Origin: a virus
Virus record (IMG/VR): IMGVR_UViG_3300024999_000044
Coordinates: 64,001 to 128,000 of that record
Direction: 5' to 3' (one strand)
DNA length: 64,000 nt
A program made the position numbers and the translations under genes. The notes under the pieces were generated by a model. That model had not been told where the DNA came from and did no database searches. It saw nothing but the letters and a program-made list of their open reading frames with translations. This document shows positions 1 to 64,000 of this stretch, one piece after another. How positions within the stretch are numbered: position 1 is the stretch's first letter; every line of letters starts with the position of its first letter.

Positions 1-244
1 AACTGCTTTACGAAAAGGATGGGGTGCTATTTATACGTAACGGATCAGATGGGTTTACAAAGGGGGTTAAATCTCAGTCCTCTTTGGTTTCACTCAAAAA
101 TAAGTGGGGATTTAGAGACGTAGAAAACTCCCCTACCTTTGGCAGTGGTGTGGAAATACAAAGAGCTTTACACTTATTTGATCTCAAGAGTGATGGGAAT
201 ATAGTGTATTCTGGAAGGAATATTCATTTCTAGGGGGCGGTAAA

Positions 245-706
245 ATGTCAGGAGTGCATCAATACGCTGTACTAAGGGGAGCTTTATCAAGGGAGGGTTT
301 ATTGGATCGGGGTAAGCAAAATGGTGTGTTGTGGGATGAGTCTAGTCATGAGGGGGTCAATTGGCTAAGATACAGCCATGCTCTGGTTTCCCACTTAGAC
401 GCTGATAAGCCTTTTCATACTGACGACGTAGATTTAAATACGTTAAAGCAAATGCATAACCACTACACACAACTAAGAAAATTACACATTAAAACTATGA
501 TACCACATGTGAAAGATGCCCTAAAGCATTTGCAGGACAAGGATGTTAACACCCATAAACATCCAAATGAATACTTGTCAGAAGTGTATCAACATCTGAA
601 TGAAAATGGTGGCCACCATTGGGCTGATAAGTCTAGAGCTCTAAATCATATGAACACCAGAATAAAATACTTGGGAAATAGAATAGAGGCTCAGGGTCAA
701 AACTAA
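245..706 (+). CDS. hypothetical His-rich small protein, 4 bp upstream of the sigma-like gene (possible co-regulator)
   Basis: 153-aa ORF; stop 4 nt before the start of the 711 ORF, so likely co-transcribed; many His residues; no recognised motif. Confidence 0.5.
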   Translation: MSGVHQYAVLRGALSREGLLDRGKQNGVLWDESSHEGVNWLRYSHALVSHLDADKPFHTDDVDLNTLKQMHNHYTQLRKLHIKTMIPHVKDALKHLQDKDVNTHKHPNEYLSEVYQHLNENGGHHWADKSRALNHMNTRIKYLGNRIEAQGQN

Positions 707-710
707 TTAC

Positions 711-1943
711 ATGAAACTAGGATTTAAAGAGCAGAACTTTGCGTTCTGCCTTTTTTCTTTGTTGAGGGGGTTAGAAATGGGAGAAGAAGTTGAAGTAACC
801 CAAGAATTATTAGATAAGGCTAGGAATCATGATGAGATTTCTAGCAACCTCATATATAAAGGTTTTTATAAACTGATACATTATCTTTGTAGGAAGTGGG
901 CAGGGAAAATATGGAGCAATGACTACTCAATGCAAGAGGAGTTATTTAGTATCTCTCACGTAGCATATATGAAAGCTCTTAATTCATTTGACCCCCTTAA
1001 AGGTGTAAAGTTTGCCACCTATCTCTCCAGATGTGTAGAAAATGAGATACTGATGTACTACAGGAAATGGAAAAAGATTAAACATGAGGTATCCTTCGAA
1101 ACGCCAGTGACCCATAATGCGGAAGGGCATGAGTTGTTCCTGTCAGATCTTTTAGAAAGCAAAGAAGATGGCTATGATGATTTAGAATTTAGGGAAGGCT
1201 TATGGAAAGAGTTTAAAGAGTTCGACTTAGGATCTAAATATGGTAATCTATTAAATCTCTCCATAATAGAAGGGAAAACACAGGTAGAGATAAGGGACTC
1301 TTTAGGGGTATCCCAGTCTTACGTATCTAGACTTGTTAAGAAGCAAACCATTAAGTTTAAGAAACACCTGGAGCAAGTCAACATAATAGAGGGAGGGGAT
1401 AGAATGCATAAGTCTACATACACGCAAGAACAAAAGGACAGGGTCAAGTACTTACTTGAAAATACCATTATGCTACAGCAAAATATAGCTAAGGAGACTG
1501 GGGTGAATCAATCAACGGTGTCTATAATGTCTAGAAAACTAACAAGACCAGAGGGTGCTTTTAGAACTTCTAAAAAAGAAGAGGTTCTGGATGGAGAAGT
1601 GACAACTACTTTTTGGTCTAAGGATCGAGTAGCTGAACATTTTGGAGAAGAGATAGATACTCCGTCTACAGCAGTTACTCCACCCTTACCTGATGGGGTA
1701 TTGGAAGCCCCTCTTCACCCATCCCTACAAGAGATGGACACCTCTAGTAAACTAGAGGACACTCCCACTATACAGGACCGATTAGTACATAAGGACAACT
1801 TACCAACAGGTGCTACAATCATAGAGTTAGTGCGGGACGGTTTAGACGCAGACTCACTTGAGTGGGAGGTACACAACCTAGTGGAGTATCTGAGGAGACT
1901 AAAACCCACTACTATTTCAGTAGAACTAAAAATAACATTCTAG
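711..1943 (+). CDS. sigma-70 family factor (SigF/SigG-like regions 2 and 4) fused to a C-terminal extension with a second HTH
   Basis: Region-2-like 'FSISHVAYMKALNSFDPLKGVKFATYLSRCVENEILMYYRK'; region-4.2-like HTH 'TQVEIRDSLGVSQSYVSRLVKK'; second HTH 'NIAKETGVNQSTVSIMSRKL'; in-frame RBS gagggagggga plus ATG at 1404. Confidence 0.6.
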   Translation: MKLGFKEQNFAFCLFSLLRGLEMGEEVEVTQELLDKARNHDEISSNLIYKGFYKLIHYLCRKWAGKIWSNDYSMQEELFSISHVAYMKALNSFDPLKGVKFATYLSRCVENEILMYYRKWKKIKHEVSFETPVTHNAEGHELFLSDLLESKEDGYDDLEFREGLWKEFKEFDLGSKYGNLLNLSIIEGKTQVEIRDSLGVSQSYVSRLVKKQTIKFKKHLEQVNIIEGGDRMHKSTYTQEQKDRVKYLLENTIMLQQNIAKETGVNQSTVSIMSRKLTRPEGAFRTSKKEEVLDGEVTTTFWSKDRVAEHFGEEIDTPSTAVTPPLPDGVLEAPLHPSLQEMDTSSKLEDTPTIQDRLVHKDNLPTGATIIELVRDGLDADSLEWEVHNLVEYLRRLKPTTISVELKITF

Positions 1944-2036
1944 AGAAATCTCACCTACTTACCAGGATATTAATTATCCTGGTAATTTTATTTTCTCACC
2001 TGCTTTAGATTTTTAAAGGTAAGGAGGCGAGGTCAG

Positions 2037-2921
2037 TTGATCAAGCATTGGGAACATACTGAAATCGTGGATGGTGCTACTTTTGAGAGATTTAAGTCAT
2101 TCAAGGCCCCTGTTTTTCCCAGCGCACCCTTACCTAATAATACTGCGGTATTCATCTCTTGTAGTGGTAAGAGATTAGAAGGTATATATGATCCCGAATT
2201 AAAGTCCATACGTCAATTTAGATACTTAGAAAACCCTCCCCCTAATAGGGATCTAAGATTATATTTAGATGCTATATCCAGTCCCCACATTACTATGATA
2301 GCTATAGATGGTCTGATGGGAACAGGTAAAACCTCCAATGCTGTAGAAAGTGCTGTAGAGTTTATAAATTCTACTCCTTGTGCTAGAGGTGACCTTAATT
2401 GCACTAAGGTGGTTATAGCCAAACCATATGTCAATGCTGGAGGGGAAGAATATGGCTTTTTACCTGGAGACGCTGATGAGAAACTAGACCCTACACTAAC
2501 TAATTTCATTCAGTATTTTGACAGATTTAGCACTATTGGATTTAAGAAATTGCGAGAGCTAGGACGTGTTAAGGTTTTACCTTTAGGGTTTATACGTGGA
2601 TTAGATGCCGAGAATATGATTATCCTAGCGGATGAGTGCCAAAATACTAGGGAGCTAATATCCTTGGCCACTAGAAAGGCTAAGAATAGTAGGATATTTT
2701 TTCTAGGGGATACAAGCCCTTTCCAAATAGACCTGCAAGGGGTTGCTCCTAAAAAGAATGGGCTAACCAATATTATAGATCTATTGTCTGGAGCCCCTTA
2801 TTTTCAGTATATTGAGCTTAAAACCCTGGAACACATAGTTCGTAGTGACGAAGTGAGAGACATAGTTAAGAGGTTATTTGAGAAATACGGGGAAAACCCT
2901 CAAGAATGGATAATTCAATAG
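2037..2921 (+). CDS. phoH: PhoH-like ATPase
   Basis: Walker A 'GLMGTGKTSNA'; 'GFLPGDADEKLDP' and 'ILADECQNT' motifs typical of the PhoH family; TTG start after RBS taaggaggcgagg. Confidence 0.75.
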   Translation: MIKHWEHTEIVDGATFERFKSFKAPVFPSAPLPNNTAVFISCSGKRLEGIYDPELKSIRQFRYLENPPPNRDLRLYLDAISSPHITMIAIDGLMGTGKTSNAVESAVEFINSTPCARGDLNCTKVVIAKPYVNAGGEEYGFLPGDADEKLDPTLTNFIQYFDRFSTIGFKKLRELGRVKVLPLGFIRGLDAENMIILADECQNTRELISLATRKAKNSRIFFLGDTSPFQIDLQGVAPKKNGLTNIIDLLSGAPYFQYIELKTLEHIVRSDEVRDIVKRLFEKYGENPQEWIIQ

Positions 2922-2962
2922 TATGTGCTCATTATAGGTGAGTGAGGTGAGGAGGATAAGAA

Positions 2963-5305
2963 ATGGCTTTAGATAGAACAAGTACTCAGATGATAAAGTC
3001 CCCATTTCCTAATGGAGCAACTCTCAAGAAATCATTACTAGGAAGCAACAACCTTCAGTTAGCTGATTTTGGATATGATAGTAGTAATCCTGTAATGACA
3101 TATCTCTCTGCTGTTAATAATGCAACATCTTTTCTATCGGAGCGTGGTTATGGCACGCTGGAAATACCTGCAATAACAGGAGTGTCAGATTATATATCCT
3201 ATCTTGATGCTATCAAAGAAGACCTTAGTGTTAAACTCAGGTATCGTTATAGTTTCTATCGATTTCCCATTAATTCCGAATCTAGGGCTATAACTGGCTC
3301 CTTCCAGTTGGGTGACACTGTATATAACACGGATATTACTACCAACAAGGCCTTAGGATGGGTGTGTGTGGAAGCAGGCATACCTGGCAAATGGCAAGCT
3401 TTTGGTTTTATAAAGGATTGGTACACAGAGATAGAGAAGGTGACTGTATTACCGGAAGCTGGGCCTATGCAAGAGGGCAGGCAAGTATACGTAACTTCTG
3501 GAATACCAAGCATATATGTATGTAAAAAACTAAGTGATGGCAGCTACAAGTGGTTTTGGATGGATTACTCCTATGGCACTACGGTGCAGAGAGATGCTTC
3601 CGTTAAAACTATGGGTATGCCTTACTTTAACACCGATACTGGATACCCTGAATGGTGGAATGGGTTAGCTTGGGTAAAGATGATGGATCTGGTTGACGAA
3701 ATTATAAGTATAAATGAGGAGTTATCCCTTAAGACAAACGAAGAAGACTTTGTTGCGTATAAGGCAGATTACCCAACATTAACACAATTTCCTATAATTG
3801 TTCCAGAAACAGACGATACCGCCAGGATTAACAGAGGAATAACCAGTGTTTTTAATTCAGGTGGTGGTTTTTTACTTATACCAACAGGGGTATATAATAT
3901 CAACGCGCTCACCTCTGTAGTAATGAAGAATAATGTATCATTAATATTATCTCCCAATGCAATATTACAGGCAATAACCAATAGTCTAGATGCCTATGCG
4001 ATTGTGCTTTTTGATGGTGTGGATAATTGTAAATTGATAGGCGGAATTATAAAGGGCGATCGCACAACACATACCGGGATTACAGGTGAAAGCGGTATGG
4101 GGATATGGGTAAAAAACAGTACCAATATTGATATCATCGATGTGAGGGTAGATGATTGTTGGGGTGATGGTATTTATATTGGGGGCACTGGTACATTAGG
4201 AAAGAGTGTTCACGTAAATGTTATTATATGTAAAGGCAATAATAATCGCAGAAATGGTTTAACTATTGCGGCGGCTGATGAATGGTCGGTAGAGGATTCG
4301 GTATTTAAAAATTCTAATGGTATTGCCCCTGAAAGCGGTATTGATATTGAACCAAATCTAGATAAGCCAGGAGTCACTAATGGTAATGTTAGCAATACTC
4401 ATTGTTATGGTAACGCTGGACATGGTATTGCAATCTCACAACCTACCACTAGCTTTATTAATTTAGAAGGTAATTTCTGTTATCAAAATAGCTTATCCGG
4501 TATACAATCCGCTTATGTTGGAGAAGGAGTAGAATTAAAAAGTAATTCCTGCTATGAAAATACAATCCACGGGATAAGCCTTCTTGGAAATAATTCATAT
4601 TCTCCTAAACGATTAAATGTTTCGAATAATAAATGTTACCGAAACACAAAGTCTGGAATCTATGCCTACGAACGCATTAAGCTATCAACGATTAGTGATA
4701 ACCACTGTAAAGAGAATGGTGAGCATGGCATTTATGCAGACTTAACATTTGAGAGTAGTATAGTTTCCGATAATGTATGTGAAGCTAATGGCCAAGCTAT
4801 GCACAATACGTATGACAACATTCATATTGTGAACAGCAGTAACTATAATCTATTAAAAGGCAACAAATGCAGAAAGGGGGACCTGGCGAATAAACCTGCT
4901 TATGGAATTTATATGGGCAGTAATGATTTCAATGATTTAAAAGATAACGACGTAACATTAGGTGGAGAAACAGGAAATATATATTTACCTGCCACAAGCA
5001 CTAACATATCAGTTAAAGGGAATCGTGGGTATGTAACGGAAGCTAATATTTTATCTGGCACATTAGCTCTTGATTCTGGTGGATTTAAAGAATTAACAAT
5101 TGCTCATGGGTGTGGGTATACCCCCAGTTTAAAAGATTGTTCGGTAACTCTTGTGGAAAATACCGCCATATCAGATTACGAGATAAACCTTATAATTATT
5201 AGGAGCATAAATGCGACAAACGCAGTAGTAGGCGTATACATCAAAACCGCTTCTGCATTAGCTGGTTCAACGGCTAAACTAGCATTAAAAGTATCAAGAA
5301 ATTAG
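2963..5305 (+). CDS. tailspike/depolymerase-like protein with right-handed parallel beta-helix (pectin-lyase fold) repeats
   Basis: 780 aa; repeated N/G-rich coils (NNRRNGLTIAA, GIDIEPN, GHGIAIS, GIQSAYVG, GISLLGNN, GIYAYE, GIYADL) typical of PbH1 beta-helix. Confidence 0.55.
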   Translation: MALDRTSTQMIKSPFPNGATLKKSLLGSNNLQLADFGYDSSNPVMTYLSAVNNATSFLSERGYGTLEIPAITGVSDYISYLDAIKEDLSVKLRYRYSFYRFPINSESRAITGSFQLGDTVYNTDITTNKALGWVCVEAGIPGKWQAFGFIKDWYTEIEKVTVLPEAGPMQEGRQVYVTSGIPSIYVCKKLSDGSYKWFWMDYSYGTTVQRDASVKTMGMPYFNTDTGYPEWWNGLAWVKMMDLVDEIISINEELSLKTNEEDFVAYKADYPTLTQFPIIVPETDDTARINRGITSVFNSGGGFLLIPTGVYNINALTSVVMKNNVSLILSPNAILQAITNSLDAYAIVLFDGVDNCKLIGGIIKGDRTTHTGITGESGMGIWVKNSTNIDIIDVRVDDCWGDGIYIGGTGTLGKSVHVNVIICKGNNNRRNGLTIAAADEWSVEDSVFKNSNGIAPESGIDIEPNLDKPGVTNGNVSNTHCYGNAGHGIAISQPTTSFINLEGNFCYQNSLSGIQSAYVGEGVELKSNSCYENTIHGISLLGNNSYSPKRLNVSNNKCYRNTKSGIYAYERIKLSTISDNHCKENGEHGIYADLTFESSIVSDNVCEANGQAMHNTYDNIHIVNSSNYNLLKGNKCRKGDLANKPAYGIYMGSNDFNDLKDNDVTLGGETGNIYLPATSTNISVKGNRGYVTEANILSGTLALDSGGFKELTIAHGCGYTPSLKDCSVTLVENTAISDYEINLIIIRSINATNAVVGVYIKTASALAGSTAKLALKVSRN

Positions 5306-5485
5306 GGTTATCTGTAATCATTGATTTCGAGTATGATATCACTTAATTCATAGTGGATGGAAAAAGCAAACCAACCCCTCAAAATCGCTAGGGGAAAAAC
5401 TACAAGTCATTACTATTTACCCCCCATAATACTCATGAGACGATTTCAAGGTTTTGGATTCATTTAATTGAATGGAGATGAATAG

Positions 5486-5662
5486 ATGACTAAGTTATTG
5501 CTAAAAAACGGTTCTCACGCATACACCACACTCACTCCTGAAGAAGTAAGATCCTATCTACACGGTGGGATCAAAACCCAAGTCATCAATGGATTTGAAG
5601 ACCTACCAGGCACCATTCCAGTGTATATCTATGTCCATGCTATAATGCTTATCTACATTTAA
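5486..5662 (+). CDS. possible small protein (58 aa), not in the ORF track
   Basis: ATG at 5486 after ggaga RBS in a 400-bp otherwise unannotated gap; hydrophobic C-terminus. Confidence 0.25.
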   Translation: MTKLLLKNGSHAYTTLTPEEVRSYLHGGIKTQVINGFEDLPGTIPVYIYVHAIMLIYI

Positions 5663-5760
5663 TCCCATACAGAGAGATATAAACACACCCCTACTCTTGG
5701 ATTAGTGGGGGTATGTTTGTCTTCAAAGGTAAACCATCAAACATTGAGGAGAGTGGATTC

Positions 5761-8070
5761 ATGCCGTATTCCTTATCACCAGAATTTGTATCAAAATACA
5801 GAAATAAAATACCTGATTGGGGTATACTGGGTTGGGAAACCTACAAGAGAACGTACGCACGGTGGATTCAATCTGAACTTAGGTACGAAGAATGGTGGGA
5901 AACCTGTAAAAGAGTTATCGAAGGTAATTTTAATCTAGTGCCCAATGACCCAACATTCACTATGGAAGAGATGGAAACAGCCTATGATTTGATGTTCTAC
6001 TTAATATGGTTACCTCCTGGCAGAGGTTTGTGGGTATCCGGCACTGATTTTGCTAAGAAGCATGGGGATGCCCTAGTCAACTGCTGGTTTATAGCATGTA
6101 GACCGCAACCTTACCTAAAAGGAGAAGAAGCAAAAGTATCATTCCCTTTTGTGTTTATCTTTGACGTATCTATGAAAGGCGGAGGCTCTGGATTTACTGC
6201 TCGTAAGAAAGATGTTAGTTTGATACCAGTGGTGAGTAAAAAGATTAACCTCTTTATAAAGTGTGATGCAAATCACCCAGACTTTAGTATAGATGTCCCC
6301 ACAGCCAAATTGGATTATGGTGTTGTAGATAAAGTGATGCCAACTAAAGGCATATTAATTGGAAAAGTGAACGATTCAAGAGAAGGTTGGTGTGATGCTC
6401 TAAGTTGGGTAATTGATAGCCATTTTGCTGGGTTGTGGGAAGCCAATTTGGTTATTGATATCAGTGACGTACGGGGTTACGGTGAAGAGATAAAAGGATT
6501 CGGTGGGAAGTCTAGTGGCCCTAGATCACTTGTTGAACTTCTGTGTGGGGTAAATGACCTTCTCAATCTTAGGCATCAAGGTAACCTGTCTTCAGTAGAT
6601 GTAGTAGACATAATGAACATGATCGGAAGATGTGTTATTGCTGGTAATGTTCGTAGAACCGCACAACTATCTATTGGAAGTACCGATGACATTGGGTTTA
6701 TGCAAATGAAGGATTTTGGAGTAGTAGATGAAATTTGCCAAACAGACGTTTCAGGTAATTTCATCTGGGAAAATGGGAAACGAGTCTTAAAGCCTATGAA
6801 CATCCTACAGCATCTTTACGAAGAAAAAGAACTTCAGGGGTTAATTTACACCCATCATGCTCAAAGTAATCACAGGTGGTCCTCAAATAACTCATTAATG
6901 GTTACTCCTGAGTTTGATGATTGGAAATTCCTGTCAGATAAGCTAAAGATAAATGGAGAACCTGGGTACATTAATGAGTACCTCATCCAGAACTATGGGA
7001 GACTGATAGATGGGGTACAAGAAGGTATAGATGGGGAGGCTGAAGGATGCAATGCATGCGTTGAAATAACTCTTGCCAATGGTGAGCCTTGCAACCTGGT
7101 GGAGAATTTTCCCCTCAATATTAACAAAGCTAATAAAGACTACAAGAAGGTCTTAGATATCTCTGCCAGATACGCTTATAGGGTCACTCATTGCATTCAT
7201 GACTGGGAAGTTTCTAGGGATATTGTGTCTAAGAATAGAAGGATTGGTGCCTCCCTGTCGGGTATCCAGGATTGGGTACTTGAAGAATTTGGCGGTGAAG
7301 TATTTACTGGGTGGAAAACTACTAATGGTTTGACTCTACCTACTGGAGTAAATCCACTAGTAGTTAAGGCGTTGGATGACTATTACCATACAATTAAGGA
7401 ATCCGCCACCAAATACGCTAAAGCACTGGGCACTAACACCCCTATAAAATTTACAACAGTCAAACCATCTGGTACAATATCACTGCTAGTGGGTGCCTCA
7501 CCTGGTATGCACTGGCACTATTTTGGGTATGGGATACGTAGAATGCGATTCCAAATGGATGACATGTTACTTCCAATACTCAAACAAGCAGGTTATTACA
7601 TGGAACCCGATATAAAGGTGCCAAATACCATGGTTGTTGAGTTCCCTGTAAAAGCATGCACGGCGGACCATCCTAAATTTAGATCCGCCGGACAAGTACC
7701 AATCTATGAGCAATTTGCTTTCCAAGCTTTGTTATCTGAATACTGGGCAGACAACTCTGTCTCCTGCACCATAACTTTTCAGCCCGAAGAAGCAGATCAG
7801 TTAGAGGGACTATTAAGACATTATAGCACTAAGATTAAGGCCACCACATGCTTACCATATAAAAATCATGGGTATGCTCAGGCACCTTATGAACCTTATT
7901 CAGAGAAGGATGGGAAAAGTCCCAAACAGCAATACGAGGAAGCTCTATCCAAAATAACAGATAGGCCAGTGGATATTTATACTAGGCTTCACCTAAGTGA
8001 TAATGCTAAGGAAGAGCTGGAAGCAATATTAGGCTCTGACTGTACTACAGGGGCCTGCCCAATACGATAG
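5761..8070 (+). CDS. ribonucleotide reductase, class II (NrdJ)-like
   Basis: 'LVNCWFIA' (SCF-like), 'GGGSGFTARK' (GGGxG...R block), 'NACVEITL' (N-x-C-x-E active-site loop) followed by 'EPCNLVENFPLNI' (CNLGSINL-like), C-terminal Cys pair 'CTTGACP'; start moved to MPYSL after gaggag RBS (track start 5713). Confidence 0.6.
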   Translation: MPYSLSPEFVSKYRNKIPDWGILGWETYKRTYARWIQSELRYEEWWETCKRVIEGNFNLVPNDPTFTMEEMETAYDLMFYLIWLPPGRGLWVSGTDFAKKHGDALVNCWFIACRPQPYLKGEEAKVSFPFVFIFDVSMKGGGSGFTARKKDVSLIPVVSKKINLFIKCDANHPDFSIDVPTAKLDYGVVDKVMPTKGILIGKVNDSREGWCDALSWVIDSHFAGLWEANLVIDISDVRGYGEEIKGFGGKSSGPRSLVELLCGVNDLLNLRHQGNLSSVDVVDIMNMIGRCVIAGNVRRTAQLSIGSTDDIGFMQMKDFGVVDEICQTDVSGNFIWENGKRVLKPMNILQHLYEEKELQGLIYTHHAQSNHRWSSNNSLMVTPEFDDWKFLSDKLKINGEPGYINEYLIQNYGRLIDGVQEGIDGEAEGCNACVEITLANGEPCNLVENFPLNINKANKDYKKVLDISARYAYRVTHCIHDWEVSRDIVSKNRRIGASLSGIQDWVLEEFGGEVFTGWKTTNGLTLPTGVNPLVVKALDDYYHTIKESATKYAKALGTNTPIKFTTVKPSGTISLLVGASPGMHWHYFGYGIRRMRFQMDDMLLPILKQAGYYMEPDIKVPNTMVVEFPVKACTADHPKFRSAGQVPIYEQFAFQALLSEYWADNSVSCTITFQPEEADQLEGLLRHYSTKIKATTCLPYKNHGYAQAPYEPYSEKDGKSPKQQYEEALSKITDRPVDIYTRLHLSDNAKEELEAILGSDCTTGACPIR

Positions 8071-8080
8071 GAGGTGTATC

Positions 8081-8266
8081 ATGATATTTCCTATATTTTG
8101 GATAATACTGGGGTTAGGTCTGGCAATACCCTCCACCTTAGTGCTGGCAATTAACCTCATACTAAAGGCAGTTAATGGAGACAAATATGAAATAAACTTA
8201 TTTCAGACGTTCAAGGTATACTCCATCTCCTTGATTGGATGGGCTACAACATTTGGCATAAGATGA
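8081..8266 (+). CDS. small hydrophobic membrane protein
   Basis: 61 aa, two hydrophobic segments; RBS ggaggtg upstream. Confidence 0.4.
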   Translation: MIFPIFWIILGLGLAIPSTLVLAINLILKAVNGDKYEINLFQTFKVYSISLIGWATTFGIR

Positions 8267-8280
8267 GGTGATGACTACAT

Positions 8281-8443
8281 GTGTGAAGAAAAGTTTGGGG
8301 GTTGGTATCCCCCAGTGCAGAAGTTTAGCGATCAGCATCTTAATAAAAAGTCCACCCAAGAGGAAGAACGGGAAGAGTCCCTTAAGAAAACAATAAACTT
8401 TGAGACTCTTCAAAAACGTATGGATTTTAATCTTTTTAAATAG
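8281..8443 (+). CDS. possible small acidic protein (54 aa)
   Basis: ATG after gaggtga RBS; below the track length threshold. Confidence 0.25.
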
Positions 8444-8455
8444 GGGGTAATGTAA

Positions 8456-8707
8456 ATGGGTCAATTTCTTGAGCCTAGTGAAAACCATACAACTGGGTAT
8501 ACATTCCTGAAATGGAATGGGAAGTATGGTGATGAGTCTAAATTTGTTATCAGGGACAACAAAAATGGTAAACAATCTTTGTTTACCCCAGGTCGTGCCC
8601 ATGATGTAACCTGGGCTAACACAGACTTGGAAAATGATGAGGAATTCTCTGAATGGCAAGAATTTGGCAATGAGACTGTGGATGATCTGGATTATGTATC
8701 ATTCTAG
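8456..8707 (+). CDS. hypothetical acidic protein
   Basis: 83-aa ORF with RBS; followed by a terminator hairpin. Confidence 0.45.
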   Translation: MGQFLEPSENHTTGYTFLKWNGKYGDESKFVIRDNKNGKQSLFTPGRAHDVTWANTDLENDEEFSEWQEFGNETVDDLDYVSF

Positions 8708-8721
8708 GAGTTACTTAAAAT

Positions 8722-8758
8722 AAGACTGGGCATATGCCCCGTCTTATTTTTGTTTTTA
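8722..8758 (+). terminator. Rho-independent terminator
   Basis: hairpin aagactgggcat/atgccccgtctt followed by atttttgttttt. Confidence 0.55.
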
Positions 8759-8784
8759 GACTTAATGAATACTGAGGAGGTGCC

Positions 8785-11709
8785 TTGTTGATGAGGTTTT
8801 ACATAGATGTAGTAAAAGGGGAAGAAGGTAAGTCTATTGGACCACGTAGACTCCATAAAGAGAGATTAGTAAGAAGGATGGTTCAGGTAAAGGGGAAAAA
8901 TGGAGGGACTTACTCCCGCATGCAATGGGTAGACCCACGTGGAGATACGCCCTCACAAAAGCACTCTAGTACGGAATCAGATACTAAGGATGCCCATCCC
9001 CATGACAGTGACCTAAAAGACCAGGTGCACAAGCTAGTGAGTAAAATGAGCAAAGAGGAGAAATATCAGTGGTTAGACAAACATGGCATACAGTGGAAAA
9101 GGAATGATCATCCCAACACTGACCACATAGAGGCAGTAAAGGCTTTAAAAAAGTTTCTTAATGAAAACCCTCATCACCTTGATTTGGAGCACTTATCAAA
9201 AAGAGGTGGTAATGAATTAGACATAGAATCTGAGTCTGATAAACTCATGAATCCTGTTGACAAATTGATAAACAGAAAGTCTAAGCAAGAGAAGTGGGAT
9301 CTCATATCTAAATATGGAGTACAGTGGAAGGAAAACTCCAATGATAAAATAAACCAGATGCGTGCTTTCTCAGCACTGAAGCAATATTTAAAGGAAAATC
9401 TGGAATTAGCTGGGTTGTCTAAAGAAGATTTTGATAAGGCTAACGCCATGGGGGATGAAGTTGAAAGGGTAGGACAAATAGGGGAATTAGTGAAGAAAAT
9501 GAGCCCCAAATTAAAGTTAGGTCTTGCCAAGCAGTATAAGATAGAGCCTGAACCTACTGGGGACAGTAACATTGATAACATAAACCGCACTAAAGCTATT
9601 ACCAAGTTTTTAAGTGAGGATGCTAAAGAGCTAGAGTTCATTAAGAGTAAGCTAGAAAAACATGAATTAAAAAACATGAAGATTTCCGTCAAGGAAATGA
9701 TGGCTATAATACGAAGACTTGGTAAATTAACCCCTAGAGAGATAAAAGCTTCAAAAGAGGATAAAGAATGGACATTCAATGACGCATCTATGGCATCTAT
9801 TAATGAGGATGACAATGGTAATCCTGTTCTATCCATTATAGATGGGGAGCATGGTAAGTGGGAAGTTAAGGACATACTCCTAAAGGATGTTAAAATCTTT
9901 TTAGATGGTTTAGATGAAACTAAGGCTAAGGCTAAAGAAGCCCCTAAGTATGGTAAAGATGACATAGTGGGATTGTTGAAGACAATGTTTGATAAACCAC
10001 AAGTTAAGAAGATGGCAGAAGGATTATGGATCTTTAGATCTAAAGATGGATCCACGGGTCAAGTAGAAATAACCTCGGAGGGGGTTACCTTTAGTAGGAC
10101 TGATAAGGATTGGGAGCGTACCTGGGAACACGATGAGGTAGAAGAAGTCCTAGAGAGGTACCACAGACCCCTACATGAAAAGTCAGTGCATGATATAAAA
10201 GAAGCTCTGGAAGATGACCCTGAACTATATAAAGGTAGGGTTAAGAAGAGAATAGAGGATAGTGTACGAGACGATATATTTAAGCATGAGGGCACTTATG
10301 GAAGATATGACTCTACAACCCTATATGCGGATGCGACCTTCGGTACTGAGCTATTAAAAACAGTGGCAAAAGAACATGCTTTTTGGGACCCCAATACTGA
10401 AGATTTAGATATACGTTCTGATGAATTTAGTGAATTTATGTACAAATCACTAGTAGATCCTGAAAAATCTAAGAATGCTATGGATTATGTTGTCACTACT
10501 TTTGGGGAAGACAACCCATGGGTATTAAAGGAGTCTGCTAAGAACTGGGAACCCATAGAGCGCAGAAAAGCTAGAAAAGAGATGTGGTCTAGCCATGGTA
10601 GAGTATCCCTAATGTTTCCTAATGATGTCAGAGGACAAATATCCAAACATTTTAACATAGTTACGGGTCATCTACCTTTTGATATCATTACCGATACGCT
10701 AATAAAACATGGGTTATCAATTAAGGCTCCAACCTCTGATAAAGAGGATAGCCCTATATTCTCTTACGATTTTAACGATCATCAAATAACTTTACCTTAC
10801 ACTTGCACAGAAGATGCTGATTTCCTTGAAACCGAAGACCCCTATGAATTCCACCCCAGTGTATCTATAGATGGAAGGTCTTATAAGGATAGTAGCCTAG
10901 GATCAACTTTAACACATGAATTTGGTCATGCTATAGATCATTTCTTTGCTGGCGGAGGGTCTAATACCATGACTCATTGGCAGGGTAGTAAAGAGGCTAT
11001 GAAGTATTTAGGTAAACATAGTAATGCTTTGTTTGAATCTTATTCTAAGTCCTTAGGAGAGGCAACTGGGAATAGTGGTAGTGGGAGCCCCTGCTCCAAA
11101 AGAGGAAACTATTATGTTCATGAGGATAACTTTCTTTCCCCGTATGAGGGGAGAATATACGGCCCCACCAACAAAGAGACAGGTCTACCAGTTGGCCTTG
11201 TAGCTACAAGCTATTCTTCTAATAATGTCATTGATACCACTTTTAAGGGCGCAACAAAACCTCCCAAAGGTGTAATTTGGGGTTGCGAACACTGGTCAGA
11301 AAGTGTATCAAAATATTCCTCTGCTGCTCATCATTATTTTAAATATATGCAGGAGACTAAGGGACAAGAAGATTCTAAATCGTTCCCCCAGTGGTGCACA
11401 GAAGGATCTAAGAAATACCACGAAGTAAAGGTCAACTTTGACTCTAAGAATGAGTTGGAGAGTGCCCACCCAGATTTACACAGTGCATTCAGATACAAAC
11501 ACCTAGAGCAACACCACCCTATAATGGCAGATGCAATAGACCACTTATTAAATAGGGGAGATTTCCCTCCAAAACTAGGCGGTAACGAGGTACGTACTAG
11601 GTACACAACTAGAATAGGACCTAACAAAAAGGGGCAAGGCAGAAGGTCCAATGCGCCAACTATTATGCCTAAAACAGCCAAATCCTTAACTTTTTATGTA
11701 AGGAGCTAA
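8785..11709 (+). CDS. giant protein with HExxH zinc-metallopeptidase motif and internal sequence repeats (candidate internal/ejected virion protein)
   Basis: 974 aa; 'THEFGHAIDH'; two repeats of 'K(Y/W)..L.K(H/Y)G(I/V)QWK.N...'; N-terminal 'KNGGTYSRMQWVDPRG' motif shared with the 12094 ORF; immediately upstream of the portal. Confidence 0.6.
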   Translation: MLMRFYIDVVKGEEGKSIGPRRLHKERLVRRMVQVKGKNGGTYSRMQWVDPRGDTPSQKHSSTESDTKDAHPHDSDLKDQVHKLVSKMSKEEKYQWLDKHGIQWKRNDHPNTDHIEAVKALKKFLNENPHHLDLEHLSKRGGNELDIESESDKLMNPVDKLINRKSKQEKWDLISKYGVQWKENSNDKINQMRAFSALKQYLKENLELAGLSKEDFDKANAMGDEVERVGQIGELVKKMSPKLKLGLAKQYKIEPEPTGDSNIDNINRTKAITKFLSEDAKELEFIKSKLEKHELKNMKISVKEMMAIIRRLGKLTPREIKASKEDKEWTFNDASMASINEDDNGNPVLSIIDGEHGKWEVKDILLKDVKIFLDGLDETKAKAKEAPKYGKDDIVGLLKTMFDKPQVKKMAEGLWIFRSKDGSTGQVEITSEGVTFSRTDKDWERTWEHDEVEEVLERYHRPLHEKSVHDIKEALEDDPELYKGRVKKRIEDSVRDDIFKHEGTYGRYDSTTLYADATFGTELLKTVAKEHAFWDPNTEDLDIRSDEFSEFMYKSLVDPEKSKNAMDYVVTTFGEDNPWVLKESAKNWEPIERRKARKEMWSSHGRVSLMFPNDVRGQISKHFNIVTGHLPFDIITDTLIKHGLSIKAPTSDKEDSPIFSYDFNDHQITLPYTCTEDADFLETEDPYEFHPSVSIDGRSYKDSSLGSTLTHEFGHAIDHFFAGGGSNTMTHWQGSKEAMKYLGKHSNALFESYSKSLGEATGNSGSGSPCSKRGNYYVHEDNFLSPYEGRIYGPTNKETGLPVGLVATSYSSNNVIDTTFKGATKPPKGVIWGCEHWSESVSKYSSAAHHYFKYMQETKGQEDSKSFPQWCTEGSKKYHEVKVNFDSKNELESAHPDLHSAFRYKHLEQHHPIMADAIDHLLNRGDFPPKLGGNEVRTRYTTRIGPNKKGQGRRSNAPTIMPKTAKSLTFYVRS

Positions 11710-11713
11710 TAAT

Positions 11714-12082
11714 ATGAGGATCAAACTCAGTGGCATAAATGAGGAAACTGGTAAGGCTCAGAATGGTTATATATTTTACAATCCTGATACCTCAGAAGTA
11801 TTGATCACATATCCTGATGACATTGAGAGGAAGAGGTTGTATCGATACCTCACTACACCTCAGTTACTCACCCATGGCATACCCCTTGGACAGTCTGACT
11901 CTGATTTCATAGGCCATCACAAGAAGCCAGATACACCCTCAGACAGCACTGAACTATTGTTGCATGCTTTAAGTGACATGCAGGGGTGGATTTCCATAGC
12001 AGCGGATTGGAGAAATCCTGTGTATGATGATCATAGTACTTTAAAGTCTTTAAAAGGTGACACGATATACAAATTAATATAG
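11714..12082 (+). CDS. hypothetical protein
   Basis: 122-aa ORF, RBS aaggag upstream. Confidence 0.5.
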   Translation: MRIKLSGINEETGKAQNGYIFYNPDTSEVLITYPDDIERKRLYRYLTTPQLLTHGIPLGQSDSDFIGHHKKPDTPSDSTELLLHALSDMQGWISIAADWRNPVYDDHSTLKSLKGDTIYKLI

Positions 12083-12093
12083 GGGGTGACTTT

Positions 12094-12705
12094 ATGCCTT
12101 GCAATAAAAATAAGTTACTATTTCTAATACCATTAGATGACTTTATATTTAAGGCGGGAGGCGGTAGGGGAGGACTGATTCAGTCTATTGTAACCTATGT
12201 TCGTAATGGCCACACCATCACTAGAAAACAATGGGTAAGAAGTGAGTTTGAGAAGCATGCTAAAAAGGATGAGGAAGAAAAGCGCGAAACCATACTCCGT
12301 ATGAAAGAGCGTGAAAAGAATAAGAAGAAAAAGGATCTAACAGAGGCCCAGGAGATAGCTGATAGAAAGGGTGCTAGATCCGCTAAAAAGCTTCATCGTG
12401 AAGACAAAGAGCGTCAATCTAAAGGGCACCAATCGAAACCTAAGACTAGTATAGTGTCAGATAGCGAAAGAGAGAAACTGCGTAAGTTAAAAGAGCAGGA
12501 TCAAGAAAATAAGGTTTCTAGAGAGGAAGAAGAGTCTAAAAGGAAAAAGTTGCAAGATGATAATTCTAAAGAGCAGGAGCATCAAAAGGATAAGGAACTC
12601 AGGGATAAAAAGACTAATGACACTAAATCTAAAACTTCAGATAAGAAAAAGAAATCTAAGATAAGAACAGGTAAGCAGAAGGGGACAGAGCAGGCAATAG
12701 TATAA
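12094..12705 (+). CDS. highly charged K/E/R-rich low-complexity protein (possible DNA-associated internal protein)
   Basis: 203 aa; C-terminal 150 aa almost entirely K/E/R/D/S; N-terminal 'VRNGHTITRKQWVR' motif. Confidence 0.5.
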   Translation: MPCNKNKLLFLIPLDDFIFKAGGGRGGLIQSIVTYVRNGHTITRKQWVRSEFEKHAKKDEEEKRETILRMKEREKNKKKKDLTEAQEIADRKGARSAKKLHREDKERQSKGHQSKPKTSIVSDSEREKLRKLKEQDQENKVSREEEESKRKKLQDDNSKEQEHQKDKELRDKKTNDTKSKTSDKKKKSKIRTGKQKGTEQAIV

Positions 12706-12718
12706 TTGCTGTTAACAG

Positions 12719-12752
12719 GGGCATACATGTTATGGGTATGCCATTTCTGTGT
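12719..12752 (+). terminator. possible terminator hairpin
   Basis: ggcatac..gtatgcc stem, weak T-tract. Confidence 0.3.
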
Positions 12753-12822
12753 CTGCTTAGATTTTTAATGTATGTGTAGAACAATTTGTGATCCTTATAA
12801 TTTGTAGCAAGGAGGTACAGGT

Positions 12823-14388
12823 GTGGGAATTTTTAGTAACTTATCTAAGGCATTTTGGATTGGTAGCCCTTCAAAGGTAGACAACATTCCCATAGCTTCA
12901 GACGATATATCTAAATCTGAAAGGATACAAGAATCTAAGGCTGTAATTGAAGATCCGCTACGCCTAGTTAGCCAGTTGGGGTATAAAGATAGACCCAGTT
13001 CTATAACTTATGATACCTTAAAGAAGATGTCATCTAGAAACTCTGTGGTAGCATCCGTGATATTAACCCGTGTAAACCAAATATCCTCATTTTCCCAACC
13101 TGCCAGATTTACTAATGATGGGATCGGATTCCAAATCCGTCTAAGAGACCCTAAAAAGAGCCCTACAGAGCAACAAAGACAAGTCATGCTTGCCTTGGAA
13201 CTTTTTCTTGAAAAATGTGGGTTCTCCAATAATCCAGCTAGAGACTCCTTTGACTCATTTCTGCGTAAAGTGGTAAGAGACTCGCTAGTATACGATCAAG
13301 TTACTTTTGAGATAGTTCCAGATAGAATAGGTAGGCCAGCGGAATTTTATGCTGTAGATGCCTCCACTATACGTTCAGCCACTATGAAAAACGAAGAATC
13401 CGTTGTTGCGGGGGGACATGTAACTTTTACTGATATGGAGGATGATGGGTTTGGGTGGGTGCAGGTTGTAGACGGGGTGATTGTATCTAAGTTCACTCCT
13501 TTAGAGCTAGCTTTTGGTGTTAGAAATCCCCGCACTGATATTCTTATTCAACCCTACGGATTCTCTGAATTAGAGATGCTTATAAACCAAATAACCGCCC
13601 ACTTATGGGCTGAGGAGTATAACTCAAAGTTCTTCTCTCAAGGAGGTACTACGAAAGGTATTCTAAATCTCAAAGGGCAAGACATCACCAAGGAGCAGTT
13701 AGATGCTTTCCGTAGACAATGGACTGCTCAAGTATCCGGCATGATGGGTGCTTGGAAGACACCTGTAGTTTCAGTAGAAGGTCTGGAGTACATTAATGTC
13801 TCTCAGAGCAATAGAGAGATGGAATTCGAAATGTGGATGAATTACCTAATAAATATAGTGTCTGCTGTTTATCAGATAGATCCATCAGAAATCAACTTCC
13901 CAAATAGGGGGGGTTCTGGTGGGGGATCTTCAGGTATCATGGAAGGTGGTATGGAGTCTAGGCTAAAGAACTCTAAAGACAAAGGATTAAGACCACTATT
14001 AAGGTTCCTTGAAGCCACTATAAACCAGAACATTATATATAGATTCAGCCAGGAGTACACTTTTAACTTTGTAGGGTTGGATCAAGAAACAGAATCAGAA
14101 AAAGCGGAGCTAAATGAAAAGCTAGTTCGTACCCGTAAAACCATTAACGAGATACGTAAGGAAAATGATGATCCCCCAATAGAAGGTGGGGAGATTATAC
14201 TAGATCCCACATACACTAATTATCTACTGCAAAAACAGCAAGCAGAACAAATGCAGCAGCAGCAAGAAGACCCCAATGCCCCTCCAGTAGATGGAGAAGA
14301 GCAAGAAGAGATTAGTCCGGAAGAACAACAAGAACAGGAGGAAACCAAACAGATTGAAGATAGCATAGGACAAAACTACGAAGGGTAA
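12823..14388 (+). CDS. portal protein
   Basis: 521 aa; position immediately upstream of the prohead protease, scaffold and capsid genes; acidic Q/E-rich C-terminal tail typical of portals; GTG start after aaggaggt. Confidence 0.65.
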
Positions 14389-14432
14389 TAACGTATTTGT
14401 AGATTTAACTAAACCTAAATATTTTATGTGTA

Positions 14433-15197
14433 ATGGAGGTGAATATCTTGTATGACGATATGTTTAGATTCCACCTAGATGCAGATGTAGAGAAGTCAAG
14501 TGAACACGGAGAAGAAATACGTCTTATCAAAGGATATGCCTCTACTCCTGAGGAGGATAGACAAGGTGAGACTATGATGCATAAAGGATTGGATATTACT
14601 AATTTTTTGAACCATGGATTTTTTAACTACGATCATGATAATAGCCAGATATTGGGATACCCACTACCACCAACGCGTGTAGATGAGATAGGCATGTATG
14701 TGGAAGGAACCCTGTTAAAAGGGGTTGAGATGGCAGACCGCATGTGGAATTTAGCCCTCTCCCTAAGAAAATCCAGGGCACCTAGAAATGTAGGGTTCTC
14801 TGTAGAAGGGAAGATTATACAAAGGGAAGGTACTAGAATCTTAAAAGCTAAAATATACAATGTAGCTATAACCACTAATCCAGTTAACACTAACTGTACT
14901 TGGGATGCTATAGTGAAATCTTTTCAAGGTGACTATAATCTTGATAAGTCCCTAGATGCAGGGCATGCAATCAACCCCTTAGAAATGGATGGTGGTAGTG
15001 TCTTTCGTGAGGAAGACTTAGAGAAACAACTTCATAATTTATCATATGTGATAGGTGATGAGGCAAACAAGAAAATTCTTAAACAGAAGCTCTCAACTAA
15101 AAAGTCCTTTACAAAATCCGAGCTGGTGCTATACCTCCAGCTAACTAAAGGTTGGTCTTACGGCAAGTGTATGAACTTTGCTAACACTATTAACTAG
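14433..15197 (+). CDS. prohead maturation protease (HK97/U35-like)
   Basis: 'IKGYASTPEEDRQGETM' motif and gene order portal-protease-scaffold-capsid. Confidence 0.65.
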   Translation: MEVNILYDDMFRFHLDADVEKSSEHGEEIRLIKGYASTPEEDRQGETMMHKGLDITNFLNHGFFNYDHDNSQILGYPLPPTRVDEIGMYVEGTLLKGVEMADRMWNLALSLRKSRAPRNVGFSVEGKIIQREGTRILKAKIYNVAITTNPVNTNCTWDAIVKSFQGDYNLDKSLDAGHAINPLEMDGGSVFREEDLEKQLHNLSYVIGDEANKKILKQKLSTKKSFTKSELVLYLQLTKGWSYGKCMNFANTIN

Positions 15198-15210
15198 GAG
15201 GTGCACCCCT

Positions 15211-15945
15211 GTGGCTAAATTGGATGACATCATTGCTAAGTCCCTAGAAGACTTAGATCAACTGGCTAGTGAGGCCGGTACTAATCTTATTGTAAAAGCT
15301 GAACCGCAGCCTAATGAAATCTCAGATAATGCTCCCGACGAAGAGGAGGAAGACTCTGAAACTCCTACTGAAGAAGCTGAGGAGGGACAAGAGGGTGAAG
15401 AGGACGAGATGGACGAAGACGAGCCAGGGGAGGATGCGGAGAAATCGCTAGAAGATGAGCTCACCTCGGATGATAGTGTCCGTAAAGCCTTAGAGGTTAG
15501 TGAGTTCCTAGCAGGATTGATTAAGGGACTCTCTGCTGTATTGGATGGTCAGAAGGATTCTCTTAATAAATCCTTAGAAGCCTCTACACAAAGCTCAGAA
15601 ATACTGGCCAAATCCTTCCAAGGTATTCTCAAGTCACAACGTGCTGTACTAGAAACTCAATCTGAGTTATCAAAGTCCATTCGTAGACTCAGTAAACGTA
15701 TGGAAACTATTGAGTCCCAACCACAAGCACGAAAATCTGTAACCAGTGTGGTCGAAAAATCTTTTAAGGCTAGCATAGGAGATAATGCTCCAGCCACGCT
15801 TAGTAAATCAGAAGTTCTAGCCAAACTTACTCTCGCCCATGGGGCAGGTAATCATGCTTTACTGAATGACATCTTGTCATATGAATCAATGGGTGACATG
15901 AGGGTACTATCTCCCGAGGCCATGGCTATCGTAACTGGCAAATAA
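15211..15945 (+). CDS. scaffolding protein
   Basis: Very acidic E/D-rich N-terminus, predicted coiled coil, located between protease and capsid; start moved to GTG after taggaggtg (track start 15178). Confidence 0.55.
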   Translation: MAKLDDIIAKSLEDLDQLASEAGTNLIVKAEPQPNEISDNAPDEEEEDSETPTEEAEEGQEGEEDEMDEDEPGEDAEKSLEDELTSDDSVRKALEVSEFLAGLIKGLSAVLDGQKDSLNKSLEASTQSSEILAKSFQGILKSQRAVLETQSELSKSIRRLSKRMETIESQPQARKSVTSVVEKSFKASIGDNAPATLSKSEVLAKLTLAHGAGNHALLNDILSYESMGDMRVLSPEAMAIVTGK

Positions 15946-15965
15946 AATATTTGGAGGTGTAATAA

Positions 15966-17384
15966 ATGGTAGGTTTGAGCGATTATCAGAATGGAATTAA
16001 TGGCTTTGGTATGGCATCTCAATCAGATGTGGATGCACTTAATAAGGCTTTAACTGCCGGGTACGAGGTAAATCCCCTATCTCTGACAGGTGGGGGAGCT
16101 TTCCGGGTGGAGTCCTTAGAAAATAGCCTAAAAGTCCTCACATATAGTGATCAACATATCAAAATGTGGAAGAAAATTCCTAAAACACCAGCATATTCTA
16201 CTGTGGAACAATACGGTCAACAATTGGACTATGGGCGTGAAGGTGGGGGATTCGTTGGTGAAGGTGGTTTGCCCGACTCCAATGATAGCACCTACGTACG
16301 TAAAGCTGCATTCGTCAAGTTCATGGGTACGACCCGTGAAGTCAGCCACCCGATGACACTTGTAAACAGTGCGTTCGGTAATGTAGTTGCTAAACAAAAT
16401 CAAGATGGTATCTTGTGGCTCTTGAAGAAGGTGGAACAATCCTTATTCTGGGGTAACTCCAAATTGGCACCTGGAGGTAACGAGGGTCTTGAGTGGGATG
16501 GCTTAGTCAACATGATTGATTCTGGCAACGTAATCGACCTTGCTGGGCAATACCTGGAGGAGAAACACATTAACTGGGGAGCTCAAATGCTCATTCAGAA
16601 CTTTGGTACTCCTTCTGATCTATACTTACCCTTTGAGGTAATGGCCCAATTCAGCGAGGCATTTTTCCCTAAAGAACGTGTATTGATGCCCACTAATACC
16701 GGCTATCAAGCAGGTGTAATGGTTAACAAGTTCATGACTCATGGTGGGGAAGTGGAGTTTAATCCTAATATCTTCTTAACTAAAACTCGCCCCATCAACT
16801 CCAATGCTACCAGTCTTAAATCCCCTGCTGTGGGCAGCATCGCTAGTGCTATAGTTGCATTGGCCACAGACGGAAGATTTGGCACCACTGGTGCGGGCAC
16901 ATACAAATACGCAGTAACTTTTTGCAATTCCCATGGTGATTCCATCCCTAGTAATGTTGAGTCTGTTGTGCTTGCTGGTGGGGATCTTGTTAAGAATGTT
17001 ACCATCACTGCCACCAATCCGGCATCCACGGCATTCCCTATTGAATTTATGAAGGTATACCGCAGTGAAAAAGATGGAACTGTCCTTTATGAGATTGCCA
17101 AACTTGCCGTTACTAGCTCTGCTGGTGGGGCTGTGACCGTCTTCACCGATAAGAACTCTATTCTTCCTAACACCTATTCAGCCTTTATGGGCGAGATGAG
17201 TCCTGAAGTCATTGCTTTTAAACAACTCGCCCCTATGATGAAAATGGATCTAGCAACACTGGGACCAGTGATACGCTGGATGGTGCTTATGTATGGAGTT
17301 CCCATCTTGTATGCCCCCAAGAAATGGATGCGTTATGTAAATATCAAAGCTGATGTCCCCAGCTTCCTAGGGTCGGGCATGTAA
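15966..17384 (+). CDS. major capsid protein (HK97 fold expected)
   Basis: 472 aa directly after the scaffold; followed by a hairpin; typical position and size. Confidence 0.65.
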   Translation: MVGLSDYQNGINGFGMASQSDVDALNKALTAGYEVNPLSLTGGGAFRVESLENSLKVLTYSDQHIKMWKKIPKTPAYSTVEQYGQQLDYGREGGGFVGEGGLPDSNDSTYVRKAAFVKFMGTTREVSHPMTLVNSAFGNVVAKQNQDGILWLLKKVEQSLFWGNSKLAPGGNEGLEWDGLVNMIDSGNVIDLAGQYLEEKHINWGAQMLIQNFGTPSDLYLPFEVMAQFSEAFFPKERVLMPTNTGYQAGVMVNKFMTHGGEVEFNPNIFLTKTRPINSNATSLKSPAVGSIASAIVALATDGRFGTTGAGTYKYAVTFCNSHGDSIPSNVESVVLAGGDLVKNVTITATNPASTAFPIEFMKVYRSEKDGTVLYEIAKLAVTSSAGGAVTVFTDKNSILPNTYSAFMGEMSPEVIAFKQLAPMMKMDLATLGPVIRWMVLMYGVPILYAPKKWMRYVNIKADVPSFLGSGM

Positions 17385-17408
17385 TCTAATATGTGATACT
17401 ACCTTAAT

Positions 17409-17446
17409 GGGGTGTAGGGATTAAACCTTACGCCCCATATTTTATA
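17409..17446 (+). terminator. imperfect hairpin plus T-tract after the capsid gene
   Basis: ggggtgtaggg...ccttacgcccc followed by atattttata. Confidence 0.35.
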
Positions 17447-17461
17447 CAAGGGGGAATAAAT

Positions 17462-17800
17462 TTGTCTAAAGTACTAAACATTGGATTTGCTGGTAAAGAA
17501 GTAACATTTTCATGTGGATCAATAAGTTTTGATGAAAATGGCGTGGGTGAAATTACCGATGAAGAGATTTATAAGGGTGTTATTAAATTGCCTAACTTCA
17601 CACCTGTTGTAGAACCTGTTGTAGAACCTGTTGTAGAACCTGTTGTAGAACCTGTTGTAGAACCTGTTGTAGAACCTGTTGTAGAACCTGTTGTAGAACC
17701 TGTCACCCTCACTGCTACAGAACCTACAACAGCAAAACAAGTTACAGAGCAGGTAAAAGCGAAGCTTGTTGCCCACGCTTCCATCAAGACTAAAAGATAG
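17462..17800 (+). CDS. small protein with PVVE tandem repeats (possible head decoration/fibre protein)
   Basis: 112 aa; 8 perfect copies of PVVE encoded by a 12-bp DNA tandem repeat. Confidence 0.5.
   Translation: MSKVLNIGFAGKEVTFSCGSISFDENGVGEITDEEIYKGVIKLPNFTPVVEPVVEPVVEPVVEPVVEPVVEPVVEPVVEPVTLTATEPTTAKQVTEQVKAKLVAHASIKTKR
17603..17710 (+). repeat. 12-bp tandem repeat cctgttgtagaa x8 plus one degenerate unit, in-frame (PVVE)n
   Basis: read directly in sequence. Confidence 0.95.
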
Positions 17801-17811
17801 GAGGGGGAGCC

Positions 17812-18555
17812 ATGGGTATATCCTTTTCAGAGATCAACTCTCAGTTCTTAATAGACAACTATTTATTTGGCATACCTCTGGAAGATATTTATGGAAATCA
17901 GATGAGTGCAGGATTACTAGATCACTACTTAAAAGCAGCGGTTCAATACGCTCAACGCATGTTCCAAATTACTATTGAACCCATAGAAGTAGACGATGAA
18001 CTGCATGATTATTATGCAAGTGACTACCTAAGTTGGTCTTATCTCCAGTTGTATAAAAGACCAGTCATGGAAGTGCATAGCCTCGGGATGTTTTTTGGTG
18101 AGCAACAGATGATAACCTTCCCCCATGACTGGATAAGAGTTAATGGCAAATCTGGGCAAATACAGCTTTTTCCTACCTCTGGGACCGCAGGTTCCATGAT
18201 TGTATCTGCTGGGGGTAATTTTCTTCCTTTAATGATGGGGTCATTCAGCTATGCTCCACAAATCATACACGCCTCCTATAGAGCTGGCATGGAAGAAATA
18301 CCCGATGACCTAGTAGAGTATATAATGAAGAGAGCATCCATAGGTATACTCCAAGTGTGGGGGGACCTTATTATCGGAGCTGGAATAGCAAACCAAACTA
18401 TCAGCATAGATGGTCTGTCACAGTCTATTGGGACTACCCAATCCCCAGAGTTTTCAGGTGCGGGTGCCCGTATTAAGAATTATACTGATGATATGAAAAT
18501 CCTTGAAAAGATGCTTAAGAATACTTATTTGGGTATAAACATGGTTGTTATTTAG
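17812..18555 (+). CDS. virion structural protein (head completion/neck region), function unknown
   Basis: 247-aa ORF with RBS ggagggggag, between capsid and sheath. Confidence 0.45.
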   Translation: MGISFSEINSQFLIDNYLFGIPLEDIYGNQMSAGLLDHYLKAAVQYAQRMFQITIEPIEVDDELHDYYASDYLSWSYLQLYKRPVMEVHSLGMFFGEQQMITFPHDWIRVNGKSGQIQLFPTSGTAGSMIVSAGGNFLPLMMGSFSYAPQIIHASYRAGMEEIPDDLVEYIMKRASIGILQVWGDLIIGAGIANQTISIDGLSQSIGTTQSPEFSGAGARIKNYTDDMKILEKMLKNTYLGINMVVI

Positions 18556-18566
18556 GGGGTGAGAAC

Positions 18567-19301
18567 ATGCCTGAAACTCCAATTGATATGACGAATATCA
18601 TATTTGAAACTGAGAACATTCATGCTGGTGGTCCTAGAGTAGACCTAAAGCCTGAGCAATTTGATCTCCTCATACATCAGAAGGGGTATAGGGTTACCTG
18701 GGAACAGGCTATGTTCTGCTCATGTTACTCGACTTCTGGTCAACCTAATTATGAGTGCGATACTTGCCATGGTTTGGGATATGTGTACTTTAATCCAGTT
18801 GAAACTAGAATAGCGGTAGCCAGCATAGCTGGAAATAAGCAGCAAGACAGGATAGGACTAAATGACGTTGGGTACGCTTATGCTACTACAAAAACCTCAG
18901 ATCTAGTGGGATTCAGAGATAGATTCACCTTTACTGATTTCACTACGAGATTCTCTGAAGTGGTAGAGCGTCAACCTGTCGGGATACCTGATATCTTGAG
19001 GTATCCGGTTACCTCCATTAATTGTGTTCGTCAGTTAGACATGATTTTTACTATTGAAGAGGATTTTATAGTGGACCCTAACAGCCCAAGACAATTGTTG
19101 TGGTTAACAGAGTCCATTGTTCCAGGTGACAACTATTCAATTCTATACATCACTAAGCCAGTGTACATTGTGATAAACATAGAGCATGAGATTAGAGGTA
19201 GCTGGGTGGTGTCTCATGCACTGGGTGGTGAGAAATTTGTAGCCTTACCTAAGAAATATCAGTTGAAGCGGGAGGACTTCCTACATGAGTCAACAAGATA
19301 A
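18567..19301 (+). CDS. virion structural protein (neck/connector region), function unknown
   Basis: 244-aa ORF, RBS gggggtgag; synteny. Confidence 0.45.
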   Translation: MPETPIDMTNIIFETENIHAGGPRVDLKPEQFDLLIHQKGYRVTWEQAMFCSCYSTSGQPNYECDTCHGLGYVYFNPVETRIAVASIAGNKQQDRIGLNDVGYAYATTKTSDLVGFRDRFTFTDFTTRFSEVVERQPVGIPDILRYPVTSINCVRQLDMIFTIEEDFIVDPNSPRQLLWLTESIVPGDNYSILYITKPVYIVINIEHEIRGSWVVSHALGGEKFVALPKKYQLKREDFLHESTR

Positions 19302-19611
19302 CTTAGACCTACACCAGGATATCTTAAGTATGTCTAAAGAATATGCTTCCGATATTTCTAACACAGGTTATCTTGAGCTTAATACAAGCCCCCCACTAGT
19401 AAAACCTATAGACGTGTACAAATATGCTGGTCTAGGTAAACCTCTTAATCGTAGGTATGCTGGTTCTAGGGCACCAATTTGGGGTACCCTAAGCCGGACA
19501 AAAAAGTACACATCACTCAAATCTCACACTTTGCGCAATATTCATGACCACTTAAATTTAGGCACTGTTCAGGACATACTGGGCCATATGAGACCCACAC
19601 GCAGAGTGTAG
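19285..19611 (+). CDS. small structural protein, function unknown
   Basis: 108-aa ORF overlapping the upstream stop by 17 nt (translational coupling). Confidence 0.4.
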   Translation: MSQQDNLDLHQDILSMSKEYASDISNTGYLELNTSPPLVKPIDVYKYAGLGKPLNRRYAGSRAPIWGTLSRTKKYTSLKSHTLRNIHDHLNLGTVQDILGHMRPTRRV

Positions 19612-19627
19612 TAAAAGGAGGTACGAA

Positions 19628-20239
19628 GTGCTATCTATAATAGAGGATCAACTAAGTGAAATCATAGAATCAAAGTTATCCTACCTTAAAAATACCCCCT
19701 CAGTTATACCTAAAATACTAAACATAAATCCCACCCGACTGGCGAGAATTTCCCAGTATGTGCAAAAAATGCCCTTAAAAGTTATACGGGGTTTCCCTAG
19801 GACTCCTAGTGATCTACCATGCATATGTATTCTTCTATCAAATGATGATGAAACCCAAGATGGACTAGGGAATATAGAAATGGATGAGGATACTGACGAT
19901 GAACTACTGGAGGTTCTATACTCATCCAGTTATAGAGCTGAAGTATGGTCAGACAATGGTGACTTAACTGTAGAATTATACCATTTATTAAAATGGGCAC
20001 TACTTTCTGGAAGAAAGGACCTAATAAAACAGGGACTTTTTAACCAAAAGCTCGGAGGTACAGATTTTGAACCTGCCCCTGAATACTTCCCCATATTTGT
20101 GTACAGAAGAGCATTAACATTTTGGTGTCAGACTGTGGAATCTGTGCTACTAGTATCTTCTGGAGATCCCGTTACTGGAGTTGTTATTACCGATCACTAT
20201 ATATCTGAGCAAGTTGTAATTGATACTGAGGAGGAATAA
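19628..20239 (+). CDS. structural protein (possible tail terminator/completion by position)
   Basis: 203 aa, GTG start after aaaggaggtacgaa. Confidence 0.4.
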   Translation: MLSIIEDQLSEIIESKLSYLKNTPSVIPKILNINPTRLARISQYVQKMPLKVIRGFPRTPSDLPCICILLSNDDETQDGLGNIEMDEDTDDELLEVLYSSSYRAEVWSDNGDLTVELYHLLKWALLSGRKDLIKQGLFNQKLGGTDFEPAPEYFPIFVYRRALTFWCQTVESVLLVSSGDPVTGVVITDHYISEQVVIDTEEE

Positions 20240-20243
20240 GTAA

Positions 20244-20435
20244 GTGGCAGATAAGGATATAAAAGAAATTCCTATGACAGAATCTATCCCCCCGCGTATT
20301 AATATAAATGAGGCACTAATGACCTCCAATCTGTCTGATATGCAAAAGGCCGGTTTTAAAGCCTACATGGGTGTAGTGCAGTACATGCGCAGAAATGCGT
20401 GGGAGCAGAAGATAAAAGAATACCGAGACAAGTAG
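20244..20435 (+). CDS. small hypothetical protein
   Basis: 63-aa ORF between structural genes. Confidence 0.35.
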   Translation: MADKDIKEIPMTESIPPRININEALMTSNLSDMQKAGFKAYMGVVQYMRRNAWEQKIKEYRDK

Positions 20436-20462
20436 ATATAACACAGAAAGAGGTGTAATATA

Positions 20463-22163
20463 ATGCCTATCAATGACTACGGTGTAATATTTAATGGACG
20501 CAGGATAGTTCATCCCGGAGCATATGATGCTATAGATACTAGTAAGCTACCCATAACAACTTTAGGAAGTACCAACAGGCCAATATATCTGGGTGAATCA
20601 GATTCTGGAGCACCGGGTGTAGTAAAATGGTTCTCTTCAGCCCCTGATGCTAGAAAATACCTGAGGGGTGGGGAATTGTATGATATGTTAGATCTAGTGT
20701 TTTCCCCCTCACCAGAAGGTGGTGGTGGAGCTAGCCTTGTGGGAGTGCTGCCCACAAATGCTCTCCTAAAATCAAGTGCAATAGCTGGCGGTATGACCCT
20801 GAATTCTATTGAGTATGGTACCGGCGGTAACAGGATAACTGCTAGACTCGAAAATGGCACAATTACGGGAAGTAAGCTATTTACTATTTCCCGTTGGGAT
20901 CTAGGCATCACTGAGATATTTGATAATCTTGGGGCAATGATGTCAATACAGTATATGGGAACAGATGCCTATGCAGCAATTACTGTAGCTGTTGATGCTT
21001 CTTCTAAGAAAGCCATTTCCCTAGTTATTAAGAGCGGGCTAGACGCTGGATCTGCTACTGTAGATGTTACTGTTGACTTGACTGATTCTCAATATGCCAC
21101 CATTACTCAATTGGCTAAGTATTTGTCATCTATAGATGGATACAAAGTGGTATATTCCGACAACTCATTGCCTTCTAGCTCTTTAGATCCAGTTGTGGCA
21201 GCAGATATTAAAACATCCCCATATAACATTCTGGCTGTGTCCCAAGATATACCTAATCAGATCAACAAAGTCTCTTCCTTGATCAATATACCAGTAGTTG
21301 CTTCTGGTACTTCTATAGTTAATTTTGCTAACACTACTTTAACTGGGGGGGCAACAGGCTCTTCACCATCTAGCTGGTCCACCTATTTTGATTCCCTGTC
21401 TAAGGAGACCTCTGATATATTATGTGTTTTATCCTCCTCAAACACCATACACGCTGAAGCGGAATCTCATGTAGAGTACATGTCTACTATAGGGCAAAGG
21501 AGAATAGCATTTGTTGGCGGAGCCTTGGATGAGACAGTAGATGAAACTAAGCTAAGGGCATCATTCCTTAACAGTTCTAGGGTGGTCCTAGCATATCCAG
21601 GCATATACATCAAAGACCCCACCTCAGAAATTACAAAGTTGGTGCCATCTTATTTTACTGCTGCTATGCTAGCCGGACGTGCTTCCGGGGTAGACCCATC
21701 AGAGCCGTTAACCTTTGATTACTTTAATCTTATTGCTCTAGAAAAAGACTTAATGGCAGGGGACCCTGACATAGATGACCTTATAACTTCCGGGGTAGCA
21801 ACACTTGAAAAAGTGTATGGTGGGGGCATAAGATTAGCCCAATCCGTTACCACCGATCTTAAAATCGGATCTCCCTTCAGGGAGTTGTCACTCAGGCGTG
21901 GATCTGATGCCCTATCCGGTAAAGTTACTCAATCTTTAGAAGCTACTTTTGTAGGCCGTAAGGGTACACCAGTAAATGTAACCACTGTTGCCCTAGCTGC
22001 AAAAAGTATATTAACAGCAGCAGTAGCTAACGAAGAAATAGCAGCCTTTAGAAACATCGTGGTTACCTTCGCTGGGTCCATCATCAGAGTGGATTATGAT
22101 GTAGCCTATCTTGATCCCATAAACTTCATACTCATAACTTCACATTTCGTCACTGACATCTAA
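20463..22163 (+). CDS. tail sheath protein
   Basis: 566 aa; N-terminal 'RRIVHPGAYDAIDTS' sheath-like start; immediately followed by a 147-aa tube-size ORF. Confidence 0.65.
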   Translation: MPINDYGVIFNGRRIVHPGAYDAIDTSKLPITTLGSTNRPIYLGESDSGAPGVVKWFSSAPDARKYLRGGELYDMLDLVFSPSPEGGGGASLVGVLPTNALLKSSAIAGGMTLNSIEYGTGGNRITARLENGTITGSKLFTISRWDLGITEIFDNLGAMMSIQYMGTDAYAAITVAVDASSKKAISLVIKSGLDAGSATVDVTVDLTDSQYATITQLAKYLSSIDGYKVVYSDNSLPSSSLDPVVAADIKTSPYNILAVSQDIPNQINKVSSLINIPVVASGTSIVNFANTTLTGGATGSSPSSWSTYFDSLSKETSDILCVLSSSNTIHAEAESHVEYMSTIGQRRIAFVGGALDETVDETKLRASFLNSSRVVLAYPGIYIKDPTSEITKLVPSYFTAAMLAGRASGVDPSEPLTFDYFNLIALEKDLMAGDPDIDDLITSGVATLEKVYGGGIRLAQSVTTDLKIGSPFRELSLRRGSDALSGKVTQSLEATFVGRKGTPVNVTTVALAAKSILTAAVANEEIAAFRNIVVTFAGSIIRVDYDVAYLDPINFILITSHFVTDI

Positions 22164-22185
22164 AATTAATGGGAGGTGATCACAA

Positions 22186-22629
22186 ATGACAATGGAATCT
22201 AAGCAAACAGTCCACTCAGGCCACTCCATACAAATACAAATTGGTACAGTAGTGGTGGGTAAAGCACAAGGGTTAGAGGGAGAGCGTTCCTTTGGCACAG
22301 AAGGGGTATACGAAATTGGTAGCATAATGCCAGTGGAGCATGTTAACAACAGATATGAGGGCTCTCTTACTTTAGAGAGATTCTTTGTTCGTACGTCTAG
22401 TGTTTCAAAGGGTGACCTAGCTAAAGCCGGGTTTGCCTCCTTAGGGGAGGAAGTATTAAAAAAGGATGTTATAACTATCGCGGTTTATGATAAGACTGTT
22501 GACCCCCCTACCCTCATCCGTTCTTATGAGGGCTGCACTATTGTAAATTACCGTGAGACTTTCCGTGTAAATGCCATCGCTGGAGAAAACGCCACTTTCA
22601 CCTACCTCAAGGCTAGCAACAAGATCTAA
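22186..22629 (+). CDS. tail tube protein
   Basis: 147 aa directly after the sheath gene; strong terminator downstream. Confidence 0.6.
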   Translation: MTMESKQTVHSGHSIQIQIGTVVVGKAQGLEGERSFGTEGVYEIGSIMPVEHVNNRYEGSLTLERFFVRTSSVSKGDLAKAGFASLGEEVLKKDVITIAVYDKTVDPPTLIRSYEGCTIVNYRETFRVNAIAGENATFTYLKASNKI

Positions 22630-22651
22630 GATAACTAGATACAAGTCACGA

Positions 22652-22697
22652 GAGACACAAGTATTTTAAAACATACCTGTGTCTCCATTTTATTTAA
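22652..22697 (+). terminator. Rho-independent terminator after the tube gene
   Basis: gagacaca...tgtgtctc stem followed by cattttattt. Confidence 0.6.
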
Positions 22698-22724
22698 TGA
22701 CCATTAATAAGAGGGGGAATATCG

Positions 22725-23144
22725 ATGACAGTAGTTCAACCAGATGTCTTAAGGACTTTACGTTCCAACACCCTACAAAAAGTGAACCAGGGTAAGGGAC
22801 GCACACATTCTATAAATGTTGATTACAGTGATATAAATGAAAGATTTGTAGGTAGATTCGTAGTACACCATCCCTCACAAATGGAAGTACTCCAGATAGG
22901 AACTCTAAAATCAGCTTTGCTGGGCGGTAATTTGAGTGTGGATGTACTAACAGACAATATAGCTACTGTTATATCTACCTTAGACGTAGTGCTAAGTGAG
23001 TTTCCAGAGTGGTTTGATGTGTTTGACCCAGATGTGGAGTACGAAATCATGGAAGATGTCTTCCTGCAGTATTTGTCCTGGAGGGATTCTTTTCGTAGAA
23101 GACCTACAGACAGCGAACCTCCAGGAAATAGCGAAAACAAATGA
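22725..23144 (+). CDS. tail assembly chaperone (short form)
   Basis: 139 aa, immediately upstream of the tape measure; overlaps an out-of-frame ORF, as in G/GT-type chaperone pairs. Confidence 0.55.
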   Translation: MTVVQPDVLRTLRSNTLQKVNQGKGRTHSINVDYSDINERFVGRFVVHHPSQMEVLQIGTLKSALLGGNLSVDVLTDNIATVISTLDVVLSEFPEWFDVFDPDVEYEIMEDVFLQYLSWRDSFRRRPTDSEPPGNSENK

Positions 23145-23466
23145 TGCTAGATTTCAATGGTGGGTACAGAAGACTTTTAAGGTTCTTCCCACAGATACTA
23201 AATACATGGATTTAACTAACGAACAACTGGACTTAATGTTCATTCACTATCTCATAGACACGGATAGATTAGATGCCGAGGATACAACCCCGTCACAGGA
23301 CTCCGAGTCATACCACGATCCAGATTTTATGGATGAATGGAACGAGATGTCCTCAGAAGGTTGTAAGGAAATGGATGCAAATTCTGTACCTCAAATCTTT
23401 GACGAGAGTGAAGAGGTGTTAATCCCAGAGAAATGCAGGGGTATCTCAGATTGGGAGGAGGTATAG
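22725..23466 (+). CDS. predicted +1 frameshift fusion product of the tail assembly chaperone (long form)
   Basis: ORF 22996-23466 is in the +1 frame relative to 22725-23144; a shift at aaa_tga_t (23139-23145) joins ...NSENK to DARFQWWVQKTF... Confidence 0.4.
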
Positions 23467-23470
23467 TACA

Positions 23471-26011
23471 ATGGCAACACCACCAAAAAAGGCAAAAACC
23501 CAATATCAAGTTGATGTTATGGTTGAAACTGCTCAAGCCAAAGATAAACTCAGAGAACTAGAGACCTTATTAAGGTCTGTTAAGAGATTAGCCTCACAGG
23601 CAGAACATGTTCAAAAAGGCTTTATGTCTTCAAAACAGATGAAGTATGCTAGTGGCCTTAAGTCCCAGTCTGAGAGTGCTATGTCTTACCTCCAGTCTAA
23701 AAAGTCTGGATTGGATGCAGTTGTCTCCAAGGCTCAAACAGCCTATATGGATTACACTGGAACAGATACTAAAAAGGAAAACAAATTAAAATACGCATAC
23801 ACTCAGGCTAAGGCTAGAAGTGACAACCTCAACAACCTTCTACAACAAGCTAGAGCATCTCAGACTATGGCCAGCCAATATCATAGTCAGATAGGAGAAA
23901 TGAGGGAATCTGATCTTTTAGCTAAAGGGGACAAGGCGTTAAACCCCTTATCTCGTTTGTTGCCATTTGGGGGAATACATGGAGCAGGACAATACATAGA
24001 TTCCTCTGTAACTTCTCAACGTCAAAGGCAATCCCAAGCTGCTAGGTATGGGATGAAGATGGGATCTTACGGTAACAATTTTTCTGGTATAAATGGTGGT
24101 ACCCTTGAAGACTTACAAGATGTGGGTATAAAAAATGGATATACAAGTCAACAGACCCTAGACACTGCCAGCACATTACTGTCTCTCCAGGGCACCTCAG
24201 GCGATAAGAACAAAATTAACCAAGACATAACCTATGGACAACAATTTGGTAGAATACATGGGGTTGATCCTAACCTCATTGCTGGTGCTGGCGGCATACT
24301 CTCCCAAATAGGAGCTGTAAAAGAAGGGGATCAACGCAGGTTTGCTGACTTACTGGCAGGGTCCATAAAGAAAACTAATATGAGGGGGCGTGAGGAAGAA
24401 CTTATACGCTCTACTGTTGCCTTAGTCCAACAAGTAGGTAATTCTATGACACAGATGTCCACTGATCAGCTGGGTTCTGTAGTAGGTGCCCAAACTATAC
24501 TTGGTCAGGGTAATCCTACTCTGAAGGGGGAGAGGGGTGCATCATTACTCTCCAGCATGGATGCCGGCATAAAAAGCAGTGATAACCTTGGTAATCTGTT
24601 AATGGGACTTGGTACTAATAAAAGATGGCAGGGCATTTCTGGGTACCAAGACCTACAGATACAAAGACAAAAAGGTTTAGCTGATCCACAAAATCTAAAG
24701 GACATGCTATCAGGTGCTAGGAGGATACAGGGCGGGGCTTCACCTGGGGACACTTTAGCAAACCAAGAAATGGTTATAGCCCAGCAATTTGGTTGGACTG
24801 ACAAGATGGAGACTGTCCAGACATTAAACAGGAATGGTACTCTAGACAAAATAAGCAACATGAAGGGTAAAGAATACTCGGATGCCCTCGTGACCTATGG
24901 GTTATCGTCAGAGGAAGAAGCAAAAAAACTATATGATTCGTCCACATCTGGTAAGCAAGCTGTTGCTGATGCCTATAAAGAAGAAAGGGCAAATACTATG
25001 GGAACATGGGCGGGTAATATAGGTACCAATGTGATGACCCAATTTAATAGATTACCTGCCACTTTACAATTAGGTGGAATGTTTGCTGCTGGTATAGGAG
25101 GTGGCACAGCACTACGAAGTGCTAGTGGTAGCTTATTAAGAAATATTGGTGGAAATATACCACCAGGTCCAGGAGGCATAGGGGCTGGCCTGTCTAGATG
25201 GGCACGTACAGCCCCTACAGCAGGTTCCGGGATAGATATATTAAACAGCTCCAACTATAATGGTACGCCTCAACCCATTTCTGGAGCCAGAAACATAGCT
25301 AAAAACGTGCTAACTAAACTAGGTCCAGAAACAGGTGGATGGAAAAATATTCCTGAAACAATACTAGGCAACTCAAAGTCCCTCCTCTCCTCTGGTTCTA
25401 GTGGATTAAAGGCATTAGGTAAGACAGCTTTAAAACCTATACCCCTTGTTGGGACTACCGTGGGAGTGGGATTAGACATGGCTAGCGGTAATAGCTTTGG
25501 TAAATCCTTATTTAAGGGGGCGGGTAGTCTCATTGGAGGTGCCCTGGGTATGGGGGCTGCCGGACTAGCAGGAATTAGTACTGGTGGGGTCGGCTTATTA
25601 GCTTCTGGGGCCTTGGTAGGTGGGGGATCTATGGCTGGTGCTTTAGGAGCTGGTAAGCTGTGGGATAAACTGCATGGTAAAAAGACTCCAGACACTAGTT
25701 CTTACACTGGTAGTTCAATTGACACTTCTACTGCTGATGTTCAGACACTAAACGCCAGGACTATCAATATACAGTCTCAGGTTAAGGATATGAATTCTAG
25801 TGCCATCTCTTCTAAGAATTATAATGAAAAGGTTGGGTCTACTCCAACTCCCGATGCCACGATACAACACAGCATAAATATCTCAGGTAAAGTGGAAGGG
25901 ATGACTGTTGATAATCAGTCAAAAGTCTCCAATGGCATAGTTGACTATATATCTGGATTTAACTCCTCAAGAGGTGGATATGGTCTTTCAACAGTTAAAA
26001 CCTTGAGATAA
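23471..26011 (+). CDS. tail tape measure protein
   Basis: 846 aa; coiled-coil N-terminal region, Gly/Ala-rich hydrophobic segment 'GGALGMGAAGLAGISTGGVGLLASGALVGGGSMAGALGAG'; position after the chaperone pair. Confidence 0.7.
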   Translation: MATPPKKAKTQYQVDVMVETAQAKDKLRELETLLRSVKRLASQAEHVQKGFMSSKQMKYASGLKSQSESAMSYLQSKKSGLDAVVSKAQTAYMDYTGTDTKKENKLKYAYTQAKARSDNLNNLLQQARASQTMASQYHSQIGEMRESDLLAKGDKALNPLSRLLPFGGIHGAGQYIDSSVTSQRQRQSQAARYGMKMGSYGNNFSGINGGTLEDLQDVGIKNGYTSQQTLDTASTLLSLQGTSGDKNKINQDITYGQQFGRIHGVDPNLIAGAGGILSQIGAVKEGDQRRFADLLAGSIKKTNMRGREEELIRSTVALVQQVGNSMTQMSTDQLGSVVGAQTILGQGNPTLKGERGASLLSSMDAGIKSSDNLGNLLMGLGTNKRWQGISGYQDLQIQRQKGLADPQNLKDMLSGARRIQGGASPGDTLANQEMVIAQQFGWTDKMETVQTLNRNGTLDKISNMKGKEYSDALVTYGLSSEEEAKKLYDSSTSGKQAVADAYKEERANTMGTWAGNIGTNVMTQFNRLPATLQLGGMFAAGIGGGTALRSASGSLLRNIGGNIPPGPGGIGAGLSRWARTAPTAGSGIDILNSSNYNGTPQPISGARNIAKNVLTKLGPETGGWKNIPETILGNSKSLLSSGSSGLKALGKTALKPIPLVGTTVGVGLDMASGNSFGKSLFKGAGSLIGGALGMGAAGLAGISTGGVGLLASGALVGGGSMAGALGAGKLWDKLHGKKTPDTSSYTGSSIDTSTADVQTLNARTINIQSQVKDMNSSAISSKNYNEKVGSTPTPDATIQHSINISGKVEGMTVDNQSKVSNGIVDYISGFNSSRGGYGLSTVKTLR

Positions 26012-26032
26012 AAGTTAAGGGGTGAGCAGTGA

Positions 26033-28117
26033 GTGCAGGCTAAGAGGTATAAACCACAATCTATAGTCACCATATACACAGATACGCAAAATCTTGTTCT
26101 TAGAACCACTACCGACCCCAGATCTTCTATTGACAATGACATTCTGAGCATTCACACAGAGCGGGATATGGGGGCGGATAGCCCCATTTTTTCTATACTT
26201 CTATCTAGAAAAAAACCTTGGCATTTGTGGGTGGAGTCTAATGACCTCGTAACCATAGAAATGTGGAGGCCTCCTGAGTCTAGAAAATTAGTGTTCATGG
26301 GATTAGTAGATGATGTGCGTAAGAAAGTGGTAATACAGGATAATAAGCCACAGAGGATAATAACTATAACAGGTAGGGGAGTTAGTAAAGCCTTTATACA
26401 GTTTCAGCTAGGTCAAATGCCTGAAGTGGAGGACCTGAGTTATCTTGGGTCATTATCACTCTCACTTGGGTCTACTCTATCTGGTTTATCTCCTAGTGAA
26501 CTTATAAACCTTGTTTGGGAAAAGATAGCTAAACCAAATGCTAACTATGAATTCTCTAATGGTAACTTATTTGACAAAATATCAAAAAACACCTCTAGTA
26601 TAGATGGAGTAACAATGATGAATGGGCTTGCCCTCTTAAACTGGCAGAAAAGTATGTGGGCATTTATGGTAGAGGTGTCCGATCCTCCATTTCATGAGCT
26701 ATTCTGGGAGATCGGGGTGGATGATAAGCCCACTTTGTATCTGAGGCCAACTCCTTTCAGTGAAGGTAGCTGGAAGTCTCTTGATTCTGTCACCGTCACT
26801 GATGAGGATGTGGTATTGGATGAGATAGGTAGAAGTGATGTGGAGACATACACGGTGTACTCAGTAGGTATGAAAATAGGCGGAACTTCTTCTAATCCAT
26901 TTAACACATTTGGATTAATGCCCATATGGTATGAGCCATATTCTAAAAAATATGGTACCCGGAGATTACATGTTGAGAGTTTATACGCGGCCTATCAGAC
27001 TGTGGAGGACAGACCTGGAGTTACCATTATAGTGAAGAAGTTCCAAGAAGATTTATTTAACTGGAATATAAAAAACAATTCCATGTTTAATGGTACTTTG
27101 TTAGTGAAAGGGGGCAACGGTTACAAGATTGGCACCAAACTGATCTATCAATCCATTGAGGATGGTACGGCCATTGAATACTATATAAAATCTGTGTCTC
27201 ATGATTTTATCAATTTTGGTTCTTGGTTGACAGTGATAGGACTCACTAGGGGTTGCCCAGCTAAGGATAGATTTACACCTCCTTATGGAAAAAGCACCCC
27301 ATTCAGTGGCGTACCTTGGATGGCAACTTTGAAAGATCCTGTGGTTGTAGATCCGGTTACTGGAGATAAAATTCCTACCACTACTGGGAGTGCTAGTAGT
27401 GTTGTGGAATATGCTAAAACCTTTATAGGTAGGGTGACCTACGTGTATGGAGGAAATAGTCCCGAAACTTTGACATGGGACTGCTCTTCCTTTATGCAAT
27501 ATGTGTTTAAACAGTCAGCTGGTATAAGCCTTGCAAGAGACACCTACGGACAGGCAAAGCAAGGTTATAAAGTCAGCAAGGCAGACCTTAAACCAGGAAA
27601 TCTGATATTTGCTGGTGAGAAAACAAATACTAGTGCTAAGTCTAATCCTTATCAGCATGTGGGCATGTACGTAGGTAACGACATGGTTTTAGACAACAAC
27701 TCAGGGGTGGGAGTTAGCATACACCGATTCACAGGTGGGTGGTTTGATAGCCACTTTACTGAGGCTAGGGATGTATTTGAATACACCCCAGGACAAAACA
27801 CAATGTTAATGATTGCCACCGCGTATATAGCAACAGGTAATCAAACTGCTAGTCAAACCTGGCCCATAGAAGGTAGAACTATAGCAGTGGATTTTAGTGT
27901 GATACCTAAAGGGTCAACTGTCAGAGTGGAGTGTTCAGAATACCCCAGTGTTAACGGAACATATATAGCAGAAGACACTGGGAAGCTAGATAGCTCCATA
28001 AATATGAAAGGGGCCAGAATTGACATATTCCTCGGTGACCCTAAGATACCTACTGCGGAAAATGAGTCCAGGGCATTGGATTTTGGTAGGAGACCAGTTA
28101 GAGTGTTTATCGTATAG
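26033..28117 (+). CDS. tail-associated lysin: N-terminal tail domain plus NlpC/P60 endopeptidase plus C-terminal 3D domain
   Basis: NlpC/P60 Cys 'TWDCSSFMQYVF' and His 'HVGMYVGNDMV'; 3D-like 'IAVDFSVIPKGSTVRVE...GTYIAEDTGKLD...ARIDIF'; follows the TMP. Confidence 0.65.
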   Translation: MQAKRYKPQSIVTIYTDTQNLVLRTTTDPRSSIDNDILSIHTERDMGADSPIFSILLSRKKPWHLWVESNDLVTIEMWRPPESRKLVFMGLVDDVRKKVVIQDNKPQRIITITGRGVSKAFIQFQLGQMPEVEDLSYLGSLSLSLGSTLSGLSPSELINLVWEKIAKPNANYEFSNGNLFDKISKNTSSIDGVTMMNGLALLNWQKSMWAFMVEVSDPPFHELFWEIGVDDKPTLYLRPTPFSEGSWKSLDSVTVTDEDVVLDEIGRSDVETYTVYSVGMKIGGTSSNPFNTFGLMPIWYEPYSKKYGTRRLHVESLYAAYQTVEDRPGVTIIVKKFQEDLFNWNIKNNSMFNGTLLVKGGNGYKIGTKLIYQSIEDGTAIEYYIKSVSHDFINFGSWLTVIGLTRGCPAKDRFTPPYGKSTPFSGVPWMATLKDPVVVDPVTGDKIPTTTGSASSVVEYAKTFIGRVTYVYGGNSPETLTWDCSSFMQYVFKQSAGISLARDTYGQAKQGYKVSKADLKPGNLIFAGEKTNTSAKSNPYQHVGMYVGNDMVLDNNSGVGVSIHRFTGGWFDSHFTEARDVFEYTPGQNTMLMIATAYIATGNQTASQTWPIEGRTIAVDFSVIPKGSTVRVECSEYPSVNGTYIAEDTGKLDSSINMKGARIDIFLGDPKIPTAENESRALDFGRRPVRVFIV

Positions 28118-28126
28118 GAGGTCAAT

Positions 28127-29176
28127 ATGGTAGAAGAACCTAAAATAGTAACTCAGCCTCATCTTGGCAGAGCTGAGGATTCCTATAAACCCGGTAGTAA
28201 AATGCAGGGGTATATGGCTATAGCCAAAATACTTAACGTCCACCATAAACATTGCACAGCAGATGTGCAGATAGTAAACACGAGTGATGTATTTAGTTGT
28301 CCCACCTCTCTAGAAGGCAAGTATTCCCCAAAAATACTATCCTCTAGTGGAGGATTTAGCGTAAAAACTATGACTTCATGGGGTACAACGGAACCTATAA
28401 TGGAAGGACAGTTAGTACTTTTAGCTTTTCTAGATGCAGCTAGAACTAAACCTATTATCCTGGGGGTTTTGCCAGATACTGAAGACTCTTTCAAGAATAT
28501 CCTTACTACCATTTATCCATTAAATCAGGATAACCCACAAGATAAGGCAGAGGCTCTCAAATATTTAAAAGTGTTTCCTTGTCAGTCCTACGATAAAGTG
28601 GACGGGGATGGAGGGGTAGAGCACTCTCACTCCTCTAAGACTTTTTTTAAGATGGGATATGATCCATATGATGTTATAACCGATAGTCACAACGGGTACG
28701 ATCACAAGGATTTGTCTGAGTTGGATCAACTCATAGGAAAGGTACGAGAGGGGAGGGACGAACCTAGCACCTTTCCCCTGAATATACTGTTTTGCCACAG
28801 GTCTAATTTTGATGATGCAGTTTCTACCTGTACCAAACTCTTTATTGGTAAGACAGGAATGCCACGCATAACCAGAGATAACAATGATGGTACCCTATCC
28901 TATCACGAGATATCTCCAGAAGGAAAGCTAATATCACGCAGGCAAATCGACTCTAACACCCATGGATTGGGAGCGGATTACTCAGAAAGTATAATAGACA
29001 TAGACGGTTCTATTTCAGTAATCAGACATACTTCTAAGGGAGACAGTAGCTACCTTATATCCTCATCCGGGGAAATCAGCATAAATCATAATACAGGTAG
29101 TTTCATAAGATTTGATGAGAATGGGGATATTATAATAAAGGCATCTGGAAGAGTTCACACAATTGATGGTGCTTAG
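28127..29176 (+). CDS. baseplate/tail hub-like structural protein
   Basis: 349-aa ORF in the baseplate gene block; no specific motif. Confidence 0.45.
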   Translation: MVEEPKIVTQPHLGRAEDSYKPGSKMQGYMAIAKILNVHHKHCTADVQIVNTSDVFSCPTSLEGKYSPKILSSSGGFSVKTMTSWGTTEPIMEGQLVLLAFLDAARTKPIILGVLPDTEDSFKNILTTIYPLNQDNPQDKAEALKYLKVFPCQSYDKVDGDGGVEHSHSSKTFFKMGYDPYDVITDSHNGYDHKDLSELDQLIGKVREGRDEPSTFPLNILFCHRSNFDDAVSTCTKLFIGKTGMPRITRDNNDGTLSYHEISPEGKLISRRQIDSNTHGLGADYSESIIDIDGSISVIRHTSKGDSSYLISSSGEISINHNTGSFIRFDENGDIIIKASGRVHTIDGA

Positions 29177-29193
29177 AATAGAGGTGAAGTGGA

Positions 29194-29751
29194 TTGTCTG
29201 ATGTAGTCAAATTTCATACTAATAATATGCAAAGTGATGGCATAAATAATCTTAAGCGTATAGAGTTTGGATTTATGGGAAAATTCTATAAATTTGCGCT
29301 GAATCCTGAGGAGTATGTTCAGGTAGAGAGTGCTAGAGTTACTGTTACCCAAACCAAAGGTGGTGCGTGGGTAGATGACTTTGGATCAGGTTTACCTTCT
29401 ATAACTATGAAAGGTACTACTGGATGGAAAGGTGCTAATAAAGACAGCACTGTACAATCTGGGTTTGCTAAATTCAAGCAGTTAAGAGACTTACTCAGGG
29501 AATATTATGATAAGTTGCCACCTGGGTCTGAAGTTACTCCGGATAAGGAGCTCATCTTTCAGAATTATACTGATGGCGAACACTGGATAGTTATACCGCA
29601 AGTATTTCAATTACTCAGATCCGCCTCAAGACCTTTAATTTACCAATATAATATACAGTTAATTTGCGTACGCCCTGCATTTATACCCTCTGATCAGAGT
29701 GTGAGTAACTGGGAGTTTATTGATACCCTTGAGTATGTACAATATGATTAG
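29194..29751 (+). CDS. baseplate structural protein
   Basis: 185-aa ORF, synteny only. Confidence 0.4.
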   Translation: MSDVVKFHTNNMQSDGINNLKRIEFGFMGKFYKFALNPEEYVQVESARVTVTQTKGGAWVDDFGSGLPSITMKGTTGWKGANKDSTVQSGFAKFKQLRDLLREYYDKLPPGSEVTPDKELIFQNYTDGEHWIVIPQVFQLLRSASRPLIYQYNIQLICVRPAFIPSDQSVSNWEFIDTLEYVQYD

Positions 29752-29753
29752 AG

Positions 29754-30428
29754 GTGGATACTATGTCAAATACTTTAGAGTATTTTAGATATACCCTGGA
29801 CAACAGTGTGTTAGATAAGATCTTATCCCCTTGCTATAATCTTAGTGCCATACTTGGTGACACAGAAGGATATATCCCCAGATCCACCTGTAAATCTGCG
29901 CTGAGGGATTACACATTAATTCCCCCAGGAGTAGTCGTTAATACACGTATAGACTTGACTAAGGCTTTTTTAGAATCTAGTTTCATAGGGGAAGTATCCA
30001 GCAAGTCCGTGGAGGTTCACTCAAAACTGCTAAAAAATGATCCTATGATAGTGCTGCCTAGCATGACCTCTTATGTGGTGTCTGACAGTCCCTTATTAAG
30101 ATACTCGCATGCATTAGGGGGCTTAGATCGTGTATGGTGTAATGTCTTATATATAGAGGCTCTAAGTATCTATGGAGAATTAAAGACAAGCACCCTTTCT
30201 AGCATCATGCAGGGAGTTACTAAATTTGATCTATCCCGTATAGATCATAATATAAGAGTTGTTACTCAATCCCTGGAATACAGAAACGGTAAGTTACCAA
30301 TTGAATTAATACATGTCTTACGGGATTTGCAGAGAACTGTAGCATATGTAAAGCGTATGGACTTCTTATTTCTCGATTCCTACTCTAACCAGTCTAATAA
30401 TTATTTTAGCCTGAAAGGAGTAACCTAA
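29754..30428 (+). CDS. baseplate structural protein
   Basis: 224-aa ORF, synteny only. Confidence 0.4.
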   Translation: MDTMSNTLEYFRYTLDNSVLDKILSPCYNLSAILGDTEGYIPRSTCKSALRDYTLIPPGVVVNTRIDLTKAFLESSFIGEVSSKSVEVHSKLLKNDPMIVLPSMTSYVVSDSPLLRYSHALGGLDRVWCNVLYIEALSIYGELKTSTLSSIMQGVTKFDLSRIDHNIRVVTQSLEYRNGKLPIELIHVLRDLQRTVAYVKRMDFLFLDSYSNQSNNYFSLKGVT

Positions 30429-31073
30429 ATGGAAAGAATAGAAAAATATACTGTACGCGAAGGAGACACCATAAGAGGCATTGCGCAGAAAGTGCTACTG
30501 AATGCCAATAAATGGTCTGATATAGTGATATATAATCAGTTAGATTACCCATTTATAGTCGGGATGGGATACTACAATTCATTAGGGGTAAATGTCAAGA
30601 AACCTGGGGATGTAATTCTGATACCTGTGGAAATTCTGAGTTCTTCCGTGACTAACGTAGATGTGAATGCAGGTGACCTGATATTTGGGTCAGATTTTAT
30701 GCTGTCTAGGGATGATTCAAATTTATCTCAAGCTGGTCAAGATGACTTAAAAGTTGATACATCCACTCTAGACTACGCAGTTGTGTCTGGGATTCAATGC
30801 TTAAAACAGGATTTAGTGCATCGTCTTAGAACTAAAAAAGGTACTCTAGTTTATCACCCTGAGTATGGTAGTAATTTTATGGAAATAATCGGAAATAAGG
30901 GTGATACAAACTGGAGAGATAAAGCCGTTATAGAGCTTATCAAAACATTTAGAAGTGATTCTAGAGTTGTTGATGTGTTAGATGTTAGCGTGACCTCTCT
31001 AGATGAGTCAGTCAGCATTAGTTGTAAGATAGTTACTTCTAAGGGTTCATATAGCATATATAGTACTCTGTAA
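30429..31073 (+). CDS. baseplate protein with N-terminal LysM-like domain and gp25/GpW-like C-terminal region
   Basis: 'YTVREGDTIRGIAQKVLLNANKWSDIVIYNQL' LysM-like; C-terminal 'IELIKTFRSDSRVVDVLDVSV' resembles the gp25/W family. Confidence 0.5.
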   Translation: MERIEKYTVREGDTIRGIAQKVLLNANKWSDIVIYNQLDYPFIVGMGYYNSLGVNVKKPGDVILIPVEILSSSVTNVDVNAGDLIFGSDFMLSRDDSNLSQAGQDDLKVDTSTLDYAVVSGIQCLKQDLVHRLRTKKGTLVYHPEYGSNFMEIIGNKGDTNWRDKAVIELIKTFRSDSRVVDVLDVSVTSLDESVSISCKIVTSKGSYSIYSTL

Positions 31074-32143
31074 TGAAATGGGGGTTCACAATGGGTCTAA
31101 CTATTAAAACATTTGACGTTATACTCAATAATATGATAAACTGGATTAAGTCTAACAACTCCAAAATAACTAATTTTTCAGTGGGTTCAGTATCCAGAAC
31201 TATGCTTGAATCTATAGCCGTTGAGTTAGAATCTTCTTATTACCAGATGTATAAAGCATTTATCAGTGCCGTGGAGAACTCTGCATTGAATAGCTTTGGC
31301 TTTGAGAAATACCCCTCTGTGCCTTCATCTGGCACTATAACCATCACCTTTAAGTATCCCATATCCAGTGCGATGACTATACCTTCGGGATTTCGATTTT
31401 ATGCTGTCTCCTCTAATAATTTGATATACTTTGAAACAACCTCTGATAATTTGATACCTGTGGGTTCCCAAAGTGTGGATATGTTAATTCAGTGCACCCA
31501 ACCCGGTAAAATCGGTAATGTATCAGCGGGCTCAATAAAATCAAGTATGACTAATTTGGAGCAAATTTACTCAATTTCTAATAACGAGGCTTTTTATAAT
31601 GGAAAGGTGGAAGAAACCCCAGAAGAACTGAGAATTAGGTTCTCGGCCTATGTGGATACTTTAGCCAAAGGGACGAATGCCGCCCTGAAATATGGGTGCC
31701 TAACTGTTCCAGGAGTTACTGGGGCTATAATAATTGATGGTATAGGTGCTGTAAGAATATATGCTCATAATGCAGATGGTGAATTACCCCCAGATTTACG
31801 GGATGCTGTGGTTGCGTCTCTAGAGGATTATAGGCCGGCTGGCATAAAGGTAGAAATACTCCCAGTGTCCAAAAAAACTGTAAATCTGACGGTATACGTA
31901 CAATTAACGGAGGACGAAGACATAGACAAACTTATGTATCAACAATTAATACTAACTTCAGTAATTTTATTTTTGAGTCAGTACACAGTATCTGAGAGTG
32001 TTGTGATCTCGGAGCTAATTTCTTTTATACGTAATTTAGATGCTGATGTCATATACGATGTTCACATCTCCCCTTCTTCCAACATAGTGGTCCAAGAAAA
32101 TGAATTAGTAAGACCAGATGATGTAGTCGTTATAGTTAGCTAG
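31073..32143 (+). CDS. baseplate J-like protein
   Basis: 356 aa following the gp25-like gene; size and order consistent with baseplate J. Confidence 0.5.
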   Translation: MKWGFTMGLTIKTFDVILNNMINWIKSNNSKITNFSVGSVSRTMLESIAVELESSYYQMYKAFISAVENSALNSFGFEKYPSVPSSGTITITFKYPISSAMTIPSGFRFYAVSSNNLIYFETTSDNLIPVGSQSVDMLIQCTQPGKIGNVSAGSIKSSMTNLEQIYSISNNEAFYNGKVEETPEELRIRFSAYVDTLAKGTNAALKYGCLTVPGVTGAIIIDGIGAVRIYAHNADGELPPDLRDAVVASLEDYRPAGIKVEILPVSKKTVNLTVYVQLTEDEDIDKLMYQQLILTSVILFLSQYTVSESVVISELISFIRNLDADVIYDVHISPSSNIVVQENELVRPDDVVVIVS

Positions 32144-32153
32144 GAGGTGGAAT

Positions 32154-33419
32154 ATGGGTGAAATATTTAATAGTTTAATATCCATATTCAACAACACGCC
32201 AAAAGGTGAGTTAAAATGTCTGACAGATTGTGTCAATAATTCTTTTATGGAGTTATGGAATGACCAGTCTTTACTAAACTTAGAGTACAACATAACTACA
32301 TCTACAGGCGAGTGGCTTGAAGAATGGGGTAAATGGTTTGGTGTTCCTAGATCTGCGGAGGAATTGAATGAGTCTTATCGTACTAGGATACTGTTAGTGC
32401 TCACAAAACCCAGGATTACCGCCCCTGCCTTAAAGAGTATCGTGGAGTCATATGTTGATGACCCTGGCAATATTTCTCAGATATATGAGCCTTTTAATAA
32501 CATATTTACTTTTAACAAATCTGCATTCAGTGGTAAAGATAAGCTACAAAGTGGAAGTTATTATAGGTCTGGGGTAGTTGACATTATCTCCCCAGAATCT
32601 AACAAATCAATGATGCAAGAGATACAGAGATCTAAGGGGGCAGGCATAAAAGCTTACTACCAAGCTAATTCTATACTAGGTGGAGATGGGAATTATGGTG
32701 AAGTATCTTTTGGTGAGTGGGTCTTAACTCAATTTTATTCTTTGCACTGTGATATGCCTATCAAGGATAAGCTGGAAACCTGCGTGTTTAGTGGTGCATA
32801 TTCTGGTAGGGGTCTTCGTTCCGGTAGGCAGGTTACCTTTGATACCCAAGAAATACAACAAGTGTTTGGAGCATCAATGCTCTTAGATATAGCACCTAGG
32901 TCATATGATAGGGAGTTTACTGGTGGGTTGTTAGGGGAACCTCAAATAGATGTGAGCATAAATGGTGGGGAACTGGGTGATGACTTACCTATAGGTGAAG
33001 TGCTGTATGGTGGAGAATTGAATAACTCCTTAGACCTTGTCATGCACAATTTAGATTTTGAGGTTCCTAGCTATGAGGTGAGGATAAAACATAAAGGCAT
33101 CTGCACTAGAAGTAGCTATTCTGGTATGAGAAGCGGTAGATACTCTCTATCAGGGACTTACACGGGGGAAATAGATGGAAACACAAAGATTATGGAAATA
33201 TTCCCAACCAGTAATCTGTACACTGTGTCCGTTGTAAAGGATAAGAAGATACGAGACATTGTTGAGGACTACAGTGGTGGGGTAGAAGTGTATATACACA
33301 GAATTTCTGGGGACTCCCTATATGGTGGTGAATTAGGGGATGCCTTACCCATCACAGGAAGTATCAGTGGTGGTGAATTAGGTTTATACGAATATGTGCA
33401 ACAAGTGATAGAAGGTTAG
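32154..33419 (+). CDS. baseplate/tail protein (gpI-like position)
   Basis: 421-aa ORF; synteny. Confidence 0.45.
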   Translation: MGEIFNSLISIFNNTPKGELKCLTDCVNNSFMELWNDQSLLNLEYNITTSTGEWLEEWGKWFGVPRSAEELNESYRTRILLVLTKPRITAPALKSIVESYVDDPGNISQIYEPFNNIFTFNKSAFSGKDKLQSGSYYRSGVVDIISPESNKSMMQEIQRSKGAGIKAYYQANSILGGDGNYGEVSFGEWVLTQFYSLHCDMPIKDKLETCVFSGAYSGRGLRSGRQVTFDTQEIQQVFGASMLLDIAPRSYDREFTGGLLGEPQIDVSINGGELGDDLPIGEVLYGGELNNSLDLVMHNLDFEVPSYEVRIKHKGICTRSSYSGMRSGRYSLSGTYTGEIDGNTKIMEIFPTSNLYTVSVVKDKKIRDIVEDYSGGVEVYIHRISGDSLYGGELGDALPITGSISGGELGLYEYVQQVIEG

Positions 33420-33431
33420 GAGGAGATACAA

Positions 33432-35066
33432 ATGGCAGACGGAAGAGATCTAATACAACTGAGGTATGGTTTAAAGGTTAATCTAGGCACTCCTGCTGAG
33501 AACGAGCCAGTTTACATCACAGATGAAGAGGAGTTATATATAGGTAAGGGGGTTGGGGTGGAACCCAGAAAAGCTACCCAGACTGTTAGGAATATGATTG
33601 AAAGTCTTTCCTCTGATACCGAGGAGGGATTATTACTAAAGGTTGATAAGGTAGAGGGTAAAGGACTATCTACTAATGATTATACCAGTGCAGAAAAGGC
33701 AGAAGTAGCAAAGGTAGTCCTTAAAACAAATCAGGAGGACTTTGCTTCGTTCAAGGCAGATAATGTGAAACATACTAAGTATATTTTCGGCAGGGAGTAC
33801 CTAGTTGCTTACCAAGAAAAGTTAAGGTTAAAACAAGCAGTTACACTATCATTTTCAGGCCCTAGCACTATTGAAGGGGATGCTATAACAGACCCAAAAT
33901 GGATACTGTCCACAGCATCTAGGGATATATTAACCCTTTATGGTGTTCACAATGCGACCTGCTTGAATAAAGGTCATAGTGGAATGTCTGTTCAAACATG
34001 GTTAGATTCTTATATTACTGAGGATATGGCCGAAAATCCAGATGCTTATTTTGTTCAATGGGGACCAAATGACTCAGGTGGTCTGCCATTTACACAAGCA
34101 AAAGTGGACGCGTTCGAAACAAAACTAAGAACTGGACTTGCCACTATACGGGCAAGTAAAACGGTTCAACAGATGAGTATTGTGTTAATGATGCCAAACT
34201 CAATGAATGATAGTCCTAATGGCAGGGACGCGACTTGGTTCGATGCAATTACCCCAGTGATAAAAAGGGCGTGTAGAGATTATTTTTGTTGTTTCGTGGA
34301 CACCTACAATTATTTATTAGATTCAACGAATGTAGTATGGCAAGATGATCCTTATGCAGACGGTCGGCATATTCATCCGTTAAATATTGGAAATGTCTGG
34401 ATAACATCATTGTTAACTCCAGTTATCATCCCAGAAGCGTTAAGATGGTATGGCTTTATTAATTATCCTGCTAGTACGGTCATACTGGATGGCACGGAAT
34501 TACCCTCGACTTTTAATAACGGAATTACGTTAAATAGGGCGCAAGGTTCAGTACCTTATGACGGTTTACTTAAAACAGTTAAGCAGGTTGACGGTGCAGC
34601 TTATCAGTTTAATACACCTTATAACGCAGGAAAATCTGAATTAGCTTTTAGAACATCCAATAATTTAACGGATAGCTGGAATGAATGGGAGGTCTTCCCC
34701 CAGATTTTTAACGTGCCTAATAGCGTGGAGCATAGAGAAATTACGGATAACTATAATAGATATCCTGCTGACGTATCTATGTATAGGGCAACGACAGGCT
34801 TTCTGATTGACGGTGCTGTGTTTACTTTTAAACAGGCTGACGGCGTTACCTTGGTATTGAATGTGGGGTATGGGGAGACTCCGGAGATAGCATTTAGGAC
34901 GTTTGACATAAGTGGCAACGCTTTTACGGCTTTTCACACACTTGCGAATGGGGTTACTGGTGCGGCAAACCCTAACACCAGTGGTGCAACATTGGGTGAA
35001 TTAGAAACGGAGGTAAATGAGTTAAAGGCTATACTACGGACGTTTAAGATTATAGCTAGTTCGTAG
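33432..35066 (+). CDS. tail fibre with SGNH/GDSL-type hydrolase (esterase/deacetylase-like) domain
   Basis: N-terminal anchor homologous to the 39824 ORF (DLIQ, EEELYIG, SFKAxN); SGNH blocks 'FVQWGPNDSGG' (GxND) and 'ADGRHIHP' (DxxH). Confidence 0.55.
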   Translation: MADGRDLIQLRYGLKVNLGTPAENEPVYITDEEELYIGKGVGVEPRKATQTVRNMIESLSSDTEEGLLLKVDKVEGKGLSTNDYTSAEKAEVAKVVLKTNQEDFASFKADNVKHTKYIFGREYLVAYQEKLRLKQAVTLSFSGPSTIEGDAITDPKWILSTASRDILTLYGVHNATCLNKGHSGMSVQTWLDSYITEDMAENPDAYFVQWGPNDSGGLPFTQAKVDAFETKLRTGLATIRASKTVQQMSIVLMMPNSMNDSPNGRDATWFDAITPVIKRACRDYFCCFVDTYNYLLDSTNVVWQDDPYADGRHIHPLNIGNVWITSLLTPVIIPEALRWYGFINYPASTVILDGTELPSTFNNGITLNRAQGSVPYDGLLKTVKQVDGAAYQFNTPYNAGKSELAFRTSNNLTDSWNEWEVFPQIFNVPNSVEHREITDNYNRYPADVSMYRATTGFLIDGAVFTFKQADGVTLVLNVGYGETPEIAFRTFDISGNAFTAFHTLANGVTGAANPNTSGATLGELETEVNELKAILRTFKIIASS

Positions 35067-35102
35067 TTGACAGAAAAAGCGAAACAACTCTCCAAAATCA
35101 TT
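35062..35102 (+). repeat. 41-bp element cgtagttgacagaaaaagcgaaacaactctc(c/t)(a/g)aaatcatt, copy 1, overlapping the stop codon of the fibre gene
   Basis: identical (2 mismatches) to 41991-42031 after the other fibre gene. Confidence 0.9.
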
Positions 35103-35149
35103 AGGGGAGAAAACTAGGAAACACCCCAATAAGAAGAGGAGGTAACAAT

Positions 35150-35698
35150 ATGTCAGTAACCCATCTAAAAGGCCACGTATCTAGGGCTATGGACTTTTAT
35201 AACAAACCTGATGTGTATTTTGGCATAGGTAAGCCTACTGCCTGGACGGAGGCAGATAGAACCACAGCCACCCCCACCACCACGGTTATAGGAGAATCCT
35301 ATCCACCCACCCCCACCAACACAGATGAGCTCATAGATCCCATAGCATACAAAAAGGTAGAATCCATATTTTTAGTAAGGCCTGACCCTTCTGGTGAGTT
35401 GACCTATCGTAATACTAAATGGAAGATAGTTTCCTATGCTGATGCACTTTCTCAAGGTGCTAGATGGGTGTACATTTCTACCTTTTTGTCCTATTCAGAA
35501 TTACCAACAGACATAGTTTATAGACAGATTGCTGCCTACACTAGGTTGGTTAAGCAAGTTAGTGTTCCGATAGGGCAATATGTCCTGTTACCTGGTGAGG
35601 TCACAGACCCTGGCATTATTGAAGTTATTGACAATAGAAAGCCAGTGTATAGGGATCCTGATCAGAGAGAACAATTAGTTTTAATCGTAGAATTCTAG
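35150..35698 (+). CDS. hypothetical protein
   Basis: 182-aa ORF with RBS ggagg. Confidence 0.5.
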   Translation: MSVTHLKGHVSRAMDFYNKPDVYFGIGKPTAWTEADRTTATPTTTVIGESYPPTPTNTDELIDPIAYKKVESIFLVRPDPSGELTYRNTKWKIVSYADALSQGARWVYISTFLSYSELPTDIVYRQIAAYTRLVKQVSVPIGQYVLLPGEVTDPGIIEVIDNRKPVYRDPDQREQLVLIVEF

Positions 35699-35727
35699 AC
35701 ACATTAAAATAAACGGAGGTGTACTGC

Positions 35728-38700
35728 ATGCCAAACCCCATCATAACTGCTCCTTACTATGATGATTATGACCCTTCTAAAGGGTATACCACTATATTGG
35801 CTGTACCAGGCTCAGCAGAGCAAGCCAGGGAATTTACACAAATCCAAACTACCCTATACGACCATATAGGTAGACTTGGCGACACTATACTGAAAAATGG
35901 GTCAGTAGTGGATGGGTGTGTTTTGACGGTTAGTGGTAATGACGCCGTCATCTCATCTGGCAGGATATACATGGATGGCTTAGTTAGATTGGTGGATGGT
36001 GTTACTCTTACTATCGACGGGGTGGGGTCAGAAGTCATTGGAGTTAAACTGATCACAACTATAGTAACGGAAATAGAAGACCCCACACTTAGAGATCCCG
36101 CCATGGGATACGAGAATTTTGGTCAAACTGGCGCACATCGGTCAAAGGAGATTGTCCAATTTGCTAGAAATAACCCTGAATTTACAACCATTTTTAGGTT
36201 GGAAGGTGGGGTTCTTTTAAAGTCAGATATATCACCAGAAATTGATGTTATTACTGATGTGCTGGCACGCAGGACTTATGATGAAAATGGTAACTACAAA
36301 ATAAATGGATTAGACCTAAGAGATAGAAACGAGGTTAGAGATGGCAAACTCCTCATATCTCTCACAGAGGGTAAGGCGTACATTCAGGGGTTTGAAATGA
36401 TAAAACCTGCTGCCTCCACAGTTTCTATAAACTATAGCCAAACTACCAGACAAGTTTTAAATGAGCCCAAAGGATATATCACAGGTATTGATAGATACCT
36501 ATTAAACAATCAGCCTGTTAAGGAGATCACTCAGGTAAAAGCAACTGTGCAAAAGGTAGACATCTTAACTAGGGGTAACGTGTCGGGTGGTATCGACTAC
36601 TTATCTAAAACTCCTGTAGTTAATATTGTTTCAGTCGTAGCTGGTGGAACCACATATGTTAATGGGGTTGACTATCAACTAACTAATGATGGGGTGGACT
36701 GGTCCCTCCCAGGCATAGATCCCAGTATCGGTACCACGTATACCGTAACTTATAAATATAACAAAATCATGGTTTTAGGAACAGATATAGAGTTAGAGCT
36801 GTTTGAATATAACCATTATCTCCATTTCCTCGACGGTGATCGTCCAGTAACCGGGACTACCGTTGACGCTAGTTATAACTTTTATCTGGCTAGGAAAGAC
36901 TTAGTGACCTTAGACAAGGACGGAGTTGCCAATGTCCTTGAGGGTAAACCAGAGATTGTCAGACTATCCGAAACCCCCCTAAATCAAGACACCACTAAAC
37001 TCATAATTGGTACGGTTCTAGTGTATCCAAATTCAGGAAAAATGGACATAAGTAACTTCAACACAGTGAGGCTATCCCAATCTGACCTGTTTAGACTGTC
37101 CAAAAGGGTTGATGACATAGAGTACAATCAAGCCATGACGGATTTAGACAAAGAGGCGGCAGATGGAGAGGCAGCTACTGATCTTAAGGGCATATTTACA
37201 GATGGGTTTATAGGTGTCACTAAATCTGATTTAACCCATCCAGAGTATGATGCAACTATAGACTTAGATAATGAAGAATTAACCCTTCCATTTACGATTG
37301 GCATAAGTGAAATGACACCCAATACTCAGACCTACGAAACCCAGGTTTCTTCAATAGGTAGAATTATGATGGCACCATTTACACACTTAAAGGCTTTGAG
37401 CCAAACTTTTTCTACAGAGAGCTTTTTAGTCAATCCTTATGCCGTGTACAATCCCATGAGCCTAATTTCAGTTATACCTGCCGTAGATAACTGGATAGAC
37501 TCCACCAAGATTCTTCTAAATAAAACCGAGACAAAAACAACCACACTTAGGAGATGGTGGTATCACAGAGGAGAAAGTTGGGCAGAAGAAGAGAGACTAA
37601 AATGGATAGCCCTTGGCCTAGTTGATGGGGGAGCATCCTTAGGGTGGGGGTCTTCTACTTCCGTTGTTAGTACCAGTTCATCCATTACTTTAGATGAAGC
37701 TATCATGTATATGAGACAAAAAGTCGTTAAAGTTACAGGGCAAAATTTTACCCCTTCGGTTGACAATATAGTGTGTCGTTTTAACGACACCGTGGTTCCA
37801 TTAACCCCATTAGCACCTACCGTTGCTGGTACTCAAGCAGGTACGGTAAGGGCCGGTACGCAAGGAACGTTCACTGCTCAATTTACAGTACCCGCCAATA
37901 CCCCCTGTGGTAGTGTTGAGGTTAAATTATCTTCAGCCACTGGACATGGAACCGCCATATACCGAGCACAGGGCAGGAAACAGATTATTACTAATACAGT
38001 TCTTACCACTACTATAGTTATGGTGCCCATAGACCCATTGGCTCAATCCTTTTCATTTGAGTCTGACACTATTATAACCAGGATTGGGTTGTATTTTGCG
38101 ACAAAAGATCCAAGTAAGGCCATAGTAGTGCAGATCAGAAATATGGTAAATGGTTATCCAGGTACCACTTGCTATGCTGAAACTACTGTGCCTTCTAGTG
38201 CCATTACTGTGTCTGATAAGGGTCAGACAGCCACACTGGTAGACCTGAATCAGCCAGTGTATTGCAGATCCAACGAACAATACTGTATATGTGTGCTATC
38301 AGATTCCAATGTTTATAGTGTATTCACCGCTACACTGGGGGCCAGAGATCTTATAACAAATAATTATGTCACTAGCCAACCTTATTCCACGGGAGTGTTA
38401 TTTAGCTCCTCTAATGCTCTCACTTGGACCGCACACCAGACCCAAGACTTAAAATTTGATGTGTATAAGGCTAATTTTACTAGTAATGGACAAGTTGTAT
38501 TTAATGATGTAACAGGGCTTGCCTTGAATAGGCTCTTACTTGCTGCTCAAGTTTTAGATTACAGAAATGCTGGCATAGAATGGTACTATAAGGTAAACTC
38601 CAGTTCATGGTTACCTATAGAAACATATGTAGATAGGGAATTATCCTCTATCGCCAACAGCATATCATTAAAAGCTGTTTTTAATGTAGCCGACTCAACT

Positions 38701-39060
38701 TCTCCTATGTTAGCAGTGGATGCAGTAAATGTGGTGGGGTTTACTGATAAAACCTCTTGCACGTATGTCTCAAAAAATATTGTTATGGATGAGTCATTCA
38801 CAAAAATAAAGGTGTTGCTGGATCTTACACTGCCCTCAGGTACTGCGTGCCATGTGTACTACATGAATACTGATGTATCTGAGGTGTGGAATGAGTTGCT
38901 AACGCCTTCCATAATACCTGTGGATGAGGAATTTTCCAGGTATGAGTGGAATAAAGTGGATATCAATGCCAAAGAATTCAGAGTGAAAATAGTTCTGACT
39001 ACCACAAATCCACTAGCTCGACCTAGAGCTAAGAAATTGATGAACATCTTGAAATACTAA
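35728..39060 (+). CDS. large tail/baseplate structural protein (1110 aa)
   Basis: very long beta-rich ORF in the tail-fibre region; start moved to ATG after aacggaggtg (track start 35719). Confidence 0.55.
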   Translation: MPNPIITAPYYDDYDPSKGYTTILAVPGSAEQAREFTQIQTTLYDHIGRLGDTILKNGSVVDGCVLTVSGNDAVISSGRIYMDGLVRLVDGVTLTIDGVGSEVIGVKLITTIVTEIEDPTLRDPAMGYENFGQTGAHRSKEIVQFARNNPEFTTIFRLEGGVLLKSDISPEIDVITDVLARRTYDENGNYKINGLDLRDRNEVRDGKLLISLTEGKAYIQGFEMIKPAASTVSINYSQTTRQVLNEPKGYITGIDRYLLNNQPVKEITQVKATVQKVDILTRGNVSGGIDYLSKTPVVNIVSVVAGGTTYVNGVDYQLTNDGVDWSLPGIDPSIGTTYTVTYKYNKIMVLGTDIELELFEYNHYLHFLDGDRPVTGTTVDASYNFYLARKDLVTLDKDGVANVLEGKPEIVRLSETPLNQDTTKLIIGTVLVYPNSGKMDISNFNTVRLSQSDLFRLSKRVDDIEYNQAMTDLDKEAADGEAATDLKGIFTDGFIGVTKSDLTHPEYDATIDLDNEELTLPFTIGISEMTPNTQTYETQVSSIGRIMMAPFTHLKALSQTFSTESFLVNPYAVYNPMSLISVIPAVDNWIDSTKILLNKTETKTTTLRRWWYHRGESWAEEERLKWIALGLVDGGASLGWGSSTSVVSTSSSITLDEAIMYMRQKVVKVTGQNFTPSVDNIVCRFNDTVVPLTPLAPTVAGTQAGTVRAGTQGTFTAQFTVPANTPCGSVEVKLSSATGHGTAIYRAQGRKQIITNTVLTTTIVMVPIDPLAQSFSFESDTIITRIGLYFATKDPSKAIVVQIRNMVNGYPGTTCYAETTVPSSAITVSDKGQTATLVDLNQPVYCRSNEQYCICVLSDSNVYSVFTATLGARDLITNNYVTSQPYSTGVLFSSSNALTWTAHQTQDLKFDVYKANFTSNGQVVFNDVTGLALNRLLLAAQVLDYRNAGIEWYYKVNSSSWLPIETYVDRELSSIANSISLKAVFNVADSTSPMLAVDAVNVVGFTDKTSCTYVSKNIVMDESFTKIKVLLDLTLPSGTACHVYYMNTDVSEVWNELLTPSIIPVDEEFSRYEWNKVDINAKEFRVKIVLTTTNPLARPRAKKLMNILKY

Positions 39061-39068
39061 GACACCTG

Positions 39069-39108
39069 CGGGGATAATTAATACTATGATTATCCCCGTA
39101 TTTTATTT
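39069..39108 (+). terminator. Rho-independent terminator
   Basis: cggggataat/attatccccg stem followed by tattttattt. Confidence 0.65.
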
Positions 39109-39142
39109 AATGACCTATTTTTATTTAAGGAGGTATACCTTT

Positions 39143-39343
39143 ATGCCTACTAAGGTAATAGATAAAGAGCACGGTGCTGTTATGTATAAAAGAACGGAAG
39201 CGGAAAAGGAGTTCAGGGAATTGAGGGAAAGTACAGAAGATTTGGTAGCTGGGTATGAGGAGCTTAAAGCTGTTAACACAGATCTACAGGCCAAATACTT
39301 ACTTCTTGAAGAAATGATTAACTCATTGATTAGTAATCAATAG
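39143..39343 (+). CDS. small coiled-coil protein
   Basis: start moved to ATG after taaggaggt (track start 39086 lies inside the terminator). Confidence 0.45.
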   Translation: MPTKVIDKEHGAVMYKRTEAEKEFRELRESTEDLVAGYEELKAVNTDLQAKYLLLEEMINSLISNQ

Positions 39344-39354
39344 GAGGTTTACCT

Positions 39355-39810
39355 ATGGTTGAATTAACACCATTAAATCTGAATTTAGATACTTTTGAGG
39401 TTATTTTTGACAAGTTGTCCTCAAATACTACCGCAGTCAATGAAGAACTACAAAAAGTGGGGGCAGTCATACATGAGGAAACTTTCATAGCTTCAGATGG
39501 TCAAACAGTGTTTAATCTAGAAAACGGAGAATACACCCCCCAAACCCACACTCTGGAGGTATCCATTGATAACGTCCCACAATACTTACATCAAGGATTT
39601 AACGAAACCTCAAGGACAAGTTTTAGTGTCACTGAGCCTTTGGAGTTAGGTCAGGTGGTTAGGGTTAGGTACTACTCAGTAAATACCAAAATGTCTGTGG
39701 TGTATGTGGAAGATAGCTATAGTCTAAATGGTGGGAGTTTTGATGATGTGTTCGACCCGTTAATAAGTAAATCTATTAACGGGGGAGATTTTGATGATAT
39801 AGTGGAATAG
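39355..39810 (+). CDS. hypothetical protein
   Basis: 151-aa ORF with RBS ggagg. Confidence 0.5.
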   Translation: MVELTPLNLNLDTFEVIFDKLSSNTTAVNEELQKVGAVIHEETFIASDGQTVFNLENGEYTPQTHTLEVSIDNVPQYLHQGFNETSRTSFSVTEPLELGQVVRVRYYSVNTKMSVVYVEDSYSLNGGSFDDVFDPLISKSINGGDFDDIVE

Positions 39811-39823
39811 AGGAGGAAATAAC

Positions 39824-41995
39824 ATGGCTAAAGATCTAATACAGATAACAAGTGGTTCAATAACCAGTGTTGATAAATTAAGATCCTATGAACCTGGTTA
39901 TGTGGTGGCTGAAGAGGAGCTATACATTGGTACCCCTGGTGGACCAAAGAAAATGACCTCTAAAAAAGAGGTTGGTAGTGTGGCAGAGCTAAATACAGTA
40001 GATAAGTCTAGCTTAGTTAAAGCGGTTAATGAAGTTAGGGGTGGTGTGTTAGATTTAGCCGGGATTGGTAGAACCACTGAGACCCTAAAGGGGGTTTCGG
40101 ATTCTCTTGTTTCGTTCAAGGCAGAGAATACGTTAGAGTTAACATTGAAAGCATCAACGGACTACGTTGACACCAAAATTGCTACGGTCGCAAGTGGATC
40201 TCCTAAAGGCGTATATGCAACATTAATTGATCTGGAAACTGCTTTACCGACTGGAGACACTGGCATCTACCTTGTTACAACAGATGGAGAGTGGTACTAC
40301 TGGAATAGTGCATCTTGGGTATCGGGAGGCATTTATCAGGGGTCAGGAATAGCAGACGGATCGGTCACTAGAATAAAGGCTGACTTTATGAAGGTTGGGG
40401 TAAACCTATTTAATGAAGATGATGTAACAGATAGTTTTTTCGCAAGGTCGGATACAGGAGTATTACAAGCGAGTGCAACTTATTCAGTTTCCGACTTTAT
40501 ACCTGTAACAGCCGAAACAGCTTATATTTTATCATCTATCGAACTTCTACCTTTCTATGATAGTAGTAAGGTATTTATTAGTGGCTTATCCCAAGCCACA
40601 TTAATTGCTGCTGATGGTAAATTTACCACTCCTGTGGGGGCAGCATATGTTAGGGTTAATACTTTAACCGCAAATTTAGCAATTCAGCAGTTAGAACTAG
40701 GCAGCATAAAGAGCTCATACGTATCCTATGATAAGTTTTTTATAGAACCAGATGTGATTAAAACATCTGATTTTGACGTTTTAGTCAATGCTACCACCTT
40801 ATCTGGTACCGTGGGTAAAGTGGTAAATATTTTGGATGATATTCACAATTTATTCAATAAAAGTACCGCAACATCTGGTAAATTTGCGAAATACACTGAT
40901 GGAACATTAGGGACAAACGCTTCATATACCGTTTCAGACTATATCCCAATAACGGCAGAAACGCCTTATACAATCAATTTTAATGAGCAAGTTGCGTTTT
41001 ATAATAGTAGTAAGGTATTCATTAGTGGGTTGTCTCAGGCTCAGTTGATTACGAGTAAGGGATTGCTTACGTCACCTGTTAGTGCCGTATTTATTAGGGT
41101 TAATACATTAACGGTCAATTTATCTGCTTTTGTTTTTATGCAAATAGATTATGTACCGCCAGTAGCAATACCTGACGGTTATTTGGTCAAAAAAGCTAAT
41201 ATCATTATCCCAAAGGGATTCATCGAGGTAGCAAAGCGTTGGGGGGATTTCAGTTCGATTGTTACTGCGATAGCCAACGCAAACGATTCAGTTAATAACC
41301 CTGTCACTATTAAGATTTATCCTGGAACGTACTATGAGAGAATCCTCGTCCCTGTTGGCAGGTATATCTCTTTGATAGGCGTAAATAAACTATCCTGCAT
41401 TATAAGGGACGATACTGCACAATATCCGATCTCTACCCTTGATTATAGAGGGATAGGTAGAATTGAAGGGTTATCTATTATTAACACTTATGACGATTTA
41501 GTAGACCCTGTTCTGCAAGACTTATACGCGTATGCTGTTCATTTAGATTATGAAGGAGCAGGAGATGTCGAACTCTTTAATTGTCTTATGAAATCTAATA
41601 CATCAGCAGCAGTTGGCATTGGTTTACATCAAGATCAATCCATAAAAATAGATAATTGCGAAATGTATGCCTATACGGATGTTGGTGTATCTCATACAAT
41701 TAATGGTGCATTACTTTGCCATTCTGGGGCTGGAGCCGATGTAACTGGTCAAAAATTTGAAGCTAGAAATTCTCTGTTCAGATCCGTAAATAATAAAGTT
41801 GTGAGTATTACGGATGATTTGAGTTCTGGTGACGTAGGAATGGATGTTACTTTTATAGGTAACACAGGGTATTGCGACCAGAATGGAATTACTAACGTAG
41901 TTAGTATAACAGCAAAAACGACAGGTAATTTGTCGGGCAAGATCAATTTAACTCCTTGGAGCCACGGTAACAATTTGGTTGAACTTAATGCGTAG
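39824..41995 (+). CDS. tail fibre/tailspike with internal duplicated domain and C-terminal pectin-lyase-like beta-helix
   Basis: N-terminal anchor homologous to the 33432 ORF; two approx. 70-aa repeats (ATYSVSDFIPVTAETAY...VRVNTLTANL / ASYTVSDYIPITAETPY...IRVNTLTVNL); C-terminal beta-helix-like region. Confidence 0.55.
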   Translation: MAKDLIQITSGSITSVDKLRSYEPGYVVAEEELYIGTPGGPKKMTSKKEVGSVAELNTVDKSSLVKAVNEVRGGVLDLAGIGRTTETLKGVSDSLVSFKAENTLELTLKASTDYVDTKIATVASGSPKGVYATLIDLETALPTGDTGIYLVTTDGEWYYWNSASWVSGGIYQGSGIADGSVTRIKADFMKVGVNLFNEDDVTDSFFARSDTGVLQASATYSVSDFIPVTAETAYILSSIELLPFYDSSKVFISGLSQATLIAADGKFTTPVGAAYVRVNTLTANLAIQQLELGSIKSSYVSYDKFFIEPDVIKTSDFDVLVNATTLSGTVGKVVNILDDIHNLFNKSTATSGKFAKYTDGTLGTNASYTVSDYIPITAETPYTINFNEQVAFYNSSKVFISGLSQAQLITSKGLLTSPVSAVFIRVNTLTVNLSAFVFMQIDYVPPVAIPDGYLVKKANIIIPKGFIEVAKRWGDFSSIVTAIANANDSVNNPVTIKIYPGTYYERILVPVGRYISLIGVNKLSCIIRDDTAQYPISTLDYRGIGRIEGLSIINTYDDLVDPVLQDLYAYAVHLDYEGAGDVELFNCLMKSNTSAAVGIGLHQDQSIKIDNCEMYAYTDVGVSHTINGALLCHSGAGADVTGQKFEARNSLFRSVNNKVVSITDDLSSGDVGMDVTFIGNTGYCDQNGITNVVSITAKTTGNLSGKINLTPWSHGNNLVELNA

Positions 41996-42031
41996 TTGAC
42001 AGAAAAAGCGAAACAACTCTCTGAAATCATT
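41991..42031 (+). repeat. 41-bp element, copy 2, overlapping the stop codon of the second fibre gene
   Basis: see 35062-35102. Confidence 0.9.
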
Positions 42032-42101
42032 GAACCCAGAGACTCTTTAGGTATAAGTTTCTTCTCGACGAGTATGCCCTAACTTTACGGGGGAACTCAG
42101 A

Positions 42102-42143
42102 AATATTCTGAACAACCCTTCTTTTCTATAAAAAAGAAGGGTT
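42102..42143. terminator. strong bidirectional Rho-independent terminator closing the structural module
   Basis: 14-bp perfect stem acaacccttctttt/aaaagaagggttgt, loop ctat, then gttttatt. Confidence 0.7.
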
Positions 42144-42594
42144 GTGTTTTATTATATGAAGAGAGTCAGCATAACATTCCTAAATGAAGAAATTCTACAT
42201 TCCATACAAGAATGCTACCCTAATATTGAAGTTAACACGCTGAGACCCTGATATCAGACATACTTACCAAGTACCACTCCAGTCCTGAGCACCAAAAATT
42301 TTCTACCCCTGACCTTAATAACGGAGCTCCCTTGTCTTATGCACAATCCCTTCTTGTACATTCAGATCCATTATCCACTCAAGTGTATGCAACGATAACA
42401 GATGAGAATAGGAAGAAATCATACAACAGATATCATTCCCAATAGCATAGATTTAGTATCAAGAACCTAAAATTAGTAACTGGGAGGGCAAATCTGATGG
42501 ACCTGTTTCACTTCCATACCTAAACGAGAATTTAAATAATAGACATGTTGTATTGTAGCATATAATAGGTAGCATATAAAGGGGGAGTGCACAT

Positions 42595-42894
42595 ATGGGT
42601 GACATAGAAGTTAAGGCACTAAAAGAAGATATTGCTGAGATAAAAGCCAGTCTAAAGGAAATCTTTACTATGGTCAATGACATGAGGGTATCTATAGCCG
42701 GTGAATATGTCACCCGTAAAGATAAGTCAGATTGCCAAAAAGAGGTATTAACCTTAATAAAAAAGTACGAAGAAAACTCCTCGTCACTAATCAAGGACCA
42801 TGAGGAGAAAGACCGCACTACCCGCAGATGGTGGGCGGGGTATATAATAACTTCTGCTGGAGTTCTCATGACAGCTATTAAACTTTACATGTAA
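42595..42894 (+). CDS. XhlA-like protein (coiled-coil N-terminus, C-terminal transmembrane helix)
   Basis: 99 aa; architecture like Bacillus PBSX XhlA; C-terminal 'WWAGYIITSAGVLMTAIKLYM'. Confidence 0.45.
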   Translation: MGDIEVKALKEDIAEIKASLKEIFTMVNDMRVSIAGEYVTRKDKSDCQKEVLTLIKKYEENSSSLIKDHEEKDRTTRRWWAGYIITSAGVLMTAIKLYM

Positions 42895-42904
42895 GGAGTC
42901 ACTA

Positions 42905-43285
42905 ATGAAAACATTTAATGACTGGCTGGGGAATAAACTATCTTATGGTTTGTCTACTATGGTGACCTTCTACATCATTTCTACATTTGTCTTAATACCT
43001 CTATTATTCCAGAGACCTCATGATTTGGTAGGATGGGTGCAATACATTGTACAATCCTTTTTTCAAGGAGTAGCACTTCCCGTGCTCGCCTATGTTGCCC
43101 GCATAGCGGGCGAACGGCAGGAGCTAGTTCTAAAAGAGACTCATGATATTGTTATGGAAGAACTTAATAAACACTCACTGGAAATGAAGGAACTAAAATA
43201 TCTACACAAATGTCATCATGATACCTTGAAGGAAATGAAATTACTGAACAACAATTTAACTAATTCATGCAACAAAGGAGAATAA
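42905..43285 (+). CDS. two-TM membrane protein (holin candidate)
   Basis: 126 aa with two hydrophobic helices and charged C-terminus. Confidence 0.4.
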   Translation: MKTFNDWLGNKLSYGLSTMVTFYIISTFVLIPLLFQRPHDLVGWVQYIVQSFFQGVALPVLAYVARIAGERQELVLKETHDIVMEELNKHSLEMKELKYLHKCHHDTLKEMKLLNNNLTNSCNKGE

Positions 43286-43287
43286 CA

Positions 43288-43782
43288 ATGGATGCACAAA
43301 TTACGGCATTCCTAAATGATGCTATAAAGTTAATTGGTGGCATACTAATGACATTTATAGCAGCCTATGTGAAACAGCATTATACTGCAAAACAGGTGGA
43401 AACCTCAAAGTCTTTAGCCAAACTAGGTGTAAAATTTGCTGATGAACTGCAACATACTTTGGGGATTAAAGGTGAAGAGAAACTTAATGCTGCTATCGAG
43501 CAGGCAAAGCTACAAGTTGGTTCTTTTGGTATTAAGCTAAGTGACGAACAATGGTCTGGCCTAATAAAATCTGTGTTAAATGAGTCTCGCTCAATATACA
43601 ACGCTACACAGGGAGGATCACAAACTATAAAATCCTCCACAGGTTCTCTTCAGCAGTCTATAACACAAGCCATAGAATCACAGATACAATCCACTGCCCA
43701 AGATGCCGCTAGTAAAGCCATACAGGGAGTTATAGACAAGACCATACAAGATGCAGTCAATCAAGTTACAGAAACCACGTGA
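43288..43782 (+). CDS. membrane protein with N-terminal TM and long hydrophilic tail (holin-like, LL-H-type architecture)
   Basis: start moved to ATG after aaaggagaataaca; one TM helix 'LIGGILMTFIAAYV'. Confidence 0.4.
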   Translation: MDAQITAFLNDAIKLIGGILMTFIAAYVKQHYTAKQVETSKSLAKLGVKFADELQHTLGIKGEEKLNAAIEQAKLQVGSFGIKLSDEQWSGLIKSVLNESRSIYNATQGGSQTIKSSTGSLQQSITQAIESQIQSTAQDAASKAIQGVIDKTIQDAVNQVTETT

Positions 43783-43801
43783 TAAATAGGTTCATCTAGG
43801 T

Positions 43802-43836
43802 AAACCTCCGAAATGCACTCGGAGGTTTATTTTTTA
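43802..43836 (+). terminator. Rho-independent terminator
   Basis: aaacctccga/tcggaggttt stem followed by attttttat. Confidence 0.7.
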
Positions 43837-43920
43837 TGCGCTGCCACAATTCTATACACACCATTACAGGTGTCAGATAATAAATCTCAGCTTTTATCTT
43901 TAATAAAAAGGAGGTACACA

Positions 43921-45516
43921 ATGATCACAATAGAAATTTCCAACTTAAAGTGTAAAATTACAGGTTTGGATGAGAAGATGACTAAAGTTTTAGATAAATC
44001 CCTATCAGTCCTTACACCAGGGCATGAATATTCTCCGAGTTTTAAGAAGGGGTTCTGGGATGGTAGGACAAGATTTTTTACCAGGGGTTCCTTCCCTACT
44101 GGGTTGTTAAGTGAAGCTCTAACTGCAGTATATACTGAGGCTAAACAAGAGATAAAATTCATAGATAAAAGAAAACCTTTGCAATATGTTAAACCTGAGG
44201 AGCAGATACTGCTCTCAGATGAAAAATTAGGTAGCATAGTTCTTAGAGACTATCAATATGACTCAGTTGTAAAAGCTCTAGAATTAGGGAGGGGAGTTAT
44301 TAATATAGCCACTAATGGCGGTAAAAGTGAAGTAGCCTGTGGTATTATTAAGCAACTTCTCCCACAATTAAAAAAAGGCGAGAAAATAACATTCTTCACC
44401 CACTCTAGGGAAATACTTATACAATCCCATGCACGATTGGAATCTAGGTTAGGCATAAAAATTGGTATTATTGGGGATGGTAATTGGGAAGAACAAATTG
44501 TTACTATTGTTATGATACCGACTATTGGTAAATATCTTAGGCTTCCTGAGGAATTGCCCAAAAATAAGAGCCGTACTCTATTAGAGGCCAAAGTTAAGAA
44601 GCTAGTATCTGAATTACGTCACAACCCACACAGTATACTACTTACTAACCAAATAGCTGAAGTTAAGGATAGAATACAAGAACTAGAAGATATGGAGTGG
44701 ACAAAACTTAAGAATAATGTATCAAAGGCTAAGGCCTATCTTAAAAGTGTAGTAGCCTTTATAGGTGATGAAGTGCATCACGCTTCTTCTACATCTTGGT
44801 ACGATGTATTTATGTCCATGTCTAACGCATACTGTAGATTTGGATTGACTGGAACAGTAGACCAGTCCCAGCCGTTAGCCGTAAAACGGCTGTTTGGCTG
44901 CACTGGTCCTATTATAACAAAGATAACCAACAAGTTTTTAATAGAAAACGGGTATTCTGCTAAACCTGTGGTTCATTTTCTAGAAGTGAGCGAAGACCAT
45001 GATGTCGGAAATGTAGAATACCAAGAGGCTAGATCTCTAGGCATTATTCAGAATGACCATAGAAATATGAAGTTCATAGAACAAATAATAAAAAGAGCAA
45101 AGATCGGGAAACAGTGTTTAATTATTGTGAACGAGATTGAGCATGGCAACACCATACTTGAGATACTAGAGCCTCTTAACATGTCTGTTATGTTTAGCAA
45201 TGGTAAGGAAACTGGTAAATTTAGGGATAAAGCCCTTAATGGCCTAAAATCCGGTGAGCTACAGATGCTTATAGCAACCCCCATACTGGATGAGGGGGTT
45301 GATGTTTCTGGTATTAATTGTCTATTTATATTAGCTGGTGGAAAGTCTATGAGACAATTGCTTCAGCGTATAGGTAGAGGATTGAGAAAGAAAGTAGATG
45401 GGAGCTGCCTTGAAATATATGATTGCATAGATTACCACAATGAGTATCTTTTAGAGCACTCCATGGAAAGGTTAAGAATATGTCAAGAAGAAGAGTTTGA
45501 AATTCATAGGTTATGA
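43921..45516 (+). CDS. SF2 (DEAD/DEAH-box type) DNA helicase
   Basis: Walker A 'TNGGKSEVA', motif II 'FIGDEVHHASS', motif III 'GLTGT', motif VI 'QRIGRGLR'; start moved to ATG after aaaggaggt (track 43813). Confidence 0.7.
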   Translation: MITIEISNLKCKITGLDEKMTKVLDKSLSVLTPGHEYSPSFKKGFWDGRTRFFTRGSFPTGLLSEALTAVYTEAKQEIKFIDKRKPLQYVKPEEQILLSDEKLGSIVLRDYQYDSVVKALELGRGVINIATNGGKSEVACGIIKQLLPQLKKGEKITFFTHSREILIQSHARLESRLGIKIGIIGDGNWEEQIVTIVMIPTIGKYLRLPEELPKNKSRTLLEAKVKKLVSELRHNPHSILLTNQIAEVKDRIQELEDMEWTKLKNNVSKAKAYLKSVVAFIGDEVHHASSTSWYDVFMSMSNAYCRFGLTGTVDQSQPLAVKRLFGCTGPIITKITNKFLIENGYSAKPVVHFLEVSEDHDVGNVEYQEARSLGIIQNDHRNMKFIEQIIKRAKIGKQCLIIVNEIEHGNTILEILEPLNMSVMFSNGKETGKFRDKALNGLKSGELQMLIATPILDEGVDVSGINCLFILAGGKSMRQLLQRIGRGLRKKVDGSCLEIYDCIDYHNEYLLEHSMERLRICQEEEFEIHRL

Positions 45517-45690
45517 GAAATTATTAGCCTATGCTGGATTAAAATTCATACATTAAGTATGAATTTTAAATTTAAGTATCTTAAGTATTAAGTTATCTAT
45601 TTTAACTTCTTTTTTTTTAGTTTAATTTTTTTAATACCTAAATTATTTAATTTGGCGAAGCCAATAAGTTAGTACACAGGGAGTGGAGAG
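45517..45690. promoter_or_regulatory. AT-rich intergenic region with 23-bp palindrome and TTAAGTAT iterons: candidate origin/operator region
   Basis: aattcatacattaagtatgaatt palindrome (45543-45565); ttaagtat x3 plus variant; T9 tract; next to helicase genes. Confidence 0.4.
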
Positions 45691-46461
45691 ATGATACAGA
45701 GAACCTCGATCAAAATAGTCAGGATTAGTATAAAAGTACTACGTGTCTCAATAAAATTACCTATGCTATTAAAATGTTACATCTTAAAGGAACAGCTAGA
45801 CGAGTTTACCAGAGATTATGACTCTCATAAAATACAGCAGTATTACGAAAAATTGGTGTGTAAAAGTATGGGGTGGGGGTACTACAGGAGCAGTGATAAA
45901 AACTGGACACACTTTGTAAGGGTCAGAGAGATATGCAGAATGAAAGATTGGGATTATCAGATATACCTTGATGCTCAATTTCAAGGCCTGTTAAATTATA
46001 GACCCTACCCCAGCATGCTGTATTCAAAGAGAGCATTAGTGACTTTCACTAATTACCTCGCCACCATAAAAAAGAACTATAGGGGGACGCTCGATTCTGC
46101 CAAGAAACAAAAAGGAAAGAAACTCCTCAGCCTAGAGAAAGAAGTGGTAGAGTCTATTGTATCTTCTGTGGAGACTCTATCCAGTTACATACAGAATAAC
46201 AATGATGAGGAAAAACGTGCACAGGTTAAAATATTAAAGCTGTATCACTCTTGGGAGCAATATTCTCCTTATTACTTGTATAGCCTCCCGTGGTTACATG
46301 ACATGTTGAAGGCAAACGAACTCATGGAAGGTAAAAAACTAGATGAACTCAGGCATGTGTGGGAATTAATAGAGAAAAGCAAGAGAATACGGGAAATTGT
46401 GTATTCCACCGTTGCCCAGTCGGAATCACATTTTGGAATACCTGGTAACTTAAAGTTGTAA
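45691..46461 (+). CDS. hypothetical protein (possible helicase loader by position upstream of the DnaB-like helicase)
   Basis: 256-aa ORF; no ATPase motif; position only. Confidence 0.45.
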   Translation: MIQRTSIKIVRISIKVLRVSIKLPMLLKCYILKEQLDEFTRDYDSHKIQQYYEKLVCKSMGWGYYRSSDKNWTHFVRVREICRMKDWDYQIYLDAQFQGLLNYRPYPSMLYSKRALVTFTNYLATIKKNYRGTLDSAKKQKGKKLLSLEKEVVESIVSSVETLSSYIQNNNDEEKRAQVKILKLYHSWEQYSPYYLYSLPWLHDMLKANELMEGKKLDELRHVWELIEKSKRIREIVYSTVAQSESHFGIPGNLKL

Positions 46462-46534
46462 CACAAAAGAGACAACTTTTAAGAGGTTGGGTTTTTTAAT
46501 TTTCAGTAGGCTCGTCGGGAGGGGCGCATGATAG

Positions 46535-47866
46535 TTGGCTAATGACGTATATAAATTTTCAGAATCTTTTCAGTTAAAAATACTAGCCCTACTAACTAGA
46601 CGCAAGGACATATTTATCACCTATCGAGAAGTTGTTAAGCCCCAATATTTTAGAAAGGATATACATGTTGACCTAGCCAGAATCATCTTTGCTCTTTACG
46701 ATAGGGAAATAGACCGATCTAGTGTACACGGAACAGAAGTTAATAGTCCCACATTTGATATGTTAATGGAGGAAGTGCGTAAATTATGCAATGGCCCAAA
46801 GGCTAAGTTAGCTGGTCGGTATGCATTGGACGTTTCTGATATCACAGAAATGGACTTATCAGATGCTGAATATGTAAAAGACTCTATTATTGCATTTGGT
46901 AAGCGTAGTGCTATGGAACATGCTATACTAGCCAGTGTGGATGTAATCGAGAAAGGTACAGAGGATTACTCAGACATCGAGGATATGATCACCAAGGCTA
47001 TACGAGTGGGGGATGATATAGGAGATTTAGGCACAGATTTCTTTGAAGATGCTGAAAATCGTATGAAAATATATTCCACTGGAACAGACGGGGTGAGACG
47101 TATCTCAACTGGAATGGTTGGGTTGGATAAAGTAATGCATGGGGGGCTTGGAGATGGGGAATTAGGGGTTGTAATTGCACCTCCTAATAGAGGTAAATCC
47201 ATAGCCTTAATAAATATTGGATCTGGTGCAGTTTTAGAAGGCTTTAATGTGGCTCACTTTACCTTAGAAATGCCTCAAAAACAAGTAGCCAAACGATATG
47301 ATAGCAGATTAACTAAAAAGAACTTCGATTACTTAAAGGAGAACAGCTCTAAAGCCTTAGGTGCTATTCTTAATATACAGAAGTTGCACAAAGGTAAACT
47401 TTACATCAAGAAATTTCCTGCTAACACTTGCACTATTAATACTCTCAAATCATATCTGACCAGACTCTATATTGAAAAAGGATTTAAGCCAGACTTGATT
47501 ATTGTTGACTATGGGGATTTAATGCAGCCGTTAAAGTCCTATAAAGATAAGCGTTTTGAAGTAGAGTCGGTTTATCTAGATTTGAGAGAGTTGGGGTGTG
47601 AGTACAGTTGTCCTGTATGGACTGCTTCACAAACTAACAGAGGAGGTCTAGATAAAAAGATCATATCAATCGGGGATTTAGCCGAAGCCTTTAATAAGGC
47701 TAACATTGCTGATTGTATGGCCGCTTTGTGTCAGACCCTGGAGGAAAAAGAGGATGGGACCATGCGCATCCACGTAGCAAAGCACCGGGATGGAGTTGCC
47801 AGTATAACTCTTCCAGCAGACATTGATTATCCGACCTATAATCTCACTGTGTATGATAAGGAGTAA
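46535..47866 (+). CDS. dnaB: DnaB-like replicative DNA helicase
   Basis: 'GLDKVMHGGLGDGELGVVIAPPNRGKSIALINIG' (RecA-like Walker A as in the DnaB C-terminal domain), 'LIIVDYGDLMQP' Walker B-like. Confidence 0.65.
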   Translation: MANDVYKFSESFQLKILALLTRRKDIFITYREVVKPQYFRKDIHVDLARIIFALYDREIDRSSVHGTEVNSPTFDMLMEEVRKLCNGPKAKLAGRYALDVSDITEMDLSDAEYVKDSIIAFGKRSAMEHAILASVDVIEKGTEDYSDIEDMITKAIRVGDDIGDLGTDFFEDAENRMKIYSTGTDGVRRISTGMVGLDKVMHGGLGDGELGVVIAPPNRGKSIALINIGSGAVLEGFNVAHFTLEMPQKQVAKRYDSRLTKKNFDYLKENSSKALGAILNIQKLHKGKLYIKKFPANTCTINTLKSYLTRLYIEKGFKPDLIIVDYGDLMQPLKSYKDKRFEVESVYLDLRELGCEYSCPVWTASQTNRGGLDKKIISIGDLAEAFNKANIADCMAALCQTLEEKEDGTMRIHVAKHRDGVASITLPADIDYPTYNLTVYDKE

Positions 47867-47881
47867 GGAGGCAAAAGCATA

Positions 47882-48036
47882 ATGCAATGTAAGTACTGTT
47901 TAGAAGAAATGGAGTTTGACTCATCAGAGGGCATCTCCTATGCTGAGTCACACCATTATATCTGTTTAATGTGTGATTCCCAGGTTACCATACATGAGAA
48001 TGGGGAAGAAGATGATTGGACTCAAGGGGGTAAATA
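47882..48036 (+). CDS. possible small zinc-ribbon protein (51 aa)
   Basis: CKYC ... CLMC pair; RBS ggagg; not in the ORF track. Confidence 0.3.
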
Positions 48037-48041
48037 AATAA

Positions 48042-48497
48042 ATGAGTGAGTGTAAAAAATGTGGAACGTGCTGTAAAGTAATATATTTACCAATATCTCC
48101 AGAGAAAGTAGAGGCTATATCAAAAGATACAAATTCCCCAGATCACGCTAACGCTAAATTTGTACATGAGAATTGGATACCCTTATCCACAGAGCAAGCT
48201 AGAGAATTTAACCCTTTTGTGGTAAGCCAAGTGGATGAGTGTGGTAGATCCTTGTATTATTACTCTTGTACTAGACTGGACTCGGTAACAAATCTGTGCA
48301 CCGTTCACGACTCCCGACCTCAGGTGTGTGTTGACTATCCCTGGTATGGTAGACCTCCCCATCCTAGTGAAATGTGGTACACTCCTGATTGTGGTTATGT
48401 AAGAGACTATGATGAATGGGTGAAAAATGGAGAACCTACTAAAGTATTGGAAATGATAGATGGGACATATAGATTGAAGGAGGTTAAGTTAAAGTGA
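48042..48497 (+). CDS. CxxCxxCC-motif protein (YkgJ/UPF0153-like putative Zn/Fe-S binding)
   Basis: 'CKKCGTCCK' N-terminal motif plus distal Cys 'CTVHDSRPQVC'. Confidence 0.5.
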   Translation: MSECKKCGTCCKVIYLPISPEKVEAISKDTNSPDHANAKFVHENWIPLSTEQAREFNPFVVSQVDECGRSLYYYSCTRLDSVTNLCTVHDSRPQVCVDYPWYGRPPHPSEMWYTPDCGYVRDYDEWVKNGEPTKVLEMIDGTYRLKEVKLK

Positions 48498-49537
48498 AGG
48501 TAGCTTGTTTAGCGGATATCCACACTCACATATACAAGGAATTTAACGACATTTCAGACATAACCGGAAGTAGCAGGTTGGATGAGATGATAAAAGGACT
48601 CTTATATGCAAAGACTTATTGCTTGGAAAATAGCATAAAGCACCTTCTATTTGCTGGGGATCTCTTCCAAAGAAGAGGTTCTGTGGATACTATTGTGCTT
48701 AACACCACTCATGATGTGTTTGATGACATCACCAAATCTGGCATTTCTATATGGGCCATACCAGGAAATCACTGCCAACCTAACAAGAGGAATAAGCCAG
48801 AGAACTCTTTACACACTTTCAAGAAAATATGTGGGGTAACTGTTATTGACGAACCTTCTATGGTTTGGCTAGACGAAGAAACTCCAGTATGGGCGGTACC
48901 ATTTAGCAAAGATGGGGAAAAGGTTAAGGAGGCTATACTAAACCCCCCTGAAACTTTAGTGAAACCTATACTTATGGCACACCTAGGCGTGAGTGGGGCA
49001 TTTGTAGGTGTTGACAGCTATTCTATGCAGGACTACTTTACCACTGAAGATTTAGCTATAGATAAATACAAGTACGGGGTTTTAGGTCACTACCACTCCC
49101 CCCAGATATTGAAGGATGCCCCCCACTTTTTCTATTGTGGGAGCCCCTTGCAGAACAGCTTTAATGACGATGGAAAACATGGGTTTATGGTCATTGACAC
49201 CTCTAAAAGGATGGACATCCAATTTGTACCAATTCCCAGCCCTAAATTCGTCACTGTAGAAAACTATGAAGATTGTGATTTCAATGCCCTCGTGGGTAAT
49301 TATGTTAGATTTAAATGCACCAGTGACCAGGTACAGGACCTACTCACAAAAATCCCAGAAGGCCTCAAGTATAAGATTATAGCTAAAAAGGTGTATGAAG
49401 AGGTCCAACGTGCTAACGTTAAAATTGGTATGAGCTTTGAGGAAATAGTGTCTAACTACGCTGCCCAGTTTAATCCAGACGCTCTACAGATTGGGCTAGA
49501 CTTGCTAAAAGAGGTGCAAAGTGGAAGTAAATCGTAA
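48494..49537 (+). CDS. sbcD: SbcD/Mre11-like calcineurin-type phosphoesterase nuclease
   Basis: 'CLADIHTH', 'FAGDLFQRRG', 'AIPGNHC' phosphoesterase motifs; paired with a Rad50-like gene. Confidence 0.65.
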   Translation: MKVACLADIHTHIYKEFNDISDITGSSRLDEMIKGLLYAKTYCLENSIKHLLFAGDLFQRRGSVDTIVLNTTHDVFDDITKSGISIWAIPGNHCQPNKRNKPENSLHTFKKICGVTVIDEPSMVWLDEETPVWAVPFSKDGEKVKEAILNPPETLVKPILMAHLGVSGAFVGVDSYSMQDYFTTEDLAIDKYKYGVLGHYHSPQILKDAPHFFYCGSPLQNSFNDDGKHGFMVIDTSKRMDIQFVPIPSPKFVTVENYEDCDFNALVGNYVRFKCTSDQVQDLLTKIPEGLKYKIIAKKVYEEVQRANVKIGMSFEEIVSNYAAQFNPDALQIGLDLLKEVQSGSKS

Positions 49538-49868
49538 TCCTATTGGCATCAAGAGAAAACCAATTACCCTCTTATCTAAACTCGGGCATAGCAAGGTGGG
49601 GGGTTATTACATCTTTAACAAACCCAAAGGCCAGGAGGCCCCTAGGTGGAAAATAAAAAGTTCTAACCGTATACTGTGGTGTCCTTGGTGTGGAGAATGG
49701 CGTGTATTCATTCCTAGAACCGGGGAAAGTGATACCTGGTTTTGTTCAGTAGATAAGTGGGCCCACACCAAGGAGTTTCATGTAAGCAGAACTAATGGTC
49801 TTATGTGGGAAGGTCTATCAGTTGCTAAAGTAAAAGAGCTTTCAAAATTTGCAGTACCAAGGGGGTAA
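49521..49868 (+). CDS. hypothetical protein with CxxC pair
   Basis: 115-aa ORF overlapping the sbcD-like end; 'CPWCGEW'. Confidence 0.4.
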   Translation: MEVNRNPIGIKRKPITLLSKLGHSKVGGYYIFNKPKGQEAPRWKIKSSNRILWCPWCGEWRVFIPRTGESDTWFCSVDKWAHTKEFHVSRTNGLMWEGLSVAKVKELSKFAVPRG

Positions 49869-49871
49869 ATT

Positions 49872-50132
49872 ATGGCCATAAATACCAATATTATAACTAT
49901 AAAATCTGATGGGGATGGTGGTCTTATATTGACTCCTGGTTCAGAAACTAGTCTAGATGTAGTGGTTGATTCCTTAATGTCTGCATTATACTCAATATGC
50001 TTAGGTCCTGATGGTAGTGATTTTGAGTGTGCTAAATTGATGGCTTCAGGATACTTGAAGTTTGTGCAGAACAAGGAGCGAGAAAGTAAAATTATAAAAA
50101 AGGGCACCCCAAATTTGACATTAGTTCACTAA
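49872..50132 (+). CDS. hypothetical protein
   Basis: 86-aa ORF. Confidence 0.4.
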   Translation: MAINTNIITIKSDGDGGLILTPGSETSLDVVVDSLMSALYSICLGPDGSDFECAKLMASGYLKFVQNKERESKIIKKGTPNLTLVH

Positions 50133-50152
50133 TAACTATAAGGAGGTACAAA

Positions 50153-52051
50153 ATGCAATTAACTGACCTGGTTATAGACAATTTTATGTCTGTTGGTCAT
50201 GCTGAAGAGAACTTATCTAATAGAGGTCTTGTACTTATCCAAGGAGACAATCAAAGCAATGACAGCATGGAGTCTAATGGATCTGGTAAGTCTACTATAT
50301 ATTCTGAAGCAGTTACCTGGGTTCTATTCGGGGAGACCATACGTGGACTAAAAGGTGATGAAATCGTAAAACGCAGTGTTGGTAAAAACACACGTGTTAG
50401 CCAGACTATTATTGAAGATGAGGTTACTTATGAGGTCATTAGACATCGCAAACATAAAGATTTCAAGAACCAAGTATTCTTATTACGGAATGGTGAGGAC
50501 ATCACAGGTAAAAGTGATGCTGAAACGACCAATATGGTCGAGGGCATACTCGATATGGACTTTGTTACATTTACTAATTCCGTTCTGTTCGGGCAAGGCA
50601 TTAGCAAGATGTTTGCTAGTGCCACGGATAGTGAGCAGAAGAAAATACTTGAACGCATGCTCCAGATAGATATATTTAAGCAGTGCGCTGATCTCTCTAA
50701 AGAACATATGACCGTATTATCCCAAGAAAAGGTGAGATTGCTAAGCAAGTTGGAATCTCTTGATAACGAATACAAGCAGTTGAATCAAACTGTAGAAGAC
50801 TTACAAAAGAAGGAAGCGGAATTATCTACCCAGATAGCAGAAAACATCGAAGCCTTGAAAATTCAGAAGGATGGGTATGTCAAGGAAAGGATTCAATACA
50901 AGGATGATGAGATACTATCTGAGATTGGCTCAATAAAAGACCTAATATCAAAAGTGGAGTCCCTAATGTCCAAGTATGATGCGTATCAGACAAAGGTGAA
51001 TGAGACAGAAGGACACATATCCATGGTATCTTCAGGAATTAACAAAGACCAAAGGTTGTTGGAGCAACTAGCTATGGAACGGAAAGACCTATTATCTGGC
51101 AAGAATGTACCAACAATGTGTAAAACTTGTGGCCAGCCTTTACCTAAAGGAGATACCACAGCTCTAGAGGCCAAGCTCAACAAGGACATCAAAGAGGCTA
51201 TGGAAGAACTAGTTAAATCCAATGATCTCTTAGACGGCCTAGAGGGAACTAAGGAGTTCCTAGCTGAAAAGCTAAAGGAGAAAGAACCTCTTACTGCACG
51301 ATATCTTGAACTGAGGGATGATCTTGCCACTGAGCAAGCTAAGCTGAAGTCCAATATGGCCCATAGGGCCGATCTGGACAGGCTTGTACTAAGTACGGAC
51401 AAGCAGATTGCCCAGCAGGAGAAATTGCTAGAGGAGACCTACACTGATCTAATTCAGGACTGCATAGATAAAATCGGCATGGTTGAACATGACCACGCCA
51501 TGTTTAGTGGGGAGCTAGAAACCGCAACTGCTCAATACGACAAGTATAAATTCTGGTGTGACGGATTTGGCAACAGTGGTATTAAATCATTGTTGCTAGA
51601 CAGCGTTACCCCATTTCTTAATACCCGAGCCAATGAGTATCTGGGGAGGTTGTCAGATTCTACTATAACTGTGCAGTTTAATACACAAACTCCCTTAAAG
51701 TCAGGGGAGATGCGGGAAAAATTCAGTGTGGAAGTAACCAATGATAATGGAGATGACGAATATAAGGGAAACAGTGGTGGTGAGAAGCGTAGGGTGGATG
51801 TAGCGATCTCTTTGGCTTTGCAGGATTTAGTAAGCTCAAGGTCAAATAAGAAGATTAATCTGTGCCTCTATGACGAGGCTTTTGATGGATTGGATGGGGT
51901 TGGTTGTGAAAAAATTATCTCTCTGCTAAAGGAGAAGCAATCTGAGAAGGACACTATCTTTGTTATTACCCATAATGACTCCCTTAGGTGTCATTTTGAT
52001 AATGTGATCACCGTGCAGAAGCATGGGACCGAAACAGCAATATTAAACTAA
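50153..52051 (+). CDS. sbcC: SbcC/Rad50-like ATPase with zinc hook
   Basis: Walker A 'NGSGKSTI', long coiled coil with central 'CKTCGQP' CxxC hook, signature 'GNSGGEKRRVDVAISLAL', Walker B 'LCLYDEAFDGLD'. Confidence 0.7.
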   Translation: MQLTDLVIDNFMSVGHAEENLSNRGLVLIQGDNQSNDSMESNGSGKSTIYSEAVTWVLFGETIRGLKGDEIVKRSVGKNTRVSQTIIEDEVTYEVIRHRKHKDFKNQVFLLRNGEDITGKSDAETTNMVEGILDMDFVTFTNSVLFGQGISKMFASATDSEQKKILERMLQIDIFKQCADLSKEHMTVLSQEKVRLLSKLESLDNEYKQLNQTVEDLQKKEAELSTQIAENIEALKIQKDGYVKERIQYKDDEILSEIGSIKDLISKVESLMSKYDAYQTKVNETEGHISMVSSGINKDQRLLEQLAMERKDLLSGKNVPTMCKTCGQPLPKGDTTALEAKLNKDIKEAMEELVKSNDLLDGLEGTKEFLAEKLKEKEPLTARYLELRDDLATEQAKLKSNMAHRADLDRLVLSTDKQIAQQEKLLEETYTDLIQDCIDKIGMVEHDHAMFSGELETATAQYDKYKFWCDGFGNSGIKSLLLDSVTPFLNTRANEYLGRLSDSTITVQFNTQTPLKSGEMREKFSVEVTNDNGDDEYKGNSGGEKRRVDVAISLALQDLVSSRSNKKINLCLYDEAFDGLDGVGCEKIISLLKEKQSEKDTIFVITHNDSLRCHFDNVITVQKHGTETAILN

Positions 52052-52066
52052 CAAGGGGAATTAGAT

Positions 52067-52525
52067 ATGCCTAGAAAGAAAAATTTAGAGTTTATAGAAG
52101 ATGAAAATGGTTGTTTTGTAGTAACCTCGCATGTACAAAAATGTGATGGGTACTCAGAAGTTGAGCGTAACTACAAGCGCATGAAATCACATAGACTAAT
52201 AGATGAACAGTGTTTTGGTCTTATACCTAGAGATAAGGTAGTCGGGCATAAATGTGACAATAAAATGTGCATAAACCCCGAACACCTAGAACTAGGAACA
52301 CCTGGGGAAAATTCTCAAGATATGGTTAAAAGAGGTAGATCTAAGAAAGGGGAAGAGCACCATTATAACACCAGGTTATCTTCTTCTGAAGTGAGGGAAA
52401 TTTTAAATGACAGGACTCTTTCACAGAAAGAGTTAGCAGTGAAATATGGGGTTACAGCTTCATTGATCAGCATGGTAAAGTTGAGAAAAAGATGGAAGCA
52501 TGTAAGGGTTGTTCCACATGAGTAA
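52067..52525 (+). mobile_element. free-standing HNH homing-endonuclease-like gene with C-terminal HTH
   Basis: 'GHKCDNKMCINPEHLELGTPGEN' HNH motif; inserted between the sbcC-like and primase genes; overlaps the primase start. Confidence 0.55.
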
Positions 52526-53558
52526 AATATATGACTACCTCATCCAATTACTCGGTGAGCCTAAAGCCAGACACACTACACAAAAGGGGCTCCAGTACAA
52601 CTGGAACTGCCCCTTTTGCGGTGACTCTAAGGCTAGATTCTTTGCTAACACCGATCGCAAAGTGACTTACTGTCACAATTGCGAGTACTCTGGCTCCATT
52701 ATTACGTTCATATCAGATATTAACCACATAGGGTGGAGAGATGCCCTAGAGGTATTCCGAGGTTATGAGGGCTATCAGACCAAGCTACCAGACAGCTTAG
52801 AAGAGGAAATTTATTCCAGATTCATCACTACAGGAGAGTCTTTACAGAAGAAGTATGTCTTCCCCTTACCTGAGGAATATATTAGCATGATGGAAGCGCG
52901 AGGTAAGGAGGGTCACAAGGCCTATGTGTACTTAAAAGGGAGAGGTCTTAATGCTGATGATATGGATAGATATTCTATAGGGTATTGTGCTGAAGGAAAA
53001 TACGCTAACAGGATTATCATGCCAGACTTTGAGGAGGGTAAACTCATTTATTGGCAGGCAAGATCCTTCTTACCAGAACCAAAGAGTTATGTATCTAAAA
53101 AGACTTACCGGAAGGTACTAAATCCAAGTTTAACTAAAGAACAGGTGAATCGAGGTGAAATAGCGGTAGAGAAATCTGAAGTTATCTCTAACATTGACTT
53201 GATAAAGGAACATGGTATAGCAGTCATATGCGAGGGTAGGATGGATGGCTATTCACTGGGGGATATGGGGGCATGTATACACGGTAAACATATGTCTGAT
53301 ACCCAATTTCTAAAATTGGCAACCAATCAAGATAAGATTGATAGGGTCATTATCATGTTGGACAGTGACGCTATGAGGAGTGCCATAATGTGTGCCAGCA
53401 GATTAGATAAACACTTTCCAGGGAGGGTGTCAATGTGTCACCTACCAGAAGGACAAGATCCCAATAGCATGGGTAAGGAAAAGTGTCTTGAGGCGGTAAC
53501 TACTGCATATCAGTATTCCCCCTTAACGCACATCAAGAGTAGAATTTTTCTTTCCTGA
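52509..53558 (+). CDS. dnaG: DnaG-like DNA primase (CHC2 zinc finger plus TOPRIM)
   Basis: 'CPFCGDSKARF...YCHNCEYSG' zinc finger; 'VICEGRMDGYS' and 'IMLDSDAMRSA' TOPRIM-like acidic motifs. Confidence 0.65.
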   Translation: MFHMSKIYDYLIQLLGEPKARHTTQKGLQYNWNCPFCGDSKARFFANTDRKVTYCHNCEYSGSIITFISDINHIGWRDALEVFRGYEGYQTKLPDSLEEEIYSRFITTGESLQKKYVFPLPEEYISMMEARGKEGHKAYVYLKGRGLNADDMDRYSIGYCAEGKYANRIIMPDFEEGKLIYWQARSFLPEPKSYVSKKTYRKVLNPSLTKEQVNRGEIAVEKSEVISNIDLIKEHGIAVICEGRMDGYSLGDMGACIHGKHMSDTQFLKLATNQDKIDRVIIMLDSDAMRSAIMCASRLDKHFPGRVSMCHLPEGQDPNSMGKEKCLEAVTTAYQYSPLTHIKSRIFLS

Positions 53559-53587
53559 TTTCTTTATTGTTGGAAGGGGTGAACAAG

Positions 53588-53716
53588 ATGTCCTGTGATC
53601 CAAAGAAGGATTATGATCCAGATAACTGTCCAGAGTGTTGTAATGATGCTCATGCCTGTGAGATAGTGTGGTCTGGTTGTAATAACAAGCCAATACCTAA
53701 CAAAGAAAAGGAGTAG
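53588..53716 (+). CDS. possible Cys-rich micro-protein (42 aa, 8 Cys)
   Basis: ATG after ggaagggg; MSCDPKKDYDPDNCPECCNDAHACEIVWSGCNN...; below the track threshold. Confidence 0.3.
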   Translation: MSCDPKKDYDPDNCPECCNDAHACEIVWSGCNNKPIPNKEKE

Positions 53717-53725
53717 TGATGAGAA

Positions 53726-54235
53726 ATGAAACAACATTATGATAGCTGGGGTGCACCAATACAACTTGCACCATTGCGTTATGTAAGCAAATCAGGCTTG
53801 GAATTGAAATACGCCACACCAGGTAGTGCGGGGTTAGACCTCCCTTATTGGGACCCAATGATGGATAAACTTACTATTTATCCAGGATTTCGTGCTAAAA
53901 TGCCTACTGGTGTACATGTAGAGATTCCTGAAGGGTATGTTGGACAAATAGACTCTAGAAGCAGCACCTCTAAATTATTACTACAATTACTATGCCATAC
54001 CGTAGACTGTGATTATAGGGGAGAAATATCCTTGGTATTTGCCAACGTCGGTAAGGAACCTGTTACAGTAAAACGTGGAGAATTCTATGCACAGATACTT
54101 ATTGTTCCAGTAGAACAGGTTGATCCACAAATGGTAGACTCAGTAGAAGAACTTACCCAAACAGAACGTGGGGATGGTAGTTTTGGCTCAACTACTAACA
54201 AGAAGGATGGAGGCATACCAAATGTTCAGTATTAA
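53726..54235 (+). CDS. dut: dUTPase (trimeric dUTP pyrophosphatase)
   Basis: motifs 'GSAGLDL', 'IDSRSS', 'DCDYRGE', 'RGEFYAQ'. Confidence 0.75.
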   Translation: MKQHYDSWGAPIQLAPLRYVSKSGLELKYATPGSAGLDLPYWDPMMDKLTIYPGFRAKMPTGVHVEIPEGYVGQIDSRSSTSKLLLQLLCHTVDCDYRGEISLVFANVGKEPVTVKRGEFYAQILIVPVEQVDPQMVDSVEELTQTERGDGSFGSTTNKKDGGIPNVQY

Positions 54236-54581
54236 CATGAAACCTAAATCTAATAAGCCGCTACCACTATCCTCAGAAGAGAAGAAAAAGCTAAAAGAAG
54301 AACAACGAGAAAAGCAACACATGAATAGCATGATTACCCGAGGGGAAGCTTATCAAGCATTACAAAAGATTTATGATGCTCTCATGGAAGACCGCAAACG
54401 TATAGAGATCAGCTTCATACAAGTGCAGACTCTTATTGAGGTCCTTGTTGAGAAGGAATTGACCACCAATGAGGATTTAGATAAACGCAGTATTCCTTAC
54501 GTTGAAAAGATGTATGGCAATGCGAAGAGTACTGGGGAGGTGTCTGCTGCTGATGGTGGGAGAGAAGGACAAGAAACCTAG
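54225..54581 (+). CDS. hypothetical K/E-rich protein
   Basis: start moved to ATG after ggaggcatacca (track 54168 overlaps dut). Confidence 0.4.
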   Translation, partial: FSINMKPKSNKPLPLSSEEKKKLKEEQREKQHMNSMITRGEAYQALQKIYDALMEDRKRIEISFIQVQTLIEVLVEKELTTNEDLDKRSIPYVEKMYGNAKSTGEVSAADGGREGQET

Positions 54582-55092
54582 GATAAACAGCCGAACTAAG
54601 GGTTCTGAGTATGAGCTAAGGATAAGTAAAATCCTGGCAGAATGGTACCAAGAGGACTTCCACCGAGTACCCTCCAGCGGAGGCCTCAGGTGGGGTAAGG
54701 ATAACAGAGTGTCTGGAGACATTATAGCTCAAGAGGGGTCCACCTTCCCTTTTAGCATAGAGTGTAAAAAGAGAGAGGACTGGACATTTGAGCAGTTGCT
54801 CAAGGGGGTAGGAGAGGTAGAGAGTTGGTGGGCACAATGTATCAGAGATGCCTCTAATGTGGATAAGAAACCCCTACTTATTTTTAGTAAAAACCGTTCA
54901 CCTAATTATTACATGATGTCTTTTGATGATTATTCCTTACTTGTGCATGTATCTGGTCCCATGTCTGTATTTGTATACCAACAGATTGACCGACCCACAC
55001 GTATCATAGGGATACTCAGCGATCTCATAAACACAGTATCAAAAGGTGACGTAATCAAAGCATATCAGTTACAACGAAGAGTAGAGATATAA
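54553..55092 (+). CDS. Hjc-like (archaeal-type, PD-(D/E)xK) Holliday junction resolvase
   Basis: 'KGSEYELRISKIL...SGG...GDIIAQEG...FSIECKKRED' follows the Hjc pattern G.x(Y/F)E...SG...D(I/V)IA...E.K; start after ggggagg. Confidence 0.55.
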   Translation: MVGEKDKKPRINSRTKGSEYELRISKILAEWYQEDFHRVPSSGGLRWGKDNRVSGDIIAQEGSTFPFSIECKKREDWTFEQLLKGVGEVESWWAQCIRDASNVDKKPLLIFSKNRSPNYYMMSFDDYSLLVHVSGPMSVFVYQQIDRPTRIIGILSDLINTVSKGDVIKAYQLQRRVEI

Positions 55093-55169
55093 TCTCTACT
55101 CTTTCTTATTTTCCTCAGAAATACACTACCAAAACGAGGAAACTGGAGATTGTGTCACAAAAGGGGAGA

Positions 55170-55225
55170 AAAACTGACCGACCTTAGGAATTTCCCCGCA
55201 AAATTGACCGAAAACGGTCAATTTT
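55170..55225. promoter_or_regulatory. 26-bp perfect palindrome aaaattgaccgaaaacggtcaatttt plus upstream half-site aaaactgaccga: candidate operator
   Basis: read directly; located between the resolvase gene and the next gene start. Confidence 0.45.
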
Positions 55226-55233
55226 GCGACTGG

Positions 55234-55941
55234 ATGAATTCCAGATTTTGGGGCAAAATGAAGACAGAGCAGGAGAACAACCGACACCGAGTTACAAAAT
55301 TAGGGAAGGTGGTAGATTATATGATCAACGCAACTGCTCACTTGGTGGGCGATAATGAGCAGGTTGATATCTTGTTAGGGACTAAATTAACAAAGAAGGG
55401 TGTAGATGATACAATGGCAAAAACAGCAAAAGTTACTGAGATTAATGAGGAAACTGTTGGGGAGATTGTAGCGAATGAAGAAGTAAAAATTGAGGACAAG
55501 GCAGAGGTTACCGGGAATGAAATGGGTGAAGCAATTGAGACAACCCCAGAAGCTACAGGGGATGTTACCATTGAGGAGCTATCCTCCACGGTGCCACATG
55601 AAACCTTGGAAGAGCTAAAGGGGTTTATCAAGGATATCGACACGGATACTTTGGAGTTCATTGCCACTACTCTAAGTGCAGATTGGTCCAGGCATGAGAA
55701 TGCCCCAATAAATCGTATGAGAGTGGCCATGTCCATACAAAGATACTTCTTCCCTGAGCTATTCTCCCCTAAGGAAGAAAGTGGTAAGAAGAAGAAAGCT
55801 AAGTATGCAGATCTCTCCAATGAGAAGCTATTTGAAATGGCTAAGGCCGGAAAAGTAGCCGTAGAAACAACTGGGCATGCACCAATTGACCGCATGAGGG
55901 TTATAGTGGGGCTTAAAGCAGCAGGATTGCTACCAAAATAA
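55234..55941 (+). CDS. acidic protein with C-terminal HeH/SAP-like motif (two copies of ..P I(N/D) RMRV..)
   Basis: 'APINRMRVAMSIQRYF' and 'LSNEKLFEMAKAGKVAVETTGHAPIDRMRVIVGLKAAGLL'; start moved downstream of the palindrome (track 55150). Confidence 0.45.
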   Translation: MNSRFWGKMKTEQENNRHRVTKLGKVVDYMINATAHLVGDNEQVDILLGTKLTKKGVDDTMAKTAKVTEINEETVGEIVANEEVKIEDKAEVTGNEMGEAIETTPEATGDVTIEELSSTVPHETLEELKGFIKDIDTDTLEFIATTLSADWSRHENAPINRMRVAMSIQRYFFPELFSPKEESGKKKKAKYADLSNEKLFEMAKAGKVAVETTGHAPIDRMRVIVGLKAAGLLPK

Positions 55942-56068
55942 GATGAAGAGTAAGTATCAAGAAAGGAGCAGATTTACGAATCTGTTCCTTTTATTTTTTG
56001 TACAATTGTTGGGAGGTGATGTGCATCCTTTACATTTTCTCGAAAAATCGCGAAAAATGCAATTTTTT

Positions 56069-56103
56069 TGAGCTTGTAATTTTTTCGGAATTTGAGATAA
56101 TGA
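56069..56103 (+). promoter_or_regulatory. putative sigma-A-type promoter upstream of the small sigma factor gene
   Basis: ttgtaa, 17 nt, ataat(g) in an AT-rich 260-bp intergenic region. Confidence 0.3.
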
Positions 56104-56199
56104 AAGTGGGAGTTCCGTCTTCCCTGGGTGTGGGGGAGTATTCTAACATAGCACTATTTTCACGTAGCAGATGAAAAGCAGAAAGAGAGTGAATGCTGA

Positions 56200-56820
56200 G
56201 TGTCAGAACAGGTAGAGAGACTATCATGGGAACATATCGTAGGTAAATTTGAAAGGTTGATTAAATTTGCCGCTAGGAAACGTATAGAAAATAACCCAAC
56301 AGATGGCATGATCTCGGCAGAGGATTTATTCCAGGATGGCATGATACAACTTTATGACAGTTGGATAAACTATGGGCATAAGCCTGAAGAAGAGTTTGAC
56401 CAGCTATTTAGAGCTTCCTTGTGGAGAAGAGTTAAAAGGTCTGGAGGAATACAACGAAACAACATAGACTTGTCCGATGTATCGGACACTCTTAAGGATG
56501 AGAACAACATTGACATGGTGGAGAAAATGTATGTGGGCCATGGAATAGAGCACCTTAAAACACTTCTGACTAACCCATTGTCTATAAGGTTAGTCGACGA
56601 GTTAACAGATCCTAGTGATAGAACCCACTTTGAGGTATGGGCAGATATAAAACGTAAAGAGATGCTTAAATCACAGGGTAAGAAAATAAATGTTCCCAAG
56701 GATAACACAATCAGGATGAAGCACATAATTCGCTCACTTGGCATAACTACAAAGCAGTATGATATTGCTATGTATGAGATACGTCAAAAAGCGGAATTAG
56801 CATTTGCTTTCGGAGGGTGA
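56200..56820 (+). CDS. small sigma-70 family factor (phage-encoded alternative sigma)
   Basis: region 2.2-like 'AEDLFQDGMIQLYDSWINY'; size (206 aa) like SPO1 gp28/gp34-type factors; GTG start. Confidence 0.55.
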   Translation: MSEQVERLSWEHIVGKFERLIKFAARKRIENNPTDGMISAEDLFQDGMIQLYDSWINYGHKPEEEFDQLFRASLWRRVKRSGGIQRNNIDLSDVSDTLKDENNIDMVEKMYVGHGIEHLKTLLTNPLSIRLVDELTDPSDRTHFEVWADIKRKEMLKSQGKKINVPKDNTIRMKHIIRSLGITTKQYDIAMYEIRQKAELAFAFGG

Positions 56821-56896
56821 GAGACTCTATCAGAGAGACGATTTTTCGTTACTTGATTTTTTGTTTTATACCTGAAATTTGGGAGGAAGATACAGA

Positions 56897-57343
56897 ATGA
56901 TTGACGTAACAGCCAAAATGCTAGAAACTATTAGCGGATCTACTTGTTTTGGGATAGCCTATGATGACGCCATACCGGAATGCATCCAATGTGATGTTCG
57001 TCTACAATGTAAAGCTAAATCCGGTGGAGAAGCCATACCAACTCCAACGGTTAAGGAGTCCACACCAGGAGAGGTTAAAACCCCCAAAGTAGCCAAGACT
57101 CCTAAGAACCCAATGGGTGAAAAGATTAACAAACCGGATGAAACCGAAAGTACTGTAGCTGATAAACCTAAAAAAGGAGTAAAAGAGGCACCTCCAGTAA
57201 ATACTAATTTACCGGACTTCAAGCCTATGAGTACGGAACAACTAAAGGCTCTTGCCAAGGATAGAAATGTGGAGTGGAAAGACTATGGCAATGAGAATAT
57301 TACTCGCATGAGATTAATTATGGCCTTAAAAAAGTCATACTAA
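56897..57343 (+). CDS. protein with N-terminal Cys cluster, P/T/K-rich linker and C-terminal HeH/SAP-like motif
   Basis: 'CIQCDVRLQC'; C-terminal 'MSTEQLKALAKDRNVEWKDYGNENITRMRLIMALKKSY' resembles the 55234 ORF C-terminus; start after gggagga (track 56879). Confidence 0.45.
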   Translation: MIDVTAKMLETISGSTCFGIAYDDAIPECIQCDVRLQCKAKSGGEAIPTPTVKESTPGEVKTPKVAKTPKNPMGEKINKPDETESTVADKPKKGVKEAPPVNTNLPDFKPMSTEQLKALAKDRNVEWKDYGNENITRMRLIMALKKSY

Positions 57344-57406
57344 TTTTCATAAATCCTTTAAAACGGTACTCTAGGGTATCGTTTTTCCCGTGTTAGGAGG
57401 TATAAA

Positions 57407-58213
57407 GTGGAAATCACACGTAGATCTATAGTACGCAGATCCATTTTAAGGGAGTACTGTACTTGCAGCAACGCCTTAGTTATATCCGTAAATGATATCC
57501 CCTGGATGGTGTCTGGGGATAATATGGGCGTGGATGAATTTGACGAGTTTTTACTGGGATTGTCGATATGCCCAACTATCTACTTTTCAGAACCTATTTC
57601 TAAATGCCATGCTAAGATGCGCCACGCAATTGAAAGGGGTATAAGTGTCACACTCAGTACTTATCATATACCAAATGGTGAAATAGTAAAACTGCTTTCG
57701 GGAAACCCCTGGAATTCAATTTGGATTCATATTGATCCTGTGGGAAAATTTCTAGAAACTTTATATGGAACCGGGGCTCGGAGGGGTGAAACCCTCCTGA
57801 AAATGTTTCATAAAGCCAAAAAATATGGAATTTCTCTCTCCTTAGAAATAGATGTACCCACACGCATCGGAAAGTTTTTAGACACTCTAGAGATAATAGA
57901 GATTTCTAAAAATTTCATAACAGATATGTATGTGTGGGAGCTTCCTATGACTGGTGATCCTACATCTTATGACCCTTCTTTGATGACAAGTGGAGATTTC
58001 ATATCCAGGATGTCTTCTTTTGTAAAACACAAAAGAGTTACTGTAGAATCAATGGGTGTTAAGTGGGGAAACACTACACGAATTAGACATTTCACTAAGA
58101 ACAAGTCCTTTGGGTACAGTTTCATGCACAGGAAGATAGATTTTGGTAAATTTGAACATGGTATGGATGTGGAGGAACCATGCCCTATATGTGGGATGAC
58201 TAAATTTACCTAA
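57407..58213 (+). CDS. hypothetical protein
   Basis: 268-aa ORF, GTG start after ttaggaggtataaa; C-terminal CPICG. Confidence 0.5.
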   Translation: MEITRRSIVRRSILREYCTCSNALVISVNDIPWMVSGDNMGVDEFDEFLLGLSICPTIYFSEPISKCHAKMRHAIERGISVTLSTYHIPNGEIVKLLSGNPWNSIWIHIDPVGKFLETLYGTGARRGETLLKMFHKAKKYGISLSLEIDVPTRIGKFLDTLEIIEISKNFITDMYVWELPMTGDPTSYDPSLMTSGDFISRMSSFVKHKRVTVESMGVKWGNTTRIRHFTKNKSFGYSFMHRKIDFGKFEHGMDVEEPCPICGMTKFT

Positions 58214-58223
58214 GTAACATAAA

Positions 58224-58259
58224 AATAATAGGCTAGCCACTGACGGCTAGCCTATTATT
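58224..58259. terminator. bidirectional terminator hairpin (15-bp perfect stem) between convergent genes
   Basis: aataataggctagcc actgac ggctagcctattatt; stop codon of the minus-strand gene lies inside the stem. Confidence 0.65.
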
Positions 58260-59074
58260 ATGTTCTTAAACATTTCCTTAAATTCACTGTGATACATAAA
58301 CCTAAAATCAATAGACCCTCCCTCTACGTGATCCCGCAAGGTCTTCACCCTTTTGCTCCTTCCATCCTCGGTAATAAAGAGTACTCTTGGGAATGGGGGG
58401 GTACTAAAGGCTTTAGTCCATTTCTCTTTTACCCAAGTTCTAGACATGTAGTATTCCTTATACTTATCGAGTTTATCCCTAATATAGGGGATATCCTCCG
58501 TGCCAAGATCCACTTCGATGTAAAACACATACCCCTTTCCTCCATACATAATAAAGACAAACATATCAGGTATCAATCGGTTATCACTATAATAGTAGGG
58601 TTCTTCCACTTTATACAGAATAACCTTACCTCCAATGTTATTGACTACCTCCCTGATCATACATTCATATTCATTTATAAAGACTTTATGTTCCCAACCT
58701 AGAAATAAGCTGCGATTACCCACTAAATCTGTTGTGATAGGCTTGTTGTATTTTTCTAATCCTAGAAGTAATATTCCAGCTCTATCCAAGCAGATATACT
58801 GTTGGCTACTACCTTCCCCCAACCCCACAGAAGGATATATTTTATCCAGTACGTGCATTCTGTATAAAGTTTTTAACCTTCGATTAAGGACTGCGGTACT
58901 CCCAAATTCTGGATACAACCTCTCCAATTGGTCTCTTCTGAGTAACCTCCTTTTGTTATTTAATAGGAGCCTAAGAAGACCAATATCCCTATCAGTTATG
59001 TTTTTGCAGTTTTCCTTTACCCACATCTTAGTAACTTGCTTAACTTCCGGCCTGTCATATTTTCTACATATCAC
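58247..59074 (-). CDS. wHTH plus nuclease-like protein resembling the 'replication-relaxation' (Replic_Relax) family
   Basis: N-terminal winged-helix-like 'ITDRDIGLLRLLLNNKRRLLRRDQLERLY'; C-terminal 'VFYIEVDLGTEDI' (E.D.GTE motif) as recalled for Replic_Relax proteins. Confidence 0.45.
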   Translation of the reverse strand: MICRKYDRPEVKQVTKMWVKENCKNITDRDIGLLRLLLNNKRRLLRRDQLERLYPEFGSTAVLNRRLKTLYRMHVLDKIYPSVGLGEGSSQQYICLDRAGILLLGLEKYNKPITTDLVGNRSLFLGWEHKVFINEYECMIREVVNNIGGKVILYKVEEPYYYSDNRLIPDMFVFIMYGGKGYVFYIEVDLGTEDIPYIRDKLDKYKEYYMSRTWVKEKWTKAFSTPPFPRVLFITEDGRSKRVKTLRDHVEGGSIDFRFMYHSEFKEMFKNIIIG

Positions 59075-59080
59075 TTATGA

Positions 59081-61984
59081 TCATCCTTCCGTTAGACCTA
59101 GCTCTTCTAGATGAAGGAGCATATCCTCATCTATGTTTACACTACGATTCATATGATCCGCTACATCATCCAATAGCCTATTTTTCTGTCTACGAAGTAC
59201 CCTTTTCGTATCCTCCGGTTCATCAGATGTGGTAAGACATTTTCTCTTCAGCTCCCCTTCCCCTTTAGTAGTGGTTACTTCGCTCAGGTCATCTACACTT
59301 ATCTGGATGTTGCTGCCTCTAGAATATATGTCTTGCTTTACAATCTCTTTGTCTTCCCCGAAATCTTCTGCACATTTCGTATATAGGTCCATATTGTCAT
59401 ACTTAGGTAACCTACTTTCTGGGTCTAGGATTGCCTTAGCCATAAATGAAGGAGTACTTTGACCCGTAGAGCCATACATCTTTAATCTAATTATGGCATG
59501 CCATTGTGGCATACCTTTAGCCACATCTTTAACTTTGAATTCTGGCTCAACTACACTCTTTAGCTCATCTAGATTATCCTCGTCAGTCTGAAAAATCATG
59601 TAATGTGGCCCTGCTTGCCTCATAATCTCTGGTAGGTTCTTATCGGTTTTCTTTAATTGGGACCACCCATGAAACATAAATACTAATCCACATCTATACT
59701 TTCTATATCTGGTCAACATCTGTTGCCATCTTTCACTACCTTTTATGTAATGGTCTGGTTCATCTAACATTAAAAAGCATGGTGGTCTATCATCTTCTTC
59801 ATCAATATCTTTTCTGCTAATCATGGCAAGGTTGAACTTAGCCATGATAAAGGAGATAAGAGCAGTAACAATAGGTTCCCCTAAATCTTCATCAGCATAG
59901 ACAAGAACCATATCACCCTCATCCATCCATTTCCTAAAATCTACTAGATAGTTGCCTTCCAAGTCTTTTTTAGGCCTCTGTAGAAGTATATTTTTCACTG
60001 CACTCTTACGTGTAATCTTGTACAACCTACGAAAAGTTTGGTCACATATGGAGGAACGCTCTTCCTTGGTGTAGTCATTGTGATATCTCTCCCAGTCAGA
60101 GCGTAACTCAAAATCAGTAATGCTGGAAATTATGTTTGCCCTATAATCAGGGTCACTCATCATTCTCATAACATCTTGTATGGTCGCATCTGGGGTGGTC
60201 CAAACAGCTTTAACAGCTAATTGAACCCAAGTCTCTGAAGTCATACTAAGAGCATTTCCAGCCACTAGTTCTATAAAATGTATTACTTCCTCAGCAAGAT
60301 TATCCTGTATATCTTCAGCCTCTTTGCCTCTAAATATTTCATTCCAGCCTATGCCAATTGGCCTCCTGGTGTTAGAAAAATCAATGATCTTAACCTTGTG
60401 CCTAAGCTCAGGAGGTACCCTTTTTAGTATTCTACGTAGTGCCTTACCATCTGCTGCATCAATGTACATAACACCATAGCCTCTAAAGAACGATTCTAAG
60501 GCAAAATTAATACCAGCGGTAGTTTTACCCGTTCCAGGCTCTCCCATAATAACTCTAGTCATACATAGATGGTTCTTATTTTTGGTGGAGTAATGAAGGG
60601 TTTTTATGATGCCATCCGTGTCTTCAATAGTGGCAAATGGTATGTTTTTACCATTCCCATCTTCAAAAGTTTCCTTAGGTACTTCAGATTCCCCTTTGTT
60701 GGTTACTAGGCTTAACTCATTGTAGTGATCTATTTGAGCCTTTTGGTCTGGCACATTGATGATCTTAGCTAATTCATTAGAGCACAGTACATCATGAACA
60801 GTATTGGGCATTATTCGGTTAATGACTGAATGTATCCTATTAGACTTTCTTTTTTCACTTTGCGTAGAAGATTCTACTAACTTGTTATCTCCCTCAAGGG
60901 GGTCAAATCCAGAGGTGATGGAACGTATAACTGCTTTTCTCCTCTCAGAATCTGGGCATTGAACAGATACACTTATGTTAGTGTCAAAAGCATCAGATTT
61001 GGCTTTAAATCGGGTGGAATTGGATTCTATACTCCCATTAAGGAATTTTTTGTTACCACCGAGGTTATCCGATTCCTCCCATTCAGGTATAAATGAGTTG
61101 CCAAACATATTAAGACCACCCTCTACAGCCAAACCTGCAAGCCATCCACCAGTTAGAGCTATTTTTTTAGCAGATGGTTTTTCACCTTTCTTTCTAGGCA
61201 CTTCACTAGTTTGCTTATGGGTATCTAGTAGTGACATCATAGAGTCATTCCACTCACTACCTTTCGGCCTTAGGCCGATTTGTAGAAGGGCTACATCCCC
61301 TTCTTTTAAATAATGCTTTGCATTTAAGATAGACTCTAGTATGGAGAAGTGCGGGTTATCCACATCCAAGGATAATAACTGGTGGTATTTCAGGTGTAGT
61401 TTTGTGACATCGGTAATGTTACTCCCAAATTGAGGCATAGGATCTTTTACCACCTTAACGTTAGACTGCTTCCAACATTTCATTACCTGCCGTGCTAACC
61501 CTTCTTTTATTCCTTCCTTGTCAGGTACTGTTAGGTAGAAACCAATTTGGTTGTGTTTGATTATAACCTCCCACCATACCACCATTTCCTGATCATAGGT
61601 CATAAAGTATTCCTCTGAGTCTAAGTTTATACGCGATGTCAGAGGTCTGTACAGCCTAGAGAATTCAGACATTAACCATTTTACATTCATATTGCTTGTC
61701 ATCTTGCTTGGGGAAATCTCCAGTGATGCATAATTTAAATCATTTTTCTTAATAGCCTTATCCCTAAGATTGCTGATACTTAATGTGACCTCTGAGAGGT
61801 CCGGCACATCTTCTTCATCGACTTTAACTCTATCTTCTCCCACATACAAGGGGTTTATCTTTTGTAAAAATGACCTAATAATGCCTTGCCCTTTAACCTC
61901 TTTAGAGTCAGAATCAACCCTAGGAATTATTCTAGGGTTGATAATAGTTTTTCCAATCCTCACAATTGGTGGAGTGTTTAACAT
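59081..61984 (-). CDS. 967-aa FtsK/HerA/VirB4-superfamily P-loop ATPase with approx. 450-aa N-terminal domain of unknown function
   Basis: Walker A 'GEPGTGKTT', Walker B 'CFLMLDEPDHY', 'YRKYRCGLVFMFHGWSQL' resembling the RK.G...TQ block of FtsK/HerA/VirB4 ATPases; ATPase in the C-terminal half as in VirB4/TcpF. Confidence 0.5.
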   Translation of the reverse strand: MLNTPPIVRIGKTIINPRIIPRVDSDSKEVKGQGIIRSFLQKINPLYVGEDRVKVDEEDVPDLSEVTLSISNLRDKAIKKNDLNYASLEISPSKMTSNMNVKWLMSEFSRLYRPLTSRINLDSEEYFMTYDQEMVVWWEVIIKHNQIGFYLTVPDKEGIKEGLARQVMKCWKQSNVKVVKDPMPQFGSNITDVTKLHLKYHQLLSLDVDNPHFSILESILNAKHYLKEGDVALLQIGLRPKGSEWNDSMMSLLDTHKQTSEVPRKKGEKPSAKKIALTGGWLAGLAVEGGLNMFGNSFIPEWEESDNLGGNKKFLNGSIESNSTRFKAKSDAFDTNISVSVQCPDSERRKAVIRSITSGFDPLEGDNKLVESSTQSEKRKSNRIHSVINRIMPNTVHDVLCSNELAKIINVPDQKAQIDHYNELSLVTNKGESEVPKETFEDGNGKNIPFATIEDTDGIIKTLHYSTKNKNHLCMTRVIMGEPGTGKTTAGINFALESFFRGYGVMYIDAADGKALRRILKRVPPELRHKVKIIDFSNTRRPIGIGWNEIFRGKEAEDIQDNLAEEVIHFIELVAGNALSMTSETWVQLAVKAVWTTPDATIQDVMRMMSDPDYRANIISSITDFELRSDWERYHNDYTKEERSSICDQTFRRLYKITRKSAVKNILLQRPKKDLEGNYLVDFRKWMDEGDMVLVYADEDLGEPIVTALISFIMAKFNLAMISRKDIDEEDDRPPCFLMLDEPDHYIKGSERWQQMLTRYRKYRCGLVFMFHGWSQLKKTDKNLPEIMRQAGPHYMIFQTDEDNLDELKSVVEPEFKVKDVAKGMPQWHAIIRLKMYGSTGQSTPSFMAKAILDPESRLPKYDNMDLYTKCAEDFGEDKEIVKQDIYSRGSNIQISVDDLSEVTTTKGEGELKRKCLTTSDEPEDTKRVLRRQKNRLLDDVADHMNRSVNIDEDMLLHLEELGLTEG

Positions 61985-61988
61985 AACA

Positions 61989-62234
61989 CTACCTCCCCTT
62001 AAAATTTGGGTCGATTGAGGTAAAGTCCTTATAGAGAGTATTAGGTAATTCCTTTATACCCTCTACTGCTTTGTCTTTAACATATTGACCAACAGCCGTT
62101 CTAATGCCGGCCAGTATATTAGCACCAGCATCGTTTAGTTGTTTAGACATTTCATGAAATAACTCAGGGGTAACAAAGTACGCCAATGTCCCTAAAGCTG
62201 TGAAGTAGACTCCAACTTTTATCAATTTAAACAT
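61989..62234 (-). CDS. small membrane protein (one N-terminal TM helix)
   Basis: 81 aa; 'VGVYFTALGTLAYFV'. Confidence 0.45.
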   Translation of the reverse strand: MFKLIKVGVYFTALGTLAYFVTPELFHEMSKQLNDAGANILAGIRTAVGQYVKDKAVEGIKELPNTLYKDFTSIDPNFKGR

Positions 62235-62365
62235 CAGTATGGGATATGCAGCATAGCTACAACCGCCTTGTGTAGTAAGAAAGTAACAAGTTTAATAGCC
62301 CCCATACCAAGCAACACAGCTACACCAGCACTGGCATATAAAATGGTCTTTTTATTTACTTTCAT
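62235..62365 (-). CDS. 43-aa single-TM peptide (not in the ORF track)
   Basis: ATG after gggaggtaag RBS; 'ILYASAGVAVLLGMGAIKLVTFLL'. Confidence 0.4.
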
Positions 62366-62387
62366 AATCTTACCTCCCATAGCTTGC

Positions 62388-62930
62388 TTATCCAAATGAC
62401 ATAGTTGCTTTAAGCATAGCTGCCACCCAGCGTAAAAAGGCGAAGAATGTAGGCAACATGGCTATGCCCAAGTAAGCCCACCCGACAGATTTAACCCTAT
62501 CCCACCCAGCTTGTTTTTTGCCTGTAGCAACAAGCACTAGTCCGACTACAGCATACCCCCAAAGTATAGGTTCAGCTATGGCGGTTATAACATCAATTAC
62601 ACTTTGGAATCCTTTACGTATCTGATCCGCACCCGCAGGAGAAGACGCTACTGCTTTAGCTATTTCTGGGGTGGCCGCATACGCTGCCTTGGCACCCATT
62701 CTACCCCAGGAATAAGCAGTAAGTAGCCCAACTCCGAACTTGCCAAGCCATTCTATGTAATTCTGGTGTTTGACTTTATTTAAAAGCTCATTGGAGCCAA
62801 GAGTACATAAATTGGTGTGAGTCAATTCGTATGAAACTCTAGATCCAATTCTCACTTTCATCGTTGACATTGTCATTTTAAATAAAACCCCCTTGTTCAT
62901 TTTCTCTCCCTTGTATAGATATGTTGTCAC
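62388..62930 (-). CDS. polytopic membrane protein (3-4 TM helices); true start probably 62900 or 62876
   Basis: hydrophobic segments 'FGVGLLTAYSW', 'VIDVITAIAEPILWGYAVVGLVLVATG', 'VGWAYLGIAMLPTFFAFLRWVAAML'. Confidence 0.5.
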   Translation of the reverse strand: MTTYLYKGEKMNKGVLFKMTMSTMKVRIGSRVSYELTHTNLCTLGSNELLNKVKHQNYIEWLGKFGVGLLTAYSWGRMGAKAAYAATPEIAKAVASSPAGADQIRKGFQSVIDVITAIAEPILWGYAVVGLVLVATGKKQAGWDRVKSVGWAYLGIAMLPTFFAFLRWVAAMLKATMSFG

Positions 62931-63192
62931 AGAATGTAAATTTATTCAATATTTTCATACCTCCTTTTCCTTGTGTTAAGTGGCTGACCTCGCGGTAAAA
63001 AGAAAAGCCGAGAAAAGTTAGAACTCTGAAACCCTCATGAAACAAGGAATCGTACATGCCAGGTCCGTTTTTATTTAATCTGGACGGGTCAAAATGACGT
63101 TTGAGAATTTTATTTCTCCCCAGCCTGTCACATTCTTAAGCTTAAGAGAGGATTAAACTCGTCAGATCGGGAAAACTAGAATCAAGGAGGTG

Positions 63193-63291
63193 ATGGAAAT
63201 GCCAATTATAGGGGTATTAATGTTAAAACAAGCAGCTGTAGGACTCGGAATAGTGTATGTACTAAAAGCAGTGAGTTTATTAATCCAGTAA
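63193..63291 (+). CDS. possible 32-aa hydrophobic peptide
   Basis: strong RBS aaggaggtg; MEMPIIGVLMLKQAAVGLGIVYVLKAVSLLIQ. Confidence 0.25.
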   Translation: MEMPIIGVLMLKQAAVGLGIVYVLKAVSLLIQ

Positions 63292-63367
63292 TATGACATT
63301 TGCTACACCTAAGTTACAAATGATTTTTTTAGATTGAAGTAATCTAATATTTAGGGGGTGTAGAGAA

Positions 63368-63625
63368 ATGGCTAATGTAACTATGGTATTGATTCATAAC
63401 ATTAATGCTAATGTGGAGCAAACTTATAAATCTGATAGTGTGAGGATAATCCTGGATGAAGATACCAATTTGGTAAAAGTCACTTGTGTTGACACTGACG
63501 GAGTAGACTTAGTAGGGGTAGCTCCAATAGTAAATAAGACTTTAGGGAGTCTGGCATCTGCTACTGCTTATTATGAGAAGGTCATTAACCAGTTGTATCA
63601 AGGAGATGTGATACACGAATTTTAA
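63368..63625 (+). CDS. hypothetical protein
   Basis: 85-aa ORF with RBS ggggg; followed by tandem terminators. Confidence 0.5.
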   Translation: MANVTMVLIHNINANVEQTYKSDSVRIILDEDTNLVKVTCVDTDGVDLVGVAPIVNKTLGSLASATAYYEKVINQLYQGDVIHEF

Positions 63626-63631
63626 GCATTG

Positions 63632-63727
63632 AAGGAGAGAACTTTTTAGTTCTCTCCTTTTTTATTATTGCTCACACTCCTTCTTCTTTATATTGGAGAG
63701 AACTTTTTAGTTCTCTCCTTTTTTATT
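63632..63727 (+). terminator. two tandem copies of the same terminator hairpin (33-bp direct repeat)
   Basis: ggagagaac-ttttta-gttctctcc followed by ttttttatt at 63632-63668 and 63695-63727. Confidence 0.65.
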
Positions 63728-63756
63728 TGCAGTAAGTGTGAGAGGGGTTTTTATAT

Positions 63757-64000
63757 TGACTTATATTTTTTCAGGAGACAGCCCAACAGAATTATACTTG
63801 GAAGCATTAGAGGAAATCTTAAAAAATGGGGATGATGTATCACCACGAGGCAAGAGGATACTAGAAATCAGACCAGCAGTGTTTGAGTTTACCAATCCCA
63901 GGAATAGGGTTACCTTTGCTAAGGGTAGAGTCATTAATCCATTCTTCCAACTAGCAGAGTCCCTATGGATTCTTGGGGGTAAAAGTGATGTAGCTTCCTT
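63757..64000 (+). CDS. thymidylate synthase family protein (ThyA or dUMP/dCMP hydroxymethylase), 5' fragment running off the window
   Basis: 'YLEALEEILKNGD' resembles the ThyA N-terminus (YLxLMxxVLxxG); 'ESLWILGGKSD' resembles ELLWFLxGxTN; TTG start after gagagggg. Confidence 0.5.

What the first reader, a model, noticed from the sequence alone, without database searches (positions are those of the whole stretch)
245..1943. Sigma-factor gene with C-terminal HTH extension, in-frame internal RBS/ATG, and a tightly coupled His-rich upstream gene
ORF 711-1943 has SigF/SigG-like regions 2 and 4 in its first approx. 225 residues. It then continues for 185 residues with a second HTH (NIAKETGVNQSTVSIMSRKL) and an acidic C-terminal domain. 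Exactly at the junction there is a strong in-frame RBS (gagggagggga) and ATG (1404). The gene may therefore yield both a fusion and a separate 179-aa C-terminal product, for example an anti-sigma/co-factor, reminiscent of SPO1 gp33/gp34 pairs. The His-rich ORF 245-706 ends 4 nt before it. A second small sigma is at 56200, so the phage encodes at least two alternative sigmas.
Basis: partly seen in the sequence, partly recalled or inferred. Interest (0 to 1): 0.55.

Follow-up and report, generated by a model that had tools for sequence, protein, structure and literature searches.

The report
Phage sigma gene with nested partner protein
This groundwater phage gene encodes a sporulation-type RNA polymerase sigma factor fused to a second DNA-binding module, and a conserved internal ribosome-binding site and start codon very probably also make that module as a separate 179-residue protein; related phages encode the same module as a separate gene.

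Summary
The gene is real, but it starts at ATG 777 (388 aa), not 711. A conserved terminator hairpin (731-749 plus a T-run) separates it from the His-rich ORF, so the "tight coupling" is an artefact.

Residues 1-200 are a SigE/SigK-like sigma-70 domain. There follow a 16-aa linker, a homeodomain-like HTH (217-254), about 90 acidic disordered residues and a roughly 45-aa beta-alpha-beta end module (CTD).

The internal GGAGG-type RBS and ATG 1404 are as strong as the gene's own start and lie in the linker.

- In 17 of 17 homologous fusions that carry a C-terminal module (cyanophage MaeS, Bacillus Bastillevirinae, metagenomic phages), the strongest in-frame internal RBS+start of the whole gene sits 7-19 codons before the second HTH. 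The linker sequence itself is not conserved (codon-shuffle Fisher p about 1e-9).
- This start is absent from 6 of 6 relatives that lack the end module.
- Caeruleoviruses encode the same HTH-CTD as a separate gene 1 nt after the sigma stop. Nitunaviruses encode it as a separate downstream gene. AR9/PBS1 encode it alone.

Two products are therefore strongly supported by comparison but unproven experimentally. The short protein's role (partner or antagonist) is inferred. The second sigma at 56200 is only weakly supported.

The parts
245..706 (+). His-rich ORF (153 aa, 16 His) of unknown function, conserved upstream neighbour of the sigma gene
   Evidence: phrog_22909 E 5e-46, function unknown. 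88% identical in L002 and 52% in L006, with many invariant His. His count.
731..760 (+). Intrinsic-terminator-like hairpin GCAGAAC-TTTGC-GTTCTGC followed by a T-run, between the His-rich ORF and the sigma RBS
   Evidence: Terminator scan. Folding energy -11.8 kcal/mol. Conserved in L002 and kept with compensatory stem changes in L006.
764..770 (+). Shine-Dalgarno sequence GAGGGGG of the full-length gene
   Evidence: Anti-SD pairing -12.0 kcal/mol, against -3.3 for ATG 711. Sequence.
777..1943 (+). Full-length gene: sigma-HTH2-CTD fusion, 388 aa (P0001)
   Evidence: Gene callers and the homologue P0002 start here. Family assignments.
777..1082 (+). Sigma region 2 (aa 1-102)
   Evidence: Pfam Sigma70_r2 E 4.6e-9. 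pLDDT 83-96. Sequence match to the SigE N-terminal domain 8b3z, E 5e-13.
1182..1376 (+). Sigma region 4 (aa 136-200) with the SQSYVSR recognition helix
   Evidence: Pfam Sigma70_r4 20.7 bits, below its cut-off. SigE/SigK models align through aa 200. Helices 136-200 in the AF2 model.
1377..1424 (+). Flexible interdomain linker (aa 201-216) that holds the internal initiation signals
   Evidence: pLDDT below 50 at aa 207-212. Linker sequence not conserved among homologues.
1389..1399 (+). Internal in-frame Shine-Dalgarno sequence GAGGGAGGGGA
   Evidence: -11.9 kcal/mol, rank 1 of 15 in-frame internal starts. The equivalent element is present in 17 of 17 fused homologues that carry a C-terminal module.
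1404..1943 (+). Nested ORF for the predicted 179-aa HTH2-CTD product (internal ATG 1404, same stop codon)
   Evidence: Conserved start position. The surrounding mRNA is unstructured: -0.5 against a gene mean of -6.7 kcal/mol. Homologous free-standing genes exist in AR9, Hobo, Bc431v3 and SPG24.
1425..1538 (+). Second HTH (HTH2, aa 217-254), a homeodomain-like three-helix DNA-binding domain
   Evidence: pLDDT about 94. phrog_8794 E 2.7e-10. Weak Pfam HTH_7/DUF7343 hits. Foldseek top matches are homeodomains, TM about 0.56-0.6 but E-values not significant. hhalign probability 95-97% to the free-standing Hobo and SPG24 proteins.
1539..1808 (+). Acidic, mostly disordered spacer (aa 255-344) with one short conserved helix motif (TTFWSKDRVAEHFG)
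   Evidence: pLDDT 29-61. Short helix at residues 73-80 of the C-terminal model. Motif visible in alignment A5. Charge.
1809..1940 (+). C-terminal beta-alpha-beta module (CTD, aa 345-388), a presumed oligomerisation unit
   Evidence: pLDDT about 80-87. Aligns without gaps across 16 fused and 4 free-standing homologues. Replaced by a coiled coil in P0233.
1959..1995 (+). Terminator-like hairpin plus T-run downstream of the sigma gene
   Evidence: Terminator scan: 11-bp stem, then TTTTATTTTC.

Best explanation
The gene at 777-1943 encodes a 388-aa protein. It has a SigE/SigK-like sigma-70 domain (regions 2 and 4, aa 1-200). A 16-aa flexible linker joins this to a homeodomain-like HTH (HTH2), an acidic disordered spacer and a small beta-alpha-beta C-terminal module (CTD).

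Inside the linker, a strong Shine-Dalgarno sequence (1389-1399) and the in-frame ATG 1404 lie in an unstructured stretch of mRNA. They direct a second, independent initiation. The same mRNA should therefore yield the full-length sigma-HTH2-CTD and a free 179-aa HTH2-CTD protein. I put this step at about 0.75-0.8; it rests on comparative evidence only.

The free protein is the counterpart of a sigma-linked DNA-binding factor. Related phages encode it as a separate gene immediately after the sigma gene, or alone.

My preferred mechanism is inferred, at about 0.4. HTH2 reads a DNA element just upstream of the -35 region. The CTD oligomerises. The free copies co-assemble with the sigma-tethered copy. 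The result is an oligomeric DNA-binding unit carrying few sigma/RNAP moieties, as in phage endolysins made from one gene as a full-length chain plus extra C-terminal chains.

Whether the net effect of the short form is activation or damping of sigma-dependent transcription is not resolved.
For: Shown by tools:

1. The internal start is as strong as the annotated one: -11.9 against -12.0 kcal/mol, rank 1 of 15. It sits in the low-confidence linker between two confident domains.

2. In 17 of 17 homologous fusions with a C-terminal module, the best in-frame internal RBS+start of the whole gene lies 7-19 codons before HTH2 helix 1. The set comprises the window, L002, L006, L008, L009, Microcystis phage MaeS, f2b1, Goe8, P59, L020-L024, LysYB2, TsarBomba and Eldridge_0172, with protein identity down to about 18-30%. 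Pairing energies run from -7.4 to -13.5, yet the linker residues differ.

3. Composition-preserving codon shuffles give Fisher p = 1e-7 for 6 genes and 7e-10 for 14 genes. Synonymous-codon resampling with the protein sequence fixed gives Fisher p = 2.5e-4.

4. mRNA from -25 to +25 around the internal start is less structured than the rest of each gene: mean z = +0.94, p = 0.0015.

5. The signal is absent from 6 of 6 relatives that have sigma-HTH2 but no CTD: SPG24_a, Goe17, BSP36, B5S, C30-1 and Eldridge_0171. Fisher exact p = 1e-5, Mann-Whitney p = 2e-4.

6. Split and free forms exist.
- Hobo_202 (sigma) is followed after 1 nt by Hobo_203 (HTH2-CTD, 163 aa), whose RBS lies inside the sigma gene's 3' end. 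The same holds in Bc431v3.
- This pair is syntenic with the fused TsarBomba_190.
- SPG24 has a separate 137-aa HTH2-CTD gene downstream of its sigma gene.
- AR9 and PBS1 have a free 153-aa homologue. Its N-terminus (MGRENGQYNIEEAKRLI) aligns with the internal Met of the fusion P0113 (MAGKNFGKYNIEEAKRLI).

7. The CTD aligns without gaps between fused and free proteins. One fusion carries a coiled coil in its place.

8. Precedent: in-frame internal start sites in the interdomain linkers of endolysin genes yield two polypeptides that can heteromultimerise (PMC9430671).

9. A family member, Eldridge_0172, is most likely the ELDg169 of PMC9429907. That gene acts as a SigF/G-like sigma when induced in B. 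subtilis.
Against: - There is no direct evidence of initiation at 1404: no ribosome profiling, no proteomics.
- In the window gene itself the linker residues (EGGDR) almost force an SD-like sequence (synonymous resampling p = 0.21). Nucleotide-level selection is therefore visible only across the family.
- The homologues are not phylogenetically independent, so the combined p-values are optimistic.
- The hetero-oligomer idea is weakened by Nitunavirus SPG24. There the sigma-HTH2 protein has lost the CTD, yet a free HTH2-CTD gene is kept. So at least there the two proteins cannot pair through the CTD.
- DNA binding by HTH2 rests on fold class and weak profile hits only.
- No target DNA motif was found.
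Confidence: 0.55

Rival explanations
1. Two products are made, but the free HTH2-CTD is an antagonist rather than a partner. It occupies the same DNA sites, or forms mixed oligomers that lack sigma. Either way it damps or times sigma-dependent transcription, in the manner of the Tn5 transposase/inhibitor pair or an anti-sigma-like brake.
For: - The free form shares the whole DNA-binding and CTD part but lacks the RNAP-binding part.
- SPG24 keeps a free HTH2-CTD while its sigma-HTH2 has lost the CTD. That fits competition at shared DNA sites better than CTD pairing.
- AR9, which encodes its own RNA polymerase subunits near the gene and has no sigma gene next to it, keeps the free form. The free form therefore functions without a fused or adjacent sigma gene.
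Against: - No known anti-sigma domain was detected in Pfam, NCBIfam or the PDB.
- Fusion to the sigma in most lineages, and translational coupling in the split forms, are more typical of partners that work together than of antagonists.
- Nothing tested here separates activation from inhibition.
Confidence: 0.2
2. The internal RBS+ATG is an evolutionary leftover of a fusion of two adjacent genes (sigma | HTH2-CTD). Only the full-length fusion matters, and any short product is incidental.
For: - Split forms with a real stop and start at this position exist in Caeruleovirus, so a fusion history is plausible.
- In the window the amino acids EGGDR largely dictate the SD-like sequence.
Against: - A neutral relic should decay. 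Instead it is the top-ranked internal start in 17 of 17 fusions that are only about 18-30% identical and sit on both SigE/K-like and SigF/G-like sigma bodies.
- Synonymous codon choice strengthens it across the family, p = 2.5e-4.
- The local mRNA is unstructured.
- It is absent from all 6 CTD-less fusions.
- From my own knowledge: a strong SD and ATG in open mRNA would initiate whether 'intended' or not.
Confidence: 0.12
3. The SD-like sequence is a translational pause site at a domain boundary. It helps the sigma domain fold before HTH2 emerges, and no second product is intended.
For: It lies exactly at the interdomain linker.
Against: - It is always followed at RBS spacing by an in-frame ATG, GTG or TTG. 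A pause site does not need that.
- The same position is a genuine gene start in the split relatives.
- From my own knowledge: SD-induced pausing has been questioned as a ribosome-profiling artefact.
Confidence: 0.04

Closest known systems
Two-polypeptide phage endolysins encoded by one gene with an in-frame internal translation start (Pinto et al. 2022, PMC9430671; e.g. LysP7951)
   Same: A strong RBS and an in-frame start sit in the linker between an N-terminal functional domain and a C-terminal binding domain. The gene is predicted to give a full-length chain plus a free C-terminal chain. The arrangement is found in phages of RBS-dependent hosts. In the endolysins the C-terminal chains can multimerise with the full-length chain.
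   Different: Here the N-terminal part is a sigma factor and the C-terminal part is a DNA-binding HTH with a small end module. Production of two chains and their assembly have not been shown experimentally. The paper covers endolysins only.
Sporulation sigma factors SigE/SigK (and SigF/G) of Firmicutes, and their phage-encoded homologues (Schwartz et al. 2022, PMC9429907; ELDg169 of phage Eldridge)
   Same: The first 200 residues align end to end with SigE/SigK models, E about 1e-34 to 1e-30, and match the SigE/SigK structures. The fused relative Eldridge_0172, most likely ELDg169, drives sporulation-gene expression in B. subtilis.
   Different: Scores are far below the equivalog cut-offs (118.7 against 339 bits), so it is not an orthologue. 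Cellular SigE/K/F/G have no C-terminal HTH2-CTD extension. The words C-terminal, extension and fused do not occur in the paper's main text.
Free-standing HTH2-CTD proteins: Bacillus jumbo phage AR9/PBS1 'DNA binding protein' (A0A172JI55, 153 aa); Caeruleovirus Hobo gp203 and Bc431v3 orf107; Nitunavirus SPG24 gp081 (PHROG 8794, labelled 'sigma factor')
   Same: They are homologous over HTH2 (hhalign probability 95-97%; Foldseek E 1.8e-4 to AR9) and over the CTD. Their N-termini coincide with the internal start of the fusions.
   Different: They are separate genes with their own stop and start, and in AR9 there is no sigma gene next to it. None has a tested function. The database label 'sigma factor' is not backed by any sigma region in these proteins.
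Phage sigma plus accessory-protein pairs: SPO1 gp34/gp33 and T4 gp55/gp33 (my own knowledge; T4 gp33 is described in PMC7824862)
   Same: A phage sigma works with a small, separately made, acidic or HTH-containing partner encoded nearby.
   Different: No sequence relationship was detected. SPO1-type phages (Okubovirus) have the sigma but gave no HTH2-CTD match. In those systems the partner is never fused to the sigma or nested within its gene.
ECF sigma factors with fused C-terminal regulatory extensions (e.g. ECF41/42; reclassification in PMC7826278, listed)
   Same: A sigma2-sigma4 body carries an extra C-terminal domain that modulates its activity in cis.
   Different: Those extensions are SnoaL-like, TPR or similar sensing domains on group-4 sigmas, with no nested second product reported (my own knowledge). 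Here the extension is an HTH plus an oligomerisation-like module on a sporulation-type sigma.
Classical in-frame nested isoforms: Tn5 transposase/inhibitor, T7 gp4A/4B, IF2 alpha/beta (my own knowledge); genome-wide internal starts mapped with retapamulin Ribo-seq (bioRxiv 10.1101/520783, listed)
   Same: One ORF and two in-frame starts. The short form lacks an N-terminal functional domain and modulates or complements the long form.
   Different: None of these involves a sigma factor. Here the evidence is comparative only.

Membership tests
Sigma-70 family RNA polymerase sigma factor | Region 2 (core binding and -10 recognition) | tested here: met
   Pfam PF04542 E 4.6e-9, 36.4 bits, above the 24 cut-off. 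Sequence match to the SigE N-terminal domain 8b3z, E 5e-13; Foldseek TM 0.84 on the target.
Sigma-70 family RNA polymerase sigma factor | Region 4 HTH (-35 recognition) | tested here: met
   Pfam PF04545 alone is just below its cut-off (20.7 against 24.1 bits). However, TIGR02937 spanning regions 2 to 4 scores 68.7 bits against a cut-off of 42.9, and the SigE/SigK models align through aa 200. The invariant SQSYVSR helix is shared with about 90 sigma homologues.
Sigma-70 family RNA polymerase sigma factor | Binds core RNA polymerase and directs promoter-specific initiation | not testable with these tools
   Indirect only: the related fusion ELDg169 (most likely Eldridge_0172) reprogrammes B. 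subtilis transcription (PMC9429907).
SigE or SigK orthologue (NCBIfam equivalogs) | Score above the curated equivalog cut-off | tested here: not met
   SigE NF006158 scores 118.7 bits against a cut-off of 339. SigK TIGR02846 scores 104.1 against 298.65. It is SigE/K-like, not an orthologue.
Genes with an in-frame internal translation start giving two polypeptides | RBS plus in-frame start codon at proper spacing inside the ORF, at an interdomain linker | tested here: met
   GAGGGAGGGGA-N4-ATG at 1389-1406, -11.9 kcal/mol, in the linker with pLDDT below 50.
Genes with an in-frame internal translation start giving two polypeptides | The signal is conserved among homologues beyond what composition or protein sequence explains | tested here: met
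   Rank 1 in 17 of 17 fusions. Codon-shuffle Fisher p 7e-10, synonymous resampling p 2.5e-4, absent in 6 of 6 CTD-less relatives.
Genes with an in-frame internal translation start giving two polypeptides | Open mRNA structure at the internal start | tested here: met
   The window's -25..+25 stretch folds at -0.5 against a gene mean of -6.7 kcal/mol. Family mean z = +0.94, p = 0.0015.
Genes with an in-frame internal translation start giving two polypeptides | Two polypeptides actually produced | not testable with these tools
   Needs a western blot, N-terminal proteomics or initiation-specific ribosome profiling.
SPO1 gp33/gp34-type sigma plus accessory pair | Sequence homology of the C-terminal product to the accessory protein, or presence of the module in SPO1-type phages | tested here: not met
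   tblastn with the 179-aa product found nothing in 50,697 phage records. tblastn with the free SPG24 homologue matched 49 records, none an Okubovirus. The CampHawk sigma locus has no such neighbour. SPO1 gp33 itself was not compared directly.
Anti-sigma factor | Recognisable anti-sigma domain, or demonstrated sigma binding | tested here: inconclusive
   No anti-sigma family appeared in Pfam, NCBIfam or the PDB profile search. Binding cannot be tested here.
Homeodomain-like (resolvase/transposase-type) HTH DNA-binding domains | Three-helix bundle with a recognition helix; profile similarity | tested here: inconclusive
   The AF2 three-helix unit has pLDDT about 94. Foldseek top matches are homeodomains, TM about 0.56-0.6 on the target, but E = 0.4-1. 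Pfam HTH_7 has E 0.035, below its cut-off. The relative P0004 carries faint HTH_23/HTH_28 hits.

The most novel reading that the evidence does not exclude
A widespread family of phage sigma factors carries its own promoter-proximal DNA-binding partner as a nested gene. The sigma-tethered and free HTH2-CTD chains would assemble through the CTD on an element upstream of -35. That would give a three-part promoter read-out with a built-in activator, whose stoichiometry is set by the ratio of two translation starts on one mRNA. Evolution has resolved the same system repeatedly into fused, split, duplicated and sigma-less forms.
Probability: 0.25. Interest if true: 0.8.

Novelty: new variant of a known kind. 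Interest (0 to 1): 0.62.

Why it matters
Phage sigma factors are the main switches of middle and late gene expression, and in Bacillus phages they also tamper with host sporulation. If this family makes two proteins from one gene, several things follow.

- Experiments that express 'the sigma factor', such as ELDg169, have been expressing an unnoticed second DNA-binding protein too.
- Databases mislabel the free HTH-CTD proteins as 'sigma factor' (PHROG 8794; RefSeq AR9, PBS1, SPG24, Bcp1).
- The fused, split and free series gives a Rosetta-stone link between a sigma and a new, uncharacterised class of transcription co-factor.
- The idea can be tested directly in cultivable Bacillus phages (Eldridge, Goe8, TsarBomba, Hobo, SPG24).
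- It extends the 'one gene, two in-frame polypeptides' strategy, known for endolysins, to transcription factors.

Tried and rejected
1. Near-identical DNA in known phages: none found.

2. Word-indexed protein search with the 179-aa product found nothing, not even the parent protein P0001. I treated this as a false negative of the tool and replaced it with the exhaustive profile search.

3. The search for related loci with an alignment or with single proteins in viral contigs gave no usable loci.

4. Hobo 201/202 and Bcp1 Bcp26/Bcp25 at first looked like a split form. They are two tandem sigma genes. The real split partner is the next gene, Hobo_203.

5. P0136 (212 aa) looked free-standing, but its reading frame is open at the contig end, so it is a fragment of a fusion.

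6. A sigma-70-like promoter match at 1378-1405 would place the transcript start after ATG 1404. I rejected it as the source of a separate mRNA.

7. The second strong in-frame SD+GTG in the window gene (V369, -11.5) is not conserved in L002, so I took it as chance.

8. Search for target DNA motifs: TTAGATTTTTAA occurs exactly twice after terminators (2005, 12757). It is not enriched when mismatches are allowed, and it fits no known SigE/K or SPO1 promoter consensus that I could align. I did not pursue it.

9. No further HTH2-CTD copy exists in the 64-kb window.

10. The afdb50 fold library was unavailable.

12. Literature searches found no description of the C-terminal extension or of the internal start in phage sigma genes.
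Full report
**What is in the sequence**

The ORF 711-1943 exists, but its first ATG is not the likely start. ATG 777 is preceded by GAGGGGG, with anti-SD pairing of -12.0 kcal/mol against -3.3 for ATG 711. Gene callers in three public assemblies give the 388-aa product P0001. The closest homologue, P0002 (54% identity), begins MGKE where the window has MGEE.

Between the stop of the His-rich ORF (706) and ATG 777 lies the hairpin GCAGAAC-TTTGC-GTTCTGC followed by a T-run (731-760; -11.8 kcal/mol). This spacer is better conserved than the flanking genes in L002. In L006 it is kept with compensatory stem changes.

The His-rich gene is real. It has 16 His in 153 residues, belongs to phrog_22909, and is 88% identical in L002. 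It is a conserved neighbour, but it is separated from the sigma gene by a terminator-like element and is not coupled to it.

The window belongs to a phage genome of about 141.8 kb from groundwater metagenomes. It has no close DNA relative among deposited phages.

**Domain anatomy**

- Residues 1-200 are a sigma-70-family domain. Pfam region 2 is above threshold and region 4 just below it. TIGR02937 is above its cut-off. The best named models are SigE and SigK at E about 1e-34 to 1e-30, but far below their equivalog cut-offs. PDB matches are the SigE N-terminal domain and SigK.
- The AlphaFold model gives sigma region 2 (1-102), region 4 (136-200) and a linker (201-216, pLDDT below 50 at 207-212).
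- After the linker come a confident three-helix HTH (217-254), about 90 disordered acidic residues, and a confident C-terminal module of about 45 aa.
- Modelled alone, the C-terminal 179 residues give the same picture.
- HTH2 resembles homeodomain-like (resolvase/transposase-type) HTHs by fold, but without significant scores.
- Its best viral structural match is the 153-aa 'DNA binding protein' of Bacillus jumbo phage AR9.

**The internal start**

GAGGGAGGGGA (1389-1399) and ATG 1404 pair with the anti-SD at -11.9 kcal/mol. This equals the gene's own start and is the best of 15 in-frame internal start codons. In the window's ORFs only 27 of 17,701 internal codons are starts at -8.4 or better, and 9 at -11 or better. 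The surrounding mRNA (-25 to +25) folds at -0.5 kcal/mol against a gene mean of -6.7.

**Comparative test**

The fused architecture is not peculiar to this phage. It occurs in metagenomic relatives (P0002, P0003, P0004/P0097, P0027). It also occurs in Microcystis phage MaeS and in many Bacillus Herelleviridae: f2b1, Goe8, P59, LysYB2, TsarBomba/0524phi7-1 and Eldridge.

An exhaustive profile search with the C-terminal part found 247 proteins. Nearly all full-length matches were 380-460-aa sigma fusions.

I obtained DNA for 17 fusions that carry a C-terminal module. In every one, the strongest in-frame internal RBS+start of the whole gene lies 7-19 codons before HTH2 helix 1. Energies run from -7.4 to -13.5 kcal/mol and the start is ATG, GTG or TTG. 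The linker residues differ from gene to gene: IEGGDRM, YKEVGDV, HKGEKKM, VREEEKM, SEEEKDM and so on.

| Test | Result |
|---|---|
| Codon shuffle of the junction region, composition kept, 6 genes | Fisher p = 1e-7 |
| Same shuffle, 14 genes | Fisher p = 7e-10 |
| Synonymous-codon resampling, protein sequence fixed | Fisher p = 2.5e-4 |
| mRNA structure around the start against the rest of each gene | mean z = +0.94, p = 0.0015 |
| Strong start (dG <= -7) in genes with a C-terminal module (17/17) against genes without (0/6) | Fisher exact p = 1e-5 |
| Junction-start energy, genes with a C-terminal module against genes without | Mann-Whitney p = 2e-4 |

The six relatives that have sigma-HTH2 but lack the C-terminal module are SPG24_a, Goe17, BSP36, B5S, C30-1 and Eldridge_0171. 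These p-values ignore shared ancestry and are therefore optimistic. The pattern itself has no exception in my sample.

**Split, duplicated and free forms**

- In Caeruleovirus Hobo, the sigma gene 202 ends ...TTAGGAGGAGTTTAA. One nucleotide later, gene 203 starts, in another frame. It encodes a 163-aa HTH2-CTD protein whose RBS lies inside the sigma gene's 3' end. Bc431v3 orf108|orf107 is the same.
- The Hobo pair is syntenic with the fused TsarBomba_190: sigma, sigma or sigma fusion, a small gene, then ParM. TsarBomba_190 aligns with Hobo_202 over its sigma part and with Hobo_203 over HTH2 and the CTD.
- Nitunaviruses (SPG24, phiNIT1, Grass) have sigma-HTH2 without a CTD, followed by a separate 137-aa HTH2-CTD gene.
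- AR9/PBS1-type jumbo phages have only the free 153-aa protein, near genes for their own RNA polymerase subunit and DNA polymerase. Its N-terminus aligns with the internal Met of the fusion P0113.
- The CTD aligns without gaps across fused and free proteins.
- In one fusion (P0233) the CTD is replaced by a coiled coil. This suggests that the end module's job is oligomerisation.

**Interpretation**

*Shown.* A sigma domain is fused to a conserved HTH-CTD module. A start signal at the junction is conserved beyond composition and protein constraints. It co-occurs with the CTD. Free-standing genes for the same module begin at the same place.

*Inferred, about 0.75-0.8.* The window gene yields both the 388-aa fusion and a 179-aa HTH2-CTD protein.

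*Inferred further, about 0.4.* The 16-aa tether after region 4 would place HTH2 on DNA just upstream of -35. The CTD oligomerises. Free and tethered chains co-assemble. The closest mechanistic precedent is the phage endolysins that are made as a full-length chain plus extra C-terminal chains from an in-frame internal start (PMC9430671).

The SPG24 arrangement shows that CTD-mediated pairing with sigma cannot be universal. An antagonist role for the short form therefore remains a serious rival.

The 'relic of a gene fusion' and 'pause site' readings fit the conservation, the codon-level signal, the start codon and the CTD association poorly.

One family member, Eldridge_0172, is most likely ELDg169 (adjacent to ELDg168, SigF-like). 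It has been shown to act like SigF/G in B. subtilis (PMC9429907). The words C-terminal, extension and fused do not occur in that paper's main text. I found no paper that describes the extension or the nested start.

- The likeness to SPO1 gp33/gp34 is an analogy only. No HTH2-CTD homologue was detected in SPO1-type phages.
- The 'second sigma' at 56200-56820 has no Pfam hit and only sub-threshold sigma similarity. It may be a very divergent sigma, but that is unproven.

**Verdict**

Its two errors are the start codon, with the coupling that followed from it, and the confidence placed in a second sigma. The key interpretation, two products from one gene, is strongly supported by comparative genomics and can be tested directly.

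I rate it a new variant of a known kind: in-frame nested products, here in a sigma factor together with its likely DNA-binding partner.

Noticed in passing
window 731-776: The terminator-like hairpin and T-run end only about 4 nt before the sigma RBS, which leaves no room for a promoter. The whole spacer is more conserved than the neighbouring genes in L002, and L006 keeps it with compensatory changes. Sigma expression may depend on terminator read-through or RNA processing.
   Followed up: partly
window 2005-2016 and 12757-12768; L002 about 7285-7296: The exact 12-mer TTAGATTTTTAA occurs twice, each time just after a terminator-like hairpin and before an RBS. A similar CTAGATTTTAA lies before phoH in L002. 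It is not enriched when mismatches are allowed, and its meaning is unknown.
   Followed up: partly
window 55150-57343: The weak sigma candidate at 56200-56820 is flanked by two ORFs (55150-55941 and 56879-57343) that share a C-terminal domain (phrog_13880/12391/13400, labelled 'transcriptional regulator'). This may be a small regulatory gene cluster.
   Followed up: partly
window 58247-61984 (- strand); L008 6179-9581; L016 665-1015: A Replic_Relax protein and a 967-aa phrog_5156 protein lie on the opposite strand. In the unrelated element L008, a Replic_Relax gene with a T4SS-type ATPase lies directly next to a sigma-HTH2-CTD fusion, and the fragment L016 also has a Replic_Relax gene next to its fusion. 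This points to a recurring association with plasmid-like replication or transfer genes.
   Followed up: no
window 63626-63730: Two nearly identical terminator-like hairpins (GGAGAGAACTTTTTAGTTCTCTCC plus T-run) occur in tandem about 70 nt apart.
   Followed up: no
window 245-706; L002 5468-5938; L006 4497-4934: The His-rich protein is much better conserved than the sigma: 88% against 54% identity between the window and L002. Many His residues are invariant, and there is a faint resemblance to a small metal-binding protein (Pfam SMBP, E 0.17).
   Followed up: partly
L032 1732-3441 (TsarBomba_190); L022 823-2058 (P0233): Variants of the family: the TsarBomba-type fusions carry two HTH2 copies before the CTD, and P0233 has a coiled coil in place of the beta-alpha-beta CTD.
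   Followed up: partly
window 1-2921; L002, L006, L021, L023, L028 (LysYB2), L038 (CampHawk): There is recurrent synteny of terminase large subunit, a ParB_N/DUF3626 or SPO1-gp51-like protein, small genes, then sigma. It links this groundwater phage to SPO1-like Herelleviridae, although there is no DNA similarity.
   Followed up: partly
PHROG 8794; RefSeq records NC_031039 (AR9), NC_043027 (PBS1), NC_030903 (SPG24), NC_024137 (Bcp1): Free-standing HTH2-CTD proteins are labelled 'sigma factor' in PHROGs and RefSeq although they contain no sigma region. The label seems to have been transferred from the fused genes.
   Followed up: partly
window 1404-1943 as query: The word-indexed protein search returned no hit for the 179-aa query, although its parent protein P0001 is in the database. 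Negative results from that tool for short or low-complexity queries are unreliable.
   Followed up: yes

Follow-up and report, generated by a model that had tools for sequence, protein, structure and literature searches.

Phage proteins that enter the host together with the DNA, such as T4 Alt and the IPs, P1 Dar, the N4 vRNAP and MuF toxins, are the first weapons against host defences, and to our knowledge the sorting of injected proteins into the head is understood for only a few model phages. In the 64,000-nucleotide stretch of phage DNA analysed here (the window), a giant HExxH protein and a small basic protein, both encoded 5' of the head genes, have a similar N-terminal motif, raising the question of whether this motif marks its carriers for carriage in the phage head. 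Most likely it does. We favour, at somewhat better than even confidence, a reading in which SPO1/CP-51-like phages possess a module-tagged cassette 5' of the portal gene that loads head cargo for release with the DNA.

An N-terminal module in two protein families

The first-pass annotation described a short motif at residues 35-50 of the 974-aa ORF and 28-42 of the 203-aa ORF, and drew a parallel with T4 internal proteins and P22 ejection proteins. The motif is present in both, at residues 38-53 and 36-51, respectively. Pairwise BLASTP of the two motifs is marginal (7/12 identities, E 0.049), and this value over just 12 residues is what could be cited for a chance match between a large and a low-complexity protein. 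We rejected this explanation as exceedingly improbable: hhalign of both N-terminal regions yields a probability of 93.4% and E 2.5e-7 over 38 columns, a joint module profile recovers the giant and gp5.3 families and hundreds more, and PHROG profiles of one module family match other module families. Nor does the motif dissolve among homologues, being invariant as RMQWVDP in 9/9 giants and as TR[KR]QWVRS in 15/15 small proteins. Judged by profile comparison, the module is homologous between the giant and gp5.3 families, and comparative data lend strong support to the proposal that it is one functional signal shared by head-proximal proteins that are unrelated apart from it.

The motif is more than a peptide of about 15 residues in the manner of the T4 capsid targeting sequence (CTS): the hhalign match reaches upstream into a second element. 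The result is a two-part module of about 45 residues, often placed internally or after a leader. Its first part, E1 ('LYIDLxK[GAS]'), is a short hydrophobic strand, and its second, E2 ('KLVKKxVQVxGKNGKxFTRMQWV'), is a beta-hairpin of strongly basic character. In a six-frame translation of the window, the full motif pattern occurs in the giant and 203-aa genes only. The AF2 model of the 203-aa protein contains the hairpin (E28-37/E40-49, pLDDT 81-86), followed by two long helices (51-110 and 123-179, pLDDT up to 95). Its earlier description as K/E/R-rich and basic holds (pI 9.9, net +21), but it is not merely of low complexity. In the giant, the AF2 model places the corresponding strands at E27-34/E40-47, with a low pLDDT of about 50-60.

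The cassette upstream of the portal gene

The gene order, running from the giant via a 122-aa and the 203-aa gene to the portal, S78 protease, scaffold and SU10-type MCP genes, was upheld by Pfam and PHROGs, and both module ORFs are present with the extents given before (Table 1). The giant probably starts at ATG 8791 (972 aa), 11 nt after the RBS GAGGAGG (8773-8779), and not at TTG 8785; the true start of the scaffold is probably near 15211. The hairpin preceding the cassette has a predicted RNA fold of -18.1 kcal/mol (z -3.5; equalled by 0/200 shuffles) and a single mismatch in its stem kept it off the list of a simple terminator scan; at equivalent sites, terminators are annotated in vB_EalM-132 both before and after its cassette. 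The phage of this window is SPO1-like.

Table 1. Features of the cassette and the adjoining head genes in the window
Feature	Position	Strand	Remarks
Terminator-like hairpin, then U-run	8717..8750	+	parts cassette from upstream genes
Giant protein gene (974 aa from TTG 8785)	8785..11709	+	CP-51 gp28 / JL gp87 / vB_EalM-132 gp61 family
Giant, N-terminal module (aa 1-54)	8791..8952	+	hhalign E 2.5e-7; HMM match aa 3-56
Giant, E1 strand FYIDVVKG	8797-8820	+	
Giant, basic beta-hairpin E2 LVRRMVQVKGKNGGTYSRMQWVDP	8866-8937	+	
Giant, helical repeat region (aa 75-310)	9013..9720	+	holds both internal repeats
Giant, C-terminal zincin domain (aa ~447-920)	10129..11550	+	invariant motifs
Giant, invariant zincin motifs	HEFGHAID 10915-10938; YEGRIY 11143-11160; EHWSE 11287-11301	+	
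Giant, C-terminal tail KSLTFYVRS	11680..11706	+	K-S dipeptide, then short hydrophobic strand
122-aa gene	11714..12082	+	CP-51 gp29 family; companion of zincin gene
203-aa basic protein gene	12094..12705	+	SPO1 gp5.3 / CP-51 gp30 family; phrog_27686 E 3e-20
203-aa protein, diverged module (aa 8-50)	12115-12243	+	hairpin 12175-12240; helices 12244-12630
Portal protein	12823..14388	+	Pfam Phage_portal E 4.5e-27; phrog_12 E 2.8e-72
Prohead serine protease (S78, HK97 type)	14433..15197	+	Pfam Peptidase_S78 E 2.7e-5; phrog_1028 E 8e-90
Protease, E1-like element LYLQLTKG in C-terminal tail	15129-15152	+	
Scaffolding protein	15178..15945	+	phrog_15087 E 4.7e-55
Major capsid protein (SU10-type HK97 fold)	15966..17384	+	Pfam SU10_MCP E 1.6e-8; phrog_752 E 1.7e-141

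The 203-aa protein has tblastn matches in 26 SPO1-like and CP-51-like phages, with an N-terminus that is 63-75% identical; the matches to CP-51, JL, EalM-132 and SPO1 (E 4e-13 to 8e-8), together with synteny, place it in the SPO1 gp5.3 / CP-51 gp30 family, whose members occupy the same site 5' of the portal gene. The records and literature searched assign no function to this family, and gp5.3 itself is not mentioned in that literature. The giant matches phrog_23829 (E 1e-68) and, by tblastn, proteins of CP-51, JL, Shanette, EalM-132 and S4-1; the matches span 83-96% of the query and make it a member of the CP-51 gp28 / JL gp87 family, full-length similarity here meaning module, helical repeats and HExxH domain. 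A Foldseek search of BFVD likewise finds JL gp87 (E 7e-40).

The giant does contain the two internal repeats pointed out before (41% identity over 58 aa, E 1e-14; 9058-9174 and 9283-9393), and its helical repeats are possibly SAP/HeH-like. The suspected zincin-like site belongs to a genuine zincin with a lethal-factor/ATLF-like fold: the HExxH helix and a helix further downstream, which supplies a Glu as the third ligand of the zinc, are both invariant, as in the gluzincin arrangement, and the fold of the catalytic domain is similar to that of ATLF / peptidase M34. The Pfam ATLF model gives no match at E<=0.1, a profile search of PDB sequences returns LF and PPEP only at E 0.8-1.9 and confined to the HExxH helix, and Foldseek of the zincin against the PDB finds no match. 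The distance from HExxH to EHWSE is about 120 residues, compared to about 45 in anthrax LF, and the invariant YEGRIY motif is an addition relative to LF and the ATLF zincins (M34; PPEP-1/2/3). At its C-terminus, the giant ends in a tail with counterparts in most homologues ('RKS..L.VIEL', 'NKSIVIHL', 'NKSLGLFVDL'), whose K-S is the only conserved one of the giant; the tail strand appears to resemble E1.

The product of the 122-aa gene has a conserved C-terminal 'PILKSLxGDxxYxIIN' and zero matches in Pfam, PHROG and NCBIfam. Among the loci screened, homologues were found only in those that bear a zincin (this window, L006, L009, L021 and L032), with diverged copies in CP-51 and EalM-132, and the gene is missing from L027-L031, all of which have no zincin. 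The protein may be a chaperone or inhibitor of the giant.

Spread of the module and candidate cleavage sites

A 46-position profile of the module retrieved 313 clusters at E<=1e-3, and 91 at E<=1e-10, from 1.84 billion representatives. Among the libraries searched, neither Pfam nor NCBIfam nor the annotated PHROGs contain the module; in PHROGs it occurs only inside unannotated whole-protein families. Its carriers range from 66 to 1502 aa and mostly have it at residues 1-45 or after a leader, which comprises 25-110 residues in many homologues; others carry it internally, and a few have 2-3 copies. DUF3626, which we take to have ADP-ribosyltransferase (ART) activity, is the payload in 7/89 module proteins scanned. 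It is the family of the Salmonella effector SopF (PMC6682159). Further payloads among the scanned proteins are RadC/JAB, ParB_N, 2H phosphoesterase and DUF6582, with some paralogues combining RadC, DUF6582 and others, and with ParB_N, module and DUF3626 united in JL gp68 and EalM-132 gp44. One module protein carries a Zeta toxin (E 1e-33), and CP-51 gp27 has a weak GNAT match. Iyer et al. (2017, PMC5512222) predict that domains of these types, once joined to a MuF or portal domain, are packaged and injected; Pfam gave no Phage_Mu_F match in the more than 110 module proteins scanned.

Other head-proximal ORFs of related phages carry the module too, in 2-3 tandem genes directly upstream of portal-protease-scaffold-MCP. 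This holds for all of the roughly 30 related loci that extend far enough to tell, and in each of them the small module gene, that of the 203-aa protein, is the immediate upstream neighbour of the portal gene. SPO1 has kept the gp5.3 gene and is devoid of accessory module genes; EalM-132 has extra ones directly after the large terminase. In L038/L039, a 1141-aa protein combines a portal (phrog_21, residues 198-584, E 3e-36) with a hairpin at 605-633 (30 bits; independent phrog_25452 match, E 7e-5).

K-S dipeptides are enriched in the scaffold (9 observed vs 2.1 expected, p<0.0005) and the protease (6 vs 1.2, p<0.0005), and in these only of the 50 window genes; the giant as a whole (9 vs 8.75) and the 203-aa protein are not enriched. 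Ten K[SA] columns are invariant across the scaffolds of 6 divergent relatives, and invariant K[SA] sites occur in the protease as well. The MCP has an invariant 'LNK|AL' close to its N-terminus, and the portal has an 'xKSE' about 30 residues from its N-terminus, conserved in 6/6 relatives. Among leader-bearing module proteins, K-S stands just before E1 in 66/78, against a background of 0.20. An E1 regex matches just the giant and the protease tail among the 50 window proteins (0.23 expected; the pattern is post hoc), and both this likeness and the K|S site model were devised after data inspection and are based on short patterns. The HK97 capsid protein is cleaved at K103/S104 (PMC10275583). 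The HK97 protease is of the same S78 family as that of this phage.

Proposed head loading, its alternatives and related systems

In the reading that we favour, the module would guide its carrier to the inside of the procapsid, at or close to the portal, and the carrier would be packaged alongside the DNA and leave with it upon infection. Like the T4 CTS, E1 could be a targeting tag that is later removed. It is bracketed by K|[S/A/G] dipeptides, a type that is invariant and enriched in the scaffold and protease of these phages; HK97 sets a precedent with K103/S104, and the protease has an E1-like tail. E2, too small for independent folding, would remain on the mature protein and attach to the portal crown through strand addition or by forming a ring, or else bind DNA. 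The 203-aa protein, as universal core member of the cassette, is probably an internal, head- or portal-associated DNA-binding protein. The 972-aa protein would be an accessory cargo whose SAP-like repeats bind DNA and whose zinc metallopeptidase, resembling lethal factor, would either process cargo or attack host proteins after injection.

A nucleic-acid role fits the very basic hairpin and the putative DNA-binding parts of the cargo (SAP-like repeats, ParB, K/E-rich helices) equally well. It is conceivable, if unlikely, that the module is a beta-ribbon binding nucleic acid, or DNA ends and packaging substrates, which steers late proteins to phage DNA in the cell; presence in the head would then reflect passive carriage on DNA, or there would be no packaging at all. 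General DNA binding, however, would not require strict adjacency to the head and portal genes or a portal fusion, many payloads are toxins aimed at proteins or NAD (ART, Zeta kinase, zincin) rather than DNA enzymes, and K-S precedes nearly all internal copies, so that processing would yield new N-termini there. The fusion itself argues for a head-internal location and not for targeting by E2 specifically, as a portal-binding tag would be redundant on a portal.

Quite improbable, in our estimate, is a purely morphogenetic cassette, with the 203-aa protein as a scaffold or chaperone dedicated to the portal and the zincin as a protease for maturation or assembly, none of the products being in mature virions or injected and the module being an assembly interface shed like scaffold before DNA packaging. 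The 203-aa protein is predicted to form long charged helices resembling scaffolding proteins, its gene adjoins the portal gene even in SPO1, where accessory module genes are lacking, and K|S-type sites flank E1 and terminal tails resemble prohead protease substrates. The phage, however, already encodes a dedicated scaffold and an S78 protease, the 203-aa protein and the giant are not K-S-enriched, unlike a degraded scaffold, and variable toxin-type payloads (ART, Zeta, ParB, JAB) have no assembly rationale but are typical of injected effectors (PMC5512222).

The T4 CTS is a short N-terminal tag of the internal proteins IPI-III and of Alt that ends in a prohead-protease site. The head-loading reading likens the module to it in that a short N-terminal tag is common to unrelated proteins, with cargo that would comprise an enzyme effector as well as a basic protein associated with DNA; E1, with about 9 residues and K|[GAS] at its end, matches the T4 tag in size and layout, cleavage here being putative. 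The hairpin of 25-30 residues has no T4 counterpart, long leaders or internal copies are frequent, and the protease, an S78 enzyme of HK97 type, presumably cuts at K|S, in contrast to T4 gp21 (L/I-x-E). The MuF / SPP1 gp7 N-terminal domain reportedly carries polymorphic toxins in phage heads, as described by Jamet et al. in 2017. Like the module, it is a conserved, portal-adjacent domain with swappable toxins (ART, RNase, 2H, kinases), is occasionally fused to the portal and is predicted to load head cargo for injection (PMC5512222). The two are unrelated in sequence, the module being a strand plus hairpin of about 45 residues and MuF a globular domain of about 110, and module genes lie upstream of the portal gene, with 2-5 copies of the module per genome on separate proteins, whereas MuF lies downstream.

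The cassette also recalls P1 Dar and the phage-type polyvalent proteins with zincin MPTase, DdrB-like ParB and ART domains (Iyer et al. 2017, PMC5512222). Both comprise large late-gene proteins beside virion genes and an LF-like zincin, and among the module paralogues JL gp68 and EalM-132 gp44 join ParB and ART. The giant shares their late/virion neighbourhood and the MPTase Asp three residues after HExxH (PMC5512222), here D716 of the invariant HEFGHAID. It has a single recognisable enzymatic domain, next to repeats and an unassigned beta domain, where a polyvalent protein unites two or more unrelated ones, as some module paralogues do; the Pfam 'PolyVal'/LPD models found no match in the module proteins scanned.

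More tentatively, and at well below even confidence, the module could define a loading system of tailed phages independent of MuF. The E1 of about 9 residues, shared with the prohead protease tail, would drive encapsidation and be clipped at K|S by the S78 protease. E2 and the universal gp5.3-like protein would then form a complex at the portal crown and DNA end, from which exchangeable toxins (LF-like zincin, SopF-like ART, Zeta kinase, ParB nuclease, GNAT) would be injected before the DNA or together with it. Were this so, about 45 added residues could load any protein into SPO1-like heads.

The analysis yields a compact, sequence-defined module in more than 300 protein clusters, with head-gene adjacency and toxin-type enzyme partners. 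Should it be a loading tag, it would provide a simple rule to predict which proteins are injected by SPO1/CP-51-like Bacillus phages and by other phages that are unclassified, as well as a short tag with which foreign proteins could be brought into the heads of Gram-positive phages. The lethal-factor-like protease, SopF-like ADP-ribosyltransferase and Zeta kinase would then be candidate effectors for host takeover or anti-defence.

A shared N-terminal module upstream of the portal gene

The window comes from the genome of an SPO1-like myophage (Herelleviridae, Spounavirinae type), in which a 974-aa protein with a zincin-type HExxH site (the giant) and a basic 203-aa protein are encoded just upstream of the head genes. 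The first-pass annotation had read a short motif common to both N-termini as a capsid-targeting signal. The observations behind this proposal are all present in the sequence, and only the residue numbers were wrong, by 3 and 8: the HEFGHAID site could be located, the two internal repeats of the giant are real (41% over 58 aa, E 1e-14), and so is the shared motif. Pairwise comparison of the two proteins gave a marginal match (E 0.049), and profile-profile comparison of their N-terminal regions yielded a probability of 93.4% (E 2.5e-7, 38 columns). RMQWVDP is unchanged in 9/9 homologues of the giant and TR[KR]QWVRS in 15/15 homologues of the small protein, while a six-frame translation of the window contained no further occurrence of the pattern. 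Given this family-wide invariance, the uniqueness of the motif in the window and the profile-profile score, chance similarity is excluded.

Features of the head-proximal region, in window coordinates
Feature	Coordinates	Remarks
Class II ribonucleotide reductase (B12-dependent)	5713-8070	followed by a few small ORFs
Terminator-like hairpin with U-run	8717-8750	between 83-aa ORF and giant gene; -18.1 kcal/mol, z -3.5
Giant ORF, 974 aa	8785-11709	likeliest start ATG 8791, behind RBS GAGGAGG
HEFGHAID of giant	10915-10938
122-aa ORF	11714-12082
203-aa ORF	12094-12705
Portal	12823-14388
S78 prohead protease	14433-15197
Segment shared with MCP	14937-15029	C-terminal part of protease
Scaffold	15178-15945	listed start TTG 15178 overlaps protease gene end
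SU10-type major capsid protein (MCP)	15966-17384
Segment shared with protease	16029-16121	N-terminus of MCP
ORF with VVEP repeats	17462-17800	directly after capsid gene

The similarity is longer than originally reported, as a hydrophobic element further upstream, E1 ('LYIDLxK[GAS]'; 'FYIDVVKG' in the giant, 'DDFIFKA' in the small protein), can be aligned as well. It is followed by a basic β-hairpin, E2, which reads 'KLVKKxVQVxGKNGKxFTRMQWV' in the giant family and 'GLIQQIVTYVRDGRTITRKQWV' in the small-protein family. In the AlphaFold models of the two proteins, a pair of strands coincides exactly with E2, at residues 27-34 and 40-47 of the giant (pLDDT 50-60) and 28-37 and 40-49 of the small protein (pLDDT 81-86). 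Searches of both proteins against Pfam, NCBIfam and PHROGs returned no informative family for this module of about 45 residues or for the giant; among PDB sequences, a whole-protein profile found no match and a domain profile only matches confined to the HExxH helix. Two homologues of the giant (P0001 and P0003; L006 8001-11267) carry a 'faint' precomputed match to PF26856, 'Phage_SPO1_gp51'.

The terminator-like hairpin in front of the giant gene has one stem mismatch and was missed by a consensus terminator scan; in Exiguobacterium phage vB_EalM-132, annotated terminators flank the module genes on both sides. By eye, no convincing match to the SPO1-type late promoter consensus was apparent upstream of these genes, and a sigma-70 scan returned fewer sites than expected by chance. 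Alignment with relatives suggests that the true scaffold start lies near 15211 ('VAKLDDIIAKS...'). The position upstream of the module genes holds different ribonucleotide reductases across related phages, with a class I NrdE/NrdF pair in SPO1 and EalM-132 and an anaerobic NrdD with its activase in locus L006 (L001 1775-5301, L002 4195-7525, L006 4884-7238); the reductase class is thus swapped at a fixed position. At the other end of the region, the ORF behind the capsid gene carries a perfect tandem array of eight 'VVEP' (PVVE) units. Its product may be a head decoration or connector protein, with the array as a proline-rich spacer.

Module cassettes and their payloads

The closest sequenced relatives of the giant are found in EalM-132 and in Bacillus phages CP-51, JL, Shanette and S4-1 (26-31% identity); for the 203-aa protein, N-terminal matches extend to SPO1 and its relatives (63-75% identity). 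The genes are placed alike in these phages: gp27-gp28-gp29-gp30-portal in CP-51, gp60-63-portal in EalM-132 and gp5.3-portal in SPO1. We extended the comparison to 26 IMG/VR loci fetched by means of the module, together with phage and metagenome loci, using the module HMM and BLAST against the head proteins of the window. In all loci with enough flanking sequence, two to three tandem module genes lie immediately upstream of portal, protease, scaffold and MCP, and the gene right beside the portal is each time that of the small K/E-rich protein. The accessory genes of this cassette vary, comprising GNAT-like proteins of ~440-466 aa, zincin giants of ~1000-1100 aa, a 1014-aa ParB/ART protein and others of 548-570 aa. 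Directly upstream of the giant, CP-51 gp27, JL gp86 and EalM-132 gp60 (about 430 aa) start with the module and end in a weak GNAT-like domain. JL gp68 and EalM-132 gp44 are large proteins that combine ParB_N, an internal module and DUF3626, and in EalM-132 a further module gene follows immediately on that of the large terminase.

The 203-aa protein belongs to the SPO1 gp5.3/CP-51 gp30 family. Its hairpin is followed by an invariant 'RSEFxxHAKKxEEEK' and by confidently predicted helices at 51-110 and 123-179, many members end in '[FY]GQxDQT[KR]ADNK', and the protein is strongly basic (pI 9.9, net charge +21). As it is the sole module protein found in SPO1-type genomes, it forms the core of the system. 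The most economical reading is that of a DNA-associated internal head or portal-proximal protein, with a portal-specific assembly factor as the main alternative. We rejected a role as small terminase, since the protein carries the module and since in EalM-132 the large terminase, with a small upstream gene of its own, lies elsewhere. The 122-aa protein (CP-51 gp29 family) has only two database homologues. In the loci screened, homologous genes occur solely alongside a zincin gene and are missing from zincin-less cassettes; the protein is a possible chaperone or inhibitor of the zincin peptidase, and may itself be a protease substrate.

Searching 1.84 billion representative proteins with a 46-position module profile retrieved 313 clusters at E<=1e-3, 91 of them at E<=1e-10, among proteins of 66-1502 aa. 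The module occupies residues 1-45 or sits behind a leader of 25-110 residues, and is occasionally internal, in two or three copies. Single-linkage clustering of the remaining parts of these proteins, their payloads, merged nearly all of them and gave no usable groups; one sub-family, 'AILKSLP...QKEVQVxGKNG', turned up in neither IMG/VR nor GTDB genomes and was recovered from only five metagenome loci. Payloads mostly lack a Pfam match, and those with one carry DUF3626 (7/89), RadC/JAB, ParB_N, 2H phosphoesterase, DUF6582, DUF5661 or CBM_4_9. SopF, an effector of Salmonella, is an ADP-ribosyltransferase. This effector belongs to the DUF3626 family (PMC6682159). In a metagenome contig from a phage unrelated to SPO1 (L036 3004-4014), the module is joined to a Zeta toxin payload (E 1e-33), and a gpA-type large terminase is encoded 2.4 kb downstream of this fusion. 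On another contig, a protein with a PARP catalytic domain is encoded directly upstream of a module protein (L037 3-1913, 2517-2903).

A possible link to the prohead protease

In a shuffling test across 50 window genes, the dipeptide K-S was enriched only in the scaffold (9 versus 2.1 expected) and the protease (6 versus 1.2), that is 4-5-fold, each with p<0.0005. An alignment of six divergent relatives (including L001-L004 and L006) contained ten invariant K[S/A] columns in the scaffold, six in the protease, one in the portal, about 30 residues from its N-terminus ('xKSE'), and one at the MCP N-terminus ('LNK|AL'). The HK97 capsid protein is cut at K103/S104 by a protease that is likewise of the S78 family (PMC10275583), and the conserved sites suggest the same K|S/A specificity for the enzyme of the window. 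The MCP site is duplicated, together with its downstream segment, in the protease ('LDK|SLDAGH.INP...'), and the MCP matches the protease family in PHROGs (E 1e-7). The common segment of about 30 residues, 'L[DN]K[SA]L.AG[HY].[IV]NPL...GG..FR.E.LE', looks like a duplicated cleavage site with its N-arm, and perhaps serves to dock the protease in the shell.

Of the 78 proteins in which the module is internal or preceded by a leader, 66 have K-S just before E1 (background 0.20), and at the end of E1 a nearly invariant K precedes G, A or S. The prohead protease could therefore cut E1 out or expose it. Such putative excision would be much like that of the T4 capsid targeting sequence of ~10 residues. 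A loose E1 pattern, designed after both cases had been seen, matches 2 of 50 window proteins (0.23 expected), namely the giant at aa 3 and the prohead protease in its C-terminal tail, where 'LYLQLTKG' at aa 233 of 254 is conserved in relatives; we regard this resemblance as only a lead. A K-S followed by a hydrophobic strand also recurs at the C-termini of the giant ('AKSLTFYVRS'; 'RKSDLPLVIEL' in homologues) and of the 122-aa protein ('PILKSLxGDxxYxIIN'). Both tails and the E1 pattern matches would fit E1 processing by the prohead protease.

The module as a candidate signal for head-carried proteins

Two high-GC soil metagenome contigs (Ga0247824_10004635, L038 894-4319; Ga0247822_10007922, L039 968-4393) encode a 1141-aa protein in which a portal domain (residues 198-584; phrog_21, E 3e-36; Pfam Phage_portal_2, E 9e-8) is followed by an acidic linker and the hairpin 'DLVQRDVTYHRGGQTFTRKQWV' at 605-633. 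The hairpin scores 30 bits with the module HMM and independently matches phrog_25452, the CP-51 gp27 family (E 7e-5); beyond it lie further sequence of unknown domains and a degenerate second hairpin at 930-952. The C-terminus of portal proteins faces the capsid interior, and the fusion therefore puts both hairpin and payload in the head interior, at the portal. This argues for the location of the module, without proving that targeting is due to the hairpin.

A shared signal for head-carried proteins, as originally proposed from two sequences, stands as the best-supported explanation of the module, on comparative inference throughout; on balance, the module is more probably than not such a common signal. 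The main rival holds that the basic hairpin binds DNA and has no sorting role; we consider this unlikely. More doubtful still is an assembly interface that is later discarded, a role for which the putative processing sites around E1 and the constant position beside the portal could be cited.

The outline of the phage 812 neck paper names no internal head protein, and the Goe2/Goe3 paper is without proteomics. The module itself has no Pfam or NCBIfam entry and is contained in PHROGs only inside unannotated whole-protein families. As a strategy, cargo loading has precedents in MuF toxins, the T4 targeting sequence, P1 Dar proteins and polyvalent proteins. The payload domains of the module are those carried by the 'polyvalent' and MuF-linked effectors of phages; Iyer et al. 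(2017) predicted such effectors to be packaged and injected, partly because the same domains occur fused to MuF or portal (PMC5512222).

Follow-up and report, generated by a model that had tools for sequence, protein, structure and literature searches.

Predicted +1 frameshift site at a conserved UUU_CGN codon pair in the tail assembly chaperone genes of an uncultured virus related to phage SPO1

Tail assembly chaperone pairs of the G/GT type (Xu, Hendrix and Duda 2004) comprise two products whose ratio is fixed; tail assembly needs both of them, and neither is present in virions. A +1 shift in the chaperone pair of Herelleviridae is already annotated or published for several phages and is not new. 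In the RefSeq record of SPO1, gp11.1 is labelled 'ribosomal slippage', described as being made solely in the form of the C-terminal half of the gp10.2-gp11.1 joint product and marked '+1'; the Adastra record carries the wording '+1 frameshift product' and the Moonbeam paper mentions an 'unusual +1 frameshift'. Joined coding sequences have been deposited for SPO1, Adastra, Shanette, TsarBomba and Troll, with '+1' made explicit in SPO1 and Adastra. Two separate genes are annotated in EalM-132, Goe16, Nachito, SP-10, BigBertha, phage 812, LP-125, LpeD and Riverwalk, and a multi-omics paper of 2025 on a Listeria phage kept the downstream ORF as a separate gene with function unknown. Neither an experimental demonstration of a Herelleviridae chaperone fusion nor a description of a family-wide UUU_C site in Herelleviridae was found in the literature searched.

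Similar cassettes have been described in other systems. The sequence UCC_UUU_CGU is the minimal cassette of influenza A PA-X, and in bacteria +1 shifts arise with particular ease at UUU_Ynn (Atkins et al. 2016, PMC5009743). The PA-X junction GLWDSF|VSPR was identified by mass spectrometry by Firth et al. (2012, PMC3498833), who argue that the slip takes place in the P site on UUU_C and that UCC exerts an effect from the E site. In the haloarchaeal myoviruses of the HF1 group, a +1 shift of the chaperone gene has been proposed at TTT-CGC (Dyall-Smith et al. 2020, PMC7230728).

The chaperone pair analysed here lies in a 64,000-nucleotide stretch of viral DNA (positions 64,001 to 128,000 of the IMG/VR record IMGVR_UViG_3300024999_000044), hereafter referred to as the window. 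An initial annotation, made from the letters alone, had recognised the pair and placed a +1 shift at the stop codon of its first ORF. The present analysis adds a correction of this stop site and the recognition of a family-wide site, UUU_C followed by GN, the corresponding junction having already been used in at least the record of phage Troll. A total of 32 loci were compared, comprising the window, 10 metagenomic relatives, 15 isolates of Spounavirinae and Bastillevirinae and six loci of other subfamilies or genera (Staphylococcus phage 812, Listeria LP-125, Lactobacillus LpeD, Enterococcus Riverwalk, B. megaterium Eldridge and BSP38). Together they span Spounavirinae, Bastillevirinae, Twortvirinae, Jasinkavirinae, Brockvirinae, Elpedvirus and the 10 metagenomic relatives.

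Gene order and homology of the chaperone pair

The genes and signals that define the locus are as follows (coordinates of the window).

20463-22163: sheath gene (phrog_279), upstream neighbour
22186..22629, + strand: tail tube gene (phrog_985, E = 8e-54), upstream of the pair
22711..22717, + strand: Shine-Dalgarno-like GAGGGGG, 7 nt 5' of the ATG of ORF1, read from the sequence
22725..23144, + strand: ORF1, short tail assembly chaperone, 139 aa, standard decoding, from the ORF list
23471..26011, + strand: tape measure or tail lysin-type gene (phrog_13572, E = 1e-89), directly 3' of the pair

ORF1 extends from an ATG at 22725 to a TGA at 23142-23144, and its product is the analogue of lambda gpG and SPO1 gp10.2. 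The +1 frame relative to ORF1 is preceded by a TAA at 22993 and is open from 22996 to a TAG at 23464-23466, which confirms the overlap that had been noted at first sight and places it at 22996-23144. A TAG at 23129 interrupts the -1 frame. The pair (22725-23466) sits between the tube gene and the tape measure-type gene, as in the G/GT type, and the Shine-Dalgarno sequence of the latter gene, GGGAGGAGG at 23453-23461, falls within the 3' end of the +1 ORF. No tRNA genes or Rfam families were found within the window.

The family phrog_25000 ('tail assembly chaperone', 230 positions) is matched by both halves, the N part with E = 8.5e-43 over profile positions 6-121 and the C part with E = 1.6e-18 over positions 135-213; ORF1 also matches phrog_1038 (tail assembly chaperone) with E = 4e-24. 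These matches and the gene order bear out the initial reading of a tail assembly chaperone pair preceding a tape measure gene. In Pfam, neither the fusion nor the proteins of the tube and tape measure genes had a match, and a PDB sequence search gave no meaningful match.

In tblastn searches the chaperones of SPO1, Shanette and CP-51 show 39-48% identity to those of the window, and the two halves were matched, as two pieces each, in 62 phage records of Bacillus, Lysinibacillus and Exiguobacterium. The tube protein matches 758 phage records (tblastn), overwhelmingly phages of the SPO1/Twort type from Staphylococcus, Bacillus, Enterococcus, Listeria and Lactobacillus. Identity to the nearest isolates is 45-48% for the chaperone and 67% for the tube, and relatives at 55-78% identity come from metagenomes only, including groundwater and sediment samples. 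Judged by sequence comparison, the two ORFs encode the tail assembly chaperones of a Herelleviridae myovirus of the SPO1 type, belonging to a divergent lineage found in metagenomes alone.

Location of the frame change

The downstream ORF lies in the +1 frame in all 32 loci and the -1 frame of the window is closed at 23129; the pair is therefore a +1 variant and not of the lambda type with its canonical -1 slippery heptamer (X_XXY_YYZ). The preference of the initial annotation for a +1 over a -1 shift is upheld by the 32 loci and by the SPO1 and Adastra records, and its remark that such shifts are rarer than the lambda G/GT type although known in phages of Gram-positive bacteria agrees with SPO1, Adastra and Moonbeam. 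The features relevant to the position of the shift are the following.

23088..23096, + strand: TCT_TTT_CGT (codons of the E, P and A sites), the proposed cassette for the +1 shift, with TTT and the C after it conserved in 32 loci
23094..23144, + strand: 0-frame tail of the short product, RRRPTDSEPPGNSENK and stop, poorly conserved and variable in length
23095..23466, + strand: +1-frame segment of the predicted long chaperone, 123 codons and stop, analogue of gpT and SPO1 gp11.1

The motif W-x-x-[S/T]-F-R occurs at the frame junction in 32/32 loci and is encoded in the window by TGG AGG GAT TCT TTT CGT (23079-23096), with the slippery tetranucleotide TTTC at 23091-23094 and CGT at 23094-23096. 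The Phe codon is TTT, at the same place in ORF1, and is followed by C in every one of the 32 loci; the 22-locus alignment of Spounavirinae and metagenomic sequences shows no variation in TGG, in TTT or in the C that comes next. A CGN codon occupies the A site in 31 of the 32 loci (CGT 17, CGC 8, CGA 5 and CGG 1), Eldridge having CAA. The E-site codon is [T/A]CN, for Ser or Thr, in 30 (TCC 15, ACC 8, TCT 3, ACG 2 over all the loci, with TCG, ACA, CGA and AAC once each), and the TCT of the window is synonymous with TCC. The exact sequence TCC TTT CGN is present in 15 loci, SPO1 among them. In the genes of the window TTT accounts for 72% of the Phe codons and CGN for 29% of the Arg codons, and codon usage alone would thus not predict a constant TTT_CGN; other Arg codons near the site in the chaperone gene are AGA.

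The overlap of the two frames limits where the shift can take place. The 0-frame stop is reached 3 to 36 codons past TTT (at the third codon in nine loci, at the 17th in the window), leaving a 0-frame tail of 2 to 35 codons across the relatives and 16 codons in the window, and its position is therefore not conserved. The +1 frame opens merely 5 nt 5' of TTT in 15 loci. Both limits apply in seven loci, namely TsarBomba, BigBertha, BCP78, Troll, phage 812, LP-125 and Riverwalk, where the overlap is 17 nt long and has the form N CN TTT CGN NNN TAR; within it, +1 re-pairing is possible for UUU to UUC only.

The frame under selection changes at the same codon. When anchored on TTT, the +1 translations align without gaps from the first codon, following the pattern V-x-x-[LIV]-x-x-x-x-[LIM]-[KQR]-E-I-A-[KR]-T-x-x-A-R-F, and the +1 peptide of the window upstream of its 0-frame stop, VEDLQTANLQEIAKTN, shows gap-free conservation across the family; the 0-frame translation after TTT is a polar tail of variable length. 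In 22 loci, column entropy upstream of TTT peaks at 0-frame third positions (1.44 vs 0.91 and 0.68) and downstream of TTT at +1-frame third positions (1.25 vs 0.94 and 0.71), the codon phase of column variability switching right after TTT. In the 16 codons that precede the 0-frame stop of the window, 10 nucleotide differences separate the window from L016, its nearest relative. Between TTT and this stop the differences amount to 6 synonymous and 2 non-synonymous changes in the +1 frame vs 0 and 9 in the 0 frame, while in the 16 codons before TTT the corresponding numbers are 6 and 5 in the 0 frame and 1 and 10 in the +1 frame. From these comparisons, selection between TTT and the stop is seen to act on the +1 frame. 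A fusion made at TTT_C scores 235.5 bits against phrog_25000 vs 225.3 for a fusion made at the stop, and 51.4 vs 34.3 against phrog_4988.

Taken on the sequence evidence, the shift site is most likely the conserved UUU_CGU, 48 bases before the stop codon. The fusion protein of Troll, YP_008430876.1, has exactly the F|+1 junction as deposited. The junctions guessed for SPO1 (F|, FR| and stop) and for Adastra and Shanette (F| and FR|) were absent among the deposited proteins searched; either other junctions are used in these records or the records lie outside the collection searched.

Other routes into the downstream frame

The downstream ORF might be translated without any frameshift from an internal start such as the ATG at 23206, a proposal that accords with the many deposited genomes in which two separate genes are called and with several relatives in which an ATG occurs 9 codons after the F. 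The predicted product would be of about 10 kDa, beginning at M(23206) with the N-terminus MDLTNEQLDLMFIHY. However, no start codon of the +1 frame is conserved among the 32 loci, the position of the first one after TTT varying between codons 1 and 48. The window has no ATG, GTG or TTG past TTT before that at 23206, 38 codons downstream, with no purine-rich Shine-Dalgarno sequence seen in the 15 nt before it, and a protein begun there would omit the best conserved 37 residues, including EIAKT..ARFxWWVQ. Conservation of the +1 frame begins at the first codon past TTT, and upstream starts are excluded in the 15 loci in which this frame is closed 5 nt before TTT. An internal start is hence regarded as an unlikely source of the downstream product.

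The initial annotation had proposed a shift on the sense codon adjoining the stop, AAA_UGA_U (23139-23145), similar to those of prfB and antizyme, with the junction ...NSENK/DARF.... Skipping the T at 23142 does lead, as had been stated, into the downstream ORF, reading DARFQWWVQKTF; the fusion would run ...GNSENK|DARFQWW... and give the junction peptide RPTDSEPPGNSENKDAR, and the context aaa tga tgc recurs in L016, the nearest relative. The location at the stop is not supported, since the position of the stop varies among the loci and the +1 frame is already under selection upstream of it. In L017, which is 72% identical, the 0 frame runs 12 codons further, and in Shanette, CP-51 and the four metagenomic loci L017, L018, L019 and L025 the stop lies 3' of ARFxWW, so that a shift at the stop would delete this motif. 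The 16 codons before the stop evolve as coding sequence of the +1 frame, and the fusion at the stop has the lower score with both PHROG profiles. Furthermore, the Lys tRNA would re-pair poorly from AAA to AAU, and no Shine-Dalgarno-like element is present just 5' of 23139 (agcgaaaac, with no anti-Shine-Dalgarno match). A shift codon next to a stop of conserved position, as in the prfB and antizyme type, was not found in the family of the window. The stop-codon shift may make a minor contribution, and as the main route it appears decidedly improbable.

A -2 ribosomal slip would lead to the same downstream frame as a +1 shift, as would slippage of RNA polymerase deleting one U at the T run, for which the window offers four T (TCTTTTC). 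Both are considered very improbable. Most of the relatives have three T only (CC TTT CG), and the T runs known to serve for transcriptional slippage in bacteria are far longer than three T. In a -2 slip, the Phe tRNA would move from UUU onto CCU or CUU with mismatches, and in influenza the same cassette yielded a peptide of the +1 shift but none of a -2 shift (PMC3498833).

A sequencing or assembly error, which the initial annotation had itself named as a possible source of the apparent frame change, or a pseudogene in which a single ORF is broken by an indel, is a general possibility in metagenomic assemblies, with nothing further in its favour, and can practically be dismissed, as the identical 139-aa ORF1 is present on 6 contigs, the longest of 141,863 bp, that come from JGI, Logan and ENA, the same +1 arrangement recurs in 32/32 independent genomes including finished isolate genomes, and no in-frame fused homologue was recovered by homology searches, the first of which returned short forms and one separately called downstream ORF and the second, started from the SPO1 fusion, just four short forms without any annotated fusion.

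Proposed mechanism and comparison with known systems

A chaperone pair with a +1 shift at UUU_C and a long product of 246 aa is the probable arrangement, and is held with good confidence. We infer that the shift would be ribosomal. The majority of ribosomes would translate 22725-23144 into the 139-aa chaperone. In a minority, the peptidyl-tRNA-Phe in the P site would slip by +1 from UUU (23091-23093) to UUC (23092-23094) while the A site awaits the CGU codon, and the shifted ribosomes would read 23095-23466, giving a protein of 246 aa whose N-terminal 123 residues are common to the short form and whose C-terminal 123 residues derive from the +1 frame. The predicted long product is join(22725..23093,23095..23466), which, rather than a stop junction or two genes, would be the annotation of the long chaperone; its junction would read ...WRDSF|VEDLQTANLQEIAKTNDARF..., or to other extents ...SWRDSF|VEDLQTANLQEIAKTNDARFQWW... 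and ...YLSWRDSF|VEDLQTANLQEIAKTNDARFQWWVQ..., and the tryptic junction peptide predicted for a UUU_C shift is DSFVEDLQTANLQEIAK. By analogy with lambda gpG and gpGT, both forms may coat the tape measure protein, the extension recruiting tail tube subunits.

No 3' stimulatory RNA structure was found, the fold of the window having z = -0.46 and RNAalifold on 15 loci giving no pairs; the efficiency of the shift may be very low, because the search revealed no conserved stimulator. CGU is the most used CGN codon in the window (103 of 719 Arg codons) and may not be slow in the host, which makes the 'hungry A site' step a weak one. The genes of the window contain 3 other in-frame TTT_CGN dicodons vs 5.3 expected, and the dicodon is therefore not avoided. 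A Shine-Dalgarno-like GGAGGG at 23080-23085, 5 nt before UUU, was considered as a family feature and rejected, being present in the window and its two nearest relatives only; it could be a local enhancer at most.

On a broader view, [U/A]CN_UUU_CGN may represent an ancient, stimulator-free +1 signal that is fixed in the chaperone genes of all the Herelleviridae lineages compared (phages of Bacillus, Staphylococcus, Listeria, Enterococcus and Lactobacillus, together with uncultured relatives), a proposal for which we hold the balance to be even. If it is true, one three-codon signal would act on bacterial, archaeal and eukaryotic ribosomes, the cassette being the same as that shown in PA-X and that proposed in HF1. 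UUU_C followed by GN provides annotators with a simple, family-wide rule, and the comparison explains frequent mislabels of the downstream ORF, such as 'RNA polymerase beta subunit'.

Among the known systems, the closest are the Herelleviridae pairs SPO1 gp10.2/gp11.1, Troll gp92/93, Adastra 083/084 and Shanette gp103/104, in which both halves are homologous to those of the window and belong to the same PHROG, the families being phrog_25000 and phrog_4988. They share the position between tube and tape measure genes, the +1 frame and the motif W-x-x-[S/T]-F-R encoded as NCN TTT CGN. The window differs in its E-site codon, TCT instead of TCC, and has a 16-codon 0-frame tail after the site, whereas in the Bastillevirinae, Twortvirinae and others the stop follows the site by two codons.

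The overlap at 22996-23144, devoid of a conserved +1-frame start codon, fits the G/GT type. The mechanism expected in the window differs from that of lambda G/GT, which is a -1 tandem slip on a heptamer, whereas here a +1 shift by a single P-site slip on UUU_C is predicted. The HF1 group has the same layout as Troll and BigBertha (TTT CGC AGA TAA); its hosts are archaeal and the likeness is one of layout.

The shift in prfB (RF2), at CUU_UGA_C, is likewise in the +1 direction, with a P-site tRNA slip and a Shine-Dalgarno-like element comparable to the GGAGGG of the window. However, prfB shifts at a stop codon, which the predicted site of the window does not, and the spacing of GGAGGG, 5 nt, differs from the 3 nt of the element in prfB.

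The influenza PA-X cassette resembles the window in having a Ser codon, UUU and CGU in succession, a proposed slip from UUU to UUC and no evident 3' structure. The window differs in carrying UCU, in being translated by bacterial ribosomes, in that CGU is not among its rarest codons and in that its site is a predicted one. If confirmed, the chaperone pair would be a natural bacterial example of a +1 cassette of the PA-X type.

Coding organisation and naming of the downstream ORF

The long ORFs of the window lie nearly all on the + strand, from 245 to ~58,200, and one long ORF of the opposite orientation is found 3' of this block:
59081-61984, - strand, 967-aa ORF

No tRNA genes were found in the 64-kb window, and no Rfam family reached threshold within it. 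One of the related contigs is on deposit under the name of a 'Bacteroidota bacterium' MAG (GCA_030706425.1), probably because a phage contig was wrongly binned.

phrog_1316, a family that bears the label 'RNA polymerase beta subunit', is hit by the +1 part of the chaperone (23143-23463; E = 5.7e-08). The downstream chaperone ORF has this name in the LpeD and Riverwalk records too; the CampHawk RefSeq entry gives 'RNA polymerase'. Besides the window, the naming concerns these loci of the compared set:
L028, 1274-1744, downstream chaperone ORF
L029, 1754-2329, downstream chaperone ORF

Judged by where this ORF lies and by its homology with the T-like chaperone part, the RNA polymerase naming looks like a propagated misannotation.

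Putative signals flanking the chaperone gene

A strong hairpin, followed by the tail CAUUUUAUUU, separates the tube and the chaperone genes:
22652-22695, hairpin and tail; stems 22652-22664 and 22673-22685

The folding energy is -15.6 kcal/mol (z = -4.6 against shuffles). The hairpin (22652-22685) was not picked up by a simple terminator scan with a loop limit of 8, since its stem segments enclose 20 nt, comprising an 8-nt terminal loop and an inner stem. The structure resembles an intrinsic terminator or an attenuator, which would lower the transcription of the chaperone and the tape-measure genes relative to those of the sheath and the tube. Terminators are placed at the equivalent position in related phage records and in a Listeria phage transcriptome paper.

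At the other end of the chaperone gene, the ribosome binding site of the tape measure gene lies within the final codons of the +1 ORF, those for the C-terminal W-E-E-V:
within 23453-23466, tape measure gene SD GGGAGGAGG, 9 nt before ATG 23471

The C-terminal [W/F]EEV* is kept throughout the family (KWEEV in SPO1, EFEEV in Shanette and DWEEV in the window), so that this stretch may be under a double constraint, from the protein and from the ribosome binding site.

Sequence context of the proposed UUU shift codon

Bacillus phage Eldridge (L030 5082-5093, CGA TTT CAA TTC TGA) is the sole locus without CGN after TTT. Since its CAA codon retains the C after TTT, the comparison suggests that UUU_C would be the essential part of the shift site and CGN a replaceable enhancer. 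In the window genes, the dicodon TTT_CGN is found in frame at three other places, none of them (0/3) preceded by a Ser or Thr codon:
15003, GTC TTT CGT
31391, GGA TTT CGA
53888, GGA TTT CGT

As ~5.3 were expected from the codon frequencies, this dicodon is not clearly avoided.

Upstream of the shift codon, an SD-like element arises from TGG AGG GAT:
23080-23085, GGAGGG, spaced 5 nt from UUU

The element recalls the prfB stimulator but is not a family feature, being confined, among the compared loci, to the window and the two relatives closest to it (L016 and L017). Four codons before UUU, the aligned loci share an invariant Trp codon (23079-23081 in the window); any nascent-peptide effect of this Trp would be indistinguishable here from protein conservation as such. 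The Trp-to-UUU distance matches that of the +1 site in a rhizobial ICE, where the Trp codon is likewise conserved and a nascent-peptide effect has been suggested (Atkins review, PMC5009743).
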